A stretch of 63,961 nt of DNA, the filler included, from an uncultured Myxococcia bacterium (GTDB lineage: Bacteria; CAZTWC01), in assembly GCA_964617105.1 (NCBI GenBank). It is 7 parts of 7 records of this genome, joined end to end, with 100 filler letters (N's around TTAATTAATTAA, not from the genome) between each part and the next. Parts side by side here need not be neighbours in the genome. Positions count along the whole stretch, not along the records: positions 9,668 to 19,085 come from CAZTWC010000134.1; 6 more parts are not named here. One strand, written 5' to 3'. The notes under the pieces are model-generated. The model did not search any database and was not told the origin of the DNA. It saw only the letters and a list, made by a program, of their open reading frames with translations. The position numbers were made by a program, and so were the translations under genes. Shown here one piece after another: positions 1 to 63,961 of the stretch (position 1 is its first letter; each line of letters starts with the position of its first letter).

Positions 1-3000
1 ATATTTTGGGTGGTTTCATTAACACATTCAATCCCGGATTTATCTGCTTTGCAACTCCAGGTTCCATTGGTGCACAGATCGCTGTCATCACCGTCACAGT
101 CCTGGTTTAGGGAGGAGTAATCTTCATCAGTAGAACTATCGCAGTCATTGTCTTTATTGTCGCACAACTCCGAAGCGCCTGGATAGATAGTATCATCACT
201 GTCGTTGCAATCAGTAGAGCCGTGGCAGGTGCTGTAGTTGTCACTGTCGCTGTCCCAGTTTTCATCAGTATTACCGTCACAGTCGTTGTCATACCCATCG
301 CAGGATTCAGACACAGTCACGCCATTATCACAGTTTAGTTCTACATAATTGGGGATGGAGTCGCCATCTGCATCGCCATTGGGGGCATTAAAAGTTATTG
401 AGACTCCTTCACTCTCGTTGCTGGCTGAATCAGCAGCAGTAATAGTAAAAGTATAGGTGCCGGAGGTTTGGCTTAAACCCGCCACCCGCTTGTAAGTATA
501 AGAGGAGGATACATAGCCGTAATAGGTGGTTTCAGAAGCGCTGGAATGTTTATAATAAACCTTGTATTTGTTCACCCCGCCACCAGCCGATGCAGTCCAT
601 TGCACAGTGATGGCGCTGGATTGCGCTTTTTTTAGATTCAGGTTGGTCACTGGTTCTGGTGGAGAGAAATCACTGACATTAACCGTGGCTGAATATGGTT
701 CAGCTACGTTACCATCTTCATCTTGAGCCACGTAAAGAATTTGGTAAAGACCTTCGCTGGCAAAACGGTTGGTAACTGTCTTGGAATAGATGTTGTCACT
801 AGCGGCGTTTAATTGTTCAATAGTGGCTGAGTCCACCGAACCATTGGGTGGAATAATAACAGCAAAGGCAGTGATACTAGCGGAATCATCATCGATGACC
901 TGTTGCCAAAGTTCAAAGGAAGTAGAGGAGGAAACCACTGACAGGGAAGACTCCCCCTGGGCATTGACAATAATCGGATTGGCGTTTCCATCTGGAATAT
1001 GTTCCAGAGTCCTGGATGAGGCCAGGGTAACATCATCTTCATCCGCCACCCCGTCACCACTGGCCTCTACGGCTGGCTTTTGGTTGTCAAAGTCAGCAGT
1101 GATCAGCATATCAGCGTAGTTGTAGGCATCGCCTATTGATTCTCCCTCCAGGATTTTGTTGAAAAAATACTTGCTGAAAGAGATATTGCCACTATTGGTG
1201 ACATTAAGGTTGCTCTCGGAACCCATATCGGTGGGGCCAGTAGCGCTGACCAGTATCCGGCCTGCTCCAGTGCCGGCAGTGGTTAGAAAAGCACCGCTTT
1301 GGGGAGATTCGATGATCACAGTCACCGGATAATCGGGCGGGGGAGTTTCGTTGTTAGCCTCAACTTCGTCTTTGACATTGTTATACAGATTGGTCAGCCA
1401 GGTATTAAGTTCAGACGCTGTTACCACATAGGATGAACTGTAGTAACCCCGCAGCCAGAAAGTTCCATCCTGTGACTGGTAGTTGCCGCCGATTAGATAG
1501 ATGGTAAGGGGACTCTTTTCTGGTTGGTCAGTTTCCGTGCAATCGATATTGTTCACTGTCCAGGTTTCTATGGCAGTCTGCAAATTGGATTGGGTAACGC
1601 TATCGGTCCTGTCAATAGCCCCATCTTCATCAGCATCAAAAGTGGCGTCAGTATGAAGCAACTTTATTTTGCTGGAGGGTATGCCCCGGTTTTTCAGGGT
1701 TTGATAGGCCTCTTTCACCAGGTTGTCCCGAATGGTGGTATTGACTCCATAGCCGGCTACAATAATCCCCAGGCCAGTGGGTTCGTTAATAGAGAGCATC
1801 ATCTCCGCCTGGGAGGTGTTATAATCATCACTGCCCTGATACTCAACCGTAATTCTGAAATATCCGGAGGTGTACCCTTCGGGCATATCCAGGGTCACCG
1901 TGGTTGAGTAGTTGCCGTCACTATCCAGGTCTACCCAGGTATCTTCCGAAGCGCCATTGGGTTTGGCCACTGTCATCAACACTTGGATGGTGGAGGAATC
2001 GGTAACCTTGGGATTGGGAAACACTCCTCCGGAGATAGTTACCTCATCGCCGCTAGTCAAACCAGAGGTTTGGCTGGAGGTCAGAGTGGTAACCGTATCT
2101 GCCATTTCTACATCAACATCTGGTGGTGATAGGGGAGGTTGATCCGCGGTAGTGGAATTATAGTATTGAGAGTTGCCATACCAATAACTGGTTATCTGGT
2201 AGGTTCCCTGGCTGGTAAAATTGCTATAGAGTCGATAGGAGAAGTCGCCATCATCATTGCTGGTGTAAATACTTTTATAAATATTTGATTGCCCGGATTT
2301 GGCGAACTTCAATCTCACCAGGGTATTTTCTGGCGGAGCCGGGGTAATTTTTCCCCTGACCTCAATCCTATCCTGAACCTGAATGGTGTCAGGATAAAAA
2401 TAGTGGGTAATAAAAGATGGGCACTTTACAGCTCCCGGAGTGCAGGGCTCCAGCAGGTTAAGCAGGAGTTTTTCGTTGTTAACAGCGTTAACTGCGATGA
2501 AATCAGTACATCCACTCAGACATTCACCTTTGATTTTAAACAGGCAGCGGCCCGAGGGGCAAACAGATTCCGGAGGCATTTTCACTGCCCGCAACCGCAA
2601 CAGGGCGGTGCCGGGCGCCTGCACAGAATTGGTCAGCAAATATTGGAAATACTCGGAAGATGGAGTCTGGTCAGTGTCCGCCATCACCAGAGAAAGCCCA
2701 ACAGTTCCACTAAATCCAGCTAACCCTTCCACATTGATGTGATATCCGGCCTGCTGCCAGATCTTTTTGGTTTTTGGCGGGGTTACCGCCTTGAGCCAAA
2801 AGGTGGGCTGTTTTTGCTTTATCGGTTTACCTACCCGCACATCCAGCAAATCAAAATGGTGATTCCCCTCATCATCCACAATAACAAACTTATAGAAACG
2901 CACCGCTCCCAGTTTGAACTTGGAATCAGTATAACTGACATTGGCAACTCCAGAACCTCCTTTGTAAATAAGTTTGTATTTACCGTTCATAGAGAAAGAT

Positions 3001-5840
3001 CGGAAGATCTTTACTCGAAACTGGTTCATGGGCAGGTAGTCGGCCAGGGCCACTGCATTGGCTTTAGCACTAAGGGAGACGCCATAATTTTCAGGAGTTA
3101 CGGAAATAGAGGCAAAATTGGCAATCCGCTGGAACACACCAATATAGCCGGTGCCGATTAGCACCTCATTATTACTGGTTTTTAACCAGCCATTAACGTG
3201 TCGAGGCTCCACTCCCTGAAACAAATATTTACGGTCGATGCGGTTGCCAAAGATCTCTCTGTACCACCAGGCCCAGGGGTCTGTTAGGCCGCAATAGGTA
3301 CTTTCATCGATACATTTTTTTCCATCTTTTCGTCCTTCAAATATCCCTTTGTTGCCAAAAATAGTAACCGGTGAAACGGTTTTTATTATTTGACCGTCCT
3401 TGGCAATCCGGATTCCACTGTAATTGGCCAGCATAAATACCCGACCATGATCAAGGGTGATAAACTCTTTAAGGGCAAACACCTTTCCGGTTTGAAAATG
3501 CTCCCAGGTTTCGTTGTGATAGCGGCTGGCTCCGGTTTCATTGTAATATCCAATCCAAATCTCATCGCTGTTACCCGCTACCCGGTATACAGAGTTATGC
3601 GGCAGGTCACCATCATCGGCAGTAAAGTGGTGCCAGGTGGTGCCTGACAGTTTGTGCACTCCGTAATTGGAGGCAAACCAATACTCGGTGGGTGATACTA
3701 TATCCACATCGTACACAGAAGTGGCCTTATCCATGTTTTTGGTAGAAAAAGTGGTCCAGGTGCCGTTGCGAAAGCGGCTTACACCGCCAGAAGCAGCCAG
3801 CCAAAAAGAGTCGTTGTCATTGACTCCAACTTTGGCTTTGTAAAAATATTCACCAATAGGATAACCGGTAGCCCGAAAGGTGATATCCACCTGATCCCGG
3901 GATTTATGAAACAGGCCGGAGGAGGTTGCACCCCAAACGCCATCGCTAGTGTCAGTGCAGATATTAACCACCGAACTGCTGGGCAGCCCATCGGCAGACT
4001 GATAATAATAGAAAATGCCCAAAGAGTAGCCGTAAAAAGTCAGCCCCCCACTAGTGGCCAGCCAGTACCCGCTTTCGGTAGGTAATATTTTATGAATATA
4101 GTTGGAGGGTAGGCCATCGTCAGTGTCAAAAGTGGTCCAATAGGTGTTCATCAGGATGGTGCGCTTTTGGGCCAGCCCGGCAGAGGTGGCGAAATAAACA
4201 GTAGAGGTCAGGTAGGAGCCGGGGATAGAGTAGACATGGTACACATAGTCGCTGGGAAGTTGGTTGTTGGTACTAGCCCGGGTATATTGGCCCCAGGAGC
4301 CGTTGCTGGATCGGTAACTGGCGCCTCCGCCTAGAGTGCCCATCCACACAGTATTGTTGGTATCAACCGAAAGGTTCCAAATTATATTGCTGCCCAATTT
4401 GGCGGTATTGCTGGTGGTATAATTGTACCAGGTACCGCTGGAATTCCTTCGGAACAGCCCATTACTCATGGAGGCGAAAAAGGTATTGCCCAGAGTATCT
4501 GTAACAATGGACTTGATATATCCCAGCGATTTGGAACTACCGCCAACAGTAACTGTTTTGTAGGTGGTCCAGGAATAGGTCCATCCCGACCGGCCATAGG
4601 AGCGGACAAACTTGGTGGCTCCCAGGCTGTGGCCAATCCACACGGTAGAACCCAGGCTGGAGGCTGATACCACTTTTATCGACTGAAGATTGTTGGTCGG
4701 CAATCCGGTGCAGACATCGCCATCACAGCCGCCATTGGTGGAGGATTTGGTCCAGGAAAAAAATGTGCCTGAGGCTGATCGGTAACTCAAGCCGCCGGAG
4801 GTGGCCATCCACAGGTAGTTGTTAGAAGCCAGGTCAACATCGCGGATATTGTTACTGGCCGGACCGGATAAATATTTAGCCACCGTCCCCTCTTTGAAAC
4901 GGACCAGACCTTGATAGGTGGCAAACCATTTGTAGTCCTCATCATCAATGGTCATGGCGGAAACCCCCATCTCACTAATATGAGAACCCAGCAACTTACC
5001 ATCTATGGTTTTCCAGTTTTCTCCCCCCATATATTTAATTATTCCCTTACGGGTGGTAACCCAAATTTTGTTATCGCTGTCCGCCGCAATATCGTGGGCC
5101 GCTGAGGGGATTGGCCCTCCATTGTCGGTTCTCTTGTACCAGGTCCAGGCATTTTGTTCATATTTTATTACCCCGCCCTGGCCGGAAAACCAGATGGTGC
5201 CGTTACTGTCTATAACGCCAGAATAGGGGGCAAAGGTGTGAACCTGAGATTCAACCGGAGAATCAACTGTATCCCAACTGGTACCATTAAAGTGTTTAAT
5301 AACTACGTTTTTGCCGTTAAAAGTCCAGGCATAGATATTGGTATGGGCTTGATCCACAGCAAAAGTGGTGGTGCCGGCAACACTGTAACTGTAAGTGTTG
5401 CCATTATCATAGCGGGTTATTCGATCGCCCTGGGCAAAGAAAAGTCCATCCGAGGTATATTCGATATCATAGGCTTTTTTCTTGAAATTTTCATGAGAGG
5501 TGACTTTGCTCCAGGAGTTTTCAGCAAATTTAGCAATACCGGATGGAGTAGCCACCCAGGGGTTGCCGCTGCTGTCGATTCCCAGGCTATAGATATCAAA
5601 ATCTGGCAATCCAGCGGTGGTCAGATCATAAACCGTATGCTCTTTGGTGGATATTTTCCAGCGCACCACTCCGCCAGTGACTCCCATCCACAGGTAATCG
5701 CCTTGAGCCTTAAGGGCGGGCCAATACCTGGGAGCACTGTTGGGATCAAATGTATGCAACCAGTAGGCGGCTGCAGGTTTGGCAGCCAGGAAGGCTAAGC
5801 ACAAAATTAAGCACCATAAAAAATGGTTAACAACTCTCAT
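1..5840 (-). CDS. Giant secreted multidomain surface protein, 3'-partial (>=1946 aa): signal peptide, regulator-propeller-type beta-propeller repeats, Ig-like domains, C13/caspase-fold domain, FN3, MopE-like Cys/Asp repeats
   Basis: Hand translation from ATG at 5840 gives MRVVNHFLWCLILCLAFLAAKPAAAYW..., repeats DGLPSNYIHKI / DGLPSSSVVNI / GDLPHNSVYRV, FN3-like PPEPVTNL...ITVQWTAS, and ends ...ELCDNKDNDCDSSTDE...DLCTNGTWSCKADKSGIECVNETTQN at the window edge. Start and end are in the same frame; it is absent from the ORF track because it has no stop inside the window. Confidence 0.88.
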   Translation of the reverse strand, partial: MRVVNHFLWCLILCLAFLAAKPAAAYWLHTFDPNSAPRYWPALKAQGDYLWMGVTGGVVRWKISTKEHTVYDLTTAGLPDFDIYSLGIDSSGNPWVATPSGIAKFAENSWSKVTSHENFKKKAYDIEYTSDGLFFAQGDRITRYDNGNTYSYSVAGTTTFAVDQAHTNIYAWTFNGKNVVIKHFNGTSWDTVDSPVESQVHTFAPYSGVIDSNGTIWFSGQGGVIKYEQNAWTWYKRTDNGGPIPSAAHDIAADSDNKIWVTTRKGIIKYMGGENWKTIDGKLLGSHISEMGVSAMTIDDEDYKWFATYQGLVRFKEGTVAKYLSGPASNNIRDVDLASNNYLWMATSGGLSYRSASGTFFSWTKSSTNGGCDGDVCTGLPTNNLQSIKVVSASSLGSTVWIGHSLGATKFVRSYGRSGWTYSWTTYKTVTVGGSSKSLGYIKSIVTDTLGNTFFASMSNGLFRRNSSGTWYNYTTSNTAKLGSNIIWNLSVDTNNTVWMGTLGGGASYRSSNGSWGQYTRASTNNQLPSDYVYHVYSIPGSYLTSTVYFATSAGLAQKRTILMNTYWTTFDTDDGLPSNYIHKILPTESGYWLATSGGLTFYGYSLGIFYYYQSADGLPSSSVVNICTDTSDGVWGATSSGLFHKSRDQVDITFRATGYPIGEYFYKAKVGVNDNDSFWLAASGGVSRFRNGTWTTFSTKNMDKATSVYDVDIVSPTEYWFASNYGVHKLSGTTWHHFTADDGDLPHNSVYRVAGNSDEIWIGYYNETGASRYHNETWEHFQTGKVFALKEFITLDHGRVFMLANYSGIRIAKDGQIIKTVSPVTIFGNKGIFEGRKDGKKCIDESTYCGLTDPWAWWYREIFGNRIDRKYLFQGVEPRHVNGWLKTSNNEVLIGTGYIGVFQRIANFASISVTPENYGVSLSAKANAVALADYLPMNQFRVKIFRSFSMNGKYKLIYKGGSGVANVSYTDSKFKLGAVRFYKFVIVDDEGNHHFDLLDVRVGKPIKQKQPTFWLKAVTPPKTKKIWQQAGYHINVEGLAGFSGTVGLSLVMADTDQTPSSEYFQYLLTNSVQAPGTALLRLRAVKMPPESVCPSGRCLFKIKGECLSGCTDFIAVNAVNNEKLLLNLLEPCTPGAVKCPSFITHYFYPDTIQVQDRIEVRGKITPAPPENTLVRLKFAKSGQSNIYKSIYTSNDDGDFSYRLYSNFTSQGTYQITSYWYGNSQYYNSTTADQPPLSPPDVDVEMADTVTTLTSSQTSGLTSGDEVTISGGVFPNPKVTDSSTIQVLMTVAKPNGASEDTWVDLDSDGNYSTTVTLDMPEGYTSGYFRITVEYQGSDDYNTSQAEMMLSINEPTGLGIIVAGYGVNTTIRDNLVKEAYQTLKNRGIPSSKIKLLHTDATFDADEDGAIDRTDSVTQSNLQTAIETWTVNNIDCTETDQPEKSPLTIYLIGGNYQSQDGTFWLRGYYSSSYVVTASELNTWLTNLYNNVKDEVEANNETPPPDYPVTVIIESPQSGAFLTTAGTGAGRILVSATGPTDMGSESNLNVTNSGNISFSKYFFNKILEGESIGDAYNYADMLITADFDNQKPAVEASGDGVADEDDVTLASSRTLEHIPDGNANPIIVNAQGESSLSVVSSSTSFELWQQVIDDDSASITAFAVIIPPNGSVDSATIEQLNAASDNIYSKTVTNRFASEGLYQILYVAQDEDGNVAEPYSATVNVSDFSPPEPVTNLNLKKAQSSAITVQWTASAGGGVNKYKVYYKHSSASETTYYGYVSSSYTYKRVAGLSQTSGTYTFTITAADSASNESEGVSITFNAPNGDADGDSIPNYVELNCDNGVTVSESCDGYDNDCDGNTDENWDSDSDNYSTCHGSTDCNDSDDTIYPGASELCDNKDNDCDSSTDEDYSSLNQDCDGDDSDLCTNGTWSCKADKSGIECVNETTQN

Positions 5841-5875
5841 AAAAAAGCCCACCTTTCCTTCCGAGAAATTGGGTA

Positions 5876-6442
5876 TTATTTAATTCCATTCTTCTCTTTT
5901 AGTTTCAACAGGTAAGTTTTAGTTGCTTCATCCCCCCGTTTTTCAGCTTGGTATAATTGGTCTGAAATAAAAGTACCCAGCGCTTTTTGTTTTTCCACTT
6001 TAATAAGTACCCAGGCATCGATAAAATAGGTGGTTTCATCATCAGTAATCTGTTTTTTCTTTTGGTAATAGGATGCCTCTTTGGTAACTCCCATTACCCG
6101 GATGGGAATATTGCTCTTAATACTGATCTCCTGGTTGTTTAAAAAGGTTTTCAGCCAGGCAGACACTTTCTCTCTGGCTTCTAGTTCAGCCCTTTCAATC
6201 GCGATATCCATAAAGGTGGCGTTTTTATGGAACCCTCGATAGTATTTAGAAGTTGCCCCATCTGCAGGAACTTTCTCCAGCCATATTGGTTTTTTAAGAC
6301 TAGAGGTGTAGTAAATCTCCTCTTTGCTTGTAACTGGTTTTTGGGTACCAGCGCAGGATAATAGCAGGCTGGCAAAAATAGCCAGCAATAAAAACCGGGA
6401 GATAAGGGAAAGTTTTAATGGTATTTTAAGGTAATTTAACAT
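5876..6442 (-). CDS. Lipoprotein, LPP20-like
   Basis: Lipobox LLLSC; P-x-W motif and A..RAELEAREKV typical of LPP20-type lipoproteins; 35 nt upstream of the giant gene on the same strand. Confidence 0.6.
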   Translation of the reverse strand: MLNYLKIPLKLSLISRFLLLAIFASLLLSCAGTQKPVTSKEEIYYTSSLKKPIWLEKVPADGATSKYYRGFHKNATFMDIAIERAELEAREKVSAWLKTFLNNQEISIKSNIPIRVMGVTKEASYYQKKKQITDDETTYFIDAWVLIKVEKQKALGTFISDQLYQAEKRGDEATKTYLLKLKEKNGIK

Positions 6443-6583
6443 TTGTGGACCTCCATTTCATAAATATAATCAAACTATGTCGTCAGAAAAAAAATAAACT
6501 TTTTTACTATATCATTAATAGATAGGTTGAAACAACTGGATAATTGGTAGATCGGGCCCAGGATTTATGCTAAAAGAGATTTT

Positions 6584-8179
6584 ATGATACTTAACAAGCC
6601 ACACTATCTATTTTTACCCTTGATATTTTTCCTCTATTTTTATTCTTTTCCCTATTTTTCTGGGTTGAACAATCCCAACGAGAATTCAAGGGTTTACATG
6701 GTGAAGGCAGTAGTTGATCACGGAACCTTGGCTATAAATAAGGTTATTGAACAATGGGGTTGGATTAACGATCTCTCTTTTTTTCAGGGCAATTACTACG
6801 CCGCCAAAGCTCCGGGTGTGGCTCTGGCGGGAGTGCCAGTCTATTTTTTAGCCAAAAAAGTTGCATCTATATTTGATTTATCTATCAGCCATAGGGCTTT
6901 GGTGATCCTGCTGCGGATATCAATAATAATTATCCCCTCCCTGATCTTTATCACCCTTTTTTTCCGTTTTTTAGTAATGGAGATGAAACTGGATGGCCAG
7001 ACTTCACTGTTAGCAGTGCTGCTATATTCTTTGGGTACTATCTCGTTTACCTACAGCACCACTTATGTAAACCATTCTTTGGTATCTATTTTGATTTACA
7101 CCGCTTTTTGGGCAATTTTAAAGCAGAGATGGTTTTGGGCAGGTTTTGGGTGCGGTTTGGCCTTTTTGTGTGAATATCCAGCGATTTTAGCCGCCGGGAT
7201 ACTTGGCCTGTTTATAATCTCCAGACCAAGACCCTCTTTTGCAGAGATACTATCCAGGTCTTTTAAGTTTAGCCTGGGCTTTCTCCCTGGTTTGCTGGCA
7301 TTTTTTCTAATTAACTACCTGATGTTTAATAATTCTTTGTCAACCCCCTATTCACATTTGCATAATCCTTACCATGTTCACGTTCATTCCCAGGGCTTCT
7401 TTTCTCTAACCATTCCTGCCTGGGACAGATTTTTAGGGATCTGTTTTTCCTCTTTTCGGGGGATTTTCTTTATCTCACCGGCTTTGCTTTTCTTTTTACC
7501 AGGTCTTTGGGTGATGGCTAAAAATGGTAAAAAAAAGGAGGGTTGGCTCAGCCTGGTCATGGTGATGATATACTTTCTTTATAATTCCTCTCTGATCAAT
7601 TGGCAGGGAGGCTGGTCCACCGGCCCCCGCTATATTGTGCTGGTAATCCCCTGGATGGTGACTGCCATAGCTTTTTGGATCCAACCCAGGGCAATTCCGG
7701 CAATCCTGGCTCCGGCCAGATTTTTAGCCATATCATTATTACTCTCATCTATTTTGGTATCTATACTGCTTTGCACATGGTCAACTCTACATTTTCCTTT
7801 TTTTAGCCCCCAGATAAAAAATCCTTTTTATGACCTGTTGCTCCCCCTTTGGCAGCATGATCTTTTTCCTTTTTCTTTGGCTCATTTGCTGGGAATTAAA
7901 GGAACAGGGGCGACAGTGGCACCCATAATAGTTTTATTGATTATTTTTATTTTTATTGTAAGCCTGCCAATTATCCGCTTTTATCAATTTAACCGCAACC
8001 ATGGGCTGGAAAAAGAGAGGTCATCCTTTTTATTGGGAGGCAGCAAACTGGTATGGAGATTTATCGCCCTGATTTTAACCATCACATTTTTTGTTTTGCA
8101 CCTTTACGCCTACAGTCATATTTCCAGGGGCAAAGGTGGAGAAGAAACTGTTAGAATGATGAAATTGCCGGGATGGTAA
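6584..8179 (+). CDS. Polytopic membrane protein, GT-C/ArnT-PMT-like glycosyltransferase
   Basis: 531 aa with many TM segments; motifs NENSR, YAAKAPG, RGIFFISP, GGWSTGPRY. Confidence 0.6.
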   Translation: MILNKPHYLFLPLIFFLYFYSFPYFSGLNNPNENSRVYMVKAVVDHGTLAINKVIEQWGWINDLSFFQGNYYAAKAPGVALAGVPVYFLAKKVASIFDLSISHRALVILLRISIIIIPSLIFITLFFRFLVMEMKLDGQTSLLAVLLYSLGTISFTYSTTYVNHSLVSILIYTAFWAILKQRWFWAGFGCGLAFLCEYPAILAAGILGLFIISRPRPSFAEILSRSFKFSLGFLPGLLAFFLINYLMFNNSLSTPYSHLHNPYHVHVHSQGFFSLTIPAWDRFLGICFSSFRGIFFISPALLFFLPGLWVMAKNGKKKEGWLSLVMVMIYFLYNSSLINWQGGWSTGPRYIVLVIPWMVTAIAFWIQPRAIPAILAPARFLAISLLLSSILVSILLCTWSTLHFPFFSPQIKNPFYDLLLPLWQHDLFPFSLAHLLGIKGTGATVAPIIVLLIIFIFIVSLPIIRFYQFNRNHGLEKERSSFLLGGSKLVWRFIALILTITFFVLHLYAYSHISRGKGGEETVRMMKLPGW

Positions 8180-8268
8180 TTTTCCGTCTAAAAAGTGTAT
8201 GGCTATAGGGATAGAGAAGCACACTCATCTATGGTGACCGGGTTGCCATCCGGATGGCTTATGGTCCG

Positions 8269-8640
8269 TCAGTCGGTAAGGTATTTAGCTAGTTTTTCTT
8301 TAATTCGTTCGGCGGTAATTGGCTTGCAAAGATAATCCTGCACCTTGGTTCGTTTAACTATATCTTGTAGTTTTTCTGGATGAAGAGAAGAAACATATAT
8401 TACTATCGGTAGGCTAAAGCCGCTTTTTTTCAAGATGTTGACTAACTCTTCGCCGCTTAAATCGGGCATCATTATATCCAGTAAAATACAGTCTGGTTTC
8501 ACTTTAAATAGAGTAGGCACCGAACGTTCCACGTTTTTAGCGGTGTGAACTTCGTAACCCAGTTCGGTTACTATTTTGCGGGTAATAGTCAGCGAGGTAG
8601 GCTCGTCATCGATAATCAGGACTTTTTTCTTGTGTTTCAC
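8269..8640 (-). CDS. Single-domain response regulator (REC)
   Basis: VLIIDDE, ILLDIMMPDLSG (phospho-Asp), YLCKP; GTG start. Confidence 0.9.
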   Translation of the reverse strand: MKHKKKVLIIDDEPTSLTITRKIVTELGYEVHTAKNVERSVPTLFKVKPDCILLDIMMPDLSGEELVNILKKSGFSLPIVIYVSSLHPEKLQDIVKRTKVQDYLCKPITAERIKEKLAKYLTD

Positions 8641-8896
8641 AAAGGTACTCCCAGGTTGGTAGTGTTCATGCTGATTCCCGGATGGACACTATTTGCAGGG
8701 TTTTGATAATTAATATCAACTATTTTCATCATAACAAATCTTTTTTGTTGGGTAAAGGGATTAATATTTTATTGATTTTTTCAGTAGCACAGGTATGATT
8801 AGATGTCAAAAGTATAAACATGATAAAAGATGAACGAAATTCGGAGAGGGTACGATTTTAACTTTGGAATTCCCCTATATTAAATAGGTAGATAAT

Positions 8897-9567
8897 ATGA
8901 ACCTGGTCGGACATTATAAAAATATTTTAACTCTCTTAGCGATATTTTACCTGGCAATGCTGTTTTTGGGCACGCTACCATTATTTGCTGTGGAACCAGA
9001 GAAGAAAAACAGTAAAAAGGTTGACAAAATCAAATTGGCAGTATTGGATATTCAGCCCAACCGGGGAATTGAAAAATCAACCGCCTTTTTACTTTCCGAA
9101 TACTTGATCTCCGAGTTACAAAAGACTAAAAAATATGACGTTATCGGCAAAAATGACATCAAGCAGATGCTGCAGTTCGAGGAGCAACGGGAACTTTTAG
9201 ATTCTTGTCGCGATGATGGCTGCCTGATCCAGATTTCAGGAGCCCTGGGCGTTGATCAGTTAGCCGCTATGGTGGTAGGACGAATCGGCTCTACCCATCT
9301 GGTGGTGCTAAAGGTTATCGATGTTCGAAAGGCCAGGGTGCTGCAGAGGATTACCCGGCAGGCTGAAGATACGGAAGGAGCCATCCTGGCGGCTATAACT
9401 TCGGCTGTGCAAGAGGCGGCTGGATTCAATAAGGGTGGTTGGGAAAAAATGGTGGTTAAACCCCGTGATACCTGGCTCGGTTTCGGAATATTGGTGGGAC
9501 CGGCTATTAAACTGGGCTACCCGCAGCCAGAAGTTCGTATTTTACCCGACACCTGGGAAGAAGCTGA
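8897..9567 (+). CDS. Secreted protein with CsgG/TolB-N/DUF2380-like domain, 3'-partial
   Basis: Signal peptide; LAVLDIQ...C.DDGCLIQISGALGVD...VGRIG pattern; runs into linker. Confidence 0.55.
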
Positions 9568-9667
9568 NNNNNNNNNNNNNNNNNNNNNNNNNNNNNNNNN
9601 NNNNNNNNNNNTTAATTAATTAANNNNNNNNNNNNNNNNNNNNNNNNNNNNNNNNNNNNNNNNNNNN
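9568..9667. other. Artificial contig linker
   Basis: N44-TTAATTAATTAA-N44, with stops in all six frames. Confidence 0.98.
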
Positions 9668-10302
9668 TTGTGGCCGGAACCAATATCCAATATATTATGG
9701 GTACGGTATTGATAATAATTCCTTTTGCGGTGTTGTATATTTACAGTAATCCTTACCAGGTCAAGAGGATCCTGGGCTTCTTGTTTCCTGAATTATTTAA
9801 GTCCAATGTGGCGTATCAACTTTACCAGTCTTTAATCGCCATTGGTTCAGGGGGGTTATGGGGACAAGGGTTGGGTGACAGCAAACAGAAACTGTTTTTC
9901 CTGCCCGAAGCCCATACCGATTTTATCCTGGCTATTATAGCCGAAGAACTGGGTTTTATCGGACTGGTTGTTCTTTTTCTCCTGTTTCTATTTTTAATCT
10001 ACCGGGGATTTATTATCTCTCTTTCAGCCCGGGATAAGTTTCGGTTTTTTTTGGGAGTAGGGATAGTTTCCTGCCTCTCTTTACAGATTATCATCAACAT
10101 TGGCGTGGTTATGGGTATGTTGCCTACCAAGGGGCTTACTCTTCCATATATTAGTTATGGCGGTTCATCACTGTTAATAACCATGGCCATGAGTGGAATT
10201 ATGCTAAATATTTCTGAAGACCTATTTTTGAAATTACCAATTACTCCCGATGACACCAGAGTGGTTAGAAACCGGCGCAAGATGGCTGATTGCAAGTGGT
10301 AA
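9668..10302 (+). CDS. ftsW: Peptidoglycan glycosyltransferase FtsW, 5'-partial
   Basis: YQLYQSLIAIGSGG, FLPEAHTDFI, PTKGLTLPYISYGGSS; immediately upstream of murG. Confidence 0.93.
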
Positions 10303-10306
10303 ATAG

Positions 10307-11392
10307 ATGAGAATAAAAGTAATTATATGCGCCGGCAGTGTCAGCGGCAATATCTATCCGGCATTGGCTCTGGCCGATGAAGTGAAGACCAGGCATCCAG
10401 AGAACCAGGTTTTATTAATTGGGGGCAAAAACTTTCTGGAAGATAAAATATTCGGTACCAGTCCTTACCGGGAATTGTATCCCCATAAATTGCTGGAGAT
10501 GAAGTGGTGCAATCATTGCATTTTATGGTTGGTGGAGTTATTCATTCTGATTTTCAAAGCGGGTAAAATTTTTAAAGAGTTCAAACCAGACTTTGTAATT
10601 GGCACTGGTGGGCAAATTTCTCTGCCCGTAGTATTTGCCGCTATTTTGTACCGTATCAAAACAGCGGTTTTAGAAGTTAATGCCCGTCCTTCCAGGATAA
10701 ACCGGTGGCTGGGCTTTTTTACCAGTAAGGTGTTTTTCACTTTTGAACGATGTGCCAAGTTTTTTAAAACCAATAAAAGTGCCAATCTCGGCAACCCGGT
10801 GCGCACTGAAATTTTAACCAATTATTTAAAAAAACATCAAAAACACGATAAGTTTACTTTGCTGGTGTTAAGTTCCAATAAGTTACCGCGGCTATTTAAT
10901 GATCAAATATTAGCGGCTTTTTCCCACCTTAGTCAAGATTTGGCTGATAAATTGAAGGTTATTCACCAGTCTCCCTGCCAGAGCCAGATGAATATTGCCG
11001 GGATATACGAACAAATTGGTATTGAGGCAGAAACTGTAGACTATATAGAGGATATGGCAGATACCTATTGCCGGGCCGATTTGGTAGTTAGCCGGGCCGG
11101 GGCCACAACCGTGACTGAGTTAATGATATGTAAGCGATCGGCTATATTGATTCCTTCTCCTTTACCTGATGACTATCATGAGACTGAGAATGCCAGGGCG
11201 CTCACCAATTACCGGGCGGCTTATATGATCGAAAGCGAAGGTGCTGAGGAAACCGGAATAAAAATAGCCTTTTCGGTTAGAGAATTAGTTGAAAACCCTA
11301 AAAAATTAAAAGAGATGGAGTCGCGCTGCGGAATTTTAGGACGTCCTGAGGCAGCTAAAGAGATAATTGACTGTATGGTTGAAATGAGGTGA
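10307..11392 (+). CDS. murG: MurG-family GlcNAc transferase with degenerate motifs
   Basis: Lies between ftsW and murC; GNPVR and SRAGATTVTEL retained; GGTGGH, HEQN and GGS motifs altered (see findings). Confidence 0.85.
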   Translation: MRIKVIICAGSVSGNIYPALALADEVKTRHPENQVLLIGGKNFLEDKIFGTSPYRELYPHKLLEMKWCNHCILWLVELFILIFKAGKIFKEFKPDFVIGTGGQISLPVVFAAILYRIKTAVLEVNARPSRINRWLGFFTSKVFFTFERCAKFFKTNKSANLGNPVRTEILTNYLKKHQKHDKFTLLVLSSNKLPRLFNDQILAAFSHLSQDLADKLKVIHQSPCQSQMNIAGIYEQIGIEAETVDYIEDMADTYCRADLVVSRAGATTVTELMICKRSAILIPSPLPDDYHETENARALTNYRAAYMIESEGAEETGIKIAFSVRELVENPKKLKEMESRCGILGRPEAAKEIIDCMVEMR

Positions 11393-11459
11393 TGCTAAAA
11401 GTTGTTTTACTTGGGTAGATGATTATATCAGGGATTGACTTTTGGCAGGGGAATTATAG

Positions 11460-12875
11460 ATGTTTAGAGACAAACAGTATCGTATCCACTTTATCGGCAT
11501 TGGCGGTATAGGTATGAGCGGCATAGCCGAGTTGTTGCTCAACCTGGGTTACCAGGTGACCGGTTCCGATTTAAGCCATAGTGCCATAGTGGACCGGTTG
11601 CGCCGGTTGGGCGGGTCTATCTTTATCGGACACTCACCGGAAAATCTTGGTCAGGCTCAAGTGGTAGTGGTTTCTTCGGCGGTAAAGTCTGATAATGTAG
11701 AGGTGTTGGCAGCCAGAAATCGGAATATCCCCATTATTCAGCGGGCTGAGATGCTGGCGGAACTGATGCGGTTGAAATATGGAATCGTGGTAGCTGGTTC
11801 ACACGGCAAGACTACCACCACTTCTATGCTGGCTACTATTCTGGCGGAAGGCGGGGTTGACCCTACCTATGTGATTGGCGGGAAATTGAAAAGCGCCGGT
11901 AATAATGCCAAATTGGGCTCATCAGACATTCTGGTGGCTGAAGGGGACGAAAGTGACGGCTCTTTTGTCCGTCTATCTCCTACCTGGGCGGTAATTACCA
12001 ATATCGATCCAGAACACCTGGATCATTATGGAAGTCTTGAAAAACTAAAAGAAACTTTTGTGGAGTTTGCCAATAAAGTGCCTTTCTATGGTTTGGTGGT
12101 TTGTTGCCTGGATAGCCAGGATTTGCAGGGCATTATCCCTCAAATCCAAAAAAGGGTGAAAACCTATGGTTTAAGCAGCCAAGCCGATTATCAGGCTACA
12201 GATATCAGGCACTCCGGTTTTATCACCAAATTCAAGGTTCTCAAACAGGGAAGAGAGATCGGGGATATTGAACTCAACATGTCGGGTGAGCATAATGTAT
12301 TAAATGCCCTGGCCTGTATTGCCATCAGCGATGAGATGAATGTGTCTTTTGAGAATGCTGCCCGGGCGTTAAATCATTTTGGCGGAATAGAGCGGCGTTT
12401 TGAACACAAAGGCACGGTCAATGATATAATGGTTATTGATGACTATGGACACCATCCGGTCGAGATTATCGCAACTTTAAAGGCTGCTCAAGTTGCCAGA
12501 AATAGTAGTCAAGAAATCCAGAGGAAAGGGAGAATAGTCACGATTTTTCAGCCTCATCGTTACTCCCGAACTAAACTTTTGTTCGATGATTTCCTCTCCG
12601 CATTCAACAATACCGATCTGTTGGTTCTTACTGAAATTTATGGCGCTGGGGAAGAGAAAATAGAAGGAGTCTGTTCAAAAAAATTGTACCAGGGGATCAG
12701 AGAGTATGGGCATCGCAACCTATATTTTATAGAGGATAAAGAGCAGATTGCCAGCCAGGTGGTGGACCAGTTACAGCCGGGCGATCTGGTTTTAACGCTG
12801 GGGGCAGGGGATGTTCACCTGGTGGGTGGGCAATTGTTAAAACTGTTGGAAGAGAAACAAAGGGAACAAAAATGA
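11460..12875 (+). CDS. murC: UDP-N-acetylmuramate--L-alanine ligase
   Basis: HFIGIGGIGMSG, GSHGKTTTT, EGDESDGSF, DDYGHHP, FQPHRYSRT. Confidence 0.97.
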   Translation: MFRDKQYRIHFIGIGGIGMSGIAELLLNLGYQVTGSDLSHSAIVDRLRRLGGSIFIGHSPENLGQAQVVVVSSAVKSDNVEVLAARNRNIPIIQRAEMLAELMRLKYGIVVAGSHGKTTTTSMLATILAEGGVDPTYVIGGKLKSAGNNAKLGSSDILVAEGDESDGSFVRLSPTWAVITNIDPEHLDHYGSLEKLKETFVEFANKVPFYGLVVCCLDSQDLQGIIPQIQKRVKTYGLSSQADYQATDIRHSGFITKFKVLKQGREIGDIELNMSGEHNVLNALACIAISDEMNVSFENAARALNHFGGIERRFEHKGTVNDIMVIDDYGHHPVEIIATLKAAQVARNSSQEIQRKGRIVTIFQPHRYSRTKLLFDDFLSAFNNTDLLVLTEIYGAGEEKIEGVCSKKLYQGIREYGHRNLYFIEDKEQIASQVVDQLQPGDLVLTLGAGDVHLVGGQLLKLLEEKQREQK

Positions 12876-13807
12876 CCCTGGAAAGCATTTTGGAAAATTT
12901 GGATTCTATGGCAGCCAACTACTGCCTGCAGGAACCGATGAGTGTGCACACCACCTATAAGTTGGGAGGTCCGGCTGCTATTTTTATTAGTCCCAGGGAA
13001 GCAGAGGAGTTACAGGAGATATTAAGGCTACTCTTCTTAGAGAGGTCACCCTATTTCATTCTGGGTGCTGGTTCCAACCTTTTAGTAGCGGACAGAGGCT
13101 ATAGAGGCGCTATTTTATATTTTATGGAATATTTTACCGCTCTTTCGATTTTGGAAAAATCATCGGAAAAAGTGGTGATAGAGGTAGGGGCAGGGGTTAA
13201 AAACCGTGCTCTGCTTCAGTTTTGCCAGGAACATGGCATCAGCGGTGCGGAGTTTTTGACCGGTATCCCTGGCACTGCCGGTGGAGCGGTGGCTATGAAT
13301 GCGGGGACCCAATTGGGGCGAATGGAAGATATTCTGGTAGAAGTCCAGGTGCTGTCGGGAAACCGGTATGCACCAGCCTGGCAACCATCTAATTATTTCA
13401 AGTTCGATTATAGACGCACCACCCTGTCTCCCGGATCGGCAATAGCCAATATCCGGCTCAGGTTGCGCCCGGAGGATCCCAACCACATAGCGGAGATTAT
13501 TGATGCCCAGCAGCAAATTCGGGACAGCAAGTATCCTGATCAGCCTTCGGCAGGTTCGGTATTTTTAAATCCTCCTGGAAAATATGCCGGCCGTCTTATT
13601 CAGGAGGCGGGGTTGAAAGGGCACAGAATCGGTGGCGCTCAGGTGTCTCCCCAGCACGGTAATTTTTTGGTTAATCTACAGGATGATACCAGGGCAGAGG
13701 ATATCAAGGCTTTGATGGAGTTGGTGAGAAAAGAGGTAAAAGCAAAGTTTAATGTAGAACTGCAACCAGAAGTTAGGTTATTAGGGTTCACCGAAGGGTT
13801 TGAATAA
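12872..13807 (+). CDS. murB: UDP-N-acetylenolpyruvoylglucosamine reductase
   Basis: GAGSNLLV, GIPGTAGGAVAMNAG, PSAGSVFLNP, QHGNFLVN, LQPEV. Confidence 0.96.
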   Translation: MTLESILENLDSMAANYCLQEPMSVHTTYKLGGPAAIFISPREAEELQEILRLLFLERSPYFILGAGSNLLVADRGYRGAILYFMEYFTALSILEKSSEKVVIEVGAGVKNRALLQFCQEHGISGAEFLTGIPGTAGGAVAMNAGTQLGRMEDILVEVQVLSGNRYAPAWQPSNYFKFDYRRTTLSPGSAIANIRLRLRPEDPNHIAEIIDAQQQIRDSKYPDQPSAGSVFLNPPGKYAGRLIQEAGLKGHRIGGAQVSPQHGNFLVNLQDDTRAEDIKALMELVRKEVKAKFNVELQPEVRLLGFTEGFE

Positions 13808-14645
13808 ATTGAAAAAGAAACAGGTTAAAATTCAGGCAAATCGTAAAAAGGCTCCTAAGGTTCCTTTTTGGATAAAATATGGAGAAAAGGTAAAGCGATA
13901 TAGCCGAAAAGTTATTTTTATCAGTTGTTTAGGATTGGTTTTTTCCCTCTCTTTTTATTTAACCACCCGGATTAAATATTCCGAATTTTTTCTGGTAAGC
14001 CAGATGGAAGTGTATGGAAATCAAAGGGTGAAAAGCGAAGAAATAATAAACACCTTACCCTTTGGCAAGGGTGATAATCTGTTTCAGATAGATTTAGGTA
14101 CAGGAATTGATAACTTGCAAGAGATGAACTGGATCAAGACAGCGGAAATAAAAAAACGTTATCCCAATAAGATAATAGTGGTCATTGAAGAGCATAGGGC
14201 AGCCGGGGTAATAGAGTTGGACAGTTTATATCTTGTGGATGGAGAAGGAAAGATATTTAAGCGGGTAGAGGAAAATGAAGGAGATGGTTTGGCGCTAATA
14301 AAGGCCTGCACCGAGAGCGAGTTTGATAAGCAGAAAGAGATTTGCCGTCAATTGGTAGTCAAAGCGCTAGAGATAATCAAGAGTTATCAAGAGATGAATT
14401 TGCACCTTTTTCAACCAATTTCCAGAGTGATAGCGGATAAATTGACCGGTTATACTTTGGAGGTGGGTAAATTTAAGACTAGAATCCATTTGGGACTGGA
14501 TAGTAAACAAAGTACCAGAAAAAAGAAGTTGGACAGGTTGTCCAAATTGTTGACCGTTCTGGGAAAGAAGTCGGACAAGGTGGATTATATTTTTTTAGAC
14601 AATCAACGAAATCCAGAAATGGTCAGTTTGGCCTGGCGAAAATAG
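13800..14645 (+). CDS. ftsQ: Cell division protein FtsQ/DivIB
   Basis: Basic N-terminus, one TM segment, POTRA-like VYGNQRV...WIKTAEIKKRYPNKIIVVIEE; upstream of ftsA. Confidence 0.88.
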   Translation: MNKLKKKQVKIQANRKKAPKVPFWIKYGEKVKRYSRKVIFISCLGLVFSLSFYLTTRIKYSEFFLVSQMEVYGNQRVKSEEIINTLPFGKGDNLFQIDLGTGIDNLQEMNWIKTAEIKKRYPNKIIVVIEEHRAAGVIELDSLYLVDGEGKIFKRVEENEGDGLALIKACTESEFDKQKEICRQLVVKALEIIKSYQEMNLHLFQPISRVIADKLTGYTLEVGKFKTRIHLGLDSKQSTRKKKLDRLSKLLTVLGKKSDKVDYIFLDNQRNPEMVSLAWRK

Positions 14646-14699
14646 TGATAAATTTATAAAGCAGATAATTTTTTTTTTTTTAAAGGGGAGGAAAATTTG

Positions 14700-15941
14700 A
14701 TGAGTGATAATGATATTATTGTAGGCCTGGATATTGGCACCACAAAAGTTTGTGCCATTGTTGGGGAGAGGAATGCCAAGAACCAGGTGGATATCCTGGG
14801 GGTTGGCACTAGCCCGTCAGATGGTTTGAGATACGGTATGGTGATAAATGTCAATCAAACTATGGAATCTATTAAGGCAGCTATAGAAGAGGCGGAAATT
14901 ATGGCTGGGTGTGATATCCACCAGGTTTATATCGGTATCGCCGGAGGTCATATTAAGGGTTTTAATTCTCATGGTATGGTGATGATCAAAGATGGAGAGG
15001 TGAGTCAGGAGGATGTCAATCGGGTTATGGACCTGGCAGTGGCGGTAGGGATGCCGCCGGAAAGGCAAATTTTCCATACTATTCCGCAGGAATTTATGAT
15101 TGACCAGCAGACAGGCATTAAGGATCCTTTGGGTTTACGAGGCAATCGGTTAAGCGCTAAAGCTCATATTGTTACCGGTCAGGTTACCAGTACTGAAAAC
15201 ATGGTAAACTGCGCCAACAACTGTGGACTAAGCGTGGCCGATATTATTTTACAACCCTTAGCCTCGGCCGAGGCGGTGCTTTCCGAGGATGAGAAAGACC
15301 TGGGAGTGGCATTGGTGGATATTGGCGGCGGCACCACTGATATCGCTATTTTTTACTGCGGTAGTATTCAGCATACTGCTGTGATTACCAAAGGAGGCAA
15401 TGATATTACCCAGGAGATCTCAATTAGTTTGCGAACCTCCACTGCTGAGGCGGAAAAGATCAAACGGCAATATGGGTGTGCCTTAACCGACCTGGTTATT
15501 AAAGATGAGTTTTTGGATGTTCCAACCGTGGGCAAGCAAAAGTTGGTAAAGTGCTCAAGGAAATACTTAGCCGAGATCATTCAGCCCAGTTTGGAGGAGA
15601 TTTTCAATGCTGTTCACGAGCAGATTTTAAATAGCGGATTTGCCGATTTACTGACTTCCGGAGTGGTTATAACTGGTGGCAGCACTATGTTGGAGGGGAT
15701 GCCTCAGTTGTCGGAAAAAGTATTGGAGTTACAGACCCGGCGGGGGATACCCAATAAAGTTGATGGTTTATCCGATTTGGTTAGTTATCCGATCTATTCC
15801 ACCGGTGTGGGCCTGGTTCAATACGGTCTCTATAACCATTCTGCCTACCCGCCGATTCCATTGGGACGGCCGGTAACTGAAACTATAATTAACAGGCTGA
15901 AATCTTTTATCTCTTCTTGGGGAATATTTGGCCATAAATAA
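14700..15941 (+). CDS. ftsA: Cell division protein FtsA
   Basis: VGLDIGTTKVC, VDIGGGTTD, GVVITGGS, C-terminal amphipathic helix; GGAGG RBS before ATG 14700. Confidence 0.97.
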   Translation: MSDNDIIVGLDIGTTKVCAIVGERNAKNQVDILGVGTSPSDGLRYGMVINVNQTMESIKAAIEEAEIMAGCDIHQVYIGIAGGHIKGFNSHGMVMIKDGEVSQEDVNRVMDLAVAVGMPPERQIFHTIPQEFMIDQQTGIKDPLGLRGNRLSAKAHIVTGQVTSTENMVNCANNCGLSVADIILQPLASAEAVLSEDEKDLGVALVDIGGGTTDIAIFYCGSIQHTAVITKGGNDITQEISISLRTSTAEAEKIKRQYGCALTDLVIKDEFLDVPTVGKQKLVKCSRKYLAEIIQPSLEEIFNAVHEQILNSGFADLLTSGVVITGGSTMLEGMPQLSEKVLELQTRRGIPNKVDGLSDLVSYPIYSTGVGLVQYGLYNHSAYPPIPLGRPVTETIINRLKSFISSWGIFGHK

Positions 15942-16031
15942 AGTTCAAAACTAATAATTTTCTGGTTGAAAAAGCCGGGGGAGATTTTAACTAAGGGCCT
16001 GAGCGCCCTAGTCTTCATGGGGGAGGACAAC

Positions 16032-17261
16032 ATGATTGATTTTAATGATCAGGCAGAGGAACTATCAATAGTTATGGATCCACAGCAGACTCGAGAATTG
16101 GGAGCCCGCATCAAAGTAGTGGGTGCCGGTGGTGGTGGTGGCAATGCCATCAATACCATGATCGCATCCGGGGTTGAGCATGTCGATTTTATTGCCGCCA
16201 ATACCGATTGTCAGGCGTTGGATAAGAGTCTGGCTCCAGTAAAGATCCAGTTGGGTATGGAGTTGACCAGGGGATTGGGTGCCGGTGGAAAACCGGAAAT
16301 CGGTCGTAAAGCCGCAGAAGAGAGCAAGGATGATATTGCCGAATGCCTAGATGGGGCAGACATGGTTTTTATCGCTGCTGGAGAGGGTGGAGGTACGGGA
16401 ACTGGAGCAGCGCCGGTGATTGCGAAGACGGCAATGGACATGGGTTGCCTGACGGTGGGGATAGTAACCAAACCCTTTAATTTCGAGATGACCCGCCGTA
16501 AAAAACAGGCCGAGGCGGGAATAGAGGAGTTGCGCCGTAACGTAGATTCATTAATTACTATACCAAATCAAAAGCTTATATCTACAAGTGGCCCTTGCCC
16601 TACTTTAAAAGAGTCGTTTAAAATGGTTGACTATGTGTTGTTAAATGCGGTACAGTCAATTAGTGATATTATCAACAAACCAGGTATGATAAATGTAGAT
16701 TTTGCCGATGTAACCTCAATTATGAGGAGTAGCGGCATGGCCATCATGGGCGTAGGCAGGGCAAATGGGGCGGATCGGGCTTTAGAAGCGGCCCGGCAGG
16801 CTATCTCATCACCGCTGTTGGAAGATACTTCCATTACCGGGGCTACCGGTATTCTGATTAATTTCACTGCGGGCAGAGATTTGACTCCGATTGAATTAGA
16901 GGTTGCTACCCAATTGATCAGTGATATGGCTGATGATGATGTTAACCTGATTTTTGGGGTACTCGATGATGAAAAGATGGACGATGATTTACAATTGACT
17001 GTCATTGCAACCGGATTTGCCGATCACATGGAGGATACGGTTCATTATAAATCTGCCCGGCCCTCCATCGACTTTCATGACCCGTTGCCTAAAAGCGTAG
17101 TTGATATACATCGGGAATTCAGAAGAGGACAGAGAACCGAAGTGGAGATGATTAACAGCAATAAAAGTTTAGTCAATCCATCCGGTTTCGGTCAGTCGAG
17201 ATTTCTCAACCGGCGAGTGATTAGTGATGACGAAGCAGAGTTTCCAGTAAACGGATATTAA
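16032..17261 (+). CDS. ftsZ: Cell division protein FtsZ
   Basis: IKVVGAGGGGGNA, GGGTGTG tubulin motif, INVDFADV; GGAGG RBS favours ATG 16032 over the track's 15966. Confidence 0.97.
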   Translation: MIDFNDQAEELSIVMDPQQTRELGARIKVVGAGGGGGNAINTMIASGVEHVDFIAANTDCQALDKSLAPVKIQLGMELTRGLGAGGKPEIGRKAAEESKDDIAECLDGADMVFIAAGEGGGTGTGAAPVIAKTAMDMGCLTVGIVTKPFNFEMTRRKKQAEAGIEELRRNVDSLITIPNQKLISTSGPCPTLKESFKMVDYVLLNAVQSISDIINKPGMINVDFADVTSIMRSSGMAIMGVGRANGADRALEAARQAISSPLLEDTSITGATGILINFTAGRDLTPIELEVATQLISDMADDDVNLIFGVLDDEKMDDDLQLTVIATGFADHMEDTVHYKSARPSIDFHDPLPKSVVDIHREFRRGQRTEVEMINSNKSLVNPSGFGQSRFLNRRVISDDEAEFPVNGY

Positions 17262-17288
17262 TTACCGGGCAGGTTTTGGTGATTGGTT

Positions 17289-17903
17289 ATGAATATAGAG
17301 CGAATTGAGCAAGATTTTGTGCGTGGTAACCTTCTCTTTAGCGAAGGTGAAGAGGGCGATACCATGTATATTATCTTGGAAGGCAAGGTGCTGATCACTA
17401 AGAGTCTGGGTGAAACCACCAAGACTTTGGCAGTGCTGGAACCGGGAGATTTTTTTGGCGAAATGTCCCTTCTAACCGGCGAGACACGATCTGCCAATGC
17501 CATGGTTTCAGAAGATTCCCGTATGCTGGTGGTAGATCAGGAAGCCTTTTCTACCCTGGTTTCCACCAATGCCAAGATCGCCTGGAATATTATGACCCGG
17601 CTGGCCTACCGTTTGAGAGAGAGCCATATCCTACTCGACAATTTGCTTTTTGTTCATCCTCTTTGCCGGGTAGCCAATACCCTGTTAAAAGAGATAGAAG
17701 GGAGGGACTTTTTAGGTAAAGAACCATACGTAGAATTGGATATCCCCTCTATAGCCAGAAAAACCGGTCTGACAACTGAAAAAGTCAGGAGTTTGCTGAT
17801 AAAGTTAGATAAGGAAGAGATAATCAGCAAGGGAACCGACTGTTATTTTATCCACAAATCCGATGCCCTGCGAACCCTGTTTGGCATGCTCAGGGATAAT
17901 TAA
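17289..17903 (+). CDS. Crp/Fnr-family cNMP-binding regulator
   Basis: LFSEGEEGDTMYIILEGKV, GDFFGEMSLL, RSANA, C-terminal HTH-like segment; start could be 17283. Confidence 0.88.
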   Translation: MNIERIEQDFVRGNLLFSEGEEGDTMYIILEGKVLITKSLGETTKTLAVLEPGDFFGEMSLLTGETRSANAMVSEDSRMLVVDQEAFSTLVSTNAKIAWNIMTRLAYRLRESHILLDNLLFVHPLCRVANTLLKEIEGRDFLGKEPYVELDIPSIARKTGLTTEKVRSLLIKLDKEEIISKGTDCYFIHKSDALRTLFGMLRDN

Positions 17904-17945
17904 AAATGATTTCCCTGCCTACTCCCCTTATTAATCCTTAGAATT

Positions 17946-19085
17946 ATGATTCCGGTTTTGGTGGCTTATGCCAATAGTCCCCAAATAGGTATGGACAATT
18001 TGGGTCTGCAGATGGTTTATCGCCTGGCTCGCCAAACCAGTAATCTGGCAGTAGATACCTGGTTCTGGTCCGGCTTACCAGGAAAGAAAAGAACTTCTGG
18101 TCAAAGGCGGGGCACCTATATCCCGCAACGCCATCCCGCCTCTTTTTCACTTATTCTTTTCTCAATCTCTTATGAATTGGACTATACCAATATTTATTCT
18201 ATGCTGAAGGGAGCTGGTATAGAGCCTTTCAGTGATGATAGAGATGATAGGTCCCCATTGATAGTTGCCGGCGGTTTCAGTTTGATGATGAACCCGGAGC
18301 CGGTGGCCCCATTTTTCGATCTGGTGCTTATTGGAGAGGCAGAGGCCATGTTGCCGGGTTTTTTCAATAAATATAGAGAACTGGTAAGTAAAAAGCGGAA
18401 GATAGTTAAAGATGAATTGTCATCTCTGCCCGGTGTTTACATGCCTGGCAGGCTGTTGCCACGTTACAGTTCCTCCGGTATTTTTAAAGGTTTTAAAGGA
18501 GAAAGGGGAGGAAATTACCAGGTAAAGCGGCAATGGAGAGATGAATTGGGGCCAGAGGTCCCATCATGCTCTAATCTTTCCGGAGATAGGCATTTTGCCA
18601 GTTTTAACCTGGAGGTGGCTCGCGGTTGTCCCCAGGGGTGCCGTTTTTGCGCTGCCAGTTTTATCTATCGGCCTTTTCGGGTACATTCGTGCCAAAATAT
18701 AATCAATGAAACCAAAGAGGCGCCGTCCAATTGCCGGGTGGGATTGGTCTCATCAGCCCTTTTTGCCCATCCCGAAATTTCTCAGATTATATCTGGTTTG
18801 GCCGGGATGGGCCGGGGATTTACCCTTTCCTCCATGAGTTTGAATCACCCGGTGGAAAAAGTGTTGGCGCAAAGTCCTGTCAGGCAAAACACCATCAGCC
18901 TGGCGCCGGAAACCGGCAGCAGGCGTCTGGCTCGGGTGATTAACAAACCCTATTGCCTGGAAGAGTTACTCTCCCGTATTCAGGAAGTTTCCCGGCTGGG
19001 TGCCATCAATATCAAACTCTATCTGTTGGTGGGGTTGCCGGGAGAAATTTCTCAGGATATAGAGGATAATTGTCAAATGATTGCC
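17946..19085 (+). CDS. Radical SAM protein (B12-binding-like N-terminus), 3'-partial
   Basis: FSISYELD, NPEPVAPFFD, EVARGCPQGCRFC (CxxxCxxC), LAPETGS. Confidence 0.88.
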
Positions 19086-19185
19086 NNNNNNNNNNNNNNN
19101 NNNNNNNNNNNNNNNNNNNNNNNNNNNNNTTAATTAATTAANNNNNNNNNNNNNNNNNNNNNNNNNNNNNNNNNNNNNNNNNNNN
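19086..19185. other. Artificial contig linker
   Basis: N44-TTAATTAATTAA-N44. Confidence 0.98.
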
Positions 19186-19291
19186 GAAGAAAAAAGGCAA
19201 CTATCCAGAATAGCCACTGCCTTTTTTGAGGCTTCGTTTCGGCTTTATCCCATTGGGATTGTTCAAAGTTCTCTTCCATCTTAGGTCTCCA

Positions 19292-20001
19292 TCAAAGTCC
19301 TTTAATCTGAAAAGGCAATAACCTTTCTTTAGTAGTTTCATCACCTAATTGACCCTGTTTGTTTCCTCCCCAGCACCATACACTTTGGTCGCAGGTGATT
19401 CCGCAGGTAAGGGTGTCTGCAGTTGAGATTGTCCTCCAATACCTATTACCGATTTGCTTCGGAGTTGTCCGGTTTATGGTGGTGCAGTCGCCCAGTTTTC
19501 CATAAATATTTTCACCCCAGCAATAGAGTTTGTTTTGAGAGTTTACCGCACAGGTATTATTTGTCCCGGTAGAGATCTGCAGACCAGAATCGCATATTTT
19601 ATGGTCAGAAGTGGCGCCTGCTGATTCTGTAGTATCATTTTTACAGCCAGGAGTTACTTCCTTAGAAGAATTTGATTTGGCTAACATTTCACACTCACTC
19701 CATTCTCCCTCCCGGCAAGTTGCAATGCCATCGCCCTCGGGAGTGGTGCAGCCCCGCATAAGGCCTTCATCCACTTGTCCATTGCAGTCATTGTCAATGC
19801 CATCGCAGAACTCCCATCCTTTTGTACATTTTGAACTACCGGAGGGATCACCGGTTTTTGACTTAAGGGCTCACTCAAAAATAACTTCGCATTTTCGCAT
19901 CCCAGATTCGGGCCATCTTTGGGAGTAATATCTATGGCCCAGCAACCGGCGATAAACAGACATAACACCACGGCCAGCCAATTTTCTAATAATTTAACCA
20001 T
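19292..20001 (-). pseudogene. Frameshifted lipoprotein with a MopE-like repeat and RCC1 repeats
   Basis: Signal and lipobox (FIAGC) are in frame 19681..20001. EFCDGIDNDCNGQVDEG and RCC1 repeats (LYCWGENIYGKLGD, VWCWGGNKQGQLGD) are in another frame that opens just after an in-frame TGA inside a repeat copy near 19871. Confidence 0.7.
19867..19924 (+). repeat. Dispersed palindromic mini-element, copy A
   Basis: taa|GGGCTCACTCAAAAATAACTTCGCATTTTCGCATCCCAGATTCGGGCC; matches the copies at 20972, 43849 and 44658. Confidence 0.8.
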
Positions 20002-20069
20002 TATTACTGCACCTCATAATATGGAGCCTCTCTCCAGCATTCCAGATGGCCAGATTTTCAAATATCTCG

Positions 20070-20891
20070 CTAAAGGTTGATCAATTCAAGAAGTTTGGGC
20101 AATATTTTTCCGCTGGCGCCGGCTAAAAAATACCCGCCGTTTCTGATCGCTAACTCAGCAAAGGGATTGGTTTGTGGATTGATGTCAACCACAAGACCAT
20201 TTTTGGCAATCACACCTTGAACAATATGATTAGGCAGGTTTGTTGCTCCGGATGTACCGATGGTGATGAGCACGTCAGTGCGGGTAGCAATCTCCAGGGA
20301 GCTATTAAAGCGGAAATATTCTTCATCATAACATTCATCAAACCATAAAACATGCGGACGGCTATAACTGTTGCATTCGGGGCAGCGTAAGTAATCAAAT
20401 ATATCTTCTGCAAAGTCCTTGGTAACAGGTTTGACGGGTATCTCCTCAGGCATGGGATAAATCGTTTTGCAACACTCTTTTGAACATCTCATGTAGTTTA
20501 TATTCCCATGAATCTGAAAGGTATTTTCCAATGTATTGCCGGCCCTAAGGTGGAGGCCATCAACATTTTGGGTTATTAAATGAAATCTGTTTTTCAGCAA
20601 TTTTTCAAGTTGCGCCAGTGCAAGATGGCCTGGGTTAGGTTCAACATTATTGCATACAGCCCTTCGGTATAAATACCATTTCCAGACTTCAAATGGGTCT
20701 TTTCTGAACATAGCATTAGTAGCCATCTCTTCCGGATAATATTCTTTTGATCCAATTGTCCAGTAGCCTTCCGGACCTCTAAAGGTCGGAATTCCGCTTT
20801 CCGCCGAGATCCCTGCTCCGGTCAAGATAGTCGTATGGTGATCTTTCTTGACTATTTCCCGGCATATTTTTGTTAATTCATTATCAGACAT
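20070..20891 (-). CDS. cobB: NAD-dependent protein deacylase (sirtuin)
   Basis: TGAGISAESGIPTFRG, TQNVDGLH, HG, two CxxC-type Zn pairs, RPHVLWFDE, GTSG. Confidence 0.93.
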   Translation of the reverse strand: MSDNELTKICREIVKKDHHTTILTGAGISAESGIPTFRGPEGYWTIGSKEYYPEEMATNAMFRKDPFEVWKWYLYRRAVCNNVEPNPGHLALAQLEKLLKNRFHLITQNVDGLHLRAGNTLENTFQIHGNINYMRCSKECCKTIYPMPEEIPVKPVTKDFAEDIFDYLRCPECNSYSRPHVLWFDECYDEEYFRFNSSLEIATRTDVLITIGTSGATNLPNHIVQGVIAKNGLVVDINPQTNPFAELAIRNGGYFLAGASGKILPKLLELINL

Positions 20892-20971
20892 TTCATCTCC
20901 TTTTCACCATTTTTTCACCAGGGGGCCACCATCATGGCCGCCAGCAGATTTGTCGCTTAAAATACTCTTTA

Positions 20972-21042
20972 GGGCTCGCTCCAAAATAACTTCACATTTT
21001 CGCATCCCATCTTCGGCCCGAATCTGGGATGCGAAAATGGGC
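20972..21042 (+). repeat. Dispersed palindromic mini-element, copy B, with a perfect 15-bp stem
   Basis: tta|GGGCTCGCTCCAAAATAACTTCA followed by CATTTTCGCATCCCA (20995-21009) and its reverse complement TGGGATGCGAAAATG (21025-21039). Confidence 0.85.
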
Positions 21043-21537
21043 TTACAACCTGGTAAATTGCTCCTTTTTAACACCACAAATTGGACATTCATCCGGTAAA
21101 ACACTATCGGAAACATAGCCGCATACCTTACAGACATAATAGGTGGTTTCTGACTCGTTCATCATGTGATTCATAGCCTGTTTGTATAGTTTTGCATGGA
21201 CATTTTCCACATCCCTGGTCTGGGTCAATATGGTGATAGCGGTTTTGTCTTCAAGTTCATTAGCCAGTTTAATGGCTCCTTCATAGGCAACATCTGCCAC
21301 TTTGGTCTCGGAATCAAAACTGTCCGCCAGGTTCTCTTCAGTAGACTTGATTTCCTTCAATAAACGGAGGCTCCGGGTGCCATGAATTTCTTCGGAAAGG
21401 GATATAACCCGAAAGAGTTTGCCCATTTGTGCATAGCCTTCCTGATCCGCCTTTTCTGCAAATAATTTCAAACGCAAAGCAGCCTTTGCCTCACCTGTGT
21501 ATGCCTCGTGAAAGGCTTTTTTTAAACTGTCATTCAT
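21043..21537 (-). CDS. Rubrerythrin
   Basis: AYTGEAKA, EEIH, ENVH, C-terminal CKVCGY...CPICG rubredoxin-like domain; start MNDSLKK at 21537. Confidence 0.92.
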   Translation of the reverse strand: MNDSLKKAFHEAYTGEAKAALRLKLFAEKADQEGYAQMGKLFRVISLSEEIHGTRSLRLLKEIKSTEENLADSFDSETKVADVAYEGAIKLANELEDKTAITILTQTRDVENVHAKLYKQAMNHMMNESETTYYVCKVCGYVSDSVLPDECPICGVKKEQFTRL

Positions 21538-21652
21538 TGATACACCTATTCGTTGTTCAAAATAAATCAAAATGGGGTCAGGATGGGGCCAGGGCCACAA
21601 ACCCAAAAAAAGGCCACAAGCCATAACAGCCTGCAGCCCTTTAATATCAAGG

Positions 21653-21725
21653 TGCCTAGGGACAGAATTGAACTGCCGACACGGGGATTTTCAGTCCCCT
21701 GCTCTACCGACTGAGCTACCTAGGC
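21653..21725 (-). tRNA. tRNA-Phe(GAA)
   Basis: GCCTAGGTAGCTCAGTCGGTAGAGCAGGGGACTGAAAATCCCCGTGTCGGCAGTTCAATTCTGTCCCTAGGCA folds as a cloverleaf; full CCA not encoded. Confidence 0.96.
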
Positions 21726-21944
21726 AAATTAGATGCAAAGGATGGTACCAAAAATGGGGGCGAAAGTCAACTATAAAATCCTATGGACTATACCAGACCC
21801 CTCAGATACAGATAATAGACTCCCCTCTCTTTTACATTGCAAATCTTTGGCTGTCAATTTATAATCCCCTTTTATACTTACTGGAAACTATTTAAATCAA
21901 TACCCAAACTTTAAAATTTGGCTCAATTGGCATTGGTGGTTGAT

Positions 21945-23180
21945 ATGTTTGATTTCATGCTAAGTCAAAAACAGATTGAATGGCGGGATCGGGCCCGGGA
22001 TTTTATCTCCAATGACGTTTCAGCCGATTTGATCCGAGCCATGGATGCCGATGAGATCAAGTATCCCCGCCAATACCTGGAATCGGCCGCCAAAAGAGAG
22101 TTGCTGGGCCTGCGTTTCGACCCCCAATACGGGGGTGGTGGCATGGACTGGGCCACCGAAGTGGCAGTTATCGAGGAGATCGGGGTCACCGGCGCCGCCC
22201 TGGGCTGCCTCTATTCGCTGGTTAGTATTGTGGGAGAAGCTCTACACATTTTTGGCACTCCCCAGCAAAAAGAGAGATACCTGGCTCCCATGATCCGAGG
22301 AGAGTTAACCTGCGCCGAGGCGCTAACCGAACCCCGGGGTGGCAGTGACTTTTTTGGCGCCACCACCATTGCGAAAAAAGAGGGCGACACCTACTATCTT
22401 ACCGGACAAAAACGGTTTGTGGTTGGAGGCGAAGGTGCTGATATCTTTCTGGTATATGCCCGCACCGCACCTCTTGATTGCCCTGATCCTCATCATGCCA
22501 TCTCTGCCTTTATTGTAGAGCGGGAGGCGGGGATCAAAGTAGAGCATCTTTATGGGCTTATGGGAACCCGGGGAGGCGGCACTGCCCGGATCTCTTTCCA
22601 GCGCACGCCTGTTAAAGCGGAAAACATTATCTATAGGGAAAACCAGGGATTCGAAGTTTTCAACCAGATGATGATCCCCGAACGTATGACCTCGGCCTCT
22701 GGCGCTATTGGTGCTGCCCGCGCCGCCCTGGAGATAGCCACCAGATACTCCACCAAAAGAAAAGCCTTTGGTAAAAAAATCAAGAACTTTCAGGGAGTTA
22801 ATTTTAAAATCGCCGACAGTATAAGCAAATTGGACGCAGCCAGGGCCATGCTCTGGACCGCTGCCCGCCAGGTGGATTCTGGGCAAGACAGCCGGAGACT
22901 GGTGTCTGAGGCCAAAAAAATCGCCACTGACACTGCCTGGGAGGTGGTAAACCACAGTATGCAGATTATGGGAGGTATAGGTTACACCAATGTATTCCCA
23001 GTGGAGAAACTGCTGCGGGATATCAGGTTGATGATGATCTGGACCGGCACCAATGAAATTATGAATACCCTGATTCAACATGAATGGTATAAAGAGAGAG
23101 CTAAACAGGCTGCTTTAGGACGAGATGTGGAGTTTGACACTCTGGGCTACAATTTTCAGACCGAAAAAGTCTATGAATAA
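21945..23180 (+). CDS. Acyl-CoA dehydrogenase family protein
   Basis: [51 protein letters not shown]. Confidence 0.93.
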
Positions 23181-23217
23181 CTGACATCATTTTCAACAAT
23201 ACAAAAAGGAGGTCATT

Positions 23218-23871
23218 ATGGCACGCGTAGGAGTTTTACTGGCTGGATGCGGTTTTTTAGATGGAACAGAAATTCACGAAGCAGTTTGCACCCTACTCTT
23301 TTTAGATAGGGCTGGTGCAGAGATTGTCTGCTTTGCCCCTGATTCCAACCAACACCACATTATTAACCACCTTAATCAACAAGAAGCAATGGGCCGGCGC
23401 AACGTGCTTGAGGAATCGGCCCGCATCGCCCGCTGCGAAATCAAACCCCTGGCTCAGGTAAAAGAGGCGGACCTGGATGCCCTGATCATTCCCGGTGGTT
23501 TTGGCGCCGCCAAAAACCTCTGCGACTTTGCCTTTAAAGGGGCGGAGATGACGGTAAAGCCGGAAGTGGATGCTCTGGTTAACCAAATGGCAGACGCAGG
23601 CAAACCAATTGGCGCCATCTGCATCTCTCCGGTAATTTTGGCGAAATCCCTGGGCAGCAGAAAACCCAGCATTACCATTGGTAACGATAGCGGAACTGCT
23701 CAGGCCATTGAAACCATGGGTGGCAGCCATGTTGACAAACCGGTAGATGATATAGTGGTGGACGAAAAGTTAAAACTGGTTACCACCCCAGCCTATATGG
23801 TTGGACCAAGCATCAAACATGTGGCGGCAGGCATTGAAAAATTGGTAGAGAAAGTTTTGGCTCTTATATGA
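23218..23871 (+). CDS. elbB: DJ-1/PfpI-superfamily glyoxalase ElbB
   Basis: GCGFLDGTEIHEAV, RNVLEESARIAR, PGGFGAAKNLC, ICISP, TTPAYM. Confidence 0.93.
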   Translation: MARVGVLLAGCGFLDGTEIHEAVCTLLFLDRAGAEIVCFAPDSNQHHIINHLNQQEAMGRRNVLEESARIARCEIKPLAQVKEADLDALIIPGGFGAAKNLCDFAFKGAEMTVKPEVDALVNQMADAGKPIGAICISPVILAKSLGSRKPSITIGNDSGTAQAIETMGGSHVDKPVDDIVVDEKLKLVTTPAYMVGPSIKHVAAGIEKLVEKVLALI

Positions 23872-23899
23872 TCATCCAACACCTGCCAAGGTTATTTGT

Positions 23900-25261
23900 A
23901 TGAGTATTGTGATTGTAGGCGCCGGGGAAGTAGGGTTTAACATTGCGGCCAAACTCTCCCTGGAGAAGAAAGATGTGTACGTTATCGAGCAGAGTGATGA
24001 ACGATTTCACTATGTGCAGGATGAATTGGATGTCCAAGTTATCCAGGGCAATGGCGCTTCTCCCAGTATTTTGAAAGAAGCTGGCATCGAGGATGCCCAG
24101 ATGCTGATAGCGGTCACCGACCAAGACGAGGTCAATATCACTTCCTGCCTTTTTGCCAGCCATCTGAATCCCCAGGTGATGAAAGTGGCCCGGGTTAGAA
24201 ATCCCGAATATATTACCTATCATAATGAACAGGGAGGCGGCCTGTTAAACATCGACTTTCAAATCAACCCAGAAGGGGTAGTGGCGGATAAACTGCTAAA
24301 AATCATTTCTGTGCCCAAAAGCAGAGAAGTGGTGGAATTTGATAATGGCCGGGTAGTGCTGGTTGGCTTTAAAATAGATGTCAACTGCCGTTTTGCCGGC
24401 AAATTAATCTTGGAGGTGGCTAATAAGTATCCCAAGGGGAAATTCCTGGTAACCGCCATCGTGCGAAAAAACGAAATCATCATCCCCAAAGGCAACCATC
24501 AACTCCTGCCAGAAGATATAATATATGTAATAACTCCCAGCGACATGGTGGAAGAGACCATGAACATATTTTCCAAAAATAGGGAGGTGGAGACCAAGCG
24601 GGTAATGATTTTCGGCGGCAGCAACATCGGTTTTTCCCTGGCTCAGCAATTGGAAAAAAAAGGGTTGCCCTCCATAAAAATTATCGAAAAAGATGAAAGC
24701 CTGTGTGAATATCTGGCATGGAACCTTTCCCGGGTTACGGTGCTTAACGGAAAGGGTACCGATGAAAGTCTGCTTACCGAGGAGAGTATCGAGGATGTGG
24801 ACGCCTTTATTTCAGTTTCCAGAGATGATGAAGCAAATATCCTGGCCGCCCTCCTGGCCAAGCACCTGGGCGCAGGCATGGTTTGCACGGTAATCAACAA
24901 ATTGAGCTATTTTTCCCTACTCAACACCATTGGTATCGATGTGGCCATCAGTCCTCACCTGCTGGCCGCCAACTCTATTCTCCGTTTTATCCGCCGGGGT
25001 AAGGTGGTGGCGCTAAGCACTTTTTTCGGCGAGGCTGCCGAAGCCATTGAATTTATCGTGCCTCCCGACGCTCCTATTGTCAATATCCCCATCAAACATC
25101 TAAAAATTCCCAAAGGCGCCATATTAGGCACCATCGTGCGGGACGATGAGATAATAATTCCCCGGGGTGACGATATTGTCAGAGCGCATGACAAGGTGAT
25201 AACTTTTCTGGTAAAAGATATCCTTCCCAGCGTAGAAACCCTGTTTGCGTCCAGAGAGTAG
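23900..25261 (+). CDS. trkA: Trk system K+ uptake protein TrkA
   Basis: Two RCK N/C pairs: IVGAGEVG, AVTDQDEVN, IIIPKG, IFGGSNIG, IIIPRG. Confidence 0.95.
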   Translation: MSIVIVGAGEVGFNIAAKLSLEKKDVYVIEQSDERFHYVQDELDVQVIQGNGASPSILKEAGIEDAQMLIAVTDQDEVNITSCLFASHLNPQVMKVARVRNPEYITYHNEQGGGLLNIDFQINPEGVVADKLLKIISVPKSREVVEFDNGRVVLVGFKIDVNCRFAGKLILEVANKYPKGKFLVTAIVRKNEIIIPKGNHQLLPEDIIYVITPSDMVEETMNIFSKNREVETKRVMIFGGSNIGFSLAQQLEKKGLPSIKIIEKDESLCEYLAWNLSRVTVLNGKGTDESLLTEESIEDVDAFISVSRDDEANILAALLAKHLGAGMVCTVINKLSYFSLLNTIGIDVAISPHLLAANSILRFIRRGKVVALSTFFGEAAEAIEFIVPPDAPIVNIPIKHLKIPKGAILGTIVRDDEIIIPRGDDIVRAHDKVITFLVKDILPSVETLFASRE

Positions 25262-25270
25262 TTTTTTTCC

Positions 25271-25298
25271 TTGACAAGGCTGTTTTTTTTTATATAGT
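25271..25298 (+). promoter_or_regulatory. Sigma70-type promoter for tRNA-Glu
   Basis: TTGACA (25271) - 16 nt - TATAGT (25293), about 40 nt upstream of the tRNA. Confidence 0.6.
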
Positions 25299-25337
25299 AG
25301 TCACTGCATTATAAATAATGTAGCGGTTGGAATTTGT

Positions 25338-25415
25338 GTCCCCATCGTCCAGCCAGGTCCAGGACACCGGCCTTTCACGCCGGCGACAGGGGTTCGAATC
25401 CCCTTGGGGACGCCA
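25338..25415 (+). tRNA. tRNA-Glu(TTC)
   Basis: GTCCCCATCG...CCGGCCTTTCACGCCGG...GGTTCGAATCCCCTTGGGGACGCCA. Confidence 0.96.
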
Positions 25416-25422
25416 AGTGATT

Positions 25423-25457
25423 AAAAGGAGTTAGCAGAGATGCTGGCTCCTTTTTTT
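25423..25457 (+). terminator. Rho-independent terminator
   Basis: AAAAGGAGTTAGCA-GAGA-TGCTGGCTCCTTTTTTT hairpin with T-tract after the tRNA. Confidence 0.8.
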
Positions 25458-25606
25458 ATTGCAAGATCACCCTTCCTTTACCCAAACCCTCTTGCCATCA
25501 GCCACAATACCGAGTTTCAATATATCGGCGGCCCACCAGTCCAATAACTCCTGGGCATACTGTTTTTCTTCGATTTGCTCAAGGACCATTTGGCAGCCTT
25601 AATTAT

Positions 25607-26413
25607 TTAAAAGAAAAATTTATTTTCATGAACATGTTGGCCGATTTTTCGAATTCTGGTCATCTCTTCGTCTGATAATGGTTCTTTATCCAAAATGTTC
25701 AACGTCTCTTTCAACTGTGATAAATTTTTGGGGCCAGTAATGCATAAATCAACATCAGGATTGGAGAGGACGAACCGATAACATTCCGGGGCAGTCAAGG
25801 GTTTCTCTCCTTGCGGCATTTTCCGTTTGCTTAATAATTTACCCCAACAGGTTGCGGTGTAAGTGGTTATCCCCGGCCTGTTTTTGTCGAGCAAAAGTGG
25901 AAAAATATCCTTTTCCGCCCCTGGATGGGCGGTGTTATACCTGATCATAAATATATCAAAGGGACAATTCTCCTGCTGCGCCAACTCTCCGAATAATTTA
26001 CGATTGTGTCCTGATAAAGCGATGTGTCTAACCTTGCCCTCTTCCTTCAGGCGATAAGCCATTTCAAGAACTCTGTTGCTGGGGACTCGATTATGCCATC
26101 CCAGGATAAGAACATCTGTATAATCGATTCCCAGAGAGAAAAGTCCTTTTTCAACCCTGCGCCTCAAGAACCAACCTATGTGGTCATAAGACTGGATAGC
26201 AATGATGATATTCTCCCGTTCGGTTGAAACCAGATTGCGAATGGCATCTCCCATTCCCTTGCGGCGTATCGATCCCCAATAGAAATAATTGATGCCGTAT
26301 TCCCTGTGGGCCATCTCCACTGCCTTGGCTGGGACACCAAACGAAGATGCAATACCAAGACGGCTCACCTGCAGGCCAGATTTGCCAAGAGTTACATGTT
26401 GGCGAAAACTCAT
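25607..26413 (-). CDS. Aldo/keto reductase family protein
   Basis: LGKSGLQVSRLG, SLGIDYTDVL, EGKVRHIALSGH, RFVLSNPDV. Confidence 0.88.
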   Translation of the reverse strand: MSFRQHVTLGKSGLQVSRLGIASSFGVPAKAVEMAHREYGINYFYWGSIRRKGMGDAIRNLVSTERENIIIAIQSYDHIGWFLRRRVEKGLFSLGIDYTDVLILGWHNRVPSNRVLEMAYRLKEEGKVRHIALSGHNRKLFGELAQQENCPFDIFMIRYNTAHPGAEKDIFPLLLDKNRPGITTYTATCWGKLLSKRKMPQGEKPLTAPECYRFVLSNPDVDLCITGPKNLSQLKETLNILDKEPLSDEEMTRIRKIGQHVHENKFFF

Positions 26414-26834
26414 TGTCAATACCTCCCAATGTTAAACACTCCACCACTCTCCAGATCCCCAATTATCAACGACCCAAACTGTAACTACTTTCGCAAATAA
26501 AATTACAAATAACAAATGGAAAATTCATATCAACAATAGATATTTCCGGATTTAGACAAAAGAATTGGCCACTAAACACAAAACAGGCTATTATTAGGCT
26601 ATTAAACCTACAGTATCATCTCAATTATATCTGGTGTGGGATAAGTCAATCGAAGGGTCCTGGTTATATGTCTTGTTTTTTTAAAACTTGTCAGAAATTC
26701 CAAATAATGGCAAAATACATTTATAAAGGTATTTGTTTGCATATATTTTTAAACACCTTCTAAACATTTGGGGCAGGAGTTTATCAAAATATTTTGTCTG
26801 ATAGTAAAAGTGAATTAATAAAGGAGATAAACTT

Positions 26835-28576
26835 ATGAAACATTTAATATCTATTTTTTTGGTTCCTCTTATAGCCTTGTTTTTGATTTTTAATGGATGT
26901 TCCGGCTCTGATGGCGGTGATAAAAGTGATACAGCCAATACCGGCGATATTGGCAAAGGGAGTGGTGATGGTTCAAACCTAGATTCAAATCTGACCAAAA
27001 TAACGGGTAAAATAGCCAATAGTTCATTTCACAATAAAATTAAGGTTATCGCCATAAACAATGGAGGAGATGTTTATAAGGTGAATGATACGGATGGCGC
27101 TTTTGCCATCTCTGTAGTAGTAGGGCACTTCTATAAAATTAGTTTTCTTAATACCGAAACATCTACTTTTCTGGGAAATCTGGTTTCAGAAGATTCAAGA
27201 GGAATAAATAGTGAGGTCTTTTTTATCCCTTCACCAGACATGGGTTCAAAATCTCATTTACCTAATCCCATGGGCATTATACAAATGCCGTTAGAGACTG
27301 AAGATGGAGAAACCACAGATGAAGCGGAGACAAAATCTGAACAGAATAGTGAGGCCAGTAATGATGAAAGTGGCAATGAAAGCGAAATAGACCTGGGTAA
27401 CGTAGATACTTCGGAAGATGGCTCAACTCCTCCATCGTCGGAAAAAACCGTGGCTGAACAAGTTGATTCCGATGGTGATGGAATCAATGATCTGTATGAC
27501 GAAGATGCAGACAATAATGGTATAGAAGATAACAATCAGAAATCTTTACAGCATGAAGTTACCGATAAAAAGGGTAATAAGAAAAAAGTTAGTAGTGATG
27601 ATGCTGAAACAAAAACTGATGCCATTGAGGAGGAAGAGGTTAAAGAGGAAGTGGGAGATAAAGATGAAACTCTTAAACTCTACATCAAAAAAATCGCCAT
27701 TGATGAGATAGAAATTAAACTAAATAAGGATATAGAGGATCTTGCTGCTGATGTAACCATGAAAGATGCTCAAGGTGAAAATGTAGATATTGAGATTAAA
27801 ATCGAGGATGATGAGATTACAATTATTGCCAAGAATGAATCCCTGGAGTTTGCCGTTGGAAAATACGTTATTACCATTGAAATTGATAATAAATCTTTTA
27901 AATTGGAAGGCGAAGTAATAAGCGAAGAGGATAAAAAGGCGAAAAAGGCGAAGAAAAAAGCCCTTAGTGAGGGAAAAAGTAAGAAAGATGCAGAGAAAGC
28001 GGCCCAAAAAGCAAAAGAGGAAGAGAGTAAACTTCAACGGATACTAAATATTAAACCTAATTTTTTCGAAAACCTACATTTTGAAAAAGTAAGAGAAAGT
28101 AATGAAAAACACCTTTGGAGAGTGATGTACAAAAAGGAAATTGATAAAAACAATCCCCCTGAGAAGCCGGTCAAAATCATAAATGGAGAAAAATCCTATG
28201 AACTTAAAACCGAAGTGGATAAGAAAAAAATCAACTTTTGGTTTTCCGAAACAAGTTTGAATGATTTGGAAAAAGATGTAACGGATGCAGGAAGTGATGG
28301 ACTGCTCTTACAAATGATAGTTACCAGTTTAAATGAGAAAAAAGAGGTAACCGGAGAACTATCTATTTATGTTAAAGAGGCTTTGGAGAAAAAAGATAAG
28401 GCTTTAAAAGAGGACGCCAAAGAACAGAGACAACAGAAAAAAATTGAAAAAGAGAATAAAGATAAGACTGATGGCGGCGCTGAAGATGATGGCGATAAAA
28501 ACGACAAAGACGGTAAAGATAAGGCTGATGGCGGAGCTGAAGATGATGGCGATAAAAAAGACAAAGACGGTAAAGA
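26835..28576 (+). CDS. Acidic/Lys-rich lipoprotein with DxDxDG Ca-binding-type motif, 3'-partial
   Basis: Lipobox IFNGC; DSDGDGIND.YDEDADNNG; low-complexity charged segments; ends in a tandem repeat at the contig end. Confidence 0.75.
28461..28574 (+). repeat. 57-bp in-frame tandem repeat (2+ copies, DKxDGGAEDDGDKxDKDGK)
   Basis: Near-identical units at 28461-28517 and 28518-28574; a third begins at the contig break. Confidence 0.9.
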
Positions 28577-28676
28577 NNNNNNNNNNNNNNNNNNNNNNNN
28601 NNNNNNNNNNNNNNNNNNNNTTAATTAATTAANNNNNNNNNNNNNNNNNNNNNNNNNNNNNNNNNNNNNNNNNNNN
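28577..28676. other. Artificial contig linker
   Basis: N44-TTAATTAATTAA-N44. Confidence 0.98.
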
Positions 28677-29074
28677 GAGCATTCCCTGGCCAAATAGCCG
28701 ATATGCCCCCTGGTGTGTCCAGGTAAATCGATCACCTCAAATTTCAAGCCCATTTGCACCAGGTTGACAGATTGTTTATCGGACAGGGGGCTGGTGACCA
28801 CTGAAATATTGTCATCGGTTGGCCCATATGTGGTCAATTGGGGAAATCTGGCCCGGAGTTCTCCTGCGCCGGCTGTGTGGTCAGCATGGCGATGGGTCAA
28901 TAAAATAGCCTCTGGCGTGAGTTTTTTTCTCTCCATTACCCGCATCACCAGCCCCGCTTCTCCTGGATCAACAATTACCGCTGAATTGCTATCTTTCCGC
29001 CGGATCAGCCAGATATAATTATCTGACAGGGCTTGGATCGGTTCTACCAAAATATTTGTCTTCTGATTATTCAT
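28677..29074 (-). CDS. gloB: Hydroxyacylglutathione hydrolase (glyoxalase II), 3'-partial
   Basis: IQALSDNYIWLI, VDPGEA, THRHADHTAG, PGHTRGHI. Confidence 0.9.
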
Positions 29075-29075
29075 C

Positions 29076-29288
29076 TCACTTTTCTTGGTTGTCTTCGGCG
29101 CCATTTTTTTCCGGCTCTTTCAACTCATCTTTGGTGAGAGTGACATCGATTTCGTTTTTACCGCCCAGGGCATTTTTAAAGTTTCTTATCCCCTTGCCCA
29201 TGGCTTCACCAAGTTGGGGAACCCGGCTAGCGCCAAATAAAACCACTACAATGGCTAAGATAATCATTAATTCTGTTGGACCAAACAT
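29076..29288 (-). CDS. tatA: Twin-arginine translocase TatA/E
   Basis: MFGPTELMIILAIVVVLFGASRVPQLGEAMGKGIRNFK; GGAGG RBS. Confidence 0.95.
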   Translation of the reverse strand: MFGPTELMIILAIVVVLFGASRVPQLGEAMGKGIRNFKNALGGKNEIDVTLTKDELKEPEKNGAEDNQEK

Positions 29289-29347
29289 TTTACCTCCTTG
29301 TATGCAGTGCCCTGTCAAGCAACATCAGTCACTTGACATGACACTAT

Positions 29348-29644
29348 TTATTTTTCTCTTTCTAAGTTTTGTTCAAATTGCCATAACAGGTCATCTACTT
29401 TCATCTCCAGGCGATCTATTCTCTCATCTATCCGGATGATATCTTCCCTGGATGGCATGCTTAAAGTTTTGAGTAATAACACCAGATAATATTTAACAAA
29501 GTTGTTAGCCACAATGGCTTTGCCGATAATATGTTGACAAAGGGTTAAAAAACGCTGGTTTTGCATCAATTCGTTAATGAGTAATTGGATGTCCTGCTCC
29601 CGGCTGCTGGATATCCGGCCTAATATTTTTTCCATTAAATTCAT
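29348..29644 (-). CDS. Hypothetical protein with phasin/PhaE-like C-terminal coiled coil
   Basis: MPSREDIIRIDERIDRLEMKVDDL resembles PHA-granule-associated C-termini. Confidence 0.45.
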   Translation of the reverse strand: MNLMEKILGRISSSREQDIQLLINELMQNQRFLTLCQHIIGKAIVANNFVKYYLVLLLKTLSMPSREDIIRIDERIDRLEMKVDDLLWQFEQNLEREK

Positions 29645-29857
29645 AAGAGAGCCTTTCTAGATCAATTTTTAAAACTCCGGGTTCATGTCCGGGGTTTAAC
29701 TTCCGGCATTTTAACCAGGTTGAATGTAAAAAATACTAAATTTAGCGTATATCTTTATTATAATATCTGAGGTGGAAAAATGGGTCAAGCTTTTCAGCTT
29801 GCAAAGGAAGAGGGTTTATTTTATATTTAGTTCCCCACTAGCGAATAATTTCAATTT

Positions 29858-29934
29858 CGGGGCGTGGCGCAGCCTGGTAGCGCGCTTGCTTTGGGAGCAA
29901 GAAGCCGGAGGTTCAAATCCTCTCGCCCCGACCA
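29858..29934 (+). tRNA. tRNA-Pro(TGG)
   Basis: CGGGGCGTGGCGCAGCCTGGTAGCGCGCTTGCTTTGGGAGCAAG...GGTTCAAATCCTCTCGCCCCGACCA. Confidence 0.96.
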
Positions 29935-30055
29935 TTCTTTCTTCTTTCTTAAATTACCGAAAAAATCTAGAAATATCAGATTTGGTATTATAATTTGCCG
30001 CAGAACGTGGTTTTCGGAGGGCAAGAAACTGTTTGTTTGAAGCGCAGAGAGATGC

Positions 30056-30637
30056 TCAAAAATTTAGATGCAGGCCGGTGAACACATTAAACTGGAAGAT
30101 GATGCTGTCATCAGCTAATCCTTTTCCGGCCACAAAAGTAGTCAGATTAATCTCACCCACCACGGAGAATAGATCCGATATTGGATATAACAGTCCGCCG
30201 CCGGTTTCAATGCCCAAAATTGTTTTGGGCGAAAAGAAAAAAGGAGCCGAAAAAAGTAGGTATATAGTAAAGGGCTGGTAATCTTGCACCAGTTTCAATA
30301 CCGGGCTTATTCCCGCCTTGGGGTCACCGTCCAAGGGGAGGATCAGTTTTGCCCCCATTTGGGTAGCATAATCATGGTCAAACACAAAGTCAGTTTCCAG
30401 TACCAGAATCAGTGGAGAATTCCTGATGGTGGTTTTATCTTCGGTGCGGATCATCTGCAGGCCAGAGCCCAGGTTGGTGTTAAGGAGGATGTCGAGGGCT
30501 TGGGCGTTGGCCGTCCTAACCCCCGACATACAAATAATCAGAAGTATCAAAAGAGAGAGAGAGTTTGAAACTTTGCTGCTTAGCAATTTAATCCTCCCAA
30601 CCAGACTTAGGGTGCTTACTATTATAATTGGTTTCAT
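30056..30637 (-). CDS. Putative small outer-membrane beta-barrel protein (start uncertain)
   Basis: Signal peptide ending TANA; alternating beta-strand pattern; C-terminal GLHLNF. Confidence 0.55.
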
Positions 30638-31178
30638 AGAGATATGTTGCATAAATTGCGCCAAAATATAATATTTTGTTGGATTGTTGTTGATAATAGC
30701 GCCGCGGCGAATTGCATGCTGTAATTTGCCAATCATAACATGGTGTTATGGTGGGCCTAATTTCGTGACGTTATTTTATGGTTTCATATTTTATTATTGG
30801 ACCGCTGCATTTCTGTCAATTTTTATTGGTTAGAAACTAAAAACATCAATTGTTTGACAGTTTATTTTCATATTATTGACCTTAGCGTTTAATTTTGGTA
30901 ATTACCCCGGAATTACCCAGGCGATCGATTTTGCCGAATTGCGCCTTGCCCTATAGTGGGTCGTATGAGGCTACCGAGGAATTTAGTTTTTAGACCGGTT
31001 TGAACCGGTTGAAACATAGGTTTAGTATTTTAGTATTTACGAGTGCATCAAGCTTTGACAAATTGTGGTTTATAAGATAAAAAATTTCATTACCATTTTC
31101 TATATTCAAATAGTAATTGCAATGATTATCTACATAATTATTGGTTTAAGTTTCAGTTTTTCATCGGAGATAAGACTT

Positions 31179-32663
31179 ATGAAAAGGATAAAAATATTGC
31201 CGGCTTTGCTCGCTATATTTATTTTACTGACTGTTGGCTATTTGGGCAATGGTTGTTACAACACTGAAACCGAAAAATTCCCTTCTCACCTGGCAAACGA
31301 ACAGTATGGCGCCATCAGCGGTTTTGTTACCTATAATGGTGATAAAAAAGGGCATATCTATGTGTTGCTGATGGATAAAAACAACTCACCACCCCCTCTG
31401 GGCAGCGGCTCACCGGAAGTTTCTGAAATTTCGGCTAATAAAGAGGGGAGAGACCGGCTATTCTATTTTGGCAAGGTTAAACCAGGGGAATATACCATCA
31501 GCGCTTTTATGGATGTGGACAACGATTTTTATCCTTTGCTCACCTACCGGGCCGGACCAAGTAAAGGCGATATCGCTGGCGCCTATGTTAACCCAGTTAA
31601 CGGTGAGGCTTTGACGGTTAAGGTCGAATCCAACCGTCATGTAAACAATATCGGAGTTATTTTGGCCAGAGATATCGAGTTTGAGCGCCCTTTTTTCTAT
31701 TTGGAAGAATCGGAAGTGTTATCTGTGCTTCCCAAACCGGAATATAAGCGGGAAGCAGGAGTGTGTAATGATTTGAGTCTGGTTTGTCCCTATGATGATG
31801 CTGCTCCTGGAAAGGGTGGATGCCTGTTTGAATGCCAAGAAAGCCAGGTGGGTGGATGCGGAGATGGCGTATGCTACCAGGATTCATGTAGAAAAAAATG
31901 TGTAACCAATACCGATTGCGGGGGAAAATTTCAGTGTCTTGAACAAAGCGGTATAAAATATTGCGGGGTTGGAGCCAAATGTAGTTTGGACTCCCAGTGC
32001 AGTGACGATGGAACTTTTATTTGTGCGGTGGAAAAGGGAATTTGCGTTGAGTCGTGTAAAATCAAGGCGCCCTTGGTTTTTAAGGCTGTCCAGGTCTCGG
32101 TGCAGGATAAAATCGATAAGTTTGAAGTGTTCGGGGAGTTCTCGGTATCTAAGGCTGCCAGGAAAAATGGTTTTCCATTACTGTTGTTAACCAAAATCGC
32201 CACTGATAAAGATGGAAAACTCCAGACCGCCAAAACCGGTTTTGTGCCGGAGAAGAAGAGTTACAAAGTGTTGGTCAAAACAATTGATCAGGATGGTAAA
32301 GAGGTGGAGGTAGAAAAGAGTATCAATAGTGTGATCACGGCCTGCGGTTCAGTGGCGGAGCCGCCCCAGGTTTCGTATGAACCTGCCAGGGATCAGATTG
32401 CTGGGGGTTATTTAATGCGGCAATGTCTGATTTTGCCAGACGGGATGAGACCCCATCCAGACACATGCAAAGAGGCATACTCCACTCCGGAAAAACCAGG
32501 TATCTTTTTCTGTGATATTTTGCCGGCAGGTAATTACTCCATCTGGGTAATAAATGAAAATAGCCAAACCTGGACCATCCCCAATTTACTGGCGGTGGAT
32601 AAACAATTAGCAGAGTCTTTCTTTAAACAGAGCCAGAGCAAACTGTTTATCATTAGCGAATAA
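31179..32663 (+). CDS. Lipoprotein with Ig/carboxypeptidase-regulatory-like domain and an internal Cys-rich insert
   Basis: GGAGA RBS, lipobox GNGC, GAISGFVTYNG...PGEYTISAFMDVDND, dense Cys block in the middle. Confidence 0.7.
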   Translation: MKRIKILPALLAIFILLTVGYLGNGCYNTETEKFPSHLANEQYGAISGFVTYNGDKKGHIYVLLMDKNNSPPPLGSGSPEVSEISANKEGRDRLFYFGKVKPGEYTISAFMDVDNDFYPLLTYRAGPSKGDIAGAYVNPVNGEALTVKVESNRHVNNIGVILARDIEFERPFFYLEESEVLSVLPKPEYKREAGVCNDLSLVCPYDDAAPGKGGCLFECQESQVGGCGDGVCYQDSCRKKCVTNTDCGGKFQCLEQSGIKYCGVGAKCSLDSQCSDDGTFICAVEKGICVESCKIKAPLVFKAVQVSVQDKIDKFEVFGEFSVSKAARKNGFPLLLLTKIATDKDGKLQTAKTGFVPEKKSYKVLVKTIDQDGKEVEVEKSINSVITACGSVAEPPQVSYEPARDQIAGGYLMRQCLILPDGMRPHPDTCKEAYSTPEKPGIFFCDILPAGNYSIWVINENSQTWTIPNLLAVDKQLAESFFKQSQSKLFIISE

Positions 32664-32726
32664 TATACAGTGGTTAATTCCATATTTCTTAAGCAAACCT
32701 CAAGCCTTTTCTGAGGAGTCAATATA

Positions 32727-33644
32727 ATGAAAAAAAGAGTAGGGCAAGTTAGTTTTTCTCAGTTAATACCGCTAGTTATTCTGGTAATTTCGCTAATGGC
32801 GATCTCCTGTGCCGGGGAACACCATTTGGAGGAGAAGAGCTTTGATACCTATAAGGTGGCTGATGGAGGTATTGTCCAAAGCGGTAAAACAGATGGGGAT
32901 ACTGCCCAAAGTGATGCCGGAAAACTGCCACCGCCACCGGCTAGACCAGGTGCGGTTAAGGGAGAGATTGGCGCTCCATGCAACTCTGATTTGGAGTGTG
33001 TAAGCGGAACCTGTGTTCTGGGAGGGATAATTCCAGGTGGTTACTGCAGTCAATTCCACTGTACTGGCTCTTCCAAAGATTACCAGTGTCCCGAAGGGGT
33101 TAATTGCCAACCTTGCCTAGGTGCATCTGTCTGTGTATTTAATGATAAATTAAAAGTCAAAGGCCCGGAGGGGAAAGAGATCGCTGGAATTAGTTTATGC
33201 CTGGCTCAATGTGACCTTAAGGAAGGTAGATTTTGCCGGAAAAAGGTGGATAACCAAAATGACGATCACCGCTTTGTCTGCCAGCCGCTTCCGGAGGGTA
33301 AAACCGGGATATGCAAACCCCGATGCTATTCTGACCTGGATTGTCCAGCCGGGGCAGTTTGTAATCCTGGCACTGGTATTTGCGGAGTAGTCTGTAAAAC
33401 CGATGGTAGTTTAAAGTGTGAATTAAAAGGCACTGCCTGTACGCCCACCACCCTCTCTCCCACCGGCGGTTTTTGCATGAAGACCTGCAATTTTGTTGAT
33501 TTTGAGCATCCCAGGGCTGATTGTGCCAAAAAAGATGAAGTGTGCCAGCCGGTTCCCGGTGTGGGCGCCATCTGTAAGCCGCCCTATACGCTGGAAACCG
33601 AATGTCCGGCTGGCGCCGTGCTGCATCAAGGTGTCTGCGGCTGA
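32727..33644 (+). CDS. Cys-rich lipoprotein
   Basis: Lipobox AISC, Pro linker, IGAPCNSDLECVSGTC...PGGYCS repeats. Confidence 0.75.
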   Translation: MKKRVGQVSFSQLIPLVILVISLMAISCAGEHHLEEKSFDTYKVADGGIVQSGKTDGDTAQSDAGKLPPPPARPGAVKGEIGAPCNSDLECVSGTCVLGGIIPGGYCSQFHCTGSSKDYQCPEGVNCQPCLGASVCVFNDKLKVKGPEGKEIAGISLCLAQCDLKEGRFCRKKVDNQNDDHRFVCQPLPEGKTGICKPRCYSDLDCPAGAVCNPGTGICGVVCKTDGSLKCELKGTACTPTTLSPTGGFCMKTCNFVDFEHPRADCAKKDEVCQPVPGVGAICKPPYTLETECPAGAVLHQGVCG

Positions 33645-33646
33645 CC

Positions 33647-34633
33647 ATGATCTCTCTAACTATATCCACCCTGGAGCAACTAAAAAAAGTAGATCTACGT
33701 CTGGTTTCCAGAGTGTATGCTGGCAATCCTCTTTGCCTCCAATATCCTAAAAATTTACTCACTAACCAGGCACACTTGCGAGAAGCCGCCAAATTAGCGG
33801 CAGATAATGGCGTTGATTTTTTCATAACCACTCCCCTGGTAGTAACTCCCGATTTAGTTGACCCGGTAAGGGATCTTTTAAGCCTGGCGGAAGATATTGG
33901 CGTTCAGGGGGTGGAATTCACCGATTTGGCTATCTGGAAAATAGCCCCTGCTAATCTATCTCTTCACTGTGGTCCGTTGTTGAATATTACTTCGAATCAT
34001 TTTTTGGATATATTTGCCAATAGCCAGGTTAAAAGCGCTCATCCTTGCCTGGAGTTGAGTCTGGATCAAATAGGGGAAATTTATAGCCATACTGCTATAG
34101 ATTTAGAAATAACCGTTTTTGGCTTTATAATTTTGGCTGTGGCGCCAAACTGCCATTGGTTGGACCAGAAAAAATGCGTTCATGGCTATGGTGCGAGGCC
34201 TTTCAGTTCCCCTGGAAAAGCGCGATATTCTAGGCCTGACTGCAATTGTCAATGTGCCGGCCTGAGTCATAGAGTCAGGTGGGAGCGGTTTGAAGTGATC
34301 TCTGCCGGCCGGGGTTTACTCTCCAGTCGGCGTGTTTCTATGCTGGAACACCTGGATAAACTAAAGAGATTAAGTTGCCATATATTCAGGATAGAGGGGC
34401 TTTATGAATCACCCAAAAATTTGGCTGAAACCATGGTGGTATTTGCTGAAGCGATTTTGCAATTAGAACAGTTTAATCCAGGAGATGGTCAAAGATGGCA
34501 AAACCTATTGAGTAAGATTTATCATAATCCAATCTTTTGTAATGGTTTCTATTTTGATTGCTCTGGACAGGATTATAAACCAGTCCCCTGCTCCACTCCC
34601 ACGCTCCAGGTAGCAACTAAAGAGGTGAATTAA
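33647..34633 (+). CDS. Peptidase U32-family protein (degenerate partner subunit)
   Basis: LELSLDQI, LEITVFG, FRIEGL, CNGFYF; overlaps the next U32 gene. Confidence 0.75.
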   Translation: MISLTISTLEQLKKVDLRLVSRVYAGNPLCLQYPKNLLTNQAHLREAAKLAADNGVDFFITTPLVVTPDLVDPVRDLLSLAEDIGVQGVEFTDLAIWKIAPANLSLHCGPLLNITSNHFLDIFANSQVKSAHPCLELSLDQIGEIYSHTAIDLEITVFGFIILAVAPNCHWLDQKKCVHGYGARPFSSPGKARYSRPDCNCQCAGLSHRVRWERFEVISAGRGLLSSRRVSMLEHLDKLKRLSCHIFRIEGLYESPKNLAETMVVFAEAILQLEQFNPGDGQRWQNLLSKIYHNPIFCNGFYFDCSGQDYKPVPCSTPTLQVATKEVN

Positions 34634-35580
34634 TGACCCGTCTTTTGTCGCCAGCCAATAGTTTTACCACCGCCAAACTATGTTTTAATTGTGGCGCCGA
34701 TGCTGTTTACCTGAGTGTTGCTGGCTGGGGCTTGCGGCCTGGAATATTTGACTTGGAAGTTTCTGACCTCGGAAAAACCCTGGACTATGCTCATGAAATC
34801 GGCAAACGGGTGCATCTCTGTATGAATATTTATCCCAGGGCTGAAGAGTTGCCCTCTTTTTTCCAAGAACTGGACCGGTTTTTGGATATGGGGGTGGATG
34901 CCTTGATTATCTCTGATCCCGGCCTGATAAGAGTTGTTCACCAAAGATGGCCTCAGGCGGAGATTCATGCCAGTGTCCAGGCCGGAGTCGCCAACTATCT
35001 GGCGGCCAATTGTTTGGCAGAACTTGGGGCGAGTACTGTAATTTTTTCCCGGGGAGTTGAAGATATTGCTCAATTGGAGCAGACCTGCCGCCAGGTAGAT
35101 GTAGGGCTGGAAGTTTTTGTTCATGGAGATGTATGTTATTTTTTCGACAGCAAGTGCTACTTAACCGGATATCTGAAACGTGAAAAAATAAAGGAGAATC
35201 TACGCCGGCCTGAAACTGAACTGATTGGCTGCTCAAACCGGGGAGAGTGTTACCTGATTTGTAAGCATAAATGCCAGTTGGTGTCCAAAGCCGGAATTAT
35301 CAAAGAGTGCAACTTGTTCAGAAAGAGAGATATGTGCCGACTGGATATGTTGCCAGAATTGGTTAAAATGGGAATATCTTACCTGAAAATTGAAGGACGA
35401 CAATTCTCCCCTCAATACATGGAAAAATCTACCGGCATCTATAGAAAAGCCTTGGATCTATGCCTACAGAATCCAGATAAATATACCAGCCACCCTGGTT
35501 GGAAAGAGAGTTTGGAGATTTTGTTGCAAGAAAGAGATATCAGTTATAATTTTCAAAGAAAAGCCTGGTTGGGAAGATGA
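34633..35580 (+). CDS. Peptidase U32-family Fe-S hydroxylase (TrhP/RlhA-like motif)
   Basis: LLSPA, GADAVY, ISDPG, HASVQ, EVFVHGDVC..C...NRGECYLIC, LKIEGRQ. Confidence 0.88.
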   Translation: MTRLLSPANSFTTAKLCFNCGADAVYLSVAGWGLRPGIFDLEVSDLGKTLDYAHEIGKRVHLCMNIYPRAEELPSFFQELDRFLDMGVDALIISDPGLIRVVHQRWPQAEIHASVQAGVANYLAANCLAELGASTVIFSRGVEDIAQLEQTCRQVDVGLEVFVHGDVCYFFDSKCYLTGYLKREKIKENLRRPETELIGCSNRGECYLICKHKCQLVSKAGIIKECNLFRKRDMCRLDMLPELVKMGISYLKIEGRQFSPQYMEKSTGIYRKALDLCLQNPDKYTSHPGWKESLEILLQERDISYNFQRKAWLGR

Positions 35581-35721
35581 AGTTTTAGAAACTGTTTTCC
35601 GTGTTTTCCGTTGACAATAGGGCTATACTATGCAATAATATTGCGCTATCATCCTTTAATTATTAAAGGAAATTTCATTTATTATCGGTTTTTCGAGACA
35701 TCGATAGATAGGAGGAAACTT

Positions 35722-35904
35722 ATGTTTACAGGAGCTAAAGTATTTTCTGCCACCAAGGCTAAAGAACGTGAAGCCCTGGGTGACACACTCACCTATTGGC
35801 TTAGAGATCATAGAAATATCCAAATCGTTGATAAAATTGTTACTCAGTCCAGTGATAATGAATTTCATTGCCTGAGCATTATTATATTTTTCAAGGAAGC
35901 ATAG
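35722..35904 (+). CDS. Small conserved hypothetical protein (60 aa)
   Basis: AGGAGG RBS; MFTGAKVFSATKAKEREALG...VTQSSDNEFHCLSIIIFF; downstream hairpin. Confidence 0.8.
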   Translation: MFTGAKVFSATKAKEREALGDTLTYWLRDHRNIQIVDKIVTQSSDNEFHCLSIIIFFKEA

Positions 35905-35982
35905 TAATAATTATCTCCCGATAATAGATGTCAAATCTGTCCATCTTGAACATTAATAGTATGTGTATGTTTTATGATAGAC

Positions 35983-36023
35983 AAAAAAATGAGGGGGGGA
36001 GATATCTTCCCCCCTCATTTTTC
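35983..36023. terminator. Bidirectional terminator-like hairpin
   Basis: AAAAAAATGAGGGGGGA-GATATC-TTCCCCCTCATTTTT. Confidence 0.7.
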
Positions 36024-36088
36024 AAGATTCCCTTTCGGGAAATTAGTAAAAATGATACCCCAATTTCATTTGGTTTTGNNNNNNNNNN

Positions 36089-37029
36089 AATGGCGTCAAA
36101 TTGTGCCAAAAGGGGATCAACCCTCGCCACGTTTTGGCCATGTGTCTATTTTTGACCAGTTAAACGAGCGAATAATAATTTTTGGCGGTGCTCACAACAA
36201 ATTTAACAACGAAGTGTGGGCTTTAAATTTAAAAAATGATGATTTCTATTGGACTCCGATAGAGTTCGAGGACGATAGTGATTTACCCAAGCCCAGGTCT
36301 GATCATTCGGCCATACATGATACCATCAATAACCGGATGTTGATTTTTGGCGGTATTGGGCGCAAAGATTTGTGGGCTCTTAACTTAACTCCTTATGATG
36401 AATATTGGGAGTTGGTAAAACCAGTTGGCCCGCGCCCCAAAGTCCGTTCCGATCACAGCGCCATTTATGACCGGTCAAACCAACAGATGCTGGTTTACGG
36501 AGGTTTTGGTAAAAATGTGGTTTTGTCGCTTTATTTGAATAAGGATAGTGAAGAATGGCAAGAGGTTAAAACCGATACTCAACCCCCGTCTAGGGGAGTG
36601 CACACGGCAGTGTACGATCGGTTGGGAAGACGGATGTTGATTTTCGGCGGTTATGTTGGCAATTTACAATACCGTAATGAATTGTGGAGCCTCAATATAC
36701 GCGACAATCCGGCTTCCTGGGAGATGTTGGTTCCTGATGGAGTTTGCCCTTCCGCCCGGGCCGGACATTCTGCCGTAATAGATACCAAGCACCGGCGGAT
36801 TCTGTTTTTTGGCGGGCGCGACAAATACTCCATGAAAAACGATCTCTGGTCTCTGGCCCTGCAAGTAGGGCAGGAAACCTGGATAAATCTCAAAGTTGGA
36901 GGAACACCTCCCTCACCGCGCAATGGTCATACCGCAGTCTATAATCCTTCAAAGGGACAGATGATTGTTTTTGGCGGCAATACTCAGGATCAGGGGCCTA
37001 CAAACGAAATATGGCTATTAGAAGTTTAA
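36089..37029 (+). CDS. Kelch-repeat beta-propeller protein, 5'-partial (scaffold gap 36079-36088)
   Basis: Six PxxRxxHxAxxD...MLIFGG...W repeats. Confidence 0.9.
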
Positions 37030-37062
37030 TTTTTTGCTTTTCTATTTAGGAGATTGGTTAAA

Positions 37063-38041
37063 ATGAAAAAAAGTAGTGTTTTTATTGCAGTTATTGTGAC
37101 AGCAATTGTCTGTTTTTATATCGGTTTCAGTTGGGATAAATGGCTGATTAAACCCAGTGCTCCCAATCATCAGGCCATTGCAATACCGGGACTTCCTCAA
37201 GGCTATCTGACTGATATTCCAGGTTTAAATGTGAATAATCTGCGAGACGCTCAAAAGAAAATCCTGCTCAAGGTTTTAAACGAAACTAAGTGCAGTTGCG
37301 CTAAGAAATATGATTCGGTAGCCAAATGCCGCAAATTCAATGCCTCCTGCAAAGATAATCAAAAAATAATTAACCGGGTCAAGAGTCTGGTGCAACAAAA
37401 TTTCTCCGAGTCTAAAGTGAAGCGCGAAATAAATACCTTTATTGCTTCCCTCAGCAAGATAGAGAAAAAAGATATTTTCAAGGTGCCGGTGGGCAGATCT
37501 TATGCTAAGGGAAATCCTAATGCCAAGGTTACCATTATTAAATTTTCCGATTTTCAGTGCCCCTTTTGTTCCCGGGCAGCCAATACTATCGAAGAAGTGT
37601 TGAAAATTTACAAAGATGATGTCCGGCTGGTTTTTAAAAACCTACCCCTGGGTTTTCATCAGCAGGCTGCTCCGGCGGCAAAGGCTGTCTTGGCGGCAGG
37701 AGAACAAGGAAAATTTTGGGAGATGTATAAAGCTTTATACGATGGACAAAAACAGTTGTCTGCTGAATTTTACCCGACCAAGGCCAAGGAGTTAGGGTTG
37801 GATGTGGAAAAGTTCAAAATCGATATGGAGTCGGCGAAAATAAAAGGGATGCTCAATGAAGAACAACAATTGGCCAGTAAAATTGGCGCCAGGGGAACAC
37901 CGGCTTTCTATGTGAATGGCGAGAAAGTTTCGGGCGCCCAGCCTTTGCATGTGCTTAAAGAGGTGGTGGAAAGGAAAAGAAAGGAAGCTGAGTCACTGTT
38001 ATCCAAAGGCGTCTCTCCTGCTAAACTTTATAATGAGATAA
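37063..38041 (+). CDS. DsbA-family thioredoxin-domain protein, 3'-partial
   Basis: GNPNAKVTIIKFSDFQCPFCSR, FKNLPLGFH, GTPAFYVNG, SGAQP; extra N-terminal Cys-containing domain. Confidence 0.92.
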
Positions 38042-38141
38042 NNNNNNNNNNNNNNNNNNNNNNNNNNNNNNNNNNNNNNNNNNNNTTAATTAATTAANNN
38101 NNNNNNNNNNNNNNNNNNNNNNNNNNNNNNNNNNNNNNNNN
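38042..38141. other. Artificial contig linker
   Basis: N44-TTAATTAATTAA-N44. Confidence 0.98.
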
Positions 38142-40028
38142 GTCTGCGCCAACGATACTCATGGCGCTCCAATAGAGATGAATGCCATGAAAAAGGGGAT
38201 TACCCCTCAGGAATTGGTAGAAGGTTATTATCACGAACATCTCAAGGATTTCCAGGACTTCCAGGTTGATTTCGATATATTCTATACCACCAACAGCCCT
38301 GAAAACCGGCACTATGCCGACCTAATTTTTAACGCCGCTAAAGACCAGGGTTACATCTATCAAAAACCATTGCAACTTTTTTATTGCCCCGAAGATAAGC
38401 GGTTTTTACCGGATAGGTATGTTAAAGGGGTTTGTCCCAAGTGTGGGGCCAATGACCAATATGGCGATGTATGCGAACGCTGTAATTCCACCTATAATCC
38501 CACTGAATTGAAGGAGCCATATTGCTCTCTTTGTCACCAATCACCAATAGTCAAAGAATCGACCCACTATTTTTTTAAATTGAAAGAATTTCAGCAATGG
38601 TTGGGGGAGTGGCTGAACAATGAAGATATGTTAAAACCGGAAATTAGAAACTATGTGCTCCGGTGGGTAAAAGATGGGCTGGAAGATTGGTGCATCAGCC
38701 GGGATGGCCCCTATTTTGGTTTTCTGATCCCCGGGGAGAAGGACAAATATTATTATGTTTGGCTGGATGCCCCCATAGGTTATATCTCCGCCACCCAAAA
38801 ATACTGTTCAGAGAGAGGGTTGACAGCCGATCATTACTGGAAAAGTGATGAGAGTGAAATTATCCACTTTATCGGCAAAGATATCGTCTATTTTCATACT
38901 CTATTTTGGCCGGTTATGCTCAAGGTTTCAGGGTTTAATCTTCCCTCAAGCGTCAAGGTACATGGTTTTTTAACCGTTAATCGGGAAAAGATGTCCAAGA
39001 GCCGGGGAACTTTTATCTCTGCTGCTGATTTTAAGCGTTTTCTAGATCCTCAGTATTTACGCTACTATTACGCTGGCAGCCTCTCTTCAGGCATTGATGA
39101 TATCGACTTGAGTTTTGAGGACTTCAAAAATCGGATCAATGGCGAATTAATTGGCAATTTGGTTAATTTCTGCAATCGCACCATCAAGTTTTGTCAAAAG
39201 ATGGACAAAAAGATCTATCCCTGGCAGTGGGACCAGGAACGTAGCAATATCAGAGATGAATCTCTGTCAAGGTTAGAAAAGATCAGGGATTTATACGCTC
39301 AACTGGAGTTTCGAAAAGTAATATCCCTTACTAATGAAATAAGTGACCTGGGTAACCGCTATTTTCAGAGCAGCGCTCCCTGGAGCCTGTTAAAAAATTC
39401 CCCGGAAGAGGCCGGGGCGGTGGTGGCCTTTAGTCTCAACCTGGTGCAGATTATCGTCACTGTGCTCAAACCAGTGCTGCCCCAGATGTGTGCTGAGATT
39501 GAGAAACAGATGGGACTCGAAGATGGGAAGTGGCCCCAGGATCGGGAGTTTTTTACCCTTCAGGAGGGGGAGATAAACTACAGTGCACCGCTGTTAAGCA
39601 GAGTGGACCAGAAGAAAATCGATGCACTTTTAGCCGAGCAGACAGAGGGGAATAGCCCCGAGCCGGCAAAAGCTGAAGTTTCCCCTAAATCATCGGGAGG
39701 CCGAATCGATTTCAAACAGTTCGAAAAGATCGATATCCGGGTGGGAGAGATAAAGAGCGCCGAGAGGGTGAAAAAATCGGACAAACTGCTGAAGATAGAG
39801 GTGGACGTAGGCGAAGAGGAGGTCCGGACAGTGGTGGCCGGCATTGGCCAGAGTTACCAGCCCGAGGAGTTGGTAGGCAAGCGGGTGGCAGTGCTGGTAA
39901 ACCTGAAACCAGCCAAGATCTTTGGAATCAAGTCTAACGGTATGCTGCTGGCCGCCGGACCTGGCGGCTCGGAAGTAGTGTTGGCTGAATTTGGCCGCCC
40001 AGTGGAAACCGGCGAACCGGTCAGGTGA
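38142..40028 (+). CDS. metG: Methionine--tRNA ligase, 5'-partial
   Basis: RFLPDRYVKGVCPKC, YVWLDAPIGY, FIGKDI, KMSKSRG, C-terminal tRNA-binding domain. Confidence 0.97.
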   Translation, partial: VCANDTHGAPIEMNAMKKGITPQELVEGYYHEHLKDFQDFQVDFDIFYTTNSPENRHYADLIFNAAKDQGYIYQKPLQLFYCPEDKRFLPDRYVKGVCPKCGANDQYGDVCERCNSTYNPTELKEPYCSLCHQSPIVKESTHYFFKLKEFQQWLGEWLNNEDMLKPEIRNYVLRWVKDGLEDWCISRDGPYFGFLIPGEKDKYYYVWLDAPIGYISATQKYCSERGLTADHYWKSDESEIIHFIGKDIVYFHTLFWPVMLKVSGFNLPSSVKVHGFLTVNREKMSKSRGTFISAADFKRFLDPQYLRYYYAGSLSSGIDDIDLSFEDFKNRINGELIGNLVNFCNRTIKFCQKMDKKIYPWQWDQERSNIRDESLSRLEKIRDLYAQLEFRKVISLTNEISDLGNRYFQSSAPWSLLKNSPEEAGAVVAFSLNLVQIIVTVLKPVLPQMCAEIEKQMGLEDGKWPQDREFFTLQEGEINYSAPLLSRVDQKKIDALLAEQTEGNSPEPAKAEVSPKSSGGRIDFKQFEKIDIRVGEIKSAERVKKSDKLLKIEVDVGEEEVRTVVAGIGQSYQPEELVGKRVAVLVNLKPAKIFGIKSNGMLLAAGPGGSEVVLAEFGRPVETGEPVR

Positions 40029-40069
40029 TAGTTGTCCGGTAGTGAGGGATCAGGTGACAAAGATGATAT

Positions 40070-40146
40070 TGGTCGGGGCAACTGGATTTGAACCAGCGGC
40101 CTCATGGTCCCGAACCATGCGCTCTGCCAGGCTGAGCTATGCCCCG
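40070..40146 (-). tRNA. tRNA-Pro(CGG)
   Basis: CGGGGCATAGCTCAGCCTGGCAGAGCGCATGGTTCGGGACCATG...GGTTCAAATCCAGTTGCCCCGACCA. Confidence 0.96.
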
Positions 40147-40171
40147 ATATACGTGAAACTATAAAGAAGTC

Positions 40172-40498
40172 CTATATATACACAAGGTGGATGGTTTTGT
40201 CAATGGGGAAGATTGTGTGGTTTTTCGAGAAGATGGCCATGGCTTTTTTTAAGATATCTATCTCCACCTTTACTTCTTTGAGTTCACGTCTCAATTTATA
40301 AATTTCATTGTCTCTAGCGCTTAATTTCCCTTTTCCAGGAAAGGCTTCCTCTGCTTTTTCAAATAACTGATTCTTCCACTGCCTCAAAGTGCTTTCGGAA
40401 ATACCCAAATCCCTGGCCACCGAGTTGACTGATTTGCCACTATCCAGCACAAGCCTGACAGCATCCTTCTTAAACTCTGGATCTAGTTCTCTTCTCAT
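40172..40498 (-). mobile_element. IS3-family transposase OrfA remnant (no OrfB)
   Basis: EFKKDAVRLV...VARDLGISESTLRQW...AFPGKG...LRRELKEVKVEIDILKKAMAIFS; no integrase ORF follows. Confidence 0.88.
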
Positions 40499-40606
40499 TC
40501 ATCACTTTTTGCCTCTCTTCTATTTTTACTGACCATAGAAAAATAATTTTTCAAAATATTTAATCAATTCTTTAAAATTCCGGCCATTTCCCCCACCTGG
40601 ATAGGG

Positions 40607-40708
40607 TTATCGGCCGACTTTATATTGACAATAGTCGGCCAATAATGCTATCATTATTATGGTTATCAGCCGACTATATTTCAGGATAAAGATAGTTGGC
40701 CAGAATAA
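40607..40708 (+). promoter_or_regulatory. Promoter overlapped by two inverted-repeat operator-like sites
   Basis: TTATCGGCCGACT/AGTCGGCCAATAA flank TTGACA (40625); TGC-TATCAT -10 (40649); second pair TTATCAGCCGACT/AGTTGGCCAGAATAA. Confidence 0.65.
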
Positions 40709-40733
40709 ATATCTTCTATAACAGGAGTAGTTT

Positions 40734-42149
40734 ATGGAGTTTATGGGGAGATCAGAGGAGATAAGTCAACTCTGCAACTGGAATAAATCTGGGCGGCCGG
40801 CTTTTTTATCAGTTATATATGGACGACGACGTATTGGAAAAACCAGGTTGGTTGAGGAAACCTTTAAAAAATCGCGGCTCCTTACTTTTGAAGGGCTGGA
40901 GGGCCAATCAACCAAAGAGCAGCAAATGCAATTTCTCGCCCGTCTTGCCTCTATAAGCGGCAGAAAGGAATACCAATTAATCAAATCGGCAAGTTGGACA
41001 GAGATACTGATACTCTTATCAGACTACATTGGCAAAAGACCAACCATCATTTTCTTGGATGAATTTCAATGGTTGGCTGCCAGCCGCAGCAAATTGGTGA
41101 GTAGTTTTAAGTATGTATGGGATAACTATTTTTGCAAAAACAATAATGTTCATGTCATACTTTGCGGCTCAGTTTGTTCATTTTTGTTAAAAAAAGTGAT
41201 TCGTTCAAAGGCACTATATGGGCGCATCGATTTGGAAATCAATCTTAAACCATTACAATTGCCTGAAATCAAAAACCTCTTTCGTCCTAAGCGATCTTTG
41301 CGGGACGTGGTGGAAATGTATATGTCTTTGGGTGGAGTTCCCCAATACTTGAAAATGGTGGACCCATCTTTATCGGTTAGAGCCAATCTCGAAAATCTCT
41401 GTTTCTCTCCCAATGGTTATCTGGTAAATGAATTTGAACGACTTTTTGCTAGCCATTTTGGCACCAATCGGCATTATAGAAAGATTTTGTTAATATTAGC
41501 AAAACACTCTTTTGCCACTAGAGAAGAGTTGCAAAAAGGGTGTAATCTCGATTCTGGCGGCAGAATCACCAGATACCTGGAAGATCTGGAAACAGCGGGA
41601 TTTATTGAACGTTATGTGCCAGTGGACAAACCAAGCGCCTCTAAAATCAATCGATTTCGTATCGTAGACCCATATCTTATCTTCTATTTTCGCTTTATAC
41701 AGTCCGCTTTGAAAAAGATAAATCAGCCAGGGCGCAGCCCCAATTTTTCCAGTTTTGTCCCTGATAAACGCTACTATGTCTGGTGTGGTCAGGCCTTTGA
41801 ATCTCTCTGTCTAGCCCACAGCCATCTGATAAGTGAAAAACTCGGCTTTAGTGCTGTCAATTATAATTATGGCTCCTGGTTTTCCCGCCAACCAGATTAT
41901 AAGGGCTTTCAAATTGACCTGATGTTCCTTCGGGATGATCGAGTTATCACCATATGTGAGATGAAATTTCAAGATGCTAAGATTGGCAAAAACATTATTC
42001 CGGAAATTGCCCGCAAACGCTCCCTTTTGCCCAATCCCAAAAATTTTACCATTGAAACAGTTTTAATAACAGCCTCCCCAGCCACCAAAGAGTTGATCAA
42101 TGAGCGATACTTCAACCGTATCTTGACATTATCTCAGTTATTTGGGTGA
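40734..42149 (+). CDS. AAA ATPase (ATPase_2/DUF234 type) with wHTH and C-terminal PD-(D/E)xK-like domain
   Basis: FMGRSEE, YGRRRIGKT, IFLDEFQW, LCGS, GGVPQYL, DPYLIFYFRF, QIDL...ICEMKF. Confidence 0.9.
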   Translation: MEFMGRSEEISQLCNWNKSGRPAFLSVIYGRRRIGKTRLVEETFKKSRLLTFEGLEGQSTKEQQMQFLARLASISGRKEYQLIKSASWTEILILLSDYIGKRPTIIFLDEFQWLAASRSKLVSSFKYVWDNYFCKNNNVHVILCGSVCSFLLKKVIRSKALYGRIDLEINLKPLQLPEIKNLFRPKRSLRDVVEMYMSLGGVPQYLKMVDPSLSVRANLENLCFSPNGYLVNEFERLFASHFGTNRHYRKILLILAKHSFATREELQKGCNLDSGGRITRYLEDLETAGFIERYVPVDKPSASKINRFRIVDPYLIFYFRFIQSALKKINQPGRSPNFSSFVPDKRYYVWCGQAFESLCLAHSHLISEKLGFSAVNYNYGSWFSRQPDYKGFQIDLMFLRDDRVITICEMKFQDAKIGKNIIPEIARKRSLLPNPKNFTIETVLITASPATKELINERYFNRILTLSQLFG

Positions 42150-42290
42150 AAGAGACTCAACCATATGATTTGGTATTGAAAAAGTGATGACCATGAGAAA
42201 AGCGGTTTAGGAAATTGTCCATTTTTACGTGACCACTTCAAAAATTGTCCGGCCTATGTCTCGAAACACCCTACCATTGCGGCCGGATAG

Positions 42291-42425
42291 AGTTTTTGCG
42301 AGGTACAGGTTCTAAAAGATTGCCGAGAGTGCCATATTGAACCTGACTGGTTATTGATATACCGTATTGACGGAAATGAACTATGTTTGGTTCGCACGGG
42401 AACACACTCAGACTTGTTTGAGTAA
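42291..42425 (+). pseudogene. yafQ: YafQ-family toxin C-terminal remnant
   Basis: KDCRECHIEPDWLLIYRIDGNELCLVRTGTHSDLFE*; in-frame TAG at 42288; no start or N-terminal half; absent from the ORF track. Confidence 0.85.
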
Positions 42426-42591
42426 ATCAGGAATGGGTATCCCGAACCAGCGCGCCCGAAGGAAGTGCCCTGGGGCGGCACCCGGGTTGGCTTCGAGGTT
42501 GAAATTTGCCACAAGATCGAAAGCCTCATGAGGAAGATCTGAGGGATTTTGCCAATTGACTGAGCTGTAGATTTTTCAGAACAAGTAATTC

Positions 42592-43362
42592 ATGCACTAT
42601 TACCGGCTGACAATTTCCTATAAAGGCACTTTGTTTTTTGGATGGCAATACCAGACCAATGGTAAAGAAACCGTTATGGGGCACCTTCAGGATGCCTTAA
42701 AAAGAATTGCCCGGTATGAAAATATTTTTATCCTTGGTGCCAGCCGGACCGATACCGGCGTGCATGCCCTGGGGCAAATTGCCAAAATTGGTTTGCCGGT
42801 TAAGATAGAGCCGCAAATACTTGCCAGAGGGCTAAATTCCCTTTTGCACAATGATATCAGAATAGTAAAATGCCAACCATCTGAGCGCTATTTTGATCCC
42901 ATCAATGAGAGTATCTCAAAGGAATATCACTACTATTTTTCCGATCTATTTCCCTCCCCGCCTCATTTGCGGGAAATTGTCAATTTTACTTCCACGCCTC
43001 TTGATCTCCAACTGATGAAAAAAGGATGTGAACTATTTGTCGGCACTTTTGATTTTGTTAATTTTTGCCGGAAAAGTTGCAAAGCCCGCAGCACCATCAG
43101 AACAATTATAAGTTGTGAGATTATAGAAAGATCTCTATCCCCCTTCCTATCTAAAACCTATGTTCTCAAAGTTGTAGGAACCGGTTTTTTAACCCAAATG
43201 GTCAGATATATGGCTGGAACCCTGTTGAAATTAGGAGAGCATAAAATTGGGATGGAGAGGCTTTCAGCCTATCTAAAAAGCGCCCAAGATGATAAACCTG
43301 CCCCCAAAGCACCGGCCAAAGGGTTGCATCTATTCCAGGTCAACTATCCTGATGGCACTTGA
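42592..43362 (+). CDS. truA: tRNA pseudouridine(38-40) synthase
   Basis: ISYKGTLFFGWQ, ASRTDTGVHALGQ, GFLTQMVR, APAKGLHL. Confidence 0.93.
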   Translation: MHYYRLTISYKGTLFFGWQYQTNGKETVMGHLQDALKRIARYENIFILGASRTDTGVHALGQIAKIGLPVKIEPQILARGLNSLLHNDIRIVKCQPSERYFDPINESISKEYHYYFSDLFPSPPHLREIVNFTSTPLDLQLMKKGCELFVGTFDFVNFCRKSCKARSTIRTIISCEIIERSLSPFLSKTYVLKVVGTGFLTQMVRYMAGTLLKLGEHKIGMERLSAYLKSAQDDKPAPKAPAKGLHLFQVNYPDGT

Positions 43363-43399
43363 GATTGTTTTTCAAAACCATTTAACCAGGTTTTCCACC

Positions 43400-43708
43400 C
43401 TATTTCTGGCCGGTGGCCGCTTCGGCAAAATTTTTGAAATGACTTCTGATTTTAAAAAATGTATTGAGAATATCGTTGAAGAGCAATCCCGCATCTGGAT
43501 CACACACTTTTTGGCGCAGCCTTTCTAAATGGTTTTGCCTAAACTGTTTAACATAAATGGTGGTCATCTCGAAATCAGAAGTCAAGATGTCAAATATTTT
43601 CAGTGACCCGCCAGCAAATTTTTGCAGGGCTTCTGACATGATTTTCATGCCATACATAAAGACACCCAATCCGTCGATGGTATTAAACAATAGAATTTTT
43701 ATATCCAT
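43400..43708 (-). pseudogene. Internally deleted Na/Pi cotransporter (N-terminus fused to the end of the PhoU domain)
   Basis: GLGVFMYGMKIMSEALQKFAG joined directly to RQNHLERL...C...AGLLFNDIL...IRSH..NFAE within 102 aa. Confidence 0.75.
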
Positions 43709-43848
43709 GGTGATTCACTTTTAATCAATGTAATGGAATAGGGCAGTTAGATTTCAATGTTCAACTGACTGTTAACAGCGTAATTTTTAATATATATACT
43801 CTAGATGGTCAAGTTTGCAAAAAAGGATGGGCAGAGAATTTACCCTTA

Positions 43849-43873
43849 GGGTTCGCTCAAAAATTAATTCGCA
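43849..43873 (+). repeat. Mini-element end, copy C
   Basis: tta|GGGTTCGCTCAAAAATTAATTCGCA. Confidence 0.65.
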
Positions 43874-44039
43874 CAACTAAGGTGAATTGTAATATATTGT
43901 AAATCAAGTTTTTCGAACCCAACGGTCATCCCTTTAGGAACTACTGACAATGCATCGATGGAGAATCCACCGTTGTGTTCCTCCATGGCTTTTCGCAGGG
44001 GTTGGTAATAGGGAGTGTCAATATTTAAAGGAGGATTCC

Positions 44040-44603
44040 ATGTCAGAACAGCATTGGCAAACTTTTCTGCGTAAGGTGGCTAACCTCAACGCTTTTGTGG
44101 CCCAGGCGGAGGCTGACCAGCATCTTCATCGTGCGCTGATTGACTGTGAGACTCATGATCAGGTGGTGTCCCTGGCAGCAGAACGGGGGTTTAACATTGC
44201 CCGCCGCTGGGGAGAGCCAGATCCCGCATTGGATACCGATGTGTGCTCAAACTCATCTCCACCTCAAATTTTACCTGCCGCCGCCAGTTTATGGGGACTT
44301 TTGCCCTTACCGCCCATAGGTGAAGAACGAACGGCGGTGTTGATTTCTAACGATACTGTCAGGCTGGAGTTGATCCGCAGCAATGCCGCTGCATCGCCGG
44401 AAAATTTCTGGTACGACCAGGCAGAGGATGAATGGGTTGCCCTGCTGCAGGGCCAAGCCTGCCTGCGATTTGAAAATGAGCCAAGCCTACATTATATGCA
44501 GACCGGTGATCAATTGCTGATTCCTGTCGGCAGGCGTCATCGAGTGGAATCCACCTCCGGAGGCCATGGCTGTCTGTGGCTGGCCCTCTTCCTAAAGTGC
44601 TGA
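44040..44603 (+). CDS. Nif11-domain/cupin fusion protein
   Basis: AGGAGG RBS; MSEQHWQTFLRKVANLNAFV...VVSLAAERGFNIARRWGE (Nif11-like) plus RLELIRS...FWYDQAEDEWVALLQGQA...IPVGRRHRVESTS...WLALF (cupin). Confidence 0.85.
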   Translation: MSEQHWQTFLRKVANLNAFVAQAEADQHLHRALIDCETHDQVVSLAAERGFNIARRWGEPDPALDTDVCSNSSPPQILPAAASLWGLLPLPPIGEERTAVLISNDTVRLELIRSNAAASPENFWYDQAEDEWVALLQGQACLRFENEPSLHYMQTGDQLLIPVGRRHRVESTSGGHGCLWLALFLKC

Positions 44604-44654
44604 CCGTTGGCCTCAAAAATGCGAAGTACCCAGAGGGTGCAAAGTGCCCTGTGG

Positions 44655-46028
44655 TTATGAAGTTATTTTTGAGGGAGCCCTTAACTCAACAATGGTTTCG
44701 AGGTGAGGGGTATTGGGAAACATATCAATGGGGATAACCTGGTGAATTTTGTAATTTTGATGGCACAATATCTGCAAATCCTTCACCAGGCTGGCGGGGT
44801 TGCAACTAACGTAAATTATCCGCTGTGGTGCTATTTTGTCGCACAGCAGATGGACCACTCTTTCTCCACAACCGGCGCGGGGTGGATTTAGAGTGACCAG
44901 GTCAACATCATCAAAATGTTTTGCTTGCAGGGTTTGCTCTACATCACTATTGATAAAAGAGATGTTTTTGATCCTATTCAGGTTTAGTGAGGCTATACCA
45001 TCATTAACCGACTGGGGCGATGCTTCTATTGCCACCACCTGGTTGGATCGCTCAGCAATGATAGCTGCCAAAGGTCCGAGGCCGGCATAGAGATCCAGGG
45101 CACAATTGATCCCATCAGGTATCAATTGTTGTATTTCAGTCAAAAGCAACTGTGCCCCCTGGTAGTTGGTCTGAAAAAAAGAGGTGGGGCCAAGGCGGAA
45201 TTTGAGCCCTATAATAGTCTCTACCATGGTTTTACTACCGGCCACATGAATATTCTCAGAACCTAACACCCGGTTATCATTATAACTGTTGATATTCAAA
45301 CAGATACCTGAAACTCCGCCGGTTTTGAGCACTTTCTCCCATCTTTGCTCTGCTAATAATTTCCTATGAGGATGGCGGCATACTATGGTCACCAAAATAC
45401 GGTTACTTTTCCCCGAAACTCTAGCCAGAAGATGACGTATAGTTCCCTTATGCTGTTTTTCATTGTATCCCGACAGCCCAAGTTGGTTTAGGAGCCTCAA
45501 TACCTGAAAAATCGCCTGTTCACCCTTAATATTCTGGGCCGGGCAATGTTTTACCTCCACAAAGTTATGAGTTCGCGGATAATAGAAACCCGGTGTCATC
45601 TGGCCTTTTTTCCCAGAGATGACCATTTGAATTTTGGTGCGTAAATTTTTTCCTTGCAGGTGTTTAATAGGCTGAAGTAAATCTTTTGAAAAATTTTTTG
45701 CCTGCGAGAGATGAGTTAATAAAAAATCTCTTTTTCCCTGTAGTTGATATTTATAAGAAGCATTAATCCAGGCGCAGCAACCACACCGGTCAGCATGGGC
45801 ACAGGGAGAGCAGGAGAGCCGGTGCGGTGACGGGGTAAGTATGTCCTTTACCGAGCACCATATACCATTTGGTCCCCGGTGCTCAACCTTTGCTGTCAAG
45901 ATGTCACCCGGTACCCCACCTTTTATAAAAACTGGAATTTCCTCAAATAAACCACGGGCCTCTGATTTATAACCCAACTCTGTTACCCGCACTTTAATCA
46001 AGGAGTTTAATTCAATTTTTTTCCTCAT
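44655..46028 (-). CDS. rlmD: 23S rRNA (uracil-5)-methyltransferase, RlmD/TrmA family
   Basis: TRAM domain, C..ADRCGCC, SFFQTN, DLYAGLG, NPPRAG, YVSCNP, DMFPNTPHLE. Confidence 0.9.
   Translation of the reverse strand: MRKKIELNSLIKVRVTELGYKSEARGLFEEIPVFIKGGVPGDILTAKVEHRGPNGIWCSVKDILTPSPHRLSCSPCAHADRCGCCAWINASYKYQLQGKRDFLLTHLSQAKNFSKDLLQPIKHLQGKNLRTKIQMVISGKKGQMTPGFYYPRTHNFVEVKHCPAQNIKGEQAIFQVLRLLNQLGLSGYNEKQHKGTIRHLLARVSGKSNRILVTIVCRHPHRKLLAEQRWEKVLKTGGVSGICLNINSYNDNRVLGSENIHVAGSKTMVETIIGLKFRLGPTSFFQTNYQGAQLLLTEIQQLIPDGINCALDLYAGLGPLAAIIAERSNQVVAIEASPQSVNDGIASLNLNRIKNISFINSDVEQTLQAKHFDDVDLVTLNPPRAGCGERVVHLLCDKIAPQRIIYVSCNPASLVKDLQILCHQNYKIHQVIPIDMFPNTPHLETIVELRAPSKITS
44658..44680 (-). repeat. 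Mini-element end, copy D (inverted); encodes the RlmD C-terminal RAPSKITS
   Basis: TGAAGTTATTTTTGAGGGAGCCC|tta is the reverse complement of GGGCTCCCTCAAAAATAACTTCA. Confidence 0.8.
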
Positions 46029-46201
46029 AGCGTTCTATATGTATGATTTATTTTACCAATATATACCCGAAAGTGGCGGGTTTGTCTATGAATCTCTCAG
46101 GAAAGTGTATGCCTTCCCTATCCTGCCAAGTGGTGCAAATTGTTACTTTTTCGCTTTTTTTTAATTCCCAGTGGATTTGGTGTTGTCTTTGTTGAGGTAG
46201 A

Positions 46202-46939
46202 TCAGGGTTCCATCACCACCGGCCTTTGGTGGCTGTATAAAAGAATCTGTCCTGACCCAAAGGGATACCCCCCCAGTCCTACGCCGGTAAGCCAGAATTT
46301 TCCCCCTCCAGGTTGGCGCACAAAAATAATGGTGCCGGGCAAATAATTTTTCGTTTGGGTTTCGGTCACCGGCCCTTCACCTTCTTTAAAAACCAGTTGA
46401 TAATCCAGATATAAACCATGATTTCTAAATTTCGATTTGCCCAGCGGGAGAATATGGTGCTCAAAGAGGCGCTGGGCCTGGTCTGCCTTGGCAAAACCGA
46501 ATTTGCCTTGGTGGTTGCTATGAAGGCCGAGAATTTCCCTGAAGGCAGTCATGGTGTTAAATAATTCTCTCTCGGCCAGGCCGGAGGATATCTGGTTAGA
46601 AGTTTGACCCGGCTTTTTCGCCTCTGTTATCTGGTAGAGTTTAAGGGTGCTGAAGGCCAAAAAGATAATCCAGAACAGATAGTAGATTTTCAGGCTTTTG
46701 GCTTTTGGATAGGCGGTTTGTTTATTTGGATAGGCCTGGGTGTTAATAGTGGCAAGGGTGATTTTTAATAAAAAATAGCAGCCAAACAGAAAAAACAACG
46801 GCCAGAGGATTGGATTGGGAATTATATCTACTGCACTGGGCCCTAAGGCGATCATCATCAGTTGATAAAATTGAGGCCAACTACCTACCAGGAGTAAAAA
46901 GGCAAAAAAGGAGTATAGCAGGAGCTTAAACCATTTCAC
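46202..46939 (-). CDS. Hypothetical membrane protein
   Basis: Three N-terminal TM segments followed by a soluble domain. Confidence 0.6.
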   Translation of the reverse strand: MKWFKLLLYSFFAFLLLVGSWPQFYQLMMIALGPSAVDIIPNPILWPLFFLFGCYFLLKITLATINTQAYPNKQTAYPKAKSLKIYYLFWIIFLAFSTLKLYQITEAKKPGQTSNQISSGLAERELFNTMTAFREILGLHSNHQGKFGFAKADQAQRLFEHHILPLGKSKFRNHGLYLDYQLVFKEGEGPVTETQTKNYLPGTIIFVRQPGGGKFWLTGVGLGGYPFGSGQILLYSHQRPVVMEP

Positions 46940-46941
46940 AA

Positions 46942-47483
46942 TCAGGCTTTATCCCGTCGTCTGAACAGGTAAAATCTGATCATCAATGAGAGGTTGATCA
47001 CAATAATAATTGCCAGCGGCAGACACAAAAGGGGGAAATACCAGAAGTTAGAGGGCTCCTGTCCGTGGATCAGCAGGAAATAATCTTTGTTGGCAAAATC
47101 GTAGAGATAGGCTTTGAAAAAGTAGTTTTTTACATGTTGGTAATCATTGGTTTTTTTTAGATTTACCAGTCGGCCCTTGAATTTCATTTTCCTGAAGGCC
47201 TTAATTTTCGTACCATCTTTATTGGTGCTTACCTGGATGAAGACCCGGGCTCCGGCCAGTAAAAAATAACGATACTCCTTCTCCAGGCCAAAGATACCAG
47301 CGGTGGCCGAAGCGGCCCGGTTGGTAGTTATGCCGGTAAGAGTCACCAAATAGTTATGTCCCAATTTGCTATAGTCCAGGTCCTGGGTATCACCAAGTTC
47401 CACTGGTTGTTTAGAAGCGAAATAGTAAGAGATCAGATCACCCAGCGAGAAGATCAGATAAGCGGCTGCTCCAATTAAAACAA
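46942..47483 (-). CDS. Hypothetical membrane-anchored protein, 5'-partial
   Basis: Frame stays open to the contig end; C-terminal TM segment with basic tail. Confidence 0.6.
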
Positions 47484-47583
47484 NNNNNNNNNNNNNNNNN
47501 NNNNNNNNNNNNNNNNNNNNNNNNNNNTTAATTAATTAANNNNNNNNNNNNNNNNNNNNNNNNNNNNNNNNNNNNNNNNNNNN
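47484..47583. other. Artificial contig linker
   Basis: N44-TTAATTAATTAA-N44. Confidence 0.98.
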
Positions 47584-48185
47584 AGGTCAACCAGCGTTTG
47601 GTGTATAACCGGGTGGGTCCAATGACGGTGTTCGTTAAGCAAACCTCCAAAGGCGTTTTTCATAGCGCCGGTGGTAGTGGTGAAGATATGGGTTTTCACC
47701 GTGGGAAGGTGAATAATATTTTCTCCAATAAAACGGCGAGGGATAAAAAAACCATCTGGATAAACCTGGTTGAGGCAGAGAAACTTGTCAGCCAAATCAC
47801 CCACTGCTTCCCTGACATCGATCCAGTCTTCACCTTCGTAAAGGTGGATGTTGCGCAGACCATGGGCATTGATAACATTGATATGTTTGTTTTCCCGTTC
47901 ACCCAGGTGGGCGTCGATAACCACCGTGCGATTATGGCAGCCGTGGATTAGATCTGATTGAAAACCATCTGCTTTCATGGCTCGGATTACCCCTTCCAAC
48001 TGCCAGGGGGTGGTGGATGCGGCAGGATAGAAAAAATGCCAGGATATATTGATTTTCAAAGCAGTATCAACAGTTTTATCGATAACCTCCTGGTAGCCGG
48101 CCAGGTTCATCACTTCATGGTAGTTTTTTAGCACCGTTTCAGGAGAGGTTTTTACAATAGCAACTTTTGATTTTTGTTTTTTCAT
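47584..48185 (-). CDS. DUF362-domain protein, 3'-partial
   Basis: LKINISWH...TTPWQLEGV, HLPTVKTHIFTTTTGAMKNAFGGL. Confidence 0.82.
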
Positions 48186-48256
48186 TTGGAAACCATAAGA
48201 CTCTCAATTGCCGCCATGTTGGTATAACAGCGATAACAGTTTTGGGAACAGCATCA

Positions 48257-51200
48257 TCATGGATTGCACTGCAAACCTTCGTCAGTATCACCGTCACAGT
48301 CGTTGTCCATTCCATCACAAATTTCCGGTTCAGAAATACATCCAGCCACTGCTGGAGGGCAGATTGACAGATGTTTATTTATGAGGCGGCATTCTTGTTT
48401 AAAAATAGTGAAACGGTCACGCATTACATAAGTAATATGTTTGATTTGATTGCCTCTGAATTCCGGAATTTTAACTTCCAGGTCGTAAACACCAGCTTTA
48501 CTGAACAGGTATTCAGACTTTTTTTGGTTTAAATGCCCGGAAAATGTTACCTGGTTTTCCGCATCTATCAGACTAAAATTTAGCCTGGTACCGCTGTTAT
48601 TAATCTTCGGAGAAAGTGATTCAAATACCACTTTGCCGTCTTTTTTAAGATAAACTTTGGTTCCGGAACGAAATCCCATACCAAACACCGAGAAATATTT
48701 GTTTAAATTAGTTCCAACTTCAGGAAAAATATGTTCAGGGTAGATAGAAGTTAAAAAAGAATTGGAGTAACGCTTCTGCCCCCGGTAAAGCAGATAATCC
48801 CTGTCGCTACGGTTAAGACTGTTCATAAACAGGTCGGGCAAGTTATCGTGGTTAAAATCGAAAACATGGATACGGGAAGTGTTATCAAAGTCTTTTGGTA
48901 ACATAAAAGGTATATACTCAAAGTTGTAATGGCCGTTATTTCTCAGGTAATAGTTGTAATCCAGGAAACTGGCGGTTAGCAAATCGGGTAATTGGTCACC
49001 GTCCATATCCACCATGGCAGAAGCGGTAAACTCGGCAGAACCAGCCGGGATATCCTTTACAGCGGAAAAATCGGCCTGGATGTTCCGGCAGTTAAAAACC
49101 GTGCCATCACCGTTGTTGAGACATAATCCAATTGCTTTGTTAAAAGATGCCAGAGAATAATTATTTCCAATCATAACTTTTTTACGAGTATATAGGATAT
49201 CATTCTTCTCATCACCGTCTACATCAAGAACCTGAAGATCTAAATATTCCCCATTTTCCAAATTATCTATTTTAGCAGCAATAAACTTATTATTTTGGTT
49301 TAGCCATACCTTGATTAGTCCCTGGTCCTGACCAAATACAAAGTCTGGTTTATCATCCTGGTTAAAATCTCCCTGGGCAACTACTCGGGTCTCACCATTG
49401 TTATCTGGAGCCTGCCAGGTAGAAGTTTGGTTGGTAAATTTCCCGGTGCCATCGTTGAGCAACACCAGATTGGCAGCGCCGCCCTGGCCCTGGTGACCGC
49501 TGGCTACAATTAAATCGAGTCCATTTTTACCATCCACATCGGCCAGAGCCAGATCCTGGGTGGGATTTTTATCCAGGGTATAAATATCAAAGAGGTCCTC
49601 AACTTTTTTATTGCTTTGAAATTTTTCTTTGGACAGATAAACCCTGGACTGGGCACCTCTCTTATCCTTATTGGTATTGCCAAAAACCAGGTCCATATAG
49701 GTGTCGCTATTAATATATCCACAAACCACTGAGGTGCTGGCATCTTTAAAGCGGGAATCAAAAGTGCGGGCCGGCAGGAATCCTCCTCCGCCATTACTCA
49801 ATATCAGACTATTGCTGTTGCCGTATGAAACTGTACCATGAGAAACAATTATATCATCGTAACCATCCGCATTAAGATCACAGAAAGCAGCATCCATATT
49901 GGCCCATTGGCGGCCTTTAAATGATCTGTAGGCTCTGTATTCTATACTGGCTTCGGGTACACTCTCCTTTTTAAGTGGATCAGTGCCAAAAGTTACCTCC
50001 AGGCCATCGATAATACCATCGTTATCTGTATCGCGTTTAAAGGGTGAAGTTTTACGGCTGGTTTCTTCACCATCGTAAAGAGAATCTCGATCATGGTCCA
50101 TAGAGTGAGCCGGCAGCCCCATATCTTTTTCATCTTTATCGGACAACCCATCATTATCAGTATCTTTGGACAATGGTGAAGAACCCCAGTAGGCTTTGTT
50201 TTTCAGGGTCAGTTCCAGAAAATCGGACAACCCATCGCTATCAGTATCTTTTTTGTCTTTGGCTGAGCCGATCCATTTTTCAATTAGATCATTTAATTTG
50301 TCCTGGTCACTATCTTTAGCGTTAAAGGTTAAATTGATTTTATATCCACCTCCATCATTGGTGGATAGAGAAATATTATCGGTTTTACATTTTACATTTT
50401 TGAGAGTGTAAGAGTTGTCAGGCAGGTAATTATATTCACAAGTTGCCGGTTGAAGATTTTCGCCCAGGTCACCGTTACTAACGGAAACTGTTACTTTGCT
50501 ACCCAGGGGATAATAGATTTTAACTCCACCATTTCGAAAAGAGAATGACTGATTTTTTAATTTTTCCGTTACCCTTTCACCTTCCATTTTTACTTTTATT
50601 TGTAATTTATTAAACTCTGGCAATACTTTGGAAAAAATACACCTGGTCAGATCCTGGCAGATTAAATTGGAATTGATGGTAAAGAAGTCCATATTGTGGG
50701 AAACGGAACCCATGCAAAAGGTGTTCTGGAGCAAAGGAGTTGAACCTAAATCCTTTATCTTGAAATCGGCCAGGCTATAGCAAACATAACCATCTTGACA
50801 CACTTGATTTTTCTGATTAACGGCCAGGAGTTTTCCCTCAGTGGTATACAATCTGTTTTTAATTTTAAAATGACTTTTTTGACTGATCTTGGTCAGGATT
50901 TTACCGGCTGGATTAAAAACAGCAGGAGGTACTATGAAAGTCGCTAAACCACTTTTGGGGTTAACAGTAGTTTTTTTTCTTATCCCGTATTCCGTTAAGT
51001 GTTTATCTTGTTCATCAATAAAAAACAGATTAAGCCACATTGAGAAGGGACGTAGATTATATTCAGAAACATTGGGGGGTCCGGACCCCGAGCAGTTATC
51101 GCCAAATCTCAAAAGACCGTCAATTTTGACGGGTTTCATGTTTTCAGGAACGGTTTGGTTGCTGATAAATCTATAGTAGTGGCGGGTTGGTTTTCCATCA

Positions 51201-52207
51201 AAACTGAAGGTAATATAATAATTGTCCTTGTTTTCAATGTCAGTTAGAAAAGGAGTGTTGGCTGTATCTTTTCCTAGAAGGACGTTTCCCATTTTTTCTG
51301 GGTCTACTTTTTCTACGTTGCCTATTCCCACTTTATCCCATTTACCGGTTTTATGGTTGAACCCCTCAAGCAGGATATTTTTCATTTTGGTGAATTCAGT
51401 GGTCCCTTTGGTCGGATCAGAGGCGGGAAACATTGTTTTCATTGGAGCATTTAAACCTCTAACTCCCTCTAAATTCATAGTAAAAGCGGTCAGGCCCCTA
51501 ACTCCCAGGTTCATATCTGCTTCGGTTTTTCCCAAAGGATTTGGTAGTCCTTGTGGTTGTTTACCAAGTGGGTTAGGTAATGTCTGGGGGGCATCTCCCA
51601 TTGGATTGGGCAATCCTTCGGGAGGGAGTTGTTCAATAGAAACACTTACCAGTGGGGCGTCCTCTTCGGGATCAATGGCATCGGGGGGGATCAATACAGC
51701 CCCCTCTCCCATAGAAGTATCCTTGATATGGTTGTAAGTGGAAAAATTCTGAATAATGGTCTTGCTCTTAAAACGGGTCAGAATCAATTCTTCCATATCC
51801 AGAATATGATTAAACTGCACTGCTACCGGAAATTGAATATCTTTAATATCACCCAGGTGGGATGCGTTGAATTCCATCTCATATCTGCCCTCAGGCAACT
51901 CTCCGATGTGAAAAGAACCATCTTCTCCACTGACAACTTCTTTAGTGTCACCTACGGTATCTTCATATTTGTAGGTAGCAGAAATTTTAACTCCAGCCAG
52001 AGGAGCATAAAACTGGTCAATTATCGTGCCGGTTATTGCTGATATTTTGTAGTTCTTAGTTTTCTCGCCAATACCTCCGTCTTTGGCGTTGCCAACTACT
52101 CCCCCGTCATTAGTCTGTTCATCTTTTTTGCTGCTACCGCCGCCGCAATGGACCGTCAACAGAAGAGCAAGTAGGATAAAGCAGCCTAAGATAAGAAATT
52201 TTTTCAT
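48257..52207 (-). CDS. Large lipoprotein: carboxypeptidase-regulatory-like, ZU5-like, DTDxDG (TSP3-like) repeats, FG-GAP/VCBS propeller, terminal MopE-like motif
   Basis: Lipobox TVHC; ITGTIID; DTDSDGLSD/DTDNDG repeats; DLNADGYDDIIV, DVDGKNGLDLIV, GDFNQDDKPDFV; EICDGMDNDCDGDTDEG. Confidence 0.85.
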   Translation of the reverse strand: MKKFLILGCFILLALLLTVHCGGGSSKKDEQTNDGGVVGNAKDGGIGEKTKNYKISAITGTIIDQFYAPLAGVKISATYKYEDTVGDTKEVVSGEDGSFHIGELPEGRYEMEFNASHLGDIKDIQFPVAVQFNHILDMEELILTRFKSKTIIQNFSTYNHIKDTSMGEGAVLIPPDAIDPEEDAPLVSVSIEQLPPEGLPNPMGDAPQTLPNPLGKQPQGLPNPLGKTEADMNLGVRGLTAFTMNLEGVRGLNAPMKTMFPASDPTKGTTEFTKMKNILLEGFNHKTGKWDKVGIGNVEKVDPEKMGNVLLGKDTANTPFLTDIENKDNYYITFSFDGKPTRHYYRFISNQTVPENMKPVKIDGLLRFGDNCSGSGPPNVSEYNLRPFSMWLNLFFIDEQDKHLTEYGIRKKTTVNPKSGLATFIVPPAVFNPAGKILTKISQKSHFKIKNRLYTTEGKLLAVNQKNQVCQDGYVCYSLADFKIKDLGSTPLLQNTFCMGSVSHNMDFFTINSNLICQDLTRCIFSKVLPEFNKLQIKVKMEGERVTEKLKNQSFSFRNGGVKIYYPLGSKVTVSVSNGDLGENLQPATCEYNYLPDNSYTLKNVKCKTDNISLSTNDGGGYKINLTFNAKDSDQDKLNDLIEKWIGSAKDKKDTDSDGLSDFLELTLKNKAYWGSSPLSKDTDNDGLSDKDEKDMGLPAHSMDHDRDSLYDGEETSRKTSPFKRDTDNDGIIDGLEVTFGTDPLKKESVPEASIEYRAYRSFKGRQWANMDAAFCDLNADGYDDIIVSHGTVSYGNSNSLILSNGGGGFLPARTFDSRFKDASTSVVCGYINSDTYMDLVFGNTNKDKRGAQSRVYLSKEKFQSNKKVEDLFDIYTLDKNPTQDLALADVDGKNGLDLIVASGHQGQGGAANLVLLNDGTGKFTNQTSTWQAPDNNGETRVVAQGDFNQDDKPDFVFGQDQGLIKVWLNQNNKFIAAKIDNLENGEYLDLQVLDVDGDEKNDILYTRKKVMIGNNYSLASFNKAIGLCLNNGDGTVFNCRNIQADFSAVKDIPAGSAEFTASAMVDMDGDQLPDLLTASFLDYNYYLRNNGHYNFEYIPFMLPKDFDNTSRIHVFDFNHDNLPDLFMNSLNRSDRDYLLYRGQKRYSNSFLTSIYPEHIFPEVGTNLNKYFSVFGMGFRSGTKVYLKKDGKVVFESLSPKINNSGTRLNFSLIDAENQVTFSGHLNQKKSEYLFSKAGVYDLEVKIPEFRGNQIKHITYVMRDRFTIFKQECRLINKHLSICPPAVAGCISEPEICDGMDNDCDGDTDEGLQCNP

Positions 52208-52262
52208 TACAAAATCCCTTTAGTTTTTGTTTTTAATTTGGGTAGGTAATCTTCCTGAGGTC

Positions 52263-52332
52263 GAACCCGCCTGCGGCGGTTCACGTTGTTTTGCCATCCG
52301 CGGCAAAACAATCCCGGGATTTTAATCCCTGG
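52263..52332. repeat. Cluster of three REP-like hairpins
   Basis: GAACCCGCCTGCGGCGGTTC; TTGTTTTGCC-ATCCGC-GGCAAAACAA; CCGGGATT-TT-AATCCCTGG. Confidence 0.6.
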
Positions 52333-52341
52333 TTGACAATG

Positions 52342-53247
52342 TTATTTGTTTTTCTCATTTTTAAACTGGTTAGAGGCTTTATCCATAGCCTTTTTTACCA
52401 TTTCCATTGGGTCCTCGGTGCTGGCTTTATGGATATTTTCCTGAGCCATGATGGTGGACTCAACTTTGGGTCTTTCTACATTATCTTCACTTTTTTCTTG
52501 CTGTGGCGGGCCAGAGGGAGGTGGTGGTGCAGCAGCATTGGGATCAGCATCGCTGGTATCGGCTGTCTGCTTGGCAATATCAACCATGGAAGCGGCCATT
52601 TGAGCCAAATCTGTTTTACTCTTCTTCTTTGTTGATTGCTCACTTTCTAACTGGACTACCGAGCCTTTTTCCAGTTCCTCAAAGGAGGAGAGGAAAAAAC
52701 GTTGAAAATATTTGCGATCCTTGGAAATATCTTTTTTGATAACTTCAATGGGAAAAGTTGGTTTTACCAGCAGGAACCTGCCTCCGTCCAAATAAGCCTC
52801 TTGGAGTTGTCCAATTTTATAAGGTTGAAGATTGGGTTCCAGACATTTCATTGAATTTGGGATATCGGTTCCTGTTTTAGCATAGATGGGAAAAGGAAAA
52901 GTCTTTTTTAGCAGCATGTTAAAGAAGCGGTTGTCGCCCTTGAATTCAAGGATTATTTTTGCTGAACTCTCCCTGCTCACCGCTTTAAATTTGCACCAAT
53001 AGAGTTGTTTTTTGAACACCAGATTGAGGTTATCTTCCAATTTGAAACTCAGCATATACTTAACTAAAGTTTGGAAATCTATATCTAGTTCCAGTGGAGC
53101 CAGATATTTGAGCAGAGTTGAGGAAAAAGCTCGGAAATTTTCAGCCGATGGGCTAGTAAAGGCAAAGAAATAGGGAGAGCGTCCCTTGCATAAAGATCCT
53201 AAAGAATAGATATCAGCATCTTCTCTTGGTATTTTTATCTGTACCAT
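52342..53247 (-). CDS. Hypothetical protein with disordered C-terminus
   Basis: AGGAGG RBS; 301-aa ORF; no family recognised. Confidence 0.7.
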   Translation of the reverse strand: MVQIKIPREDADIYSLGSLCKGRSPYFFAFTSPSAENFRAFSSTLLKYLAPLELDIDFQTLVKYMLSFKLEDNLNLVFKKQLYWCKFKAVSRESSAKIILEFKGDNRFFNMLLKKTFPFPIYAKTGTDIPNSMKCLEPNLQPYKIGQLQEAYLDGGRFLLVKPTFPIEVIKKDISKDRKYFQRFFLSSFEELEKGSVVQLESEQSTKKKSKTDLAQMAASMVDIAKQTADTSDADPNAAAPPPPSGPPQQEKSEDNVERPKVESTIMAQENIHKASTEDPMEMVKKAMDKASNQFKNEKNK

Positions 53248-53330
53248 AACTCCTCCTGGGATTACTTTCCGGACGGTAAATAATCAAAGAAAAGATATAT
53301 TACAATTTTATTAGATAAATCGCAAGAGAT

Positions 53331-55172
53331 TCATTGCTGGCGCAGATAGGTTTGCCAAACTTTTTTGGCTATAGAAGCAGCCCCTGAAGAGCCATGACCT
53401 CCGTGTTCATTTAAAATAATCAGGGCAATTTTTGGTTTATCTATAGTTGCTATAGATGCAAACCAGGCATGGTCTTTATGAAAAAAATTGCCTGCTCTAA
53501 CTCTTTTTAAGTTAACCACTTGAGCAGTTCCGGTTTTTCCTCCCAGGGGAAAGTCTTCCAGGCGATACCAATAGGCTGTCCCACCTTTTTCATTCACCAC
53601 CGCCTTGAGTCCCTTAAGGATTATGTTTATATTTTTCGGATTAAATTTTAAATGAGCGCGTATCTCAGGTTTTTTTTTATCCAATATATTGCCCTGGTTA
53701 TCTTCTAACTGTTTAACCAAACGGGGTCTGAAGAGTTGTCCGCCGTTAGAAAGAGTTGCATAAAGTAAAGCCATTTGAAGAGGAGTTACATTAACATCTC
53801 CCTGGCCGATTACATTATTTAGTATAAAACCTTTCTGAAAACCGTACTTTAAATGGCGGTTGTAGTAATCCTTGGAAGGGATTATACCCTTAACCTCATT
53901 TTTCAAAATAATCCCGGTTTTTTGGCCCAATCCCAATTTTCTGGCCATGGAACAGAAAGAATCCAGCCCCAACTCTAATCCCAATTTGTAGAAAAAGACA
54001 TCACAGGATTGTTTCATAGAGCTAATAAAATCCATACGGCCATGTCCAGCCCGTTTCCAGCATGACCATCTGCGTCTTCCCAACCTGGTTGAACCTCCGC
54101 AGTTTACCTGAAAATTTTTATCTGGTCTCCCAGCTTCCAGAGCGGCCAGGGCTGGTACCACTTTAAAAATTGAACCCGGGGGATAGTGTTGTTGAATTGT
54201 CCGGTTTATCCAGGGCGTTAGAGGGTCGGTATCCAATTGTTTTTTCAATTTTGCATCTATCCTGCCGCTAAGTAGGTTGGGATCAAAACCGGGTTTACTG
54301 TAAAGAGCGAGGATATCACCGGTATTGACATCCACACCTACAGCCGCCCCGGCTTTACCATGAAAATTCTGAAAGATTGCTTTTTGCAGTTCAATGTCAA
54401 TGGTGGTTCTAAGGTTGTTGCCAGAAACTGGAGGCGTCAGGCGATGCTCATCGGCTCCCAGAAATTTTTCAGCCTGATCATCCACCTCCTTACCTCTGGC
54501 ATCCACAATGATTTTTTCTAAACCATCCTGGCCGCGCAAATGCTTTTCAAATATCTTTTCCAACCCAAAACGGCCGATTAAATCTCCTTTATAATATCCC
54601 AGGCTTTTAAGTCTTTTATATTCATGTTGGTTGATCTCATTCATAAAACCCACCAGGTGACTGAGTGCTTCTCCAAAGGGGTAATAACGTCTTTGCTTAA
54701 CCTGTATGGTTATTCCATCCAGGTCATTTTTAAAGGTTTCCACCCAGGTCAATTGATCTCTGGTGATATCTTCCTTGATTAAAATCGGTTGAAATTTCGC
54801 TAGCCCCCGGGCTTTGGAGACAGTTTTATTTATTTTTTGAAGGTCGGTTTTTTTTAGTTCTATCTGTTCACTCAATTTTTTTAATACCTGGGTGTTCTGA
54901 TAAAAGGCTGGAGTTACGTAGAGGTTGACACAAGGGCGGTTACCGGCCAGCATTACACCGTTACGATCCAATATTTTTCCCCGGTCGTGAGCTACACGCT
55001 GATGCTGGACGAAATTTTCTTCCGACAGGTGGCGGAAATTTTCTCCCTGAATGATTTGCAAAGAAAAAAGACGGCACACCAGAAGGAAAATGGCCAACGC
55101 GACTAATAAAATTGCCACATGCCTGCTGCGGCGAAATTCACTAAATTCAAACCGGTGTTCTGTCAGTCCCAT
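53331..55172 (-). CDS. mrdA: Penicillin-binding protein 2
   Basis: RGKILDRNG, PPGSIFK (SxxK), SCD, KTGTAQ; follows mreCD. Confidence 0.95.
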   Translation of the reverse strand: MGLTEHRFEFSEFRRSRHVAILLVALAIFLLVCRLFSLQIIQGENFRHLSEENFVQHQRVAHDRGKILDRNGVMLAGNRPCVNLYVTPAFYQNTQVLKKLSEQIELKKTDLQKINKTVSKARGLAKFQPILIKEDITRDQLTWVETFKNDLDGITIQVKQRRYYPFGEALSHLVGFMNEINQHEYKRLKSLGYYKGDLIGRFGLEKIFEKHLRGQDGLEKIIVDARGKEVDDQAEKFLGADEHRLTPPVSGNNLRTTIDIELQKAIFQNFHGKAGAAVGVDVNTGDILALYSKPGFDPNLLSGRIDAKLKKQLDTDPLTPWINRTIQQHYPPGSIFKVVPALAALEAGRPDKNFQVNCGGSTRLGRRRWSCWKRAGHGRMDFISSMKQSCDVFFYKLGLELGLDSFCSMARKLGLGQKTGIILKNEVKGIIPSKDYYNRHLKYGFQKGFILNNVIGQGDVNVTPLQMALLYATLSNGGQLFRPRLVKQLEDNQGNILDKKKPEIRAHLKFNPKNINIILKGLKAVVNEKGGTAYWYRLEDFPLGGKTGTAQVVNLKRVRAGNFFHKDHAWFASIATIDKPKIALIILNEHGGHGSSGAASIAKKVWQTYLRQQ

Positions 55173-55174
55173 GA

Positions 55175-55681
55175 TTAATAACTAATCCCAATTCTGCGAT
55201 TTCTGTTTCCTGGGCTGGCGGGTAATATTTTTTTTACCAGCGGCAGTAAAAGCAAACCGGCCAAAGCAGTGATTATTGGATTCAGGAGTAAAAATTCGGC
55301 CAATAACCACCAGGAGTCTTGGTTGCGAAATAGCGGTATTAGTATTAGCCATAAGACTAAATAGATGAAAGTTATAAAAGCGGTTAGAATTGAAAAGGTA
55401 AAATTGGACTTTTCAAGATATTCGGTTACTAAAAAAAGAGAGATAAATATAACCACAAAAATCAAACAGTTTAACCCGATATAGACCGGAGAAAACAGAT
55501 CTGCCAACAGGCCTATAAAAAATACCGTAAATGCGCTGCTAAATCTCATGTTTAGCCCCATATAAATAACTATTGGCAACAGCAATTCACACTTGAGCAG
55601 GGCAAAATCGTAGTGATAATAGATAATGCTTTCTAAAACAAGTAAAAACCAGGAAAATAAAATGATAAATAAACTGCGCAT
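55175..55681 (-). CDS. mreD: Rod shape-determining protein MreD
   Basis: Five TM segments, FFIGLLADLFS; lies between mreC and mrdA. Confidence 0.85.
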   Translation of the reverse strand: MRSLFIILFSWFLLVLESIIYYHYDFALLKCELLLPIVIYMGLNMRFSSAFTVFFIGLLADLFSPVYIGLNCLIFVVIFISLFLVTEYLEKSNFTFSILTAFITFIYLVLWLILIPLFRNQDSWWLLAEFLLLNPIITALAGLLLLPLVKKILPASPGNRNRRIGISY

Positions 55682-55690
55682 AAAACTAAA

Positions 55691-56503
55691 TTATTCAAGT
55701 AGTATTTCTGCATATTCCAACCGGCTCAAATCTACCGCCGGTTTTAGCCGGGCTTGCAAGTAAAAGCCATAGGGCTTTTTCGAAATTTTGGCTACCTCCC
55801 CAACCGGCAAACCCTTGGGAAAACGATTTCCCATCCCCGAAGTTACCACTTTATCGCCAACTATCAGGTCCGTCTCTTTCAATATATAGTGGACAGAGCA
55901 GGAGATATCTTCTGAAGAACCGCTCCCTTTTACCATTCCTCTGGTTCGGTTTCTGAATACGATAATATCAACCGAACTACGAGGATCGGTTATAGTGAGA
56001 ACATCGCAATAATTTTTAAAGACTCGAAAGACAAATCCCACCACTCCTTGAGGCGCTTTTACTGCCATCCCTTTTTTTACGCCCTTCTCACTTCCCTGGT
56101 TAAGTTTTAACATCCGCACAAAAGGGGAGGGTGAGACCCCAATTACCCGGGCCACCAACCTCTTTGATTCTGTTTGAGGAGTCATGTTAAAGAGGGTTCT
56201 CAATTGATTGTTCTCTTTTTCTATCTCCAGGCAAAGAGATATTTTTCCAGAAAGTAGATTTAAACGCTGTTTTAAGGCTTGATTCTCTTTTTTAACTTCC
56301 ACCAGCCAGATATAATTATTCCAGAGGTTAGTAAAAAATCCATTGGTACCAGCCGCTGATTCCTGGACTATCACACCTGGAACCACCACTGCTTTGACTA
56401 CAGCATTAAATTCTTGTTTTTTCTCTAAACGGGAAAGTAGAAAGAGTAATGAGATTAAAAGTAAGATGATTATAATGGTGGATAAAATATTTTTCTTTGA
56501 CAT
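55691..56503 (-). CDS. mreC: Rod shape-determining protein MreC
   Basis: ENQALK/ENNQLR coiled coil, ARVIG, VVTSGMGNRFPKGLPVG, PAVDLSRLE. Confidence 0.95.
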   Translation of the reverse strand: MSKKNILSTIIIILLLISLLFLLSRLEKKQEFNAVVKAVVVPGVIVQESAAGTNGFFTNLWNNYIWLVEVKKENQALKQRLNLLSGKISLCLEIEKENNQLRTLFNMTPQTESKRLVARVIGVSPSPFVRMLKLNQGSEKGVKKGMAVKAPQGVVGFVFRVFKNYCDVLTITDPRSSVDIIVFRNRTRGMVKGSGSSEDISCSVHYILKETDLIVGDKVVTSGMGNRFPKGLPVGEVAKISKKPYGFYLQARLKPAVDLSRLEYAEILLE

Positions 56504-56621
56504 TGATTCTCTTCCCCACCACCAACCGATAAATAACTGGTGTATCGTTTTTGCCCAGGGGCATGAGTCCGCAGCAATTTTGGCAACGAAACTGATTCCC
56601 GGACAGCAAATAGCCAGTTTG

Positions 56622-56918
56622 TCATGATTTTATAGAGACACTTTTTAACAAGTCAGGATTGGCCAGAGCCCTGCCGCAGCCAACCACCACGGAAAGTAAT
56701 GGATCGTCTGCCAAAATAACCGGAAGATTTAGATTTTCCCGCAAACAGGTGTCCAGATTATTCAATAATCCGCCGCCACCGGTTAACACAATCCCTTTAT
56801 CAACAATGTCAGCCGCCAATTCCGGAGGAGTCCTTTCCAGAACTGTTCTAACCGAATCTAAGATTTGTCCCACCGGTTCTGATAGGGCTTCCCTGATCTC
56901 CACCGAAGTTACCTGTAG
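56622..56918 (-). CDS. mreB: MreB, 5'-partial
   Basis: LERTPPELAADIVDKGIVLTGGGGLL...DDPL. Confidence 0.95.
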   Translation of the reverse strand, partial: LQVTSVEIREALSEPVGQILDSVRTVLERTPPELAADIVDKGIVLTGGGGLLNNLDTCLRENLNLPVILADDPLLSVVVGCGRALANPDLLKSVSIKS

Positions 56919-57018
56919 NNNNNNNNNNNNNNNNNNNNNNNNNNNNNNNNNNNNNNNNNNNNTTAATTAATTAANNNNNNNNNNNNNNNNNNNNNNNNNN
57001 NNNNNNNNNNNNNNNNNN
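56919..57018. other. Artificial contig linker
   Basis: N44-TTAATTAATTAA-N44. Confidence 0.98.
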
Positions 57019-60000
57019 GAGCATCAAAATATTGCCGAAGTTTGCGATGGCAAAGACAATGACTGTGACGGTGAAACTGATGAAGGTTGGTTAAACGCCT
57101 GCCAGGGCTGCGGTGATCTGCAAGGTGTGCCGGGTATGGCCTGTGACAGTGATGACAGCGACTTATGCGCCAATGGTTCCTGGACCTGTAAAAGCGACAA
57201 AACCGATGTGGAATGCATCAACGAAAGTCAGTTAAATATAACCGAGATCTGTGACGGAAAAGACAACGACTGTGACAAATATATTGACGAAGAGGTATTT
57301 AATAACTGCGGCGGCTGCGGAACCATGAAAGGTGAGCCTGGTGATACTTGCGACGGCTTTGACAGCGACCTGTGCGCCAATGGCACCTGGTCATGCATGA
57401 GTGACAAGAGTGATGTGGAATGTATCAATGAAGTTAAGACCGATATCCTCGAGATCTGCGACAACCTTGATAATGACTGCGATGGCCAGACCGATGAAGG
57501 CACCACCAATGCCTGCGGCGGCTGCGGCGACTTGACCGGCTCTCCCCAGGAGGTTTGTGACAGTGATGACAGCGACCTGTGCAAATATGGCACCTGGACC
57601 TGTAAATCTGATAAAAGTTCACTCCAGTGTCTCAACGAAGATCCCAGAGAGGTAAAGGAGATCTGCGACAGCAGTGATAATGATTGTGACGGCAGCACTG
57701 ATGAGGATTTTGATCTCTATAGGGATTCAAACCACTGCGGTGGTTGCAATCTCAGTTGTCCAAAAGCGGCCAATGCAGATGGAGAGTGCAAAGGGGGAAA
57801 ATGCTCTATAAAGTGCTGGGATGGATATTGGAACATTAATCAAAAAGAGGATGATGGTTGTGAATATCATTGTTTAGTCTCAAACCATGGAGAAGAGATC
57901 TGTGATGACAAAGACAATGACTGCAACGGCCAAATCGATGAAAAATGGACAAACAAGGGCAATAGTTGCGATGGCAATGATGTGGATAAATGCGCTACCG
58001 GCACCTATACCTGCTCTGCTGACGGAACAGACCTGGCCTGTAACAACGAGCAGGATCCTAACAAAAAAGAGATTTGTAATTCTCTAGATGATGACTGCGA
58101 TGGTGATACTGATGAAAACCTGGTTCCGCCCTTTTGTCAAAAGCAGTTGGGAGTTTGCAGCGGCAGCAGAAAAGAGTGCGGCAGCGATAAAGGATGGTTG
58201 AGTTGCGCCGGAACCGCCTCTTATGGAGCATTCTATGAGGAGCAGGAAACCAAGTGTGATGGGCTGGACAATGACTGCAACGGCGTTGCTGACAAGGGAT
58301 GTGCCTGCACGATAGATGCAGAGAGGGTGTGCGGTAAAAATCTTGGTATCTGCAAAATGGGGACACAGGTGTGTGGCACAGACGGCACCTGGGGACCATG
58401 TATAGATGGACAGGGTCCAGAAGAAGAAATTTGCGATGGTAAAGATAACAACTGCAACGGACTGACGGACGATGGATTTGATCTGGCCAGTTCTCCACTC
58501 AACTGTGGAGTATGTCAGAATAATTGCCCTGCCTACACCAACGGAAAGGCGGTTTGCCAAGACGGCCAATGCGGTGTGGTTTGCCAGGAGGGATTTTTCA
58601 ACCTCAATGGCAATGATGACGATGGCTGCGAATACCATTGCAGCATTAGCCAGCAGAGTAATGAAATTTGTGATGGCAAGGATAATAATTGTGACGGCCG
58701 GACCGATGAGAAGACCGATTTTCTCAACGATCCTGGTAACTGCGGCCAATGCGACAACCATTGCCGGTTTGACAACAGTCTGGCCAAATGCAGCAATGGA
58801 CTTTGTATCCTGGATGAATGCCTGGATGGATATTTCAATATCAACAAAACCAAACAGGATGGCTGCGAGTATCAATGCCAAATCCTGAACAGTGGAGTGG
58901 AATACTGTGACCAGATAGACAACAATTGCGACGGTTTTGTGGATGAAAACTGCCTCCAGTGTAGAGATGGTGAGCGGCAAGATTGCTATACCGGCCCGGN
59001 NNNNNNNNNAAGATATTGGGGCCTGCAAGGGAGGTGAACAGGTTTGTATCCAGGGTAAATGGGATCTGTGCCAGGGGGGAGAGCAGGTTCCGGAAGATGA
59101 AACCTGTGACGAAGCGGACAACGACTGTGACGGTCAAACCGATGAAGAGTTGCAACCATTGCATTGCGGTCTGGGAGAGTGCCGGGTAAAGGTGGAAGCC
59201 TGTATTCAGGGCAAACTTCAGCCCTGTATCCCCAATAAACCGCCACGGCAAAACGAACTGTGCGATCATAAGGATAACAACTGTGATGGAAAAACCGATG
59301 AAGGTTTTAACATCGGAAAAGAGTGCACAGCCCTGGGTGAATGTGGTCTGGGAAAAATTGAGTGTGAAATCCAGGGTGGGATCACCACCGTCTGTTCCAC
59401 AGCACCCGGTGCAACTCAATCCAAAGCCGAAAAAGAGATCTGTGACCAAAAAGATAATAACTGTGACGGAGAAACCGATGAAAAACTAACCGGATGCGGC
59501 TTGTGTGGAGTTAAAGAGGTTTGCGGCGATGGCAAAGACAATGATTGTAACGGTAGTGTGGATGAGGGTTGCCAATGCAAACCAGGAGAGGAAATAAAAT
59601 GTGGTGATCTGCAACTTTCCGGTATTGGTGAATGCCAGGCTGGATTGCAGAAATGTAATTCAGAGGGAAAATGGCAGGATTGTCAAGGCGAAAAGAAACC
59701 CATAATTGAAAAATGCGACCTCAAGGACAACGATTGCGATGGCTTGACTGACGAAGAGATTCAGGATGCCGGCGATAGTTGCGGCCAAAAAGAGGGGCTA
59801 TGCCAAATGGGAAAAATCGCCTGTGCAAAGGGAAAACTGGTCTGTCAAGATACGGTTGAACCGGTAGAAGAGGAGTGTGGTGATAAGTTGGATAACAATT
59901 GCGATGGTAAAACCGATGAGGATTGCGATGATTCGACGGTTAAGAAGAATTTGGATAAAAAGGGCGGCGTGGTCAACGGTCCAAAAGGTTCCAGGGTGAT

Positions 60001-60535
60001 TCTACCAGAGGGAGCGGTATCAGAGGGAACAGAGATAAAAATATCTCCTGCCACCTCGCAAAAAACCGGTGATAAATTTGTAGCCATGGGAGATTTTTTC
60101 CATATTACCTCCAATTCGCCGCTGGCAAAACCAGCCACCGTAATTTTGCCTTATGATCAGGAAAAAATTCCGGCCGGACATTCCGCTCAAGAATTGGTGA
60201 TTTTTTCAGCGCCAGATAATATTTTGGTATGGGGAGAGTTGCCAAGCCTGTCGGATAAAAATTCTGGACTGGTAGCTGGTGTCGCCTCTCACTTCAGTTA
60301 TTTTGTGGTAGGACTTCCCAAAGTCAAACGAGATGACAAAGTTGATACTGAAGCAGTTGGCTGTTCAATTATTGGAAGCAACTCCAACAATTGGAAATCC
60401 GGAACTGGTAATAATAACTCTGTAAACTATAACCGGAATGAACCCAAAACAACTGGACAATGGGGAACTATATTATTATTGTTGGCCGCGGTTATATGGA
60501 TGCTAATATTACGATTACGCAGGAAATGGATATAA
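57019..60535 (+). CDS. Cys/Asp-rich MopE-like repeat protein, 5'-partial, with ZU5-like domain and MYXO-CTERM-like anchor (one gene across the 10-N gap at 59000-59009)
   Basis: Open from the contig start (EHQNIAEVCDGKDNDCDG); 16 CDxxDN[DN]C[DN]GxxDE-type units counted; KGGVVNGP.GSRVILPEGAV...SHFSYFVV; VGCS...GTILLLLAAVIWMLILRLRRKWI. Confidence 0.88.
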
Positions 60536-60563
60536 AAAAAGCCGGCTGTAAAAGCCGGCTTTC
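60535..60563. terminator. Terminator hairpin between convergent genes
   Basis: AAAAAAGCCGGCT-GTAAA-AGCCGGCTTT. Confidence 0.75.
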
Positions 60564-60604
60564 AAAATCAACTCAGTATGTTAACGAGGGTTAGGGCGTG
60601 AGAA

Positions 60605-61552
60605 TTATTCCTCGTCCTCGTCCTCGTCCTCGTCGATATCAAAATACTCCTCGATATCGTCCAAAAGTTTTTTGGCCCATTTTTTTTCTCCCCTAATCTC
60701 TGGCGCCAATTCCGGAATCTTCTCAGGATCGCTGTTGAGCACATCGTTGAGTAAGGTTTTGAATTCGTTGGCGCCCTCTTCGTTTTTAATAATCAAATAC
60801 TGGCACATCAACCTTTTAGCAGCCGGATTCTGGGGAAAATTCTTGATAGCTATGTCGAAATGCTCTCTCGATTTTTTGTTGTCGCCACCGGCAAACGAGG
60901 GAGCTACCGCATAAAAAGCACCAAAGTAGCGATGAGGGGCGGCATAATTAAAGTTTTCATCCAACTTTAAAATATGGGTCATAATCTGTTTTACTCTGTC
61001 TTTGTGAGCCAATAGGGTAGTAAAACCATCTTTTTTGGCCCACAGGGATAAGTTGGTAGAGTACCAATACATCATTGGCACTCCCTCTTTACCAATCAAA
61101 TGGATAATTTTTTCGATCTTCTCCCCTTTTTGCAGTCTCTCTTTAAACTCTTTACTCAGAGTCATAATACCCCGCTCGGCAAAAGTAACGCCCTGATCTA
61201 GAATCTTCAAATATTTATTCTTGGAACCCTCCTGAAAAGCCAGGTGGTAATAGGCGACAAACCAATGGCTTACCGCTAGTTTCTCTAAAAGATTGGTATT
61301 TTCAGGAGCCATCTTTAGAGCCTCTTTATAGATGGCAATCGCCTGTCTTGCTGCTTTCTCATCGTCTCTTTTTTGCCAAAAAGAATCAGCGGCAGCCATT
61401 TTTTTATCAAATTCCTGCTGATCAACTTTGGCGCCAAGAACAGTTTCCGGAGCCGCATCCCAGGCCGCTTTTCTGGAGGCACAAGAGGTGACAACCAGGG
61501 CAGCCAAAATTAAACAAGATAACATAAACCAGTTCCTTGATACTTTATTCAT
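60605..61552 (-). CDS. TPR lipoprotein, TRAP transporter TatT-component-like
   Basis: Lipobox VTSC; MYWYSTNL..W, LDENFNYAAPHRYFGAFYAVAPSFAGGD..KSREHF; acidic DEDEDE tail. Confidence 0.72.
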   Translation of the reverse strand: MNKVSRNWFMLSCLILAALVVTSCASRKAAWDAAPETVLGAKVDQQEFDKKMAAADSFWQKRDDEKAARQAIAIYKEALKMAPENTNLLEKLAVSHWFVAYYHLAFQEGSKNKYLKILDQGVTFAERGIMTLSKEFKERLQKGEKIEKIIHLIGKEGVPMMYWYSTNLSLWAKKDGFTTLLAHKDRVKQIMTHILKLDENFNYAAPHRYFGAFYAVAPSFAGGDNKKSREHFDIAIKNFPQNPAAKRLMCQYLIIKNEEGANEFKTLLNDVLNSDPEKIPELAPEIRGEKKWAKKLLDDIEEYFDIDEDEDEDEE

Positions 61553-61785
61553 AGATCTTTCTCCTGTGGCATAAAACCAATACAAATTAAATATTACTTA
61601 ACAATAGGATTCATAAAAATTACGATAAAAAATTAGTTTAAAGAATTATACCATTAATTTTTTTGTTTTCAAGAAAATTGCTATAGTTTTCTAAACCTGA
61701 TGCAGAATCCTCCTTTAGATCCTTGTTTGAGAAGATAACCCGAGTTTCAATGTAATTATCACCAAGAGTATGCTATAGTTTTTTG

Positions 61786-63423
61786 ATGAATTCATCGTCC
61801 CCCAAAAAAATCCTCTATACATCTATCTTTAAGCCTTGCGGGGTTGACGACAGATTTGGTCGCAAAGAGATGCCGGCAGATTGCCTGAAATCTCAGATTA
61901 TGCCTTTTCAGGATATCTTTGTGCCCATGATCACCTACCAGACCTATGGTCTTCACCTGATTGCCAATAACCTCAAAGATTACCTTCAGGTGGTGCTCGA
62001 TTTTCCCAGCCTGGAATATTTCCAGGCGGAAATTACCAAACATAGTTATGATTATATTGGTATCTCTTTTATTCTGCAGAATTTTCTAAAAATGAAGTTG
62101 ATGGTAGAGTTGATTAAAAAATTCTCCCCCCGCAGCAAAATAATTCTGGGTGGACCGGGAACGCTTATTCCCGGATTACAGGATATCACCAATGCCGACT
62201 ATATTTGCCAGGGAGAGGGAATCAGATTTATGCGGCAATTACTGGGCCAGCAGGACCAGAAGTTTGCGCACCCCAAAATCTATCGTTTTAACCCCACCCT
62301 CTTCGGGCATAAAAATAAAAAACAGTATCCAGTGATTACCAATGGAGTGGGCTGCAACAACAGTTGTGAATTTTGCGCCAGTTCCACTCTTTTTGGCAAT
62401 AAAAAAATTCAGTTTATCAACCAGGAGAACCTGGTCAATTACATACTCCAAATTTATGCAAAACAAAAATCCACCAAATATACTTTTATTGGTGATGAAA
62501 ACCTCTTGCAGGACAATCCCCGCCTGTGTGACCTGTTTATAGAGGGTCAGAAGCAGGTTGATCAGTATCTTGAGTTTAGTATTTTTTCATCTATTGACCT
62601 GATTAGCCAATACAGTGTGGATACTCTGTGCCGGGCAGGTATTCAAAAAGTGTGGCTTGGATTGGAATCCAAATACAGCCAATATGGGAAAAATAAGGTT
62701 GAAAATGTTCATCAAATAGTAAAAAATATGCTGGATGCCGGCATTTCGGTCACAGTTTCCATTATTTTATTTCACGACCGCCACACCAAAAAGAATATTT
62801 GGGAAGATATCCGGTGGGCTTATGATTTTAAAGCGCCTTTTTACCAGTTTATGATCTACACTCCCACTTATGGCACCGCTTTATATAATAAAATGAAGCA
62901 GGAGAACCGCCTATTAGAGGGGATACCTTTGGAAGAGTGGCACGGGCTGAAACAACTGTGCCATGTTCATCCCCATTTTACTCCCTGGGAATCGGAGCAG
63001 ATTCGGAATAAGATCTATCAAGATGAGTATTTTCGCTTTGGCCCCGGGATAATTCGCGACCTGGCCGTTAAAGTAAAAGGATTTCACTACTCACTTAATA
63101 GAGAGTCACAAGATCCGGTTTATAAAAAACGGACCCAATATTTTTTCGATTCCATTAAGTCAAATTTTTCAATCTGTATGGCTTGCCACAAATTGGCTCT
63201 GGAAAAACACCATAGGGAGTTAATTGGAAAAATCCTGGAGGATTGCGGGAAAATAGTGGGAAAACCCTCAGCCAAAGATTATTTAATGGCCGCTTATTTG
63301 ATTGGCCGGGGCAAACTCCAACGACTACTATCAAGCAGAGAAGGAGATGCCTGGACCTGGCAGCCCGATACCAGCCGGTGTGAATACCTCAATGGAAAAT
63401 GTATATCTTGTGAGGTGGTTTAA
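61786..63423 (+). CDS. B12-binding-domain radical SAM protein
   Basis: YDYIGISFI...IILGGPG...ICQGEG; GVGCNNSCEFC; WLGLES; YTPTYGTALY. Confidence 0.88.
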   Translation: MNSSSPKKILYTSIFKPCGVDDRFGRKEMPADCLKSQIMPFQDIFVPMITYQTYGLHLIANNLKDYLQVVLDFPSLEYFQAEITKHSYDYIGISFILQNFLKMKLMVELIKKFSPRSKIILGGPGTLIPGLQDITNADYICQGEGIRFMRQLLGQQDQKFAHPKIYRFNPTLFGHKNKKQYPVITNGVGCNNSCEFCASSTLFGNKKIQFINQENLVNYILQIYAKQKSTKYTFIGDENLLQDNPRLCDLFIEGQKQVDQYLEFSIFSSIDLISQYSVDTLCRAGIQKVWLGLESKYSQYGKNKVENVHQIVKNMLDAGISVTVSIILFHDRHTKKNIWEDIRWAYDFKAPFYQFMIYTPTYGTALYNKMKQENRLLEGIPLEEWHGLKQLCHVHPHFTPWESEQIRNKIYQDEYFRFGPGIIRDLAVKVKGFHYSLNRESQDPVYKKRTQYFFDSIKSNFSICMACHKLALEKHHRELIGKILEDCGKIVGKPSAKDYLMAAYLIGRGKLQRLLSSREGDAWTWQPDTSRCEYLNGKCISCEVV

Positions 63424-63487
63424 CTGCTGTCTCTGGTTTTCAGACCAACAGTCCGCCGGCCCCATTGGACCCATTGTTTCACATCTA

Positions 63488-63961
63488 TCACTCACTTTCT
63501 GTGTAACGGTAAGACACCAGCATCCCTATCAGGGAGATCACACCGACACTTCCCAATAAGACCCAGATAAACCAGGGTTGATATGTATCCCACAAAACCT
63601 GTTTGGCCTGAGAAACGGTGGTCCCCTCCCCTATTTTTAGCGCCAGGGTATTCAAAATTTCCGCTGGTTTGATCTCCTCTACCGCTGCTCTGGTCATGTC
63701 AAAATGCTCTACCAGATACTGCCGGGCAAATTCAGTGCGGGAGGCATATTTATCATAAAGCGGACCCGAAATACCATTGCCAGCGGCCCAACCAATGGCA
63801 AAAGGAATATTGGAATAGCCCATATAGATGGCTTTTTTGTCAGCAGGGGCGGTCATGCCGATATATTCTGAAAATTTGGGGCTGCAGATTATCTCGCCAA
63901 TGGCAAAGATAAAGATCATCAGAGCGCAGATAACTCCAATATTGCTCAAGCCGCTGCCAAC
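63488..63961 (-). CDS. MFS/POT-type peptide transporter, 5'-partial
   Basis: IFAIGEIICSPKFSEYIG.TAPADKKAIYMGY. Confidence 0.8.
   Translation of the reverse strand, partial: VGSGLSNIGVICALMIFIFAIGEIICSPKFSEYIGMTAPADKKAIYMGYSNIPFAIGWAAGNGISGPLYDKYASRTEFARQYLVEHFDMTRAAVEEIKPAEILNTLALKIGEGTTVSQAKQVLWDTYQPWFIWVLLGSVGVISLIGMLVSYRYTESE

Follow-up and report, generated by a model that had tools for sequence, protein, structure and literature searches.

The window, that is, the whole 63,961-nt stretch of DNA that was analysed, consists of contigs of a MAG from an uncultured marine bacterium, chained by N linkers. Contig C134 (window positions 9668–19085) carries a fragment of the dcw cluster that begins with the C-terminal 210 codons of ftsW (9670–10302, + strand; PF01098, 5.3e-66; TIGR02614 positions 173–355), which is truncated by the start of the contig and has its N-terminal part on contig C108. 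The ftsW stop lies 4 nt ahead of the start of a full-length MurG homologue of the short type in which invariant residues are ablated (ORF 10307–11392, + strand, 361 aa), and we refer to this dcw copy of murG as murG*. It is followed, all on the + strand, by an intact murC with three Mur ligase domains (11460–12875), an intact murB (12872–13807; PF02873 and PF01565) and, at the end of the fragment, an ftsQ-like ORF, ftsA and ftsZ (13800–17261), recognized as ORFs and by BLAST to dcw orthologues. The position between ftsW and murC is that of the canonical MurG gene, and MurC has a mean identity of 50% to its orthologues, on a par with other lineages.

The codon immediately before the murG* ATG is an in-frame TAG, which fixes the N-terminus, and the frame is open over its 361 codons without a frameshift. 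Both GT28 domains were found by Pfam (PF03033, 6.8e-17; PF04101, 1.6e-21). Against the NCBIfam murG model TIGR01133, the protein scores 203.4 bits, below the equivalog cut-off of 250.25, which is a weak criterion: the motif-complete long MurG described below scores 209.9 bits, and 5 of 14 control genomes also fall below it. A scan of positions 9668–13000 gave 11 promoter-like and 7 terminator-like sites, compared with 6.3 and 3.6 in shuffles, and no site was tellingly placed between genes. No RNA run is listed among the eight runs that contain the stretch.

Could the unusual residues of murG* stem from errors of assembly? Independent assemblies of other runs give identical bases: Logan contigs from runs of two studies match the gene in the listed pieces (9974–10511, 10216–10385 and 10652–11839) with no differing letter, and these pieces span G-loop 1, LEVN, the SSN loop and HE..NA, with the GGQ codons (10607–10621) outside the listed pieces. 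Assembly error was ruled out because the independent assemblies agree and because 13 coordinated amino acid changes in an open frame are unlike base errors. The 90% cluster of murG* has four public members, one of them a 150-aa fragment, with V108I as the single difference, and a search for variants within murG* in the contigs of four runs returned none.

Altered and Retained Motifs of MurG*

The substitutions were checked by alignment to solved MurGs and to 261 homologues. Among the 40 columns with a conservation of 90% or more, murG* deviates in 13, compared with a median of 1, a 95th percentile of 4 and a maximum of 8 for the others, and three of its changes (His15Asn, Ser191Asn and Gln292Glu) were seen in none of the 261. 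In G-loop 1 (residues 9–15; 10331–10351, + strand), AGSVSGN replaces GGGTGGH, so that the essential His is Asn15; this position of GGxGGH (GSVSGN in murG*) is His in 257 of the 261 homologues and Asn in none. G-loop 2 (residues 101–105; 10607–10621, + strand) reads GGQIS for GGYxS, and its third position, Gln here, is Tyr in 247/261, Tyr or Phe in 256/261 and Gln in 1/261. The donor-side GGS loop, or G-loop 3 (residues 189–194; 10871–10888, + strand), reads SSNKLP for GGSxGA with all five conserved columns altered (Gly/Gly/Ser/Gly are each present in 258–260 of the 261), and the HQTG of canonical MurG is HQSP. In HETENA (residues 291–296; 11177–11194, + strand), the invariant Gln292 of HQxxNA, which is Gln in all 261 homologues, is Glu.

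The HEQN loop (residues 122–125; 10670–10681, + strand) is LEVN. Here, Glu123 and Asn125 are kept, the change of Gln to Val is rare (Gln in 233/261, Val in 2/261), and the Leu at the first position, found in 51/261 compared with His in 110/261, is ordinary variation. GNPVR (10790–10804, + strand) and RAGATTVTE, the donor-binding alpha/beta/alpha motif (residues 263–271; 11093–11119, + strand), are retained, and Arg263, Gly265, Ala266, Glu271, His291, Asn295 and Ala296 of the donor-side motifs are all present. Most of the UDP-binding residues of the C-domain are kept, which an inert scaffold would not need. The preliminary description had reported a full-length MurG in the dcw position with degenerate motifs between apparently intact MurC and MurB, and the ORF, the Pfam domains, the alignments and the full domain sets of both neighbours agree with it. 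The loss of His, GGQIS, SSN and HETENA each held up against the solved MurGs and the homologues, as did the retention of GNPVR and RAGATTVTE; for HEQN, the Gln-to-Val change stands as a departure and the Leu does not.

Furthermore, the changes concentrate in G-loops 1 and 3, where 9 of 11 columns are altered compared with 4 of 29 elsewhere (Fisher p = 1.1e-4, for a grouping of loops that was picked post hoc). When five motif patterns were scored in the 268 nearest homologues, only the murG* cluster lacked all five, with 212 lacking none, 50 lacking one, 4 lacking two and 1 lacking three. Five proteins with partial motif drift (P0299, P0378, P0360, P0061 and P0334) were considered as parallels of murG* and rejected, as all retain the His. 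The loss of MurG activity on changing this His to Ala is said to have been reported by Hu 2003 and Crouvoisier 2007. According to the accessible text of PMC8993221 and PMC5039524, Ala at this position leaves MurG activity undetectable and abolishes complementation, and the available portion of PMC8256705 states that donor binding requires the GGS loop and that HEQN is critical for lipid I.

The Long MurG, the Only mraY and the Layout of dcw

A second murG, as the preliminary description had predicted, was found by a search of the genome (G000:C30:1850-3907). It encodes a MurG of 685 aa with all canonical motifs and a HEAT-like tail, and mraY lies directly downstream of it on contig C30. This mraY is the only one in the genome to pass TIGR00445 (232.1 bits, cut-off 192.05), the other Glycos_transf_4 match being WecA-like. 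Over its full length, the long MurG is 35–56% identical to about 120 proteins among the matches listed. The tail of about 270 aa is conserved, as seen in a full-length alignment with 20 long forms; a Pfam search of it gave no significant match, and some homologues carry HEAT families. In the tree, the protein falls within the long clade (support 100) on an ordinary branch of 0.36, and it combines the three features of the long form, namely a motif-complete MurG domain, the tail and a downstream mraY. Long forms are sometimes fused to MurJ, and databases name them only automatically. Judging by titles and abstracts, we found no publication on a HEAT-tailed long MurG–mraY module, such gene orders possibly being listed in supplements, and the accessible parts of PMC8871954 and PMC10214165 do not mention the long form. 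The long MurG most likely performs the actual lipid II synthesis in this genome.

Acidobacteriota, Gemmatimonadota and others share a conserved long murG–mraY pair. Pairing was seen in 11 of 12 long-form loci, and no full-length MurG besides the long form is present in 10/10 and 3/3 long-form genomes. Neither murG nor mraY is found in 6 of 7 dcw loci of long-form genomes, and all 14 classical dcw loci have both. In the present genome, murF adjoins murD on contig C108 and mraY is absent, and therefore this dcw is of the long-form type with a leftover murG. The second MurG belongs to the long module, with its mraY directly downstream; elsewhere among the genomes examined, the module occurs by itself and the dcw has no murG, whereas here the short dcw murG persists, and the two were found together in none of 234 other genomes. 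G188, the only other genome with two full-length MurG-family loci, was considered as a parallel and rejected: its dcw copy is canonical, and the second copy keeps the His and the glycine loops behind an extra N-terminal region.

Could murG* still be a working lipid II synthase, with the long MurG as a redundant or specialised second enzyme? The canonical dcw position would agree with this, and the accessible text of PMC8092295 documents a genome with two active MurG homologues: in Kitasatospora viridifaciens, a dcw MurG is accompanied by a distant homologue elsewhere, MglA, that is able to supply lipid II. There, however, the dcw MurG is canonical and the better enzyme, and both are active, whereas here the non-dcw copy is canonical and the dcw copy degenerate. 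In addition, the His that murG* has lost is the one reported, in the portions of the literature cited above, as necessary for activity and complementation; six more positions that are invariant or nearly so among the 261 homologues are altered; and mraY has gone from the dcw and now stands beside the long MurG. We consider a working synthase very improbable.

The two MurG genes might also come from two organisms merged in one bin and form no paralogue pair. The MAG consists of 489 contigs with an estimated contamination of 3.35%, and the two genes are on separate contigs. On the other hand, the bin holds a single dcw gene set and a single true mraY, and the dcw contig C108 lacks mraY, a state seen here only in long-form lineages. 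By tetranucleotide distance from the mean of the bin, C30, C108 and C134 rank 15, 61 and 123 of 167 contigs, with no outlier, and MurC and the long MurG both best-match Acidobacteriota-like sequences. Were the bin mixed, the owner of this dcw would still depend on an mraY and a functional MurG encoded elsewhere. A merger of this kind seems to us scarcely credible; the co-residence of both MurG genes rests on binning, composition and the finding of no other mraY.

Fold, Divergence and Possible Role of MurG*

The AlphaFold2 model of murG* has a pLDDT of 93.7 and a pTM of 0.92, and its top Foldseek matches are the MurG structures 3s2u, 1f0k, 1nlm and 7d1i (TM 0.79–0.90). With canonical MurG (EC 2.4.1.227, GT28; E. 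coli 1F0K/1NLM, P. aeruginosa 3S2U, A. baumannii 7D1I), murG* shares the GT-B fold, the GT28 domains, the length and the position, and GNPVR, RAGAxxxxE and H..NA are common to both. Unlike canonical MurG, murG* is without three loops (GGxGG, GGY and GGS) and without the essential His and the invariant Gln, falls below the TIGR01133 cut-off and is not its genome's only MurG. A long helix (residues 66–93; 10502–10585, + strand) contains a very hydrophobic run of 12 residues between Lys residues; in the model, the helix spans residues 71–92, and its best 12-residue Kyte–Doolittle mean of 2.84 is attained by 1 of the 261 homologues. By analogy, this segment may be equivalent to the membrane-facing helix of MurG and may have a membrane role. 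A complex prediction for this genome's MraY with murG*, both given as alignments, gave no answer on binding (score 0.00, mark 0.32).

How far has the rest of the protein diverged? Mismatch to the consensus in the five conservation classes is 32, 30, 45, 65 and 79% for murG*, compared with medians of 2, 22, 41, 59 and 78% and maxima of 18, 42, 66, 80 and 90% for the other homologues; only the invariant class is aberrant, and the rest diverges like an ordinary MurG. Taken from the alignment and the model, this pattern agrees better with a non-catalytic paralogue that has been retained than with a gene in decay, although the argument sets a single sequence against homologues that are distant, and a gene released only recently could look alike. 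Similarity to orthologues, relative to the similarity among those orthologues themselves, is 1.02 for MurC, 1.00 for MurB, 0.98 for FtsW and 0.84 for MurG on contig C134. In the tree, murG* lies within the short MurG group on the longest end branch (1.21, median 0.31), which reflects in part an isolated lineage, because this is the only genome of its phylum among those compared. No relative above 42% identity was found among 1.84 billion representatives, and a metagenome scan for near relatives gave 301 pattern matches and no relative.

It is conceivable that murG* is an active glycosyltransferase of new specificity, using another UDP-sugar through its retained UDP-binding C-domain, an acceptor other than lipid I and another base such as Glu123, which is close to the lost His and might in principle serve as one. 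In such an enzyme, Gln292Glu and the remodelled GGS loop would alter the sugar and phosphate contacts, and the N-domain would be remodelled. The retention of Arg263, Gly265, Ala266, Glu271, His291, Asn295 and GNPVR would seem to exceed the need of a mere scaffold, and the model is of high confidence for both fold and cleft. A precedent is given in the accessible text of PMC8993221, where MurG-like GT28 proteins of pseudomurein-producing archaea have the His of GGxGGH and a Glu replaced by Asp and Leu, and another acceptor is proposed. However, the Asp of the archaeal proteins could serve as a base, and these proteins make up a conserved family linked to another acceptor, whereas murG* carries Asn, has lost its glycine loops and is solitary. 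Asn is not capable of general-base catalysis, the two glycine loops that bind phosphate are gone together, no neighbouring gene hints at a new pathway in an otherwise standard dcw order, and the family of similar proteins that would be expected of a successful new enzyme was not seen. Altered specificity with an implied unusual lipid II chemistry is not needed once a canonical MurG is present; with most of the UDP-binding residues of the C-domain surviving, it is kept as a minor rival. We regard it as unlikely.

Alternatively, murG* may be functionless and in early decay, having become redundant after the arrival of the long MurG–MraY pair and being still open owing to the short time elapsed or to translational coupling between ftsW and murC. 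Loss of murG is the usual outcome, since every other long-form dcw examined has lost it (6/6 dcw clusters), and the end branch of murG* is the longest in the tree. Decay would, however, have to be reconciled with a frame that is still open, with divergence outside the invariant columns that is within the range of working MurGs, with damage gathered in the active-site loops and not evenly spread, and with a fold predicted as confidently as that of a normal enzyme, hydrophobic membrane-facing helix included. We think decay quite unlikely.

We consider it somewhat more likely than not that murG* is a pseudoenzyme and possibly a scaffold. It has lost residues within an intact fold, and a motif-complete paralogue is present in the same MAG. 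The gene would be the lineage's original short, dcw-type MurG, still in its ancestral location flanked by ftsW and murC and probably co-translated with them, while lipid I and lipid II synthesis would have passed to the separate operon of the HEAT-tailed long MurG and MraY. Released from catalysis, murG* would have lost the His, the acceptor-side G loops, the GGS loop and the invariant Gln, while constraint would have persisted on the GT-B fold, on the membrane-facing helix and on most of the other conserved positions. It is therefore most likely non-catalytic, and it may persist for a structural function shared with classical MurG, for instance as a membrane anchor for Mur ligases or divisome proteins.

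Non-catalytic GT-B paralogues are known to assist active glycosyltransferases, as streptococcal GtfB does with GtfA, and the likeness of murG* to GtfB is limited to a GT-B fold kept without catalytic residues. A scaffold role of classical MurG, which interacts with MurE–MurF and forms oligomers, has support in the accessible text of PMC6420597 and PMC10214165. We found no published dead MurG in the MurG pseudoenzyme literature, as judged by titles and abstracts. The suggestion in the preliminary description of a pseudo-enzyme or scaffold complemented by a second murG gains support from the second murG itself, the MurG fold and the normal divergence elsewhere; we infer that activity was lost, that selection favored retention and that murG* may act as a scaffold. 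More tentatively, murG* may be a natural separation-of-function MurG, under selection for a membrane task other than catalysis, namely the recruitment of Mur ligases or divisome proteins, and the genome a living intermediate in the departure of lipid I and lipid II synthesis from dcw to the operon of the HEAT-tailed MurG and MraY; we give this possibility less than even weight.

The work of making lipid II appears to have moved to a tailed, MraY-coupled MurG, with the old gene left in place and its active site dismantled. Annotation pipelines would give murG* the name of lipid II synthase, probably wrongly in this organism. The genome documents a likely intermediate toward the dcw clusters without murG and mraY that are found in several phyla. 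Should the dead copy have a function, it amounts to a natural experiment in which the proposed scaffolding of MurG is parted from its chemistry, and if the separation-of-function reading is true, MurG has a scaffold role that is independent of catalysis and may be the reason for the gene's persistence in dcw.

Motif changes in the dcw-encoded MurG

The short murG homologue of the dcw (division/cell-wall) type occupies positions 10307–11392 on the plus strand of the window and encodes 361 residues with both GT28 domains. A TAG stands immediately before its ATG in the same frame, so no N-terminal extension is possible. Over its full extent, the protein matches the murG model of NCBIfam with 203.4 bits, under the cut-off of 250.25.

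Alignments to solved MurGs, 24 close matches and 261 full-length homologues bore out each of the motif substitutions claimed in the preliminary description. In G-loop 1 (GGxGGH), Asn, seen in 0/261 homologues, replaces the His that 257 of the 261 carry, and three more positions are altered. G-loop 2 (GGY) has become GGQ, the donor loop GGS (G-loop 3) reads SSNKLP, with all five of its conserved columns altered, HQTG is HQSP, and the Gln of HQxxNA, present in all 261 homologues, is Glu. In the acceptor loop HEQN, described earlier as degenerate (LEVN), the change of Gln to Val is real, but Leu at the first position is ordinary variation (51/261). Altogether, 13 of the 40 columns with at least 90% conservation are altered; among the 261 homologues the median is 1, the 95th percentile 4 and the maximum 8, and the highest values belong to sequences that start past G-loop 1 (P0249, P0372, P0044 and P0019). 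When five motif patterns were scored in the 268 nearest homologues, none was missing in 212, one in 50, two in 4 and three in 1; all five were missing solely in the protein's own cluster. In five homologues (P0299, P0378, P0360, P0061 and P0334), single motifs have drifted in part (the first glycines, GGY, EQN or the GGS loop), and the essential His is kept in all of them.

What do these residues do in MurG? Replacing the conserved His with Ala is reported to leave activity undetectable and a temperature-sensitive mutant uncomplemented, and the diphosphate of the lipid acceptor has been proposed as the ligand of the two N-terminal glycine loops (PMC8993221). The His has the bound donor on one side and the proposed site of lipid I on the other (PMC5039524). 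In archaeal MurG-like proteins of pseudomurein producers, both the His and the Glu are described as replaced (PMC8993221). We regard it as very improbable that the dcw homologue is a still-active MurG. Our literature search found no description of a catalytically dead MurG.

The gene's stretch is present in eight runs from two studies, all marine or seawater metagenomes, with two of the runs apparently being one data set deposited twice. A check of the bases against reads had been proposed; Logan contigs from four runs, one of which may be the MAG's own source sample, agree with 0 differing letters over the gene, the listed pieces spanning G-loop 1, LEVN, the SSN loop and HE..NA, with the GGQ codons outside them. 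These identical letters rule out the substitutions as an artefact. Within the adjacent murC, runs X3 and X5 yielded contigs with C>T at 11519 and T>C at 11747; a number of them are divergent at many further sites and may represent the murC of other organisms. Outside the protein's own cluster, an exhaustive search with HMMER through 1.84 billion representatives returned nothing above 42% identity, and a word-based search of 5.8 billion proteins returned nothing above 40%. The nearest matches have the canonical motifs.

A second MurG and the layout of the dcw cluster

The prediction of another murG in the genome (a MAG of 4.07 Mb in 489 contigs, 96.5% complete with 3.35% contamination) proved correct: a whole-genome family search located one on contig C30 (G000:C30:1850-3907). 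This long MurG has 685 residues and all canonical motifs; of the 40 conserved columns, 3 are altered, every change being conservative. Its tail of ~270 residues gave no significant match in Pfam but aligns full-length with a large family of 650–700-residue proteins, for some of which HEAT families are recorded; many other members of the long MurG family are MurJ fusions of ~1160 residues. Immediately 3' lies mraY, the sole gene of the genome to pass the mraY model (232.1 bits, cut-off 192.05); the one remaining Glycos_transf_4 gene is WecA-like. The pair (G000:C30:1850-5085, locus L015) is downstream of a divergently transcribed rho. The long MurG, together with MraY, most probably makes the lipid II of this organism. 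In Kitasatospora, a second MurG homologue outside the dcw is reported to be able to supply lipid II (PMC8092295); a literature search found no description of a long-form MurG–MraY module.

The window consists of several contigs of one MAG, taken in length order from C133 onward, and is no continuous stretch of chromosome. Linkers of 44 N, TTAATTAATTAA and 44 N occupy 9568–9667, 19086–19185, 28577–28676, 38042–38141, 47484–47583 and 56919–57018, so genes flanking a linker are not neighbours in the organism. Runs of 10 N at 36079–36088 and 59000–59009 look like scaffold gaps. Two plus-strand ORFs are without Pfam matches at an E threshold of 0.01: one of 531 aa (6584–8179), apparently encoding a hydrophobic multi-pass membrane protein, and one of 240 aa (8897–9619), which reaches the contig end.

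Contig C134 (window 9668–19085) starts within ftsW, after which come the murG homologue, murC, murB, an ftsQ-like ORF, ftsA and ftsZ. C108 bears the upstream half of the cluster (rsmH, ftsI, murE, murF, murD and the beginning of ftsW), in which murF adjoins murD and leaves no space for mraY. The two ftsW parts, at the contig ends (window 9670–10302 and G000:C108:3-557), cover model positions 173–355 and 3–158, respectively, and hence ~15 positions are unassembled.

Classical short-murG genomes have both mraY and murG inside the dcw (14/14). At long-form loci, which come from Acidobacteriota, Thermoanaerobaculia, Gemmatimonadota, Myxococcota, Syntrophobacterales and two unnamed phyla, mraY is directly 3' of the long murG and outside any dcw cluster in 11 of 12, the twelfth ending too early to judge. 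One Acidobacteriota MAG (L053:5986-7172) has this mraY split over two frames, by a frameshift or an assembly error. Where murC was located in long-form genomes, ftsW is followed directly by murC in a dcw without murG and mraY (6/7; the seventh murC is solitary). The order in these clusters (L138, L140–L144) is ftsI-murE-murF-(murD)-ftsW-murC-...-ftsA-ftsZ, and no murD was detected in those of L141 and L143. Since mraY is absent from its dcw and the short murG is present, the source genome has the long-form layout plus a leftover short murG.

Could the two MurGs have been brought together by faulty binning? We consider this hardly credible. There is one set of dcw genes and one mraY, and the dcw contig C108 lacks mraY. 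Tetranucleotide composition is unremarkable: when 167 contigs are ordered by their distance from the bin mean, C30 is number 15, C108 number 61 and C134 number 123.

Origin of the two genes and rarity of the combination

Maximum-likelihood analysis of 61 sequences placed the long forms in one clade (support 100), within which the long MurG of this genome has an ordinary end branch (0.36). The dcw homologue falls within the short MurG group as sister to 14 short MurGs (support 92), on the longest end branch of the tree (1.21 vs. a median of 0.31). This placement indicates two ancient, distinct types and no recent duplication; that the short gene was retained at its canonical site rather than re-inserted is the more parsimonious view.

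A second MurG locus was sought in 234 other genomes, and the long and short forms together were found in none of them. The source genome is the sole member of its phylum among the species compared, and its 40 nearest genomes in the comparison set are kin at the domain level only. There was no second MurG locus in 40 diverse genomes (one weak partial second match, E 9.3e-7), in 10 long-form genomes (one weak partial match, E 2.2e-9), in three genomes of one long-form phylum (one also among the 40) or in four of another. Among 101 Acidobacteriota, 100 had a MurG match and none had two whole loci, with one gene split over contig ends in two; the tally includes G075 and G100, which are flagged unpublished and have one match each, and is otherwise 0/99. 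Among 81 Desulfobacterota, one genome (G188) has a second MurG locus. It was rejected as a parallel: its dcw MurG is canonical, and the second copy, outside the dcw (L146:6245-8119), retains the His and glycine loops. An extra region of ~230 residues, which we take to resemble a bacterial sugar transferase, precedes the MurG part of this copy in open frame, and the gene may encode a MurG-like enzyme of a polysaccharide pathway.

Divergence, fold and possible retention

The dcw neighbours have diverged normally. The ratios of similarity to orthologues over similarity among orthologues (11–13 other genomes) are 1.02, 1.00 and 0.98 for MurC, MurB and FtsW, which indicates that the lineage is not generally fast-evolving; the ratio for MurG is 0.84. 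When alignment columns were binned by conservation among the 261 homologues, from most to least conserved, the dcw homologue mismatched the consensus at 32, 30, 45, 65 and 79%, compared with medians of 2, 22, 41, 59 and 78% and maxima of 18, 42, 66, 80 and 90% for other MurGs. By this measure of its sequence, the protein is aberrant in the invariant class alone and keeps the usual constraint gradient elsewhere. Altered invariant columns are concentrated in G-loops 1 and 3 (9/11 vs. 4/29 elsewhere; Fisher p = 1.1e-4, with the grouping made post hoc).

The AlphaFold2 model has a complete GT-B fold (pLDDT 93.7, pTM 0.92), and its best structural matches are four MurG entries (TM 0.79–0.90). Helix 66–93, the counterpart of MurG's membrane-facing region, is kept and unusually hydrophobic, its best 12-residue window being matched by 1 of the 261 homologues. 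We favor the view that the protein is still made and folded while its active site has been selectively dismantled; because the evidence rests on one sequence, this is favored rather than proven.

An enzyme with a new specificity, for which the largely intact UDP-binding half speaks, seems unlikely to us. It is also rather improbable that the gene is functionless and in early decay, as might be supposed from the loss of the short murG in all other long-form lineages. We lean towards a non-catalytic protein that has been retained. MurG is described as oligomerizing, as binding MurE–MurF at micromolar affinity and as a possible scaffold for the Mur ligases, and MurG–MurC fusions are reported to exist (PMC6420597, PMC10214165). 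Perhaps the dcw homologue has been retained for the same scaffold role as that ascribed to classical MurG.
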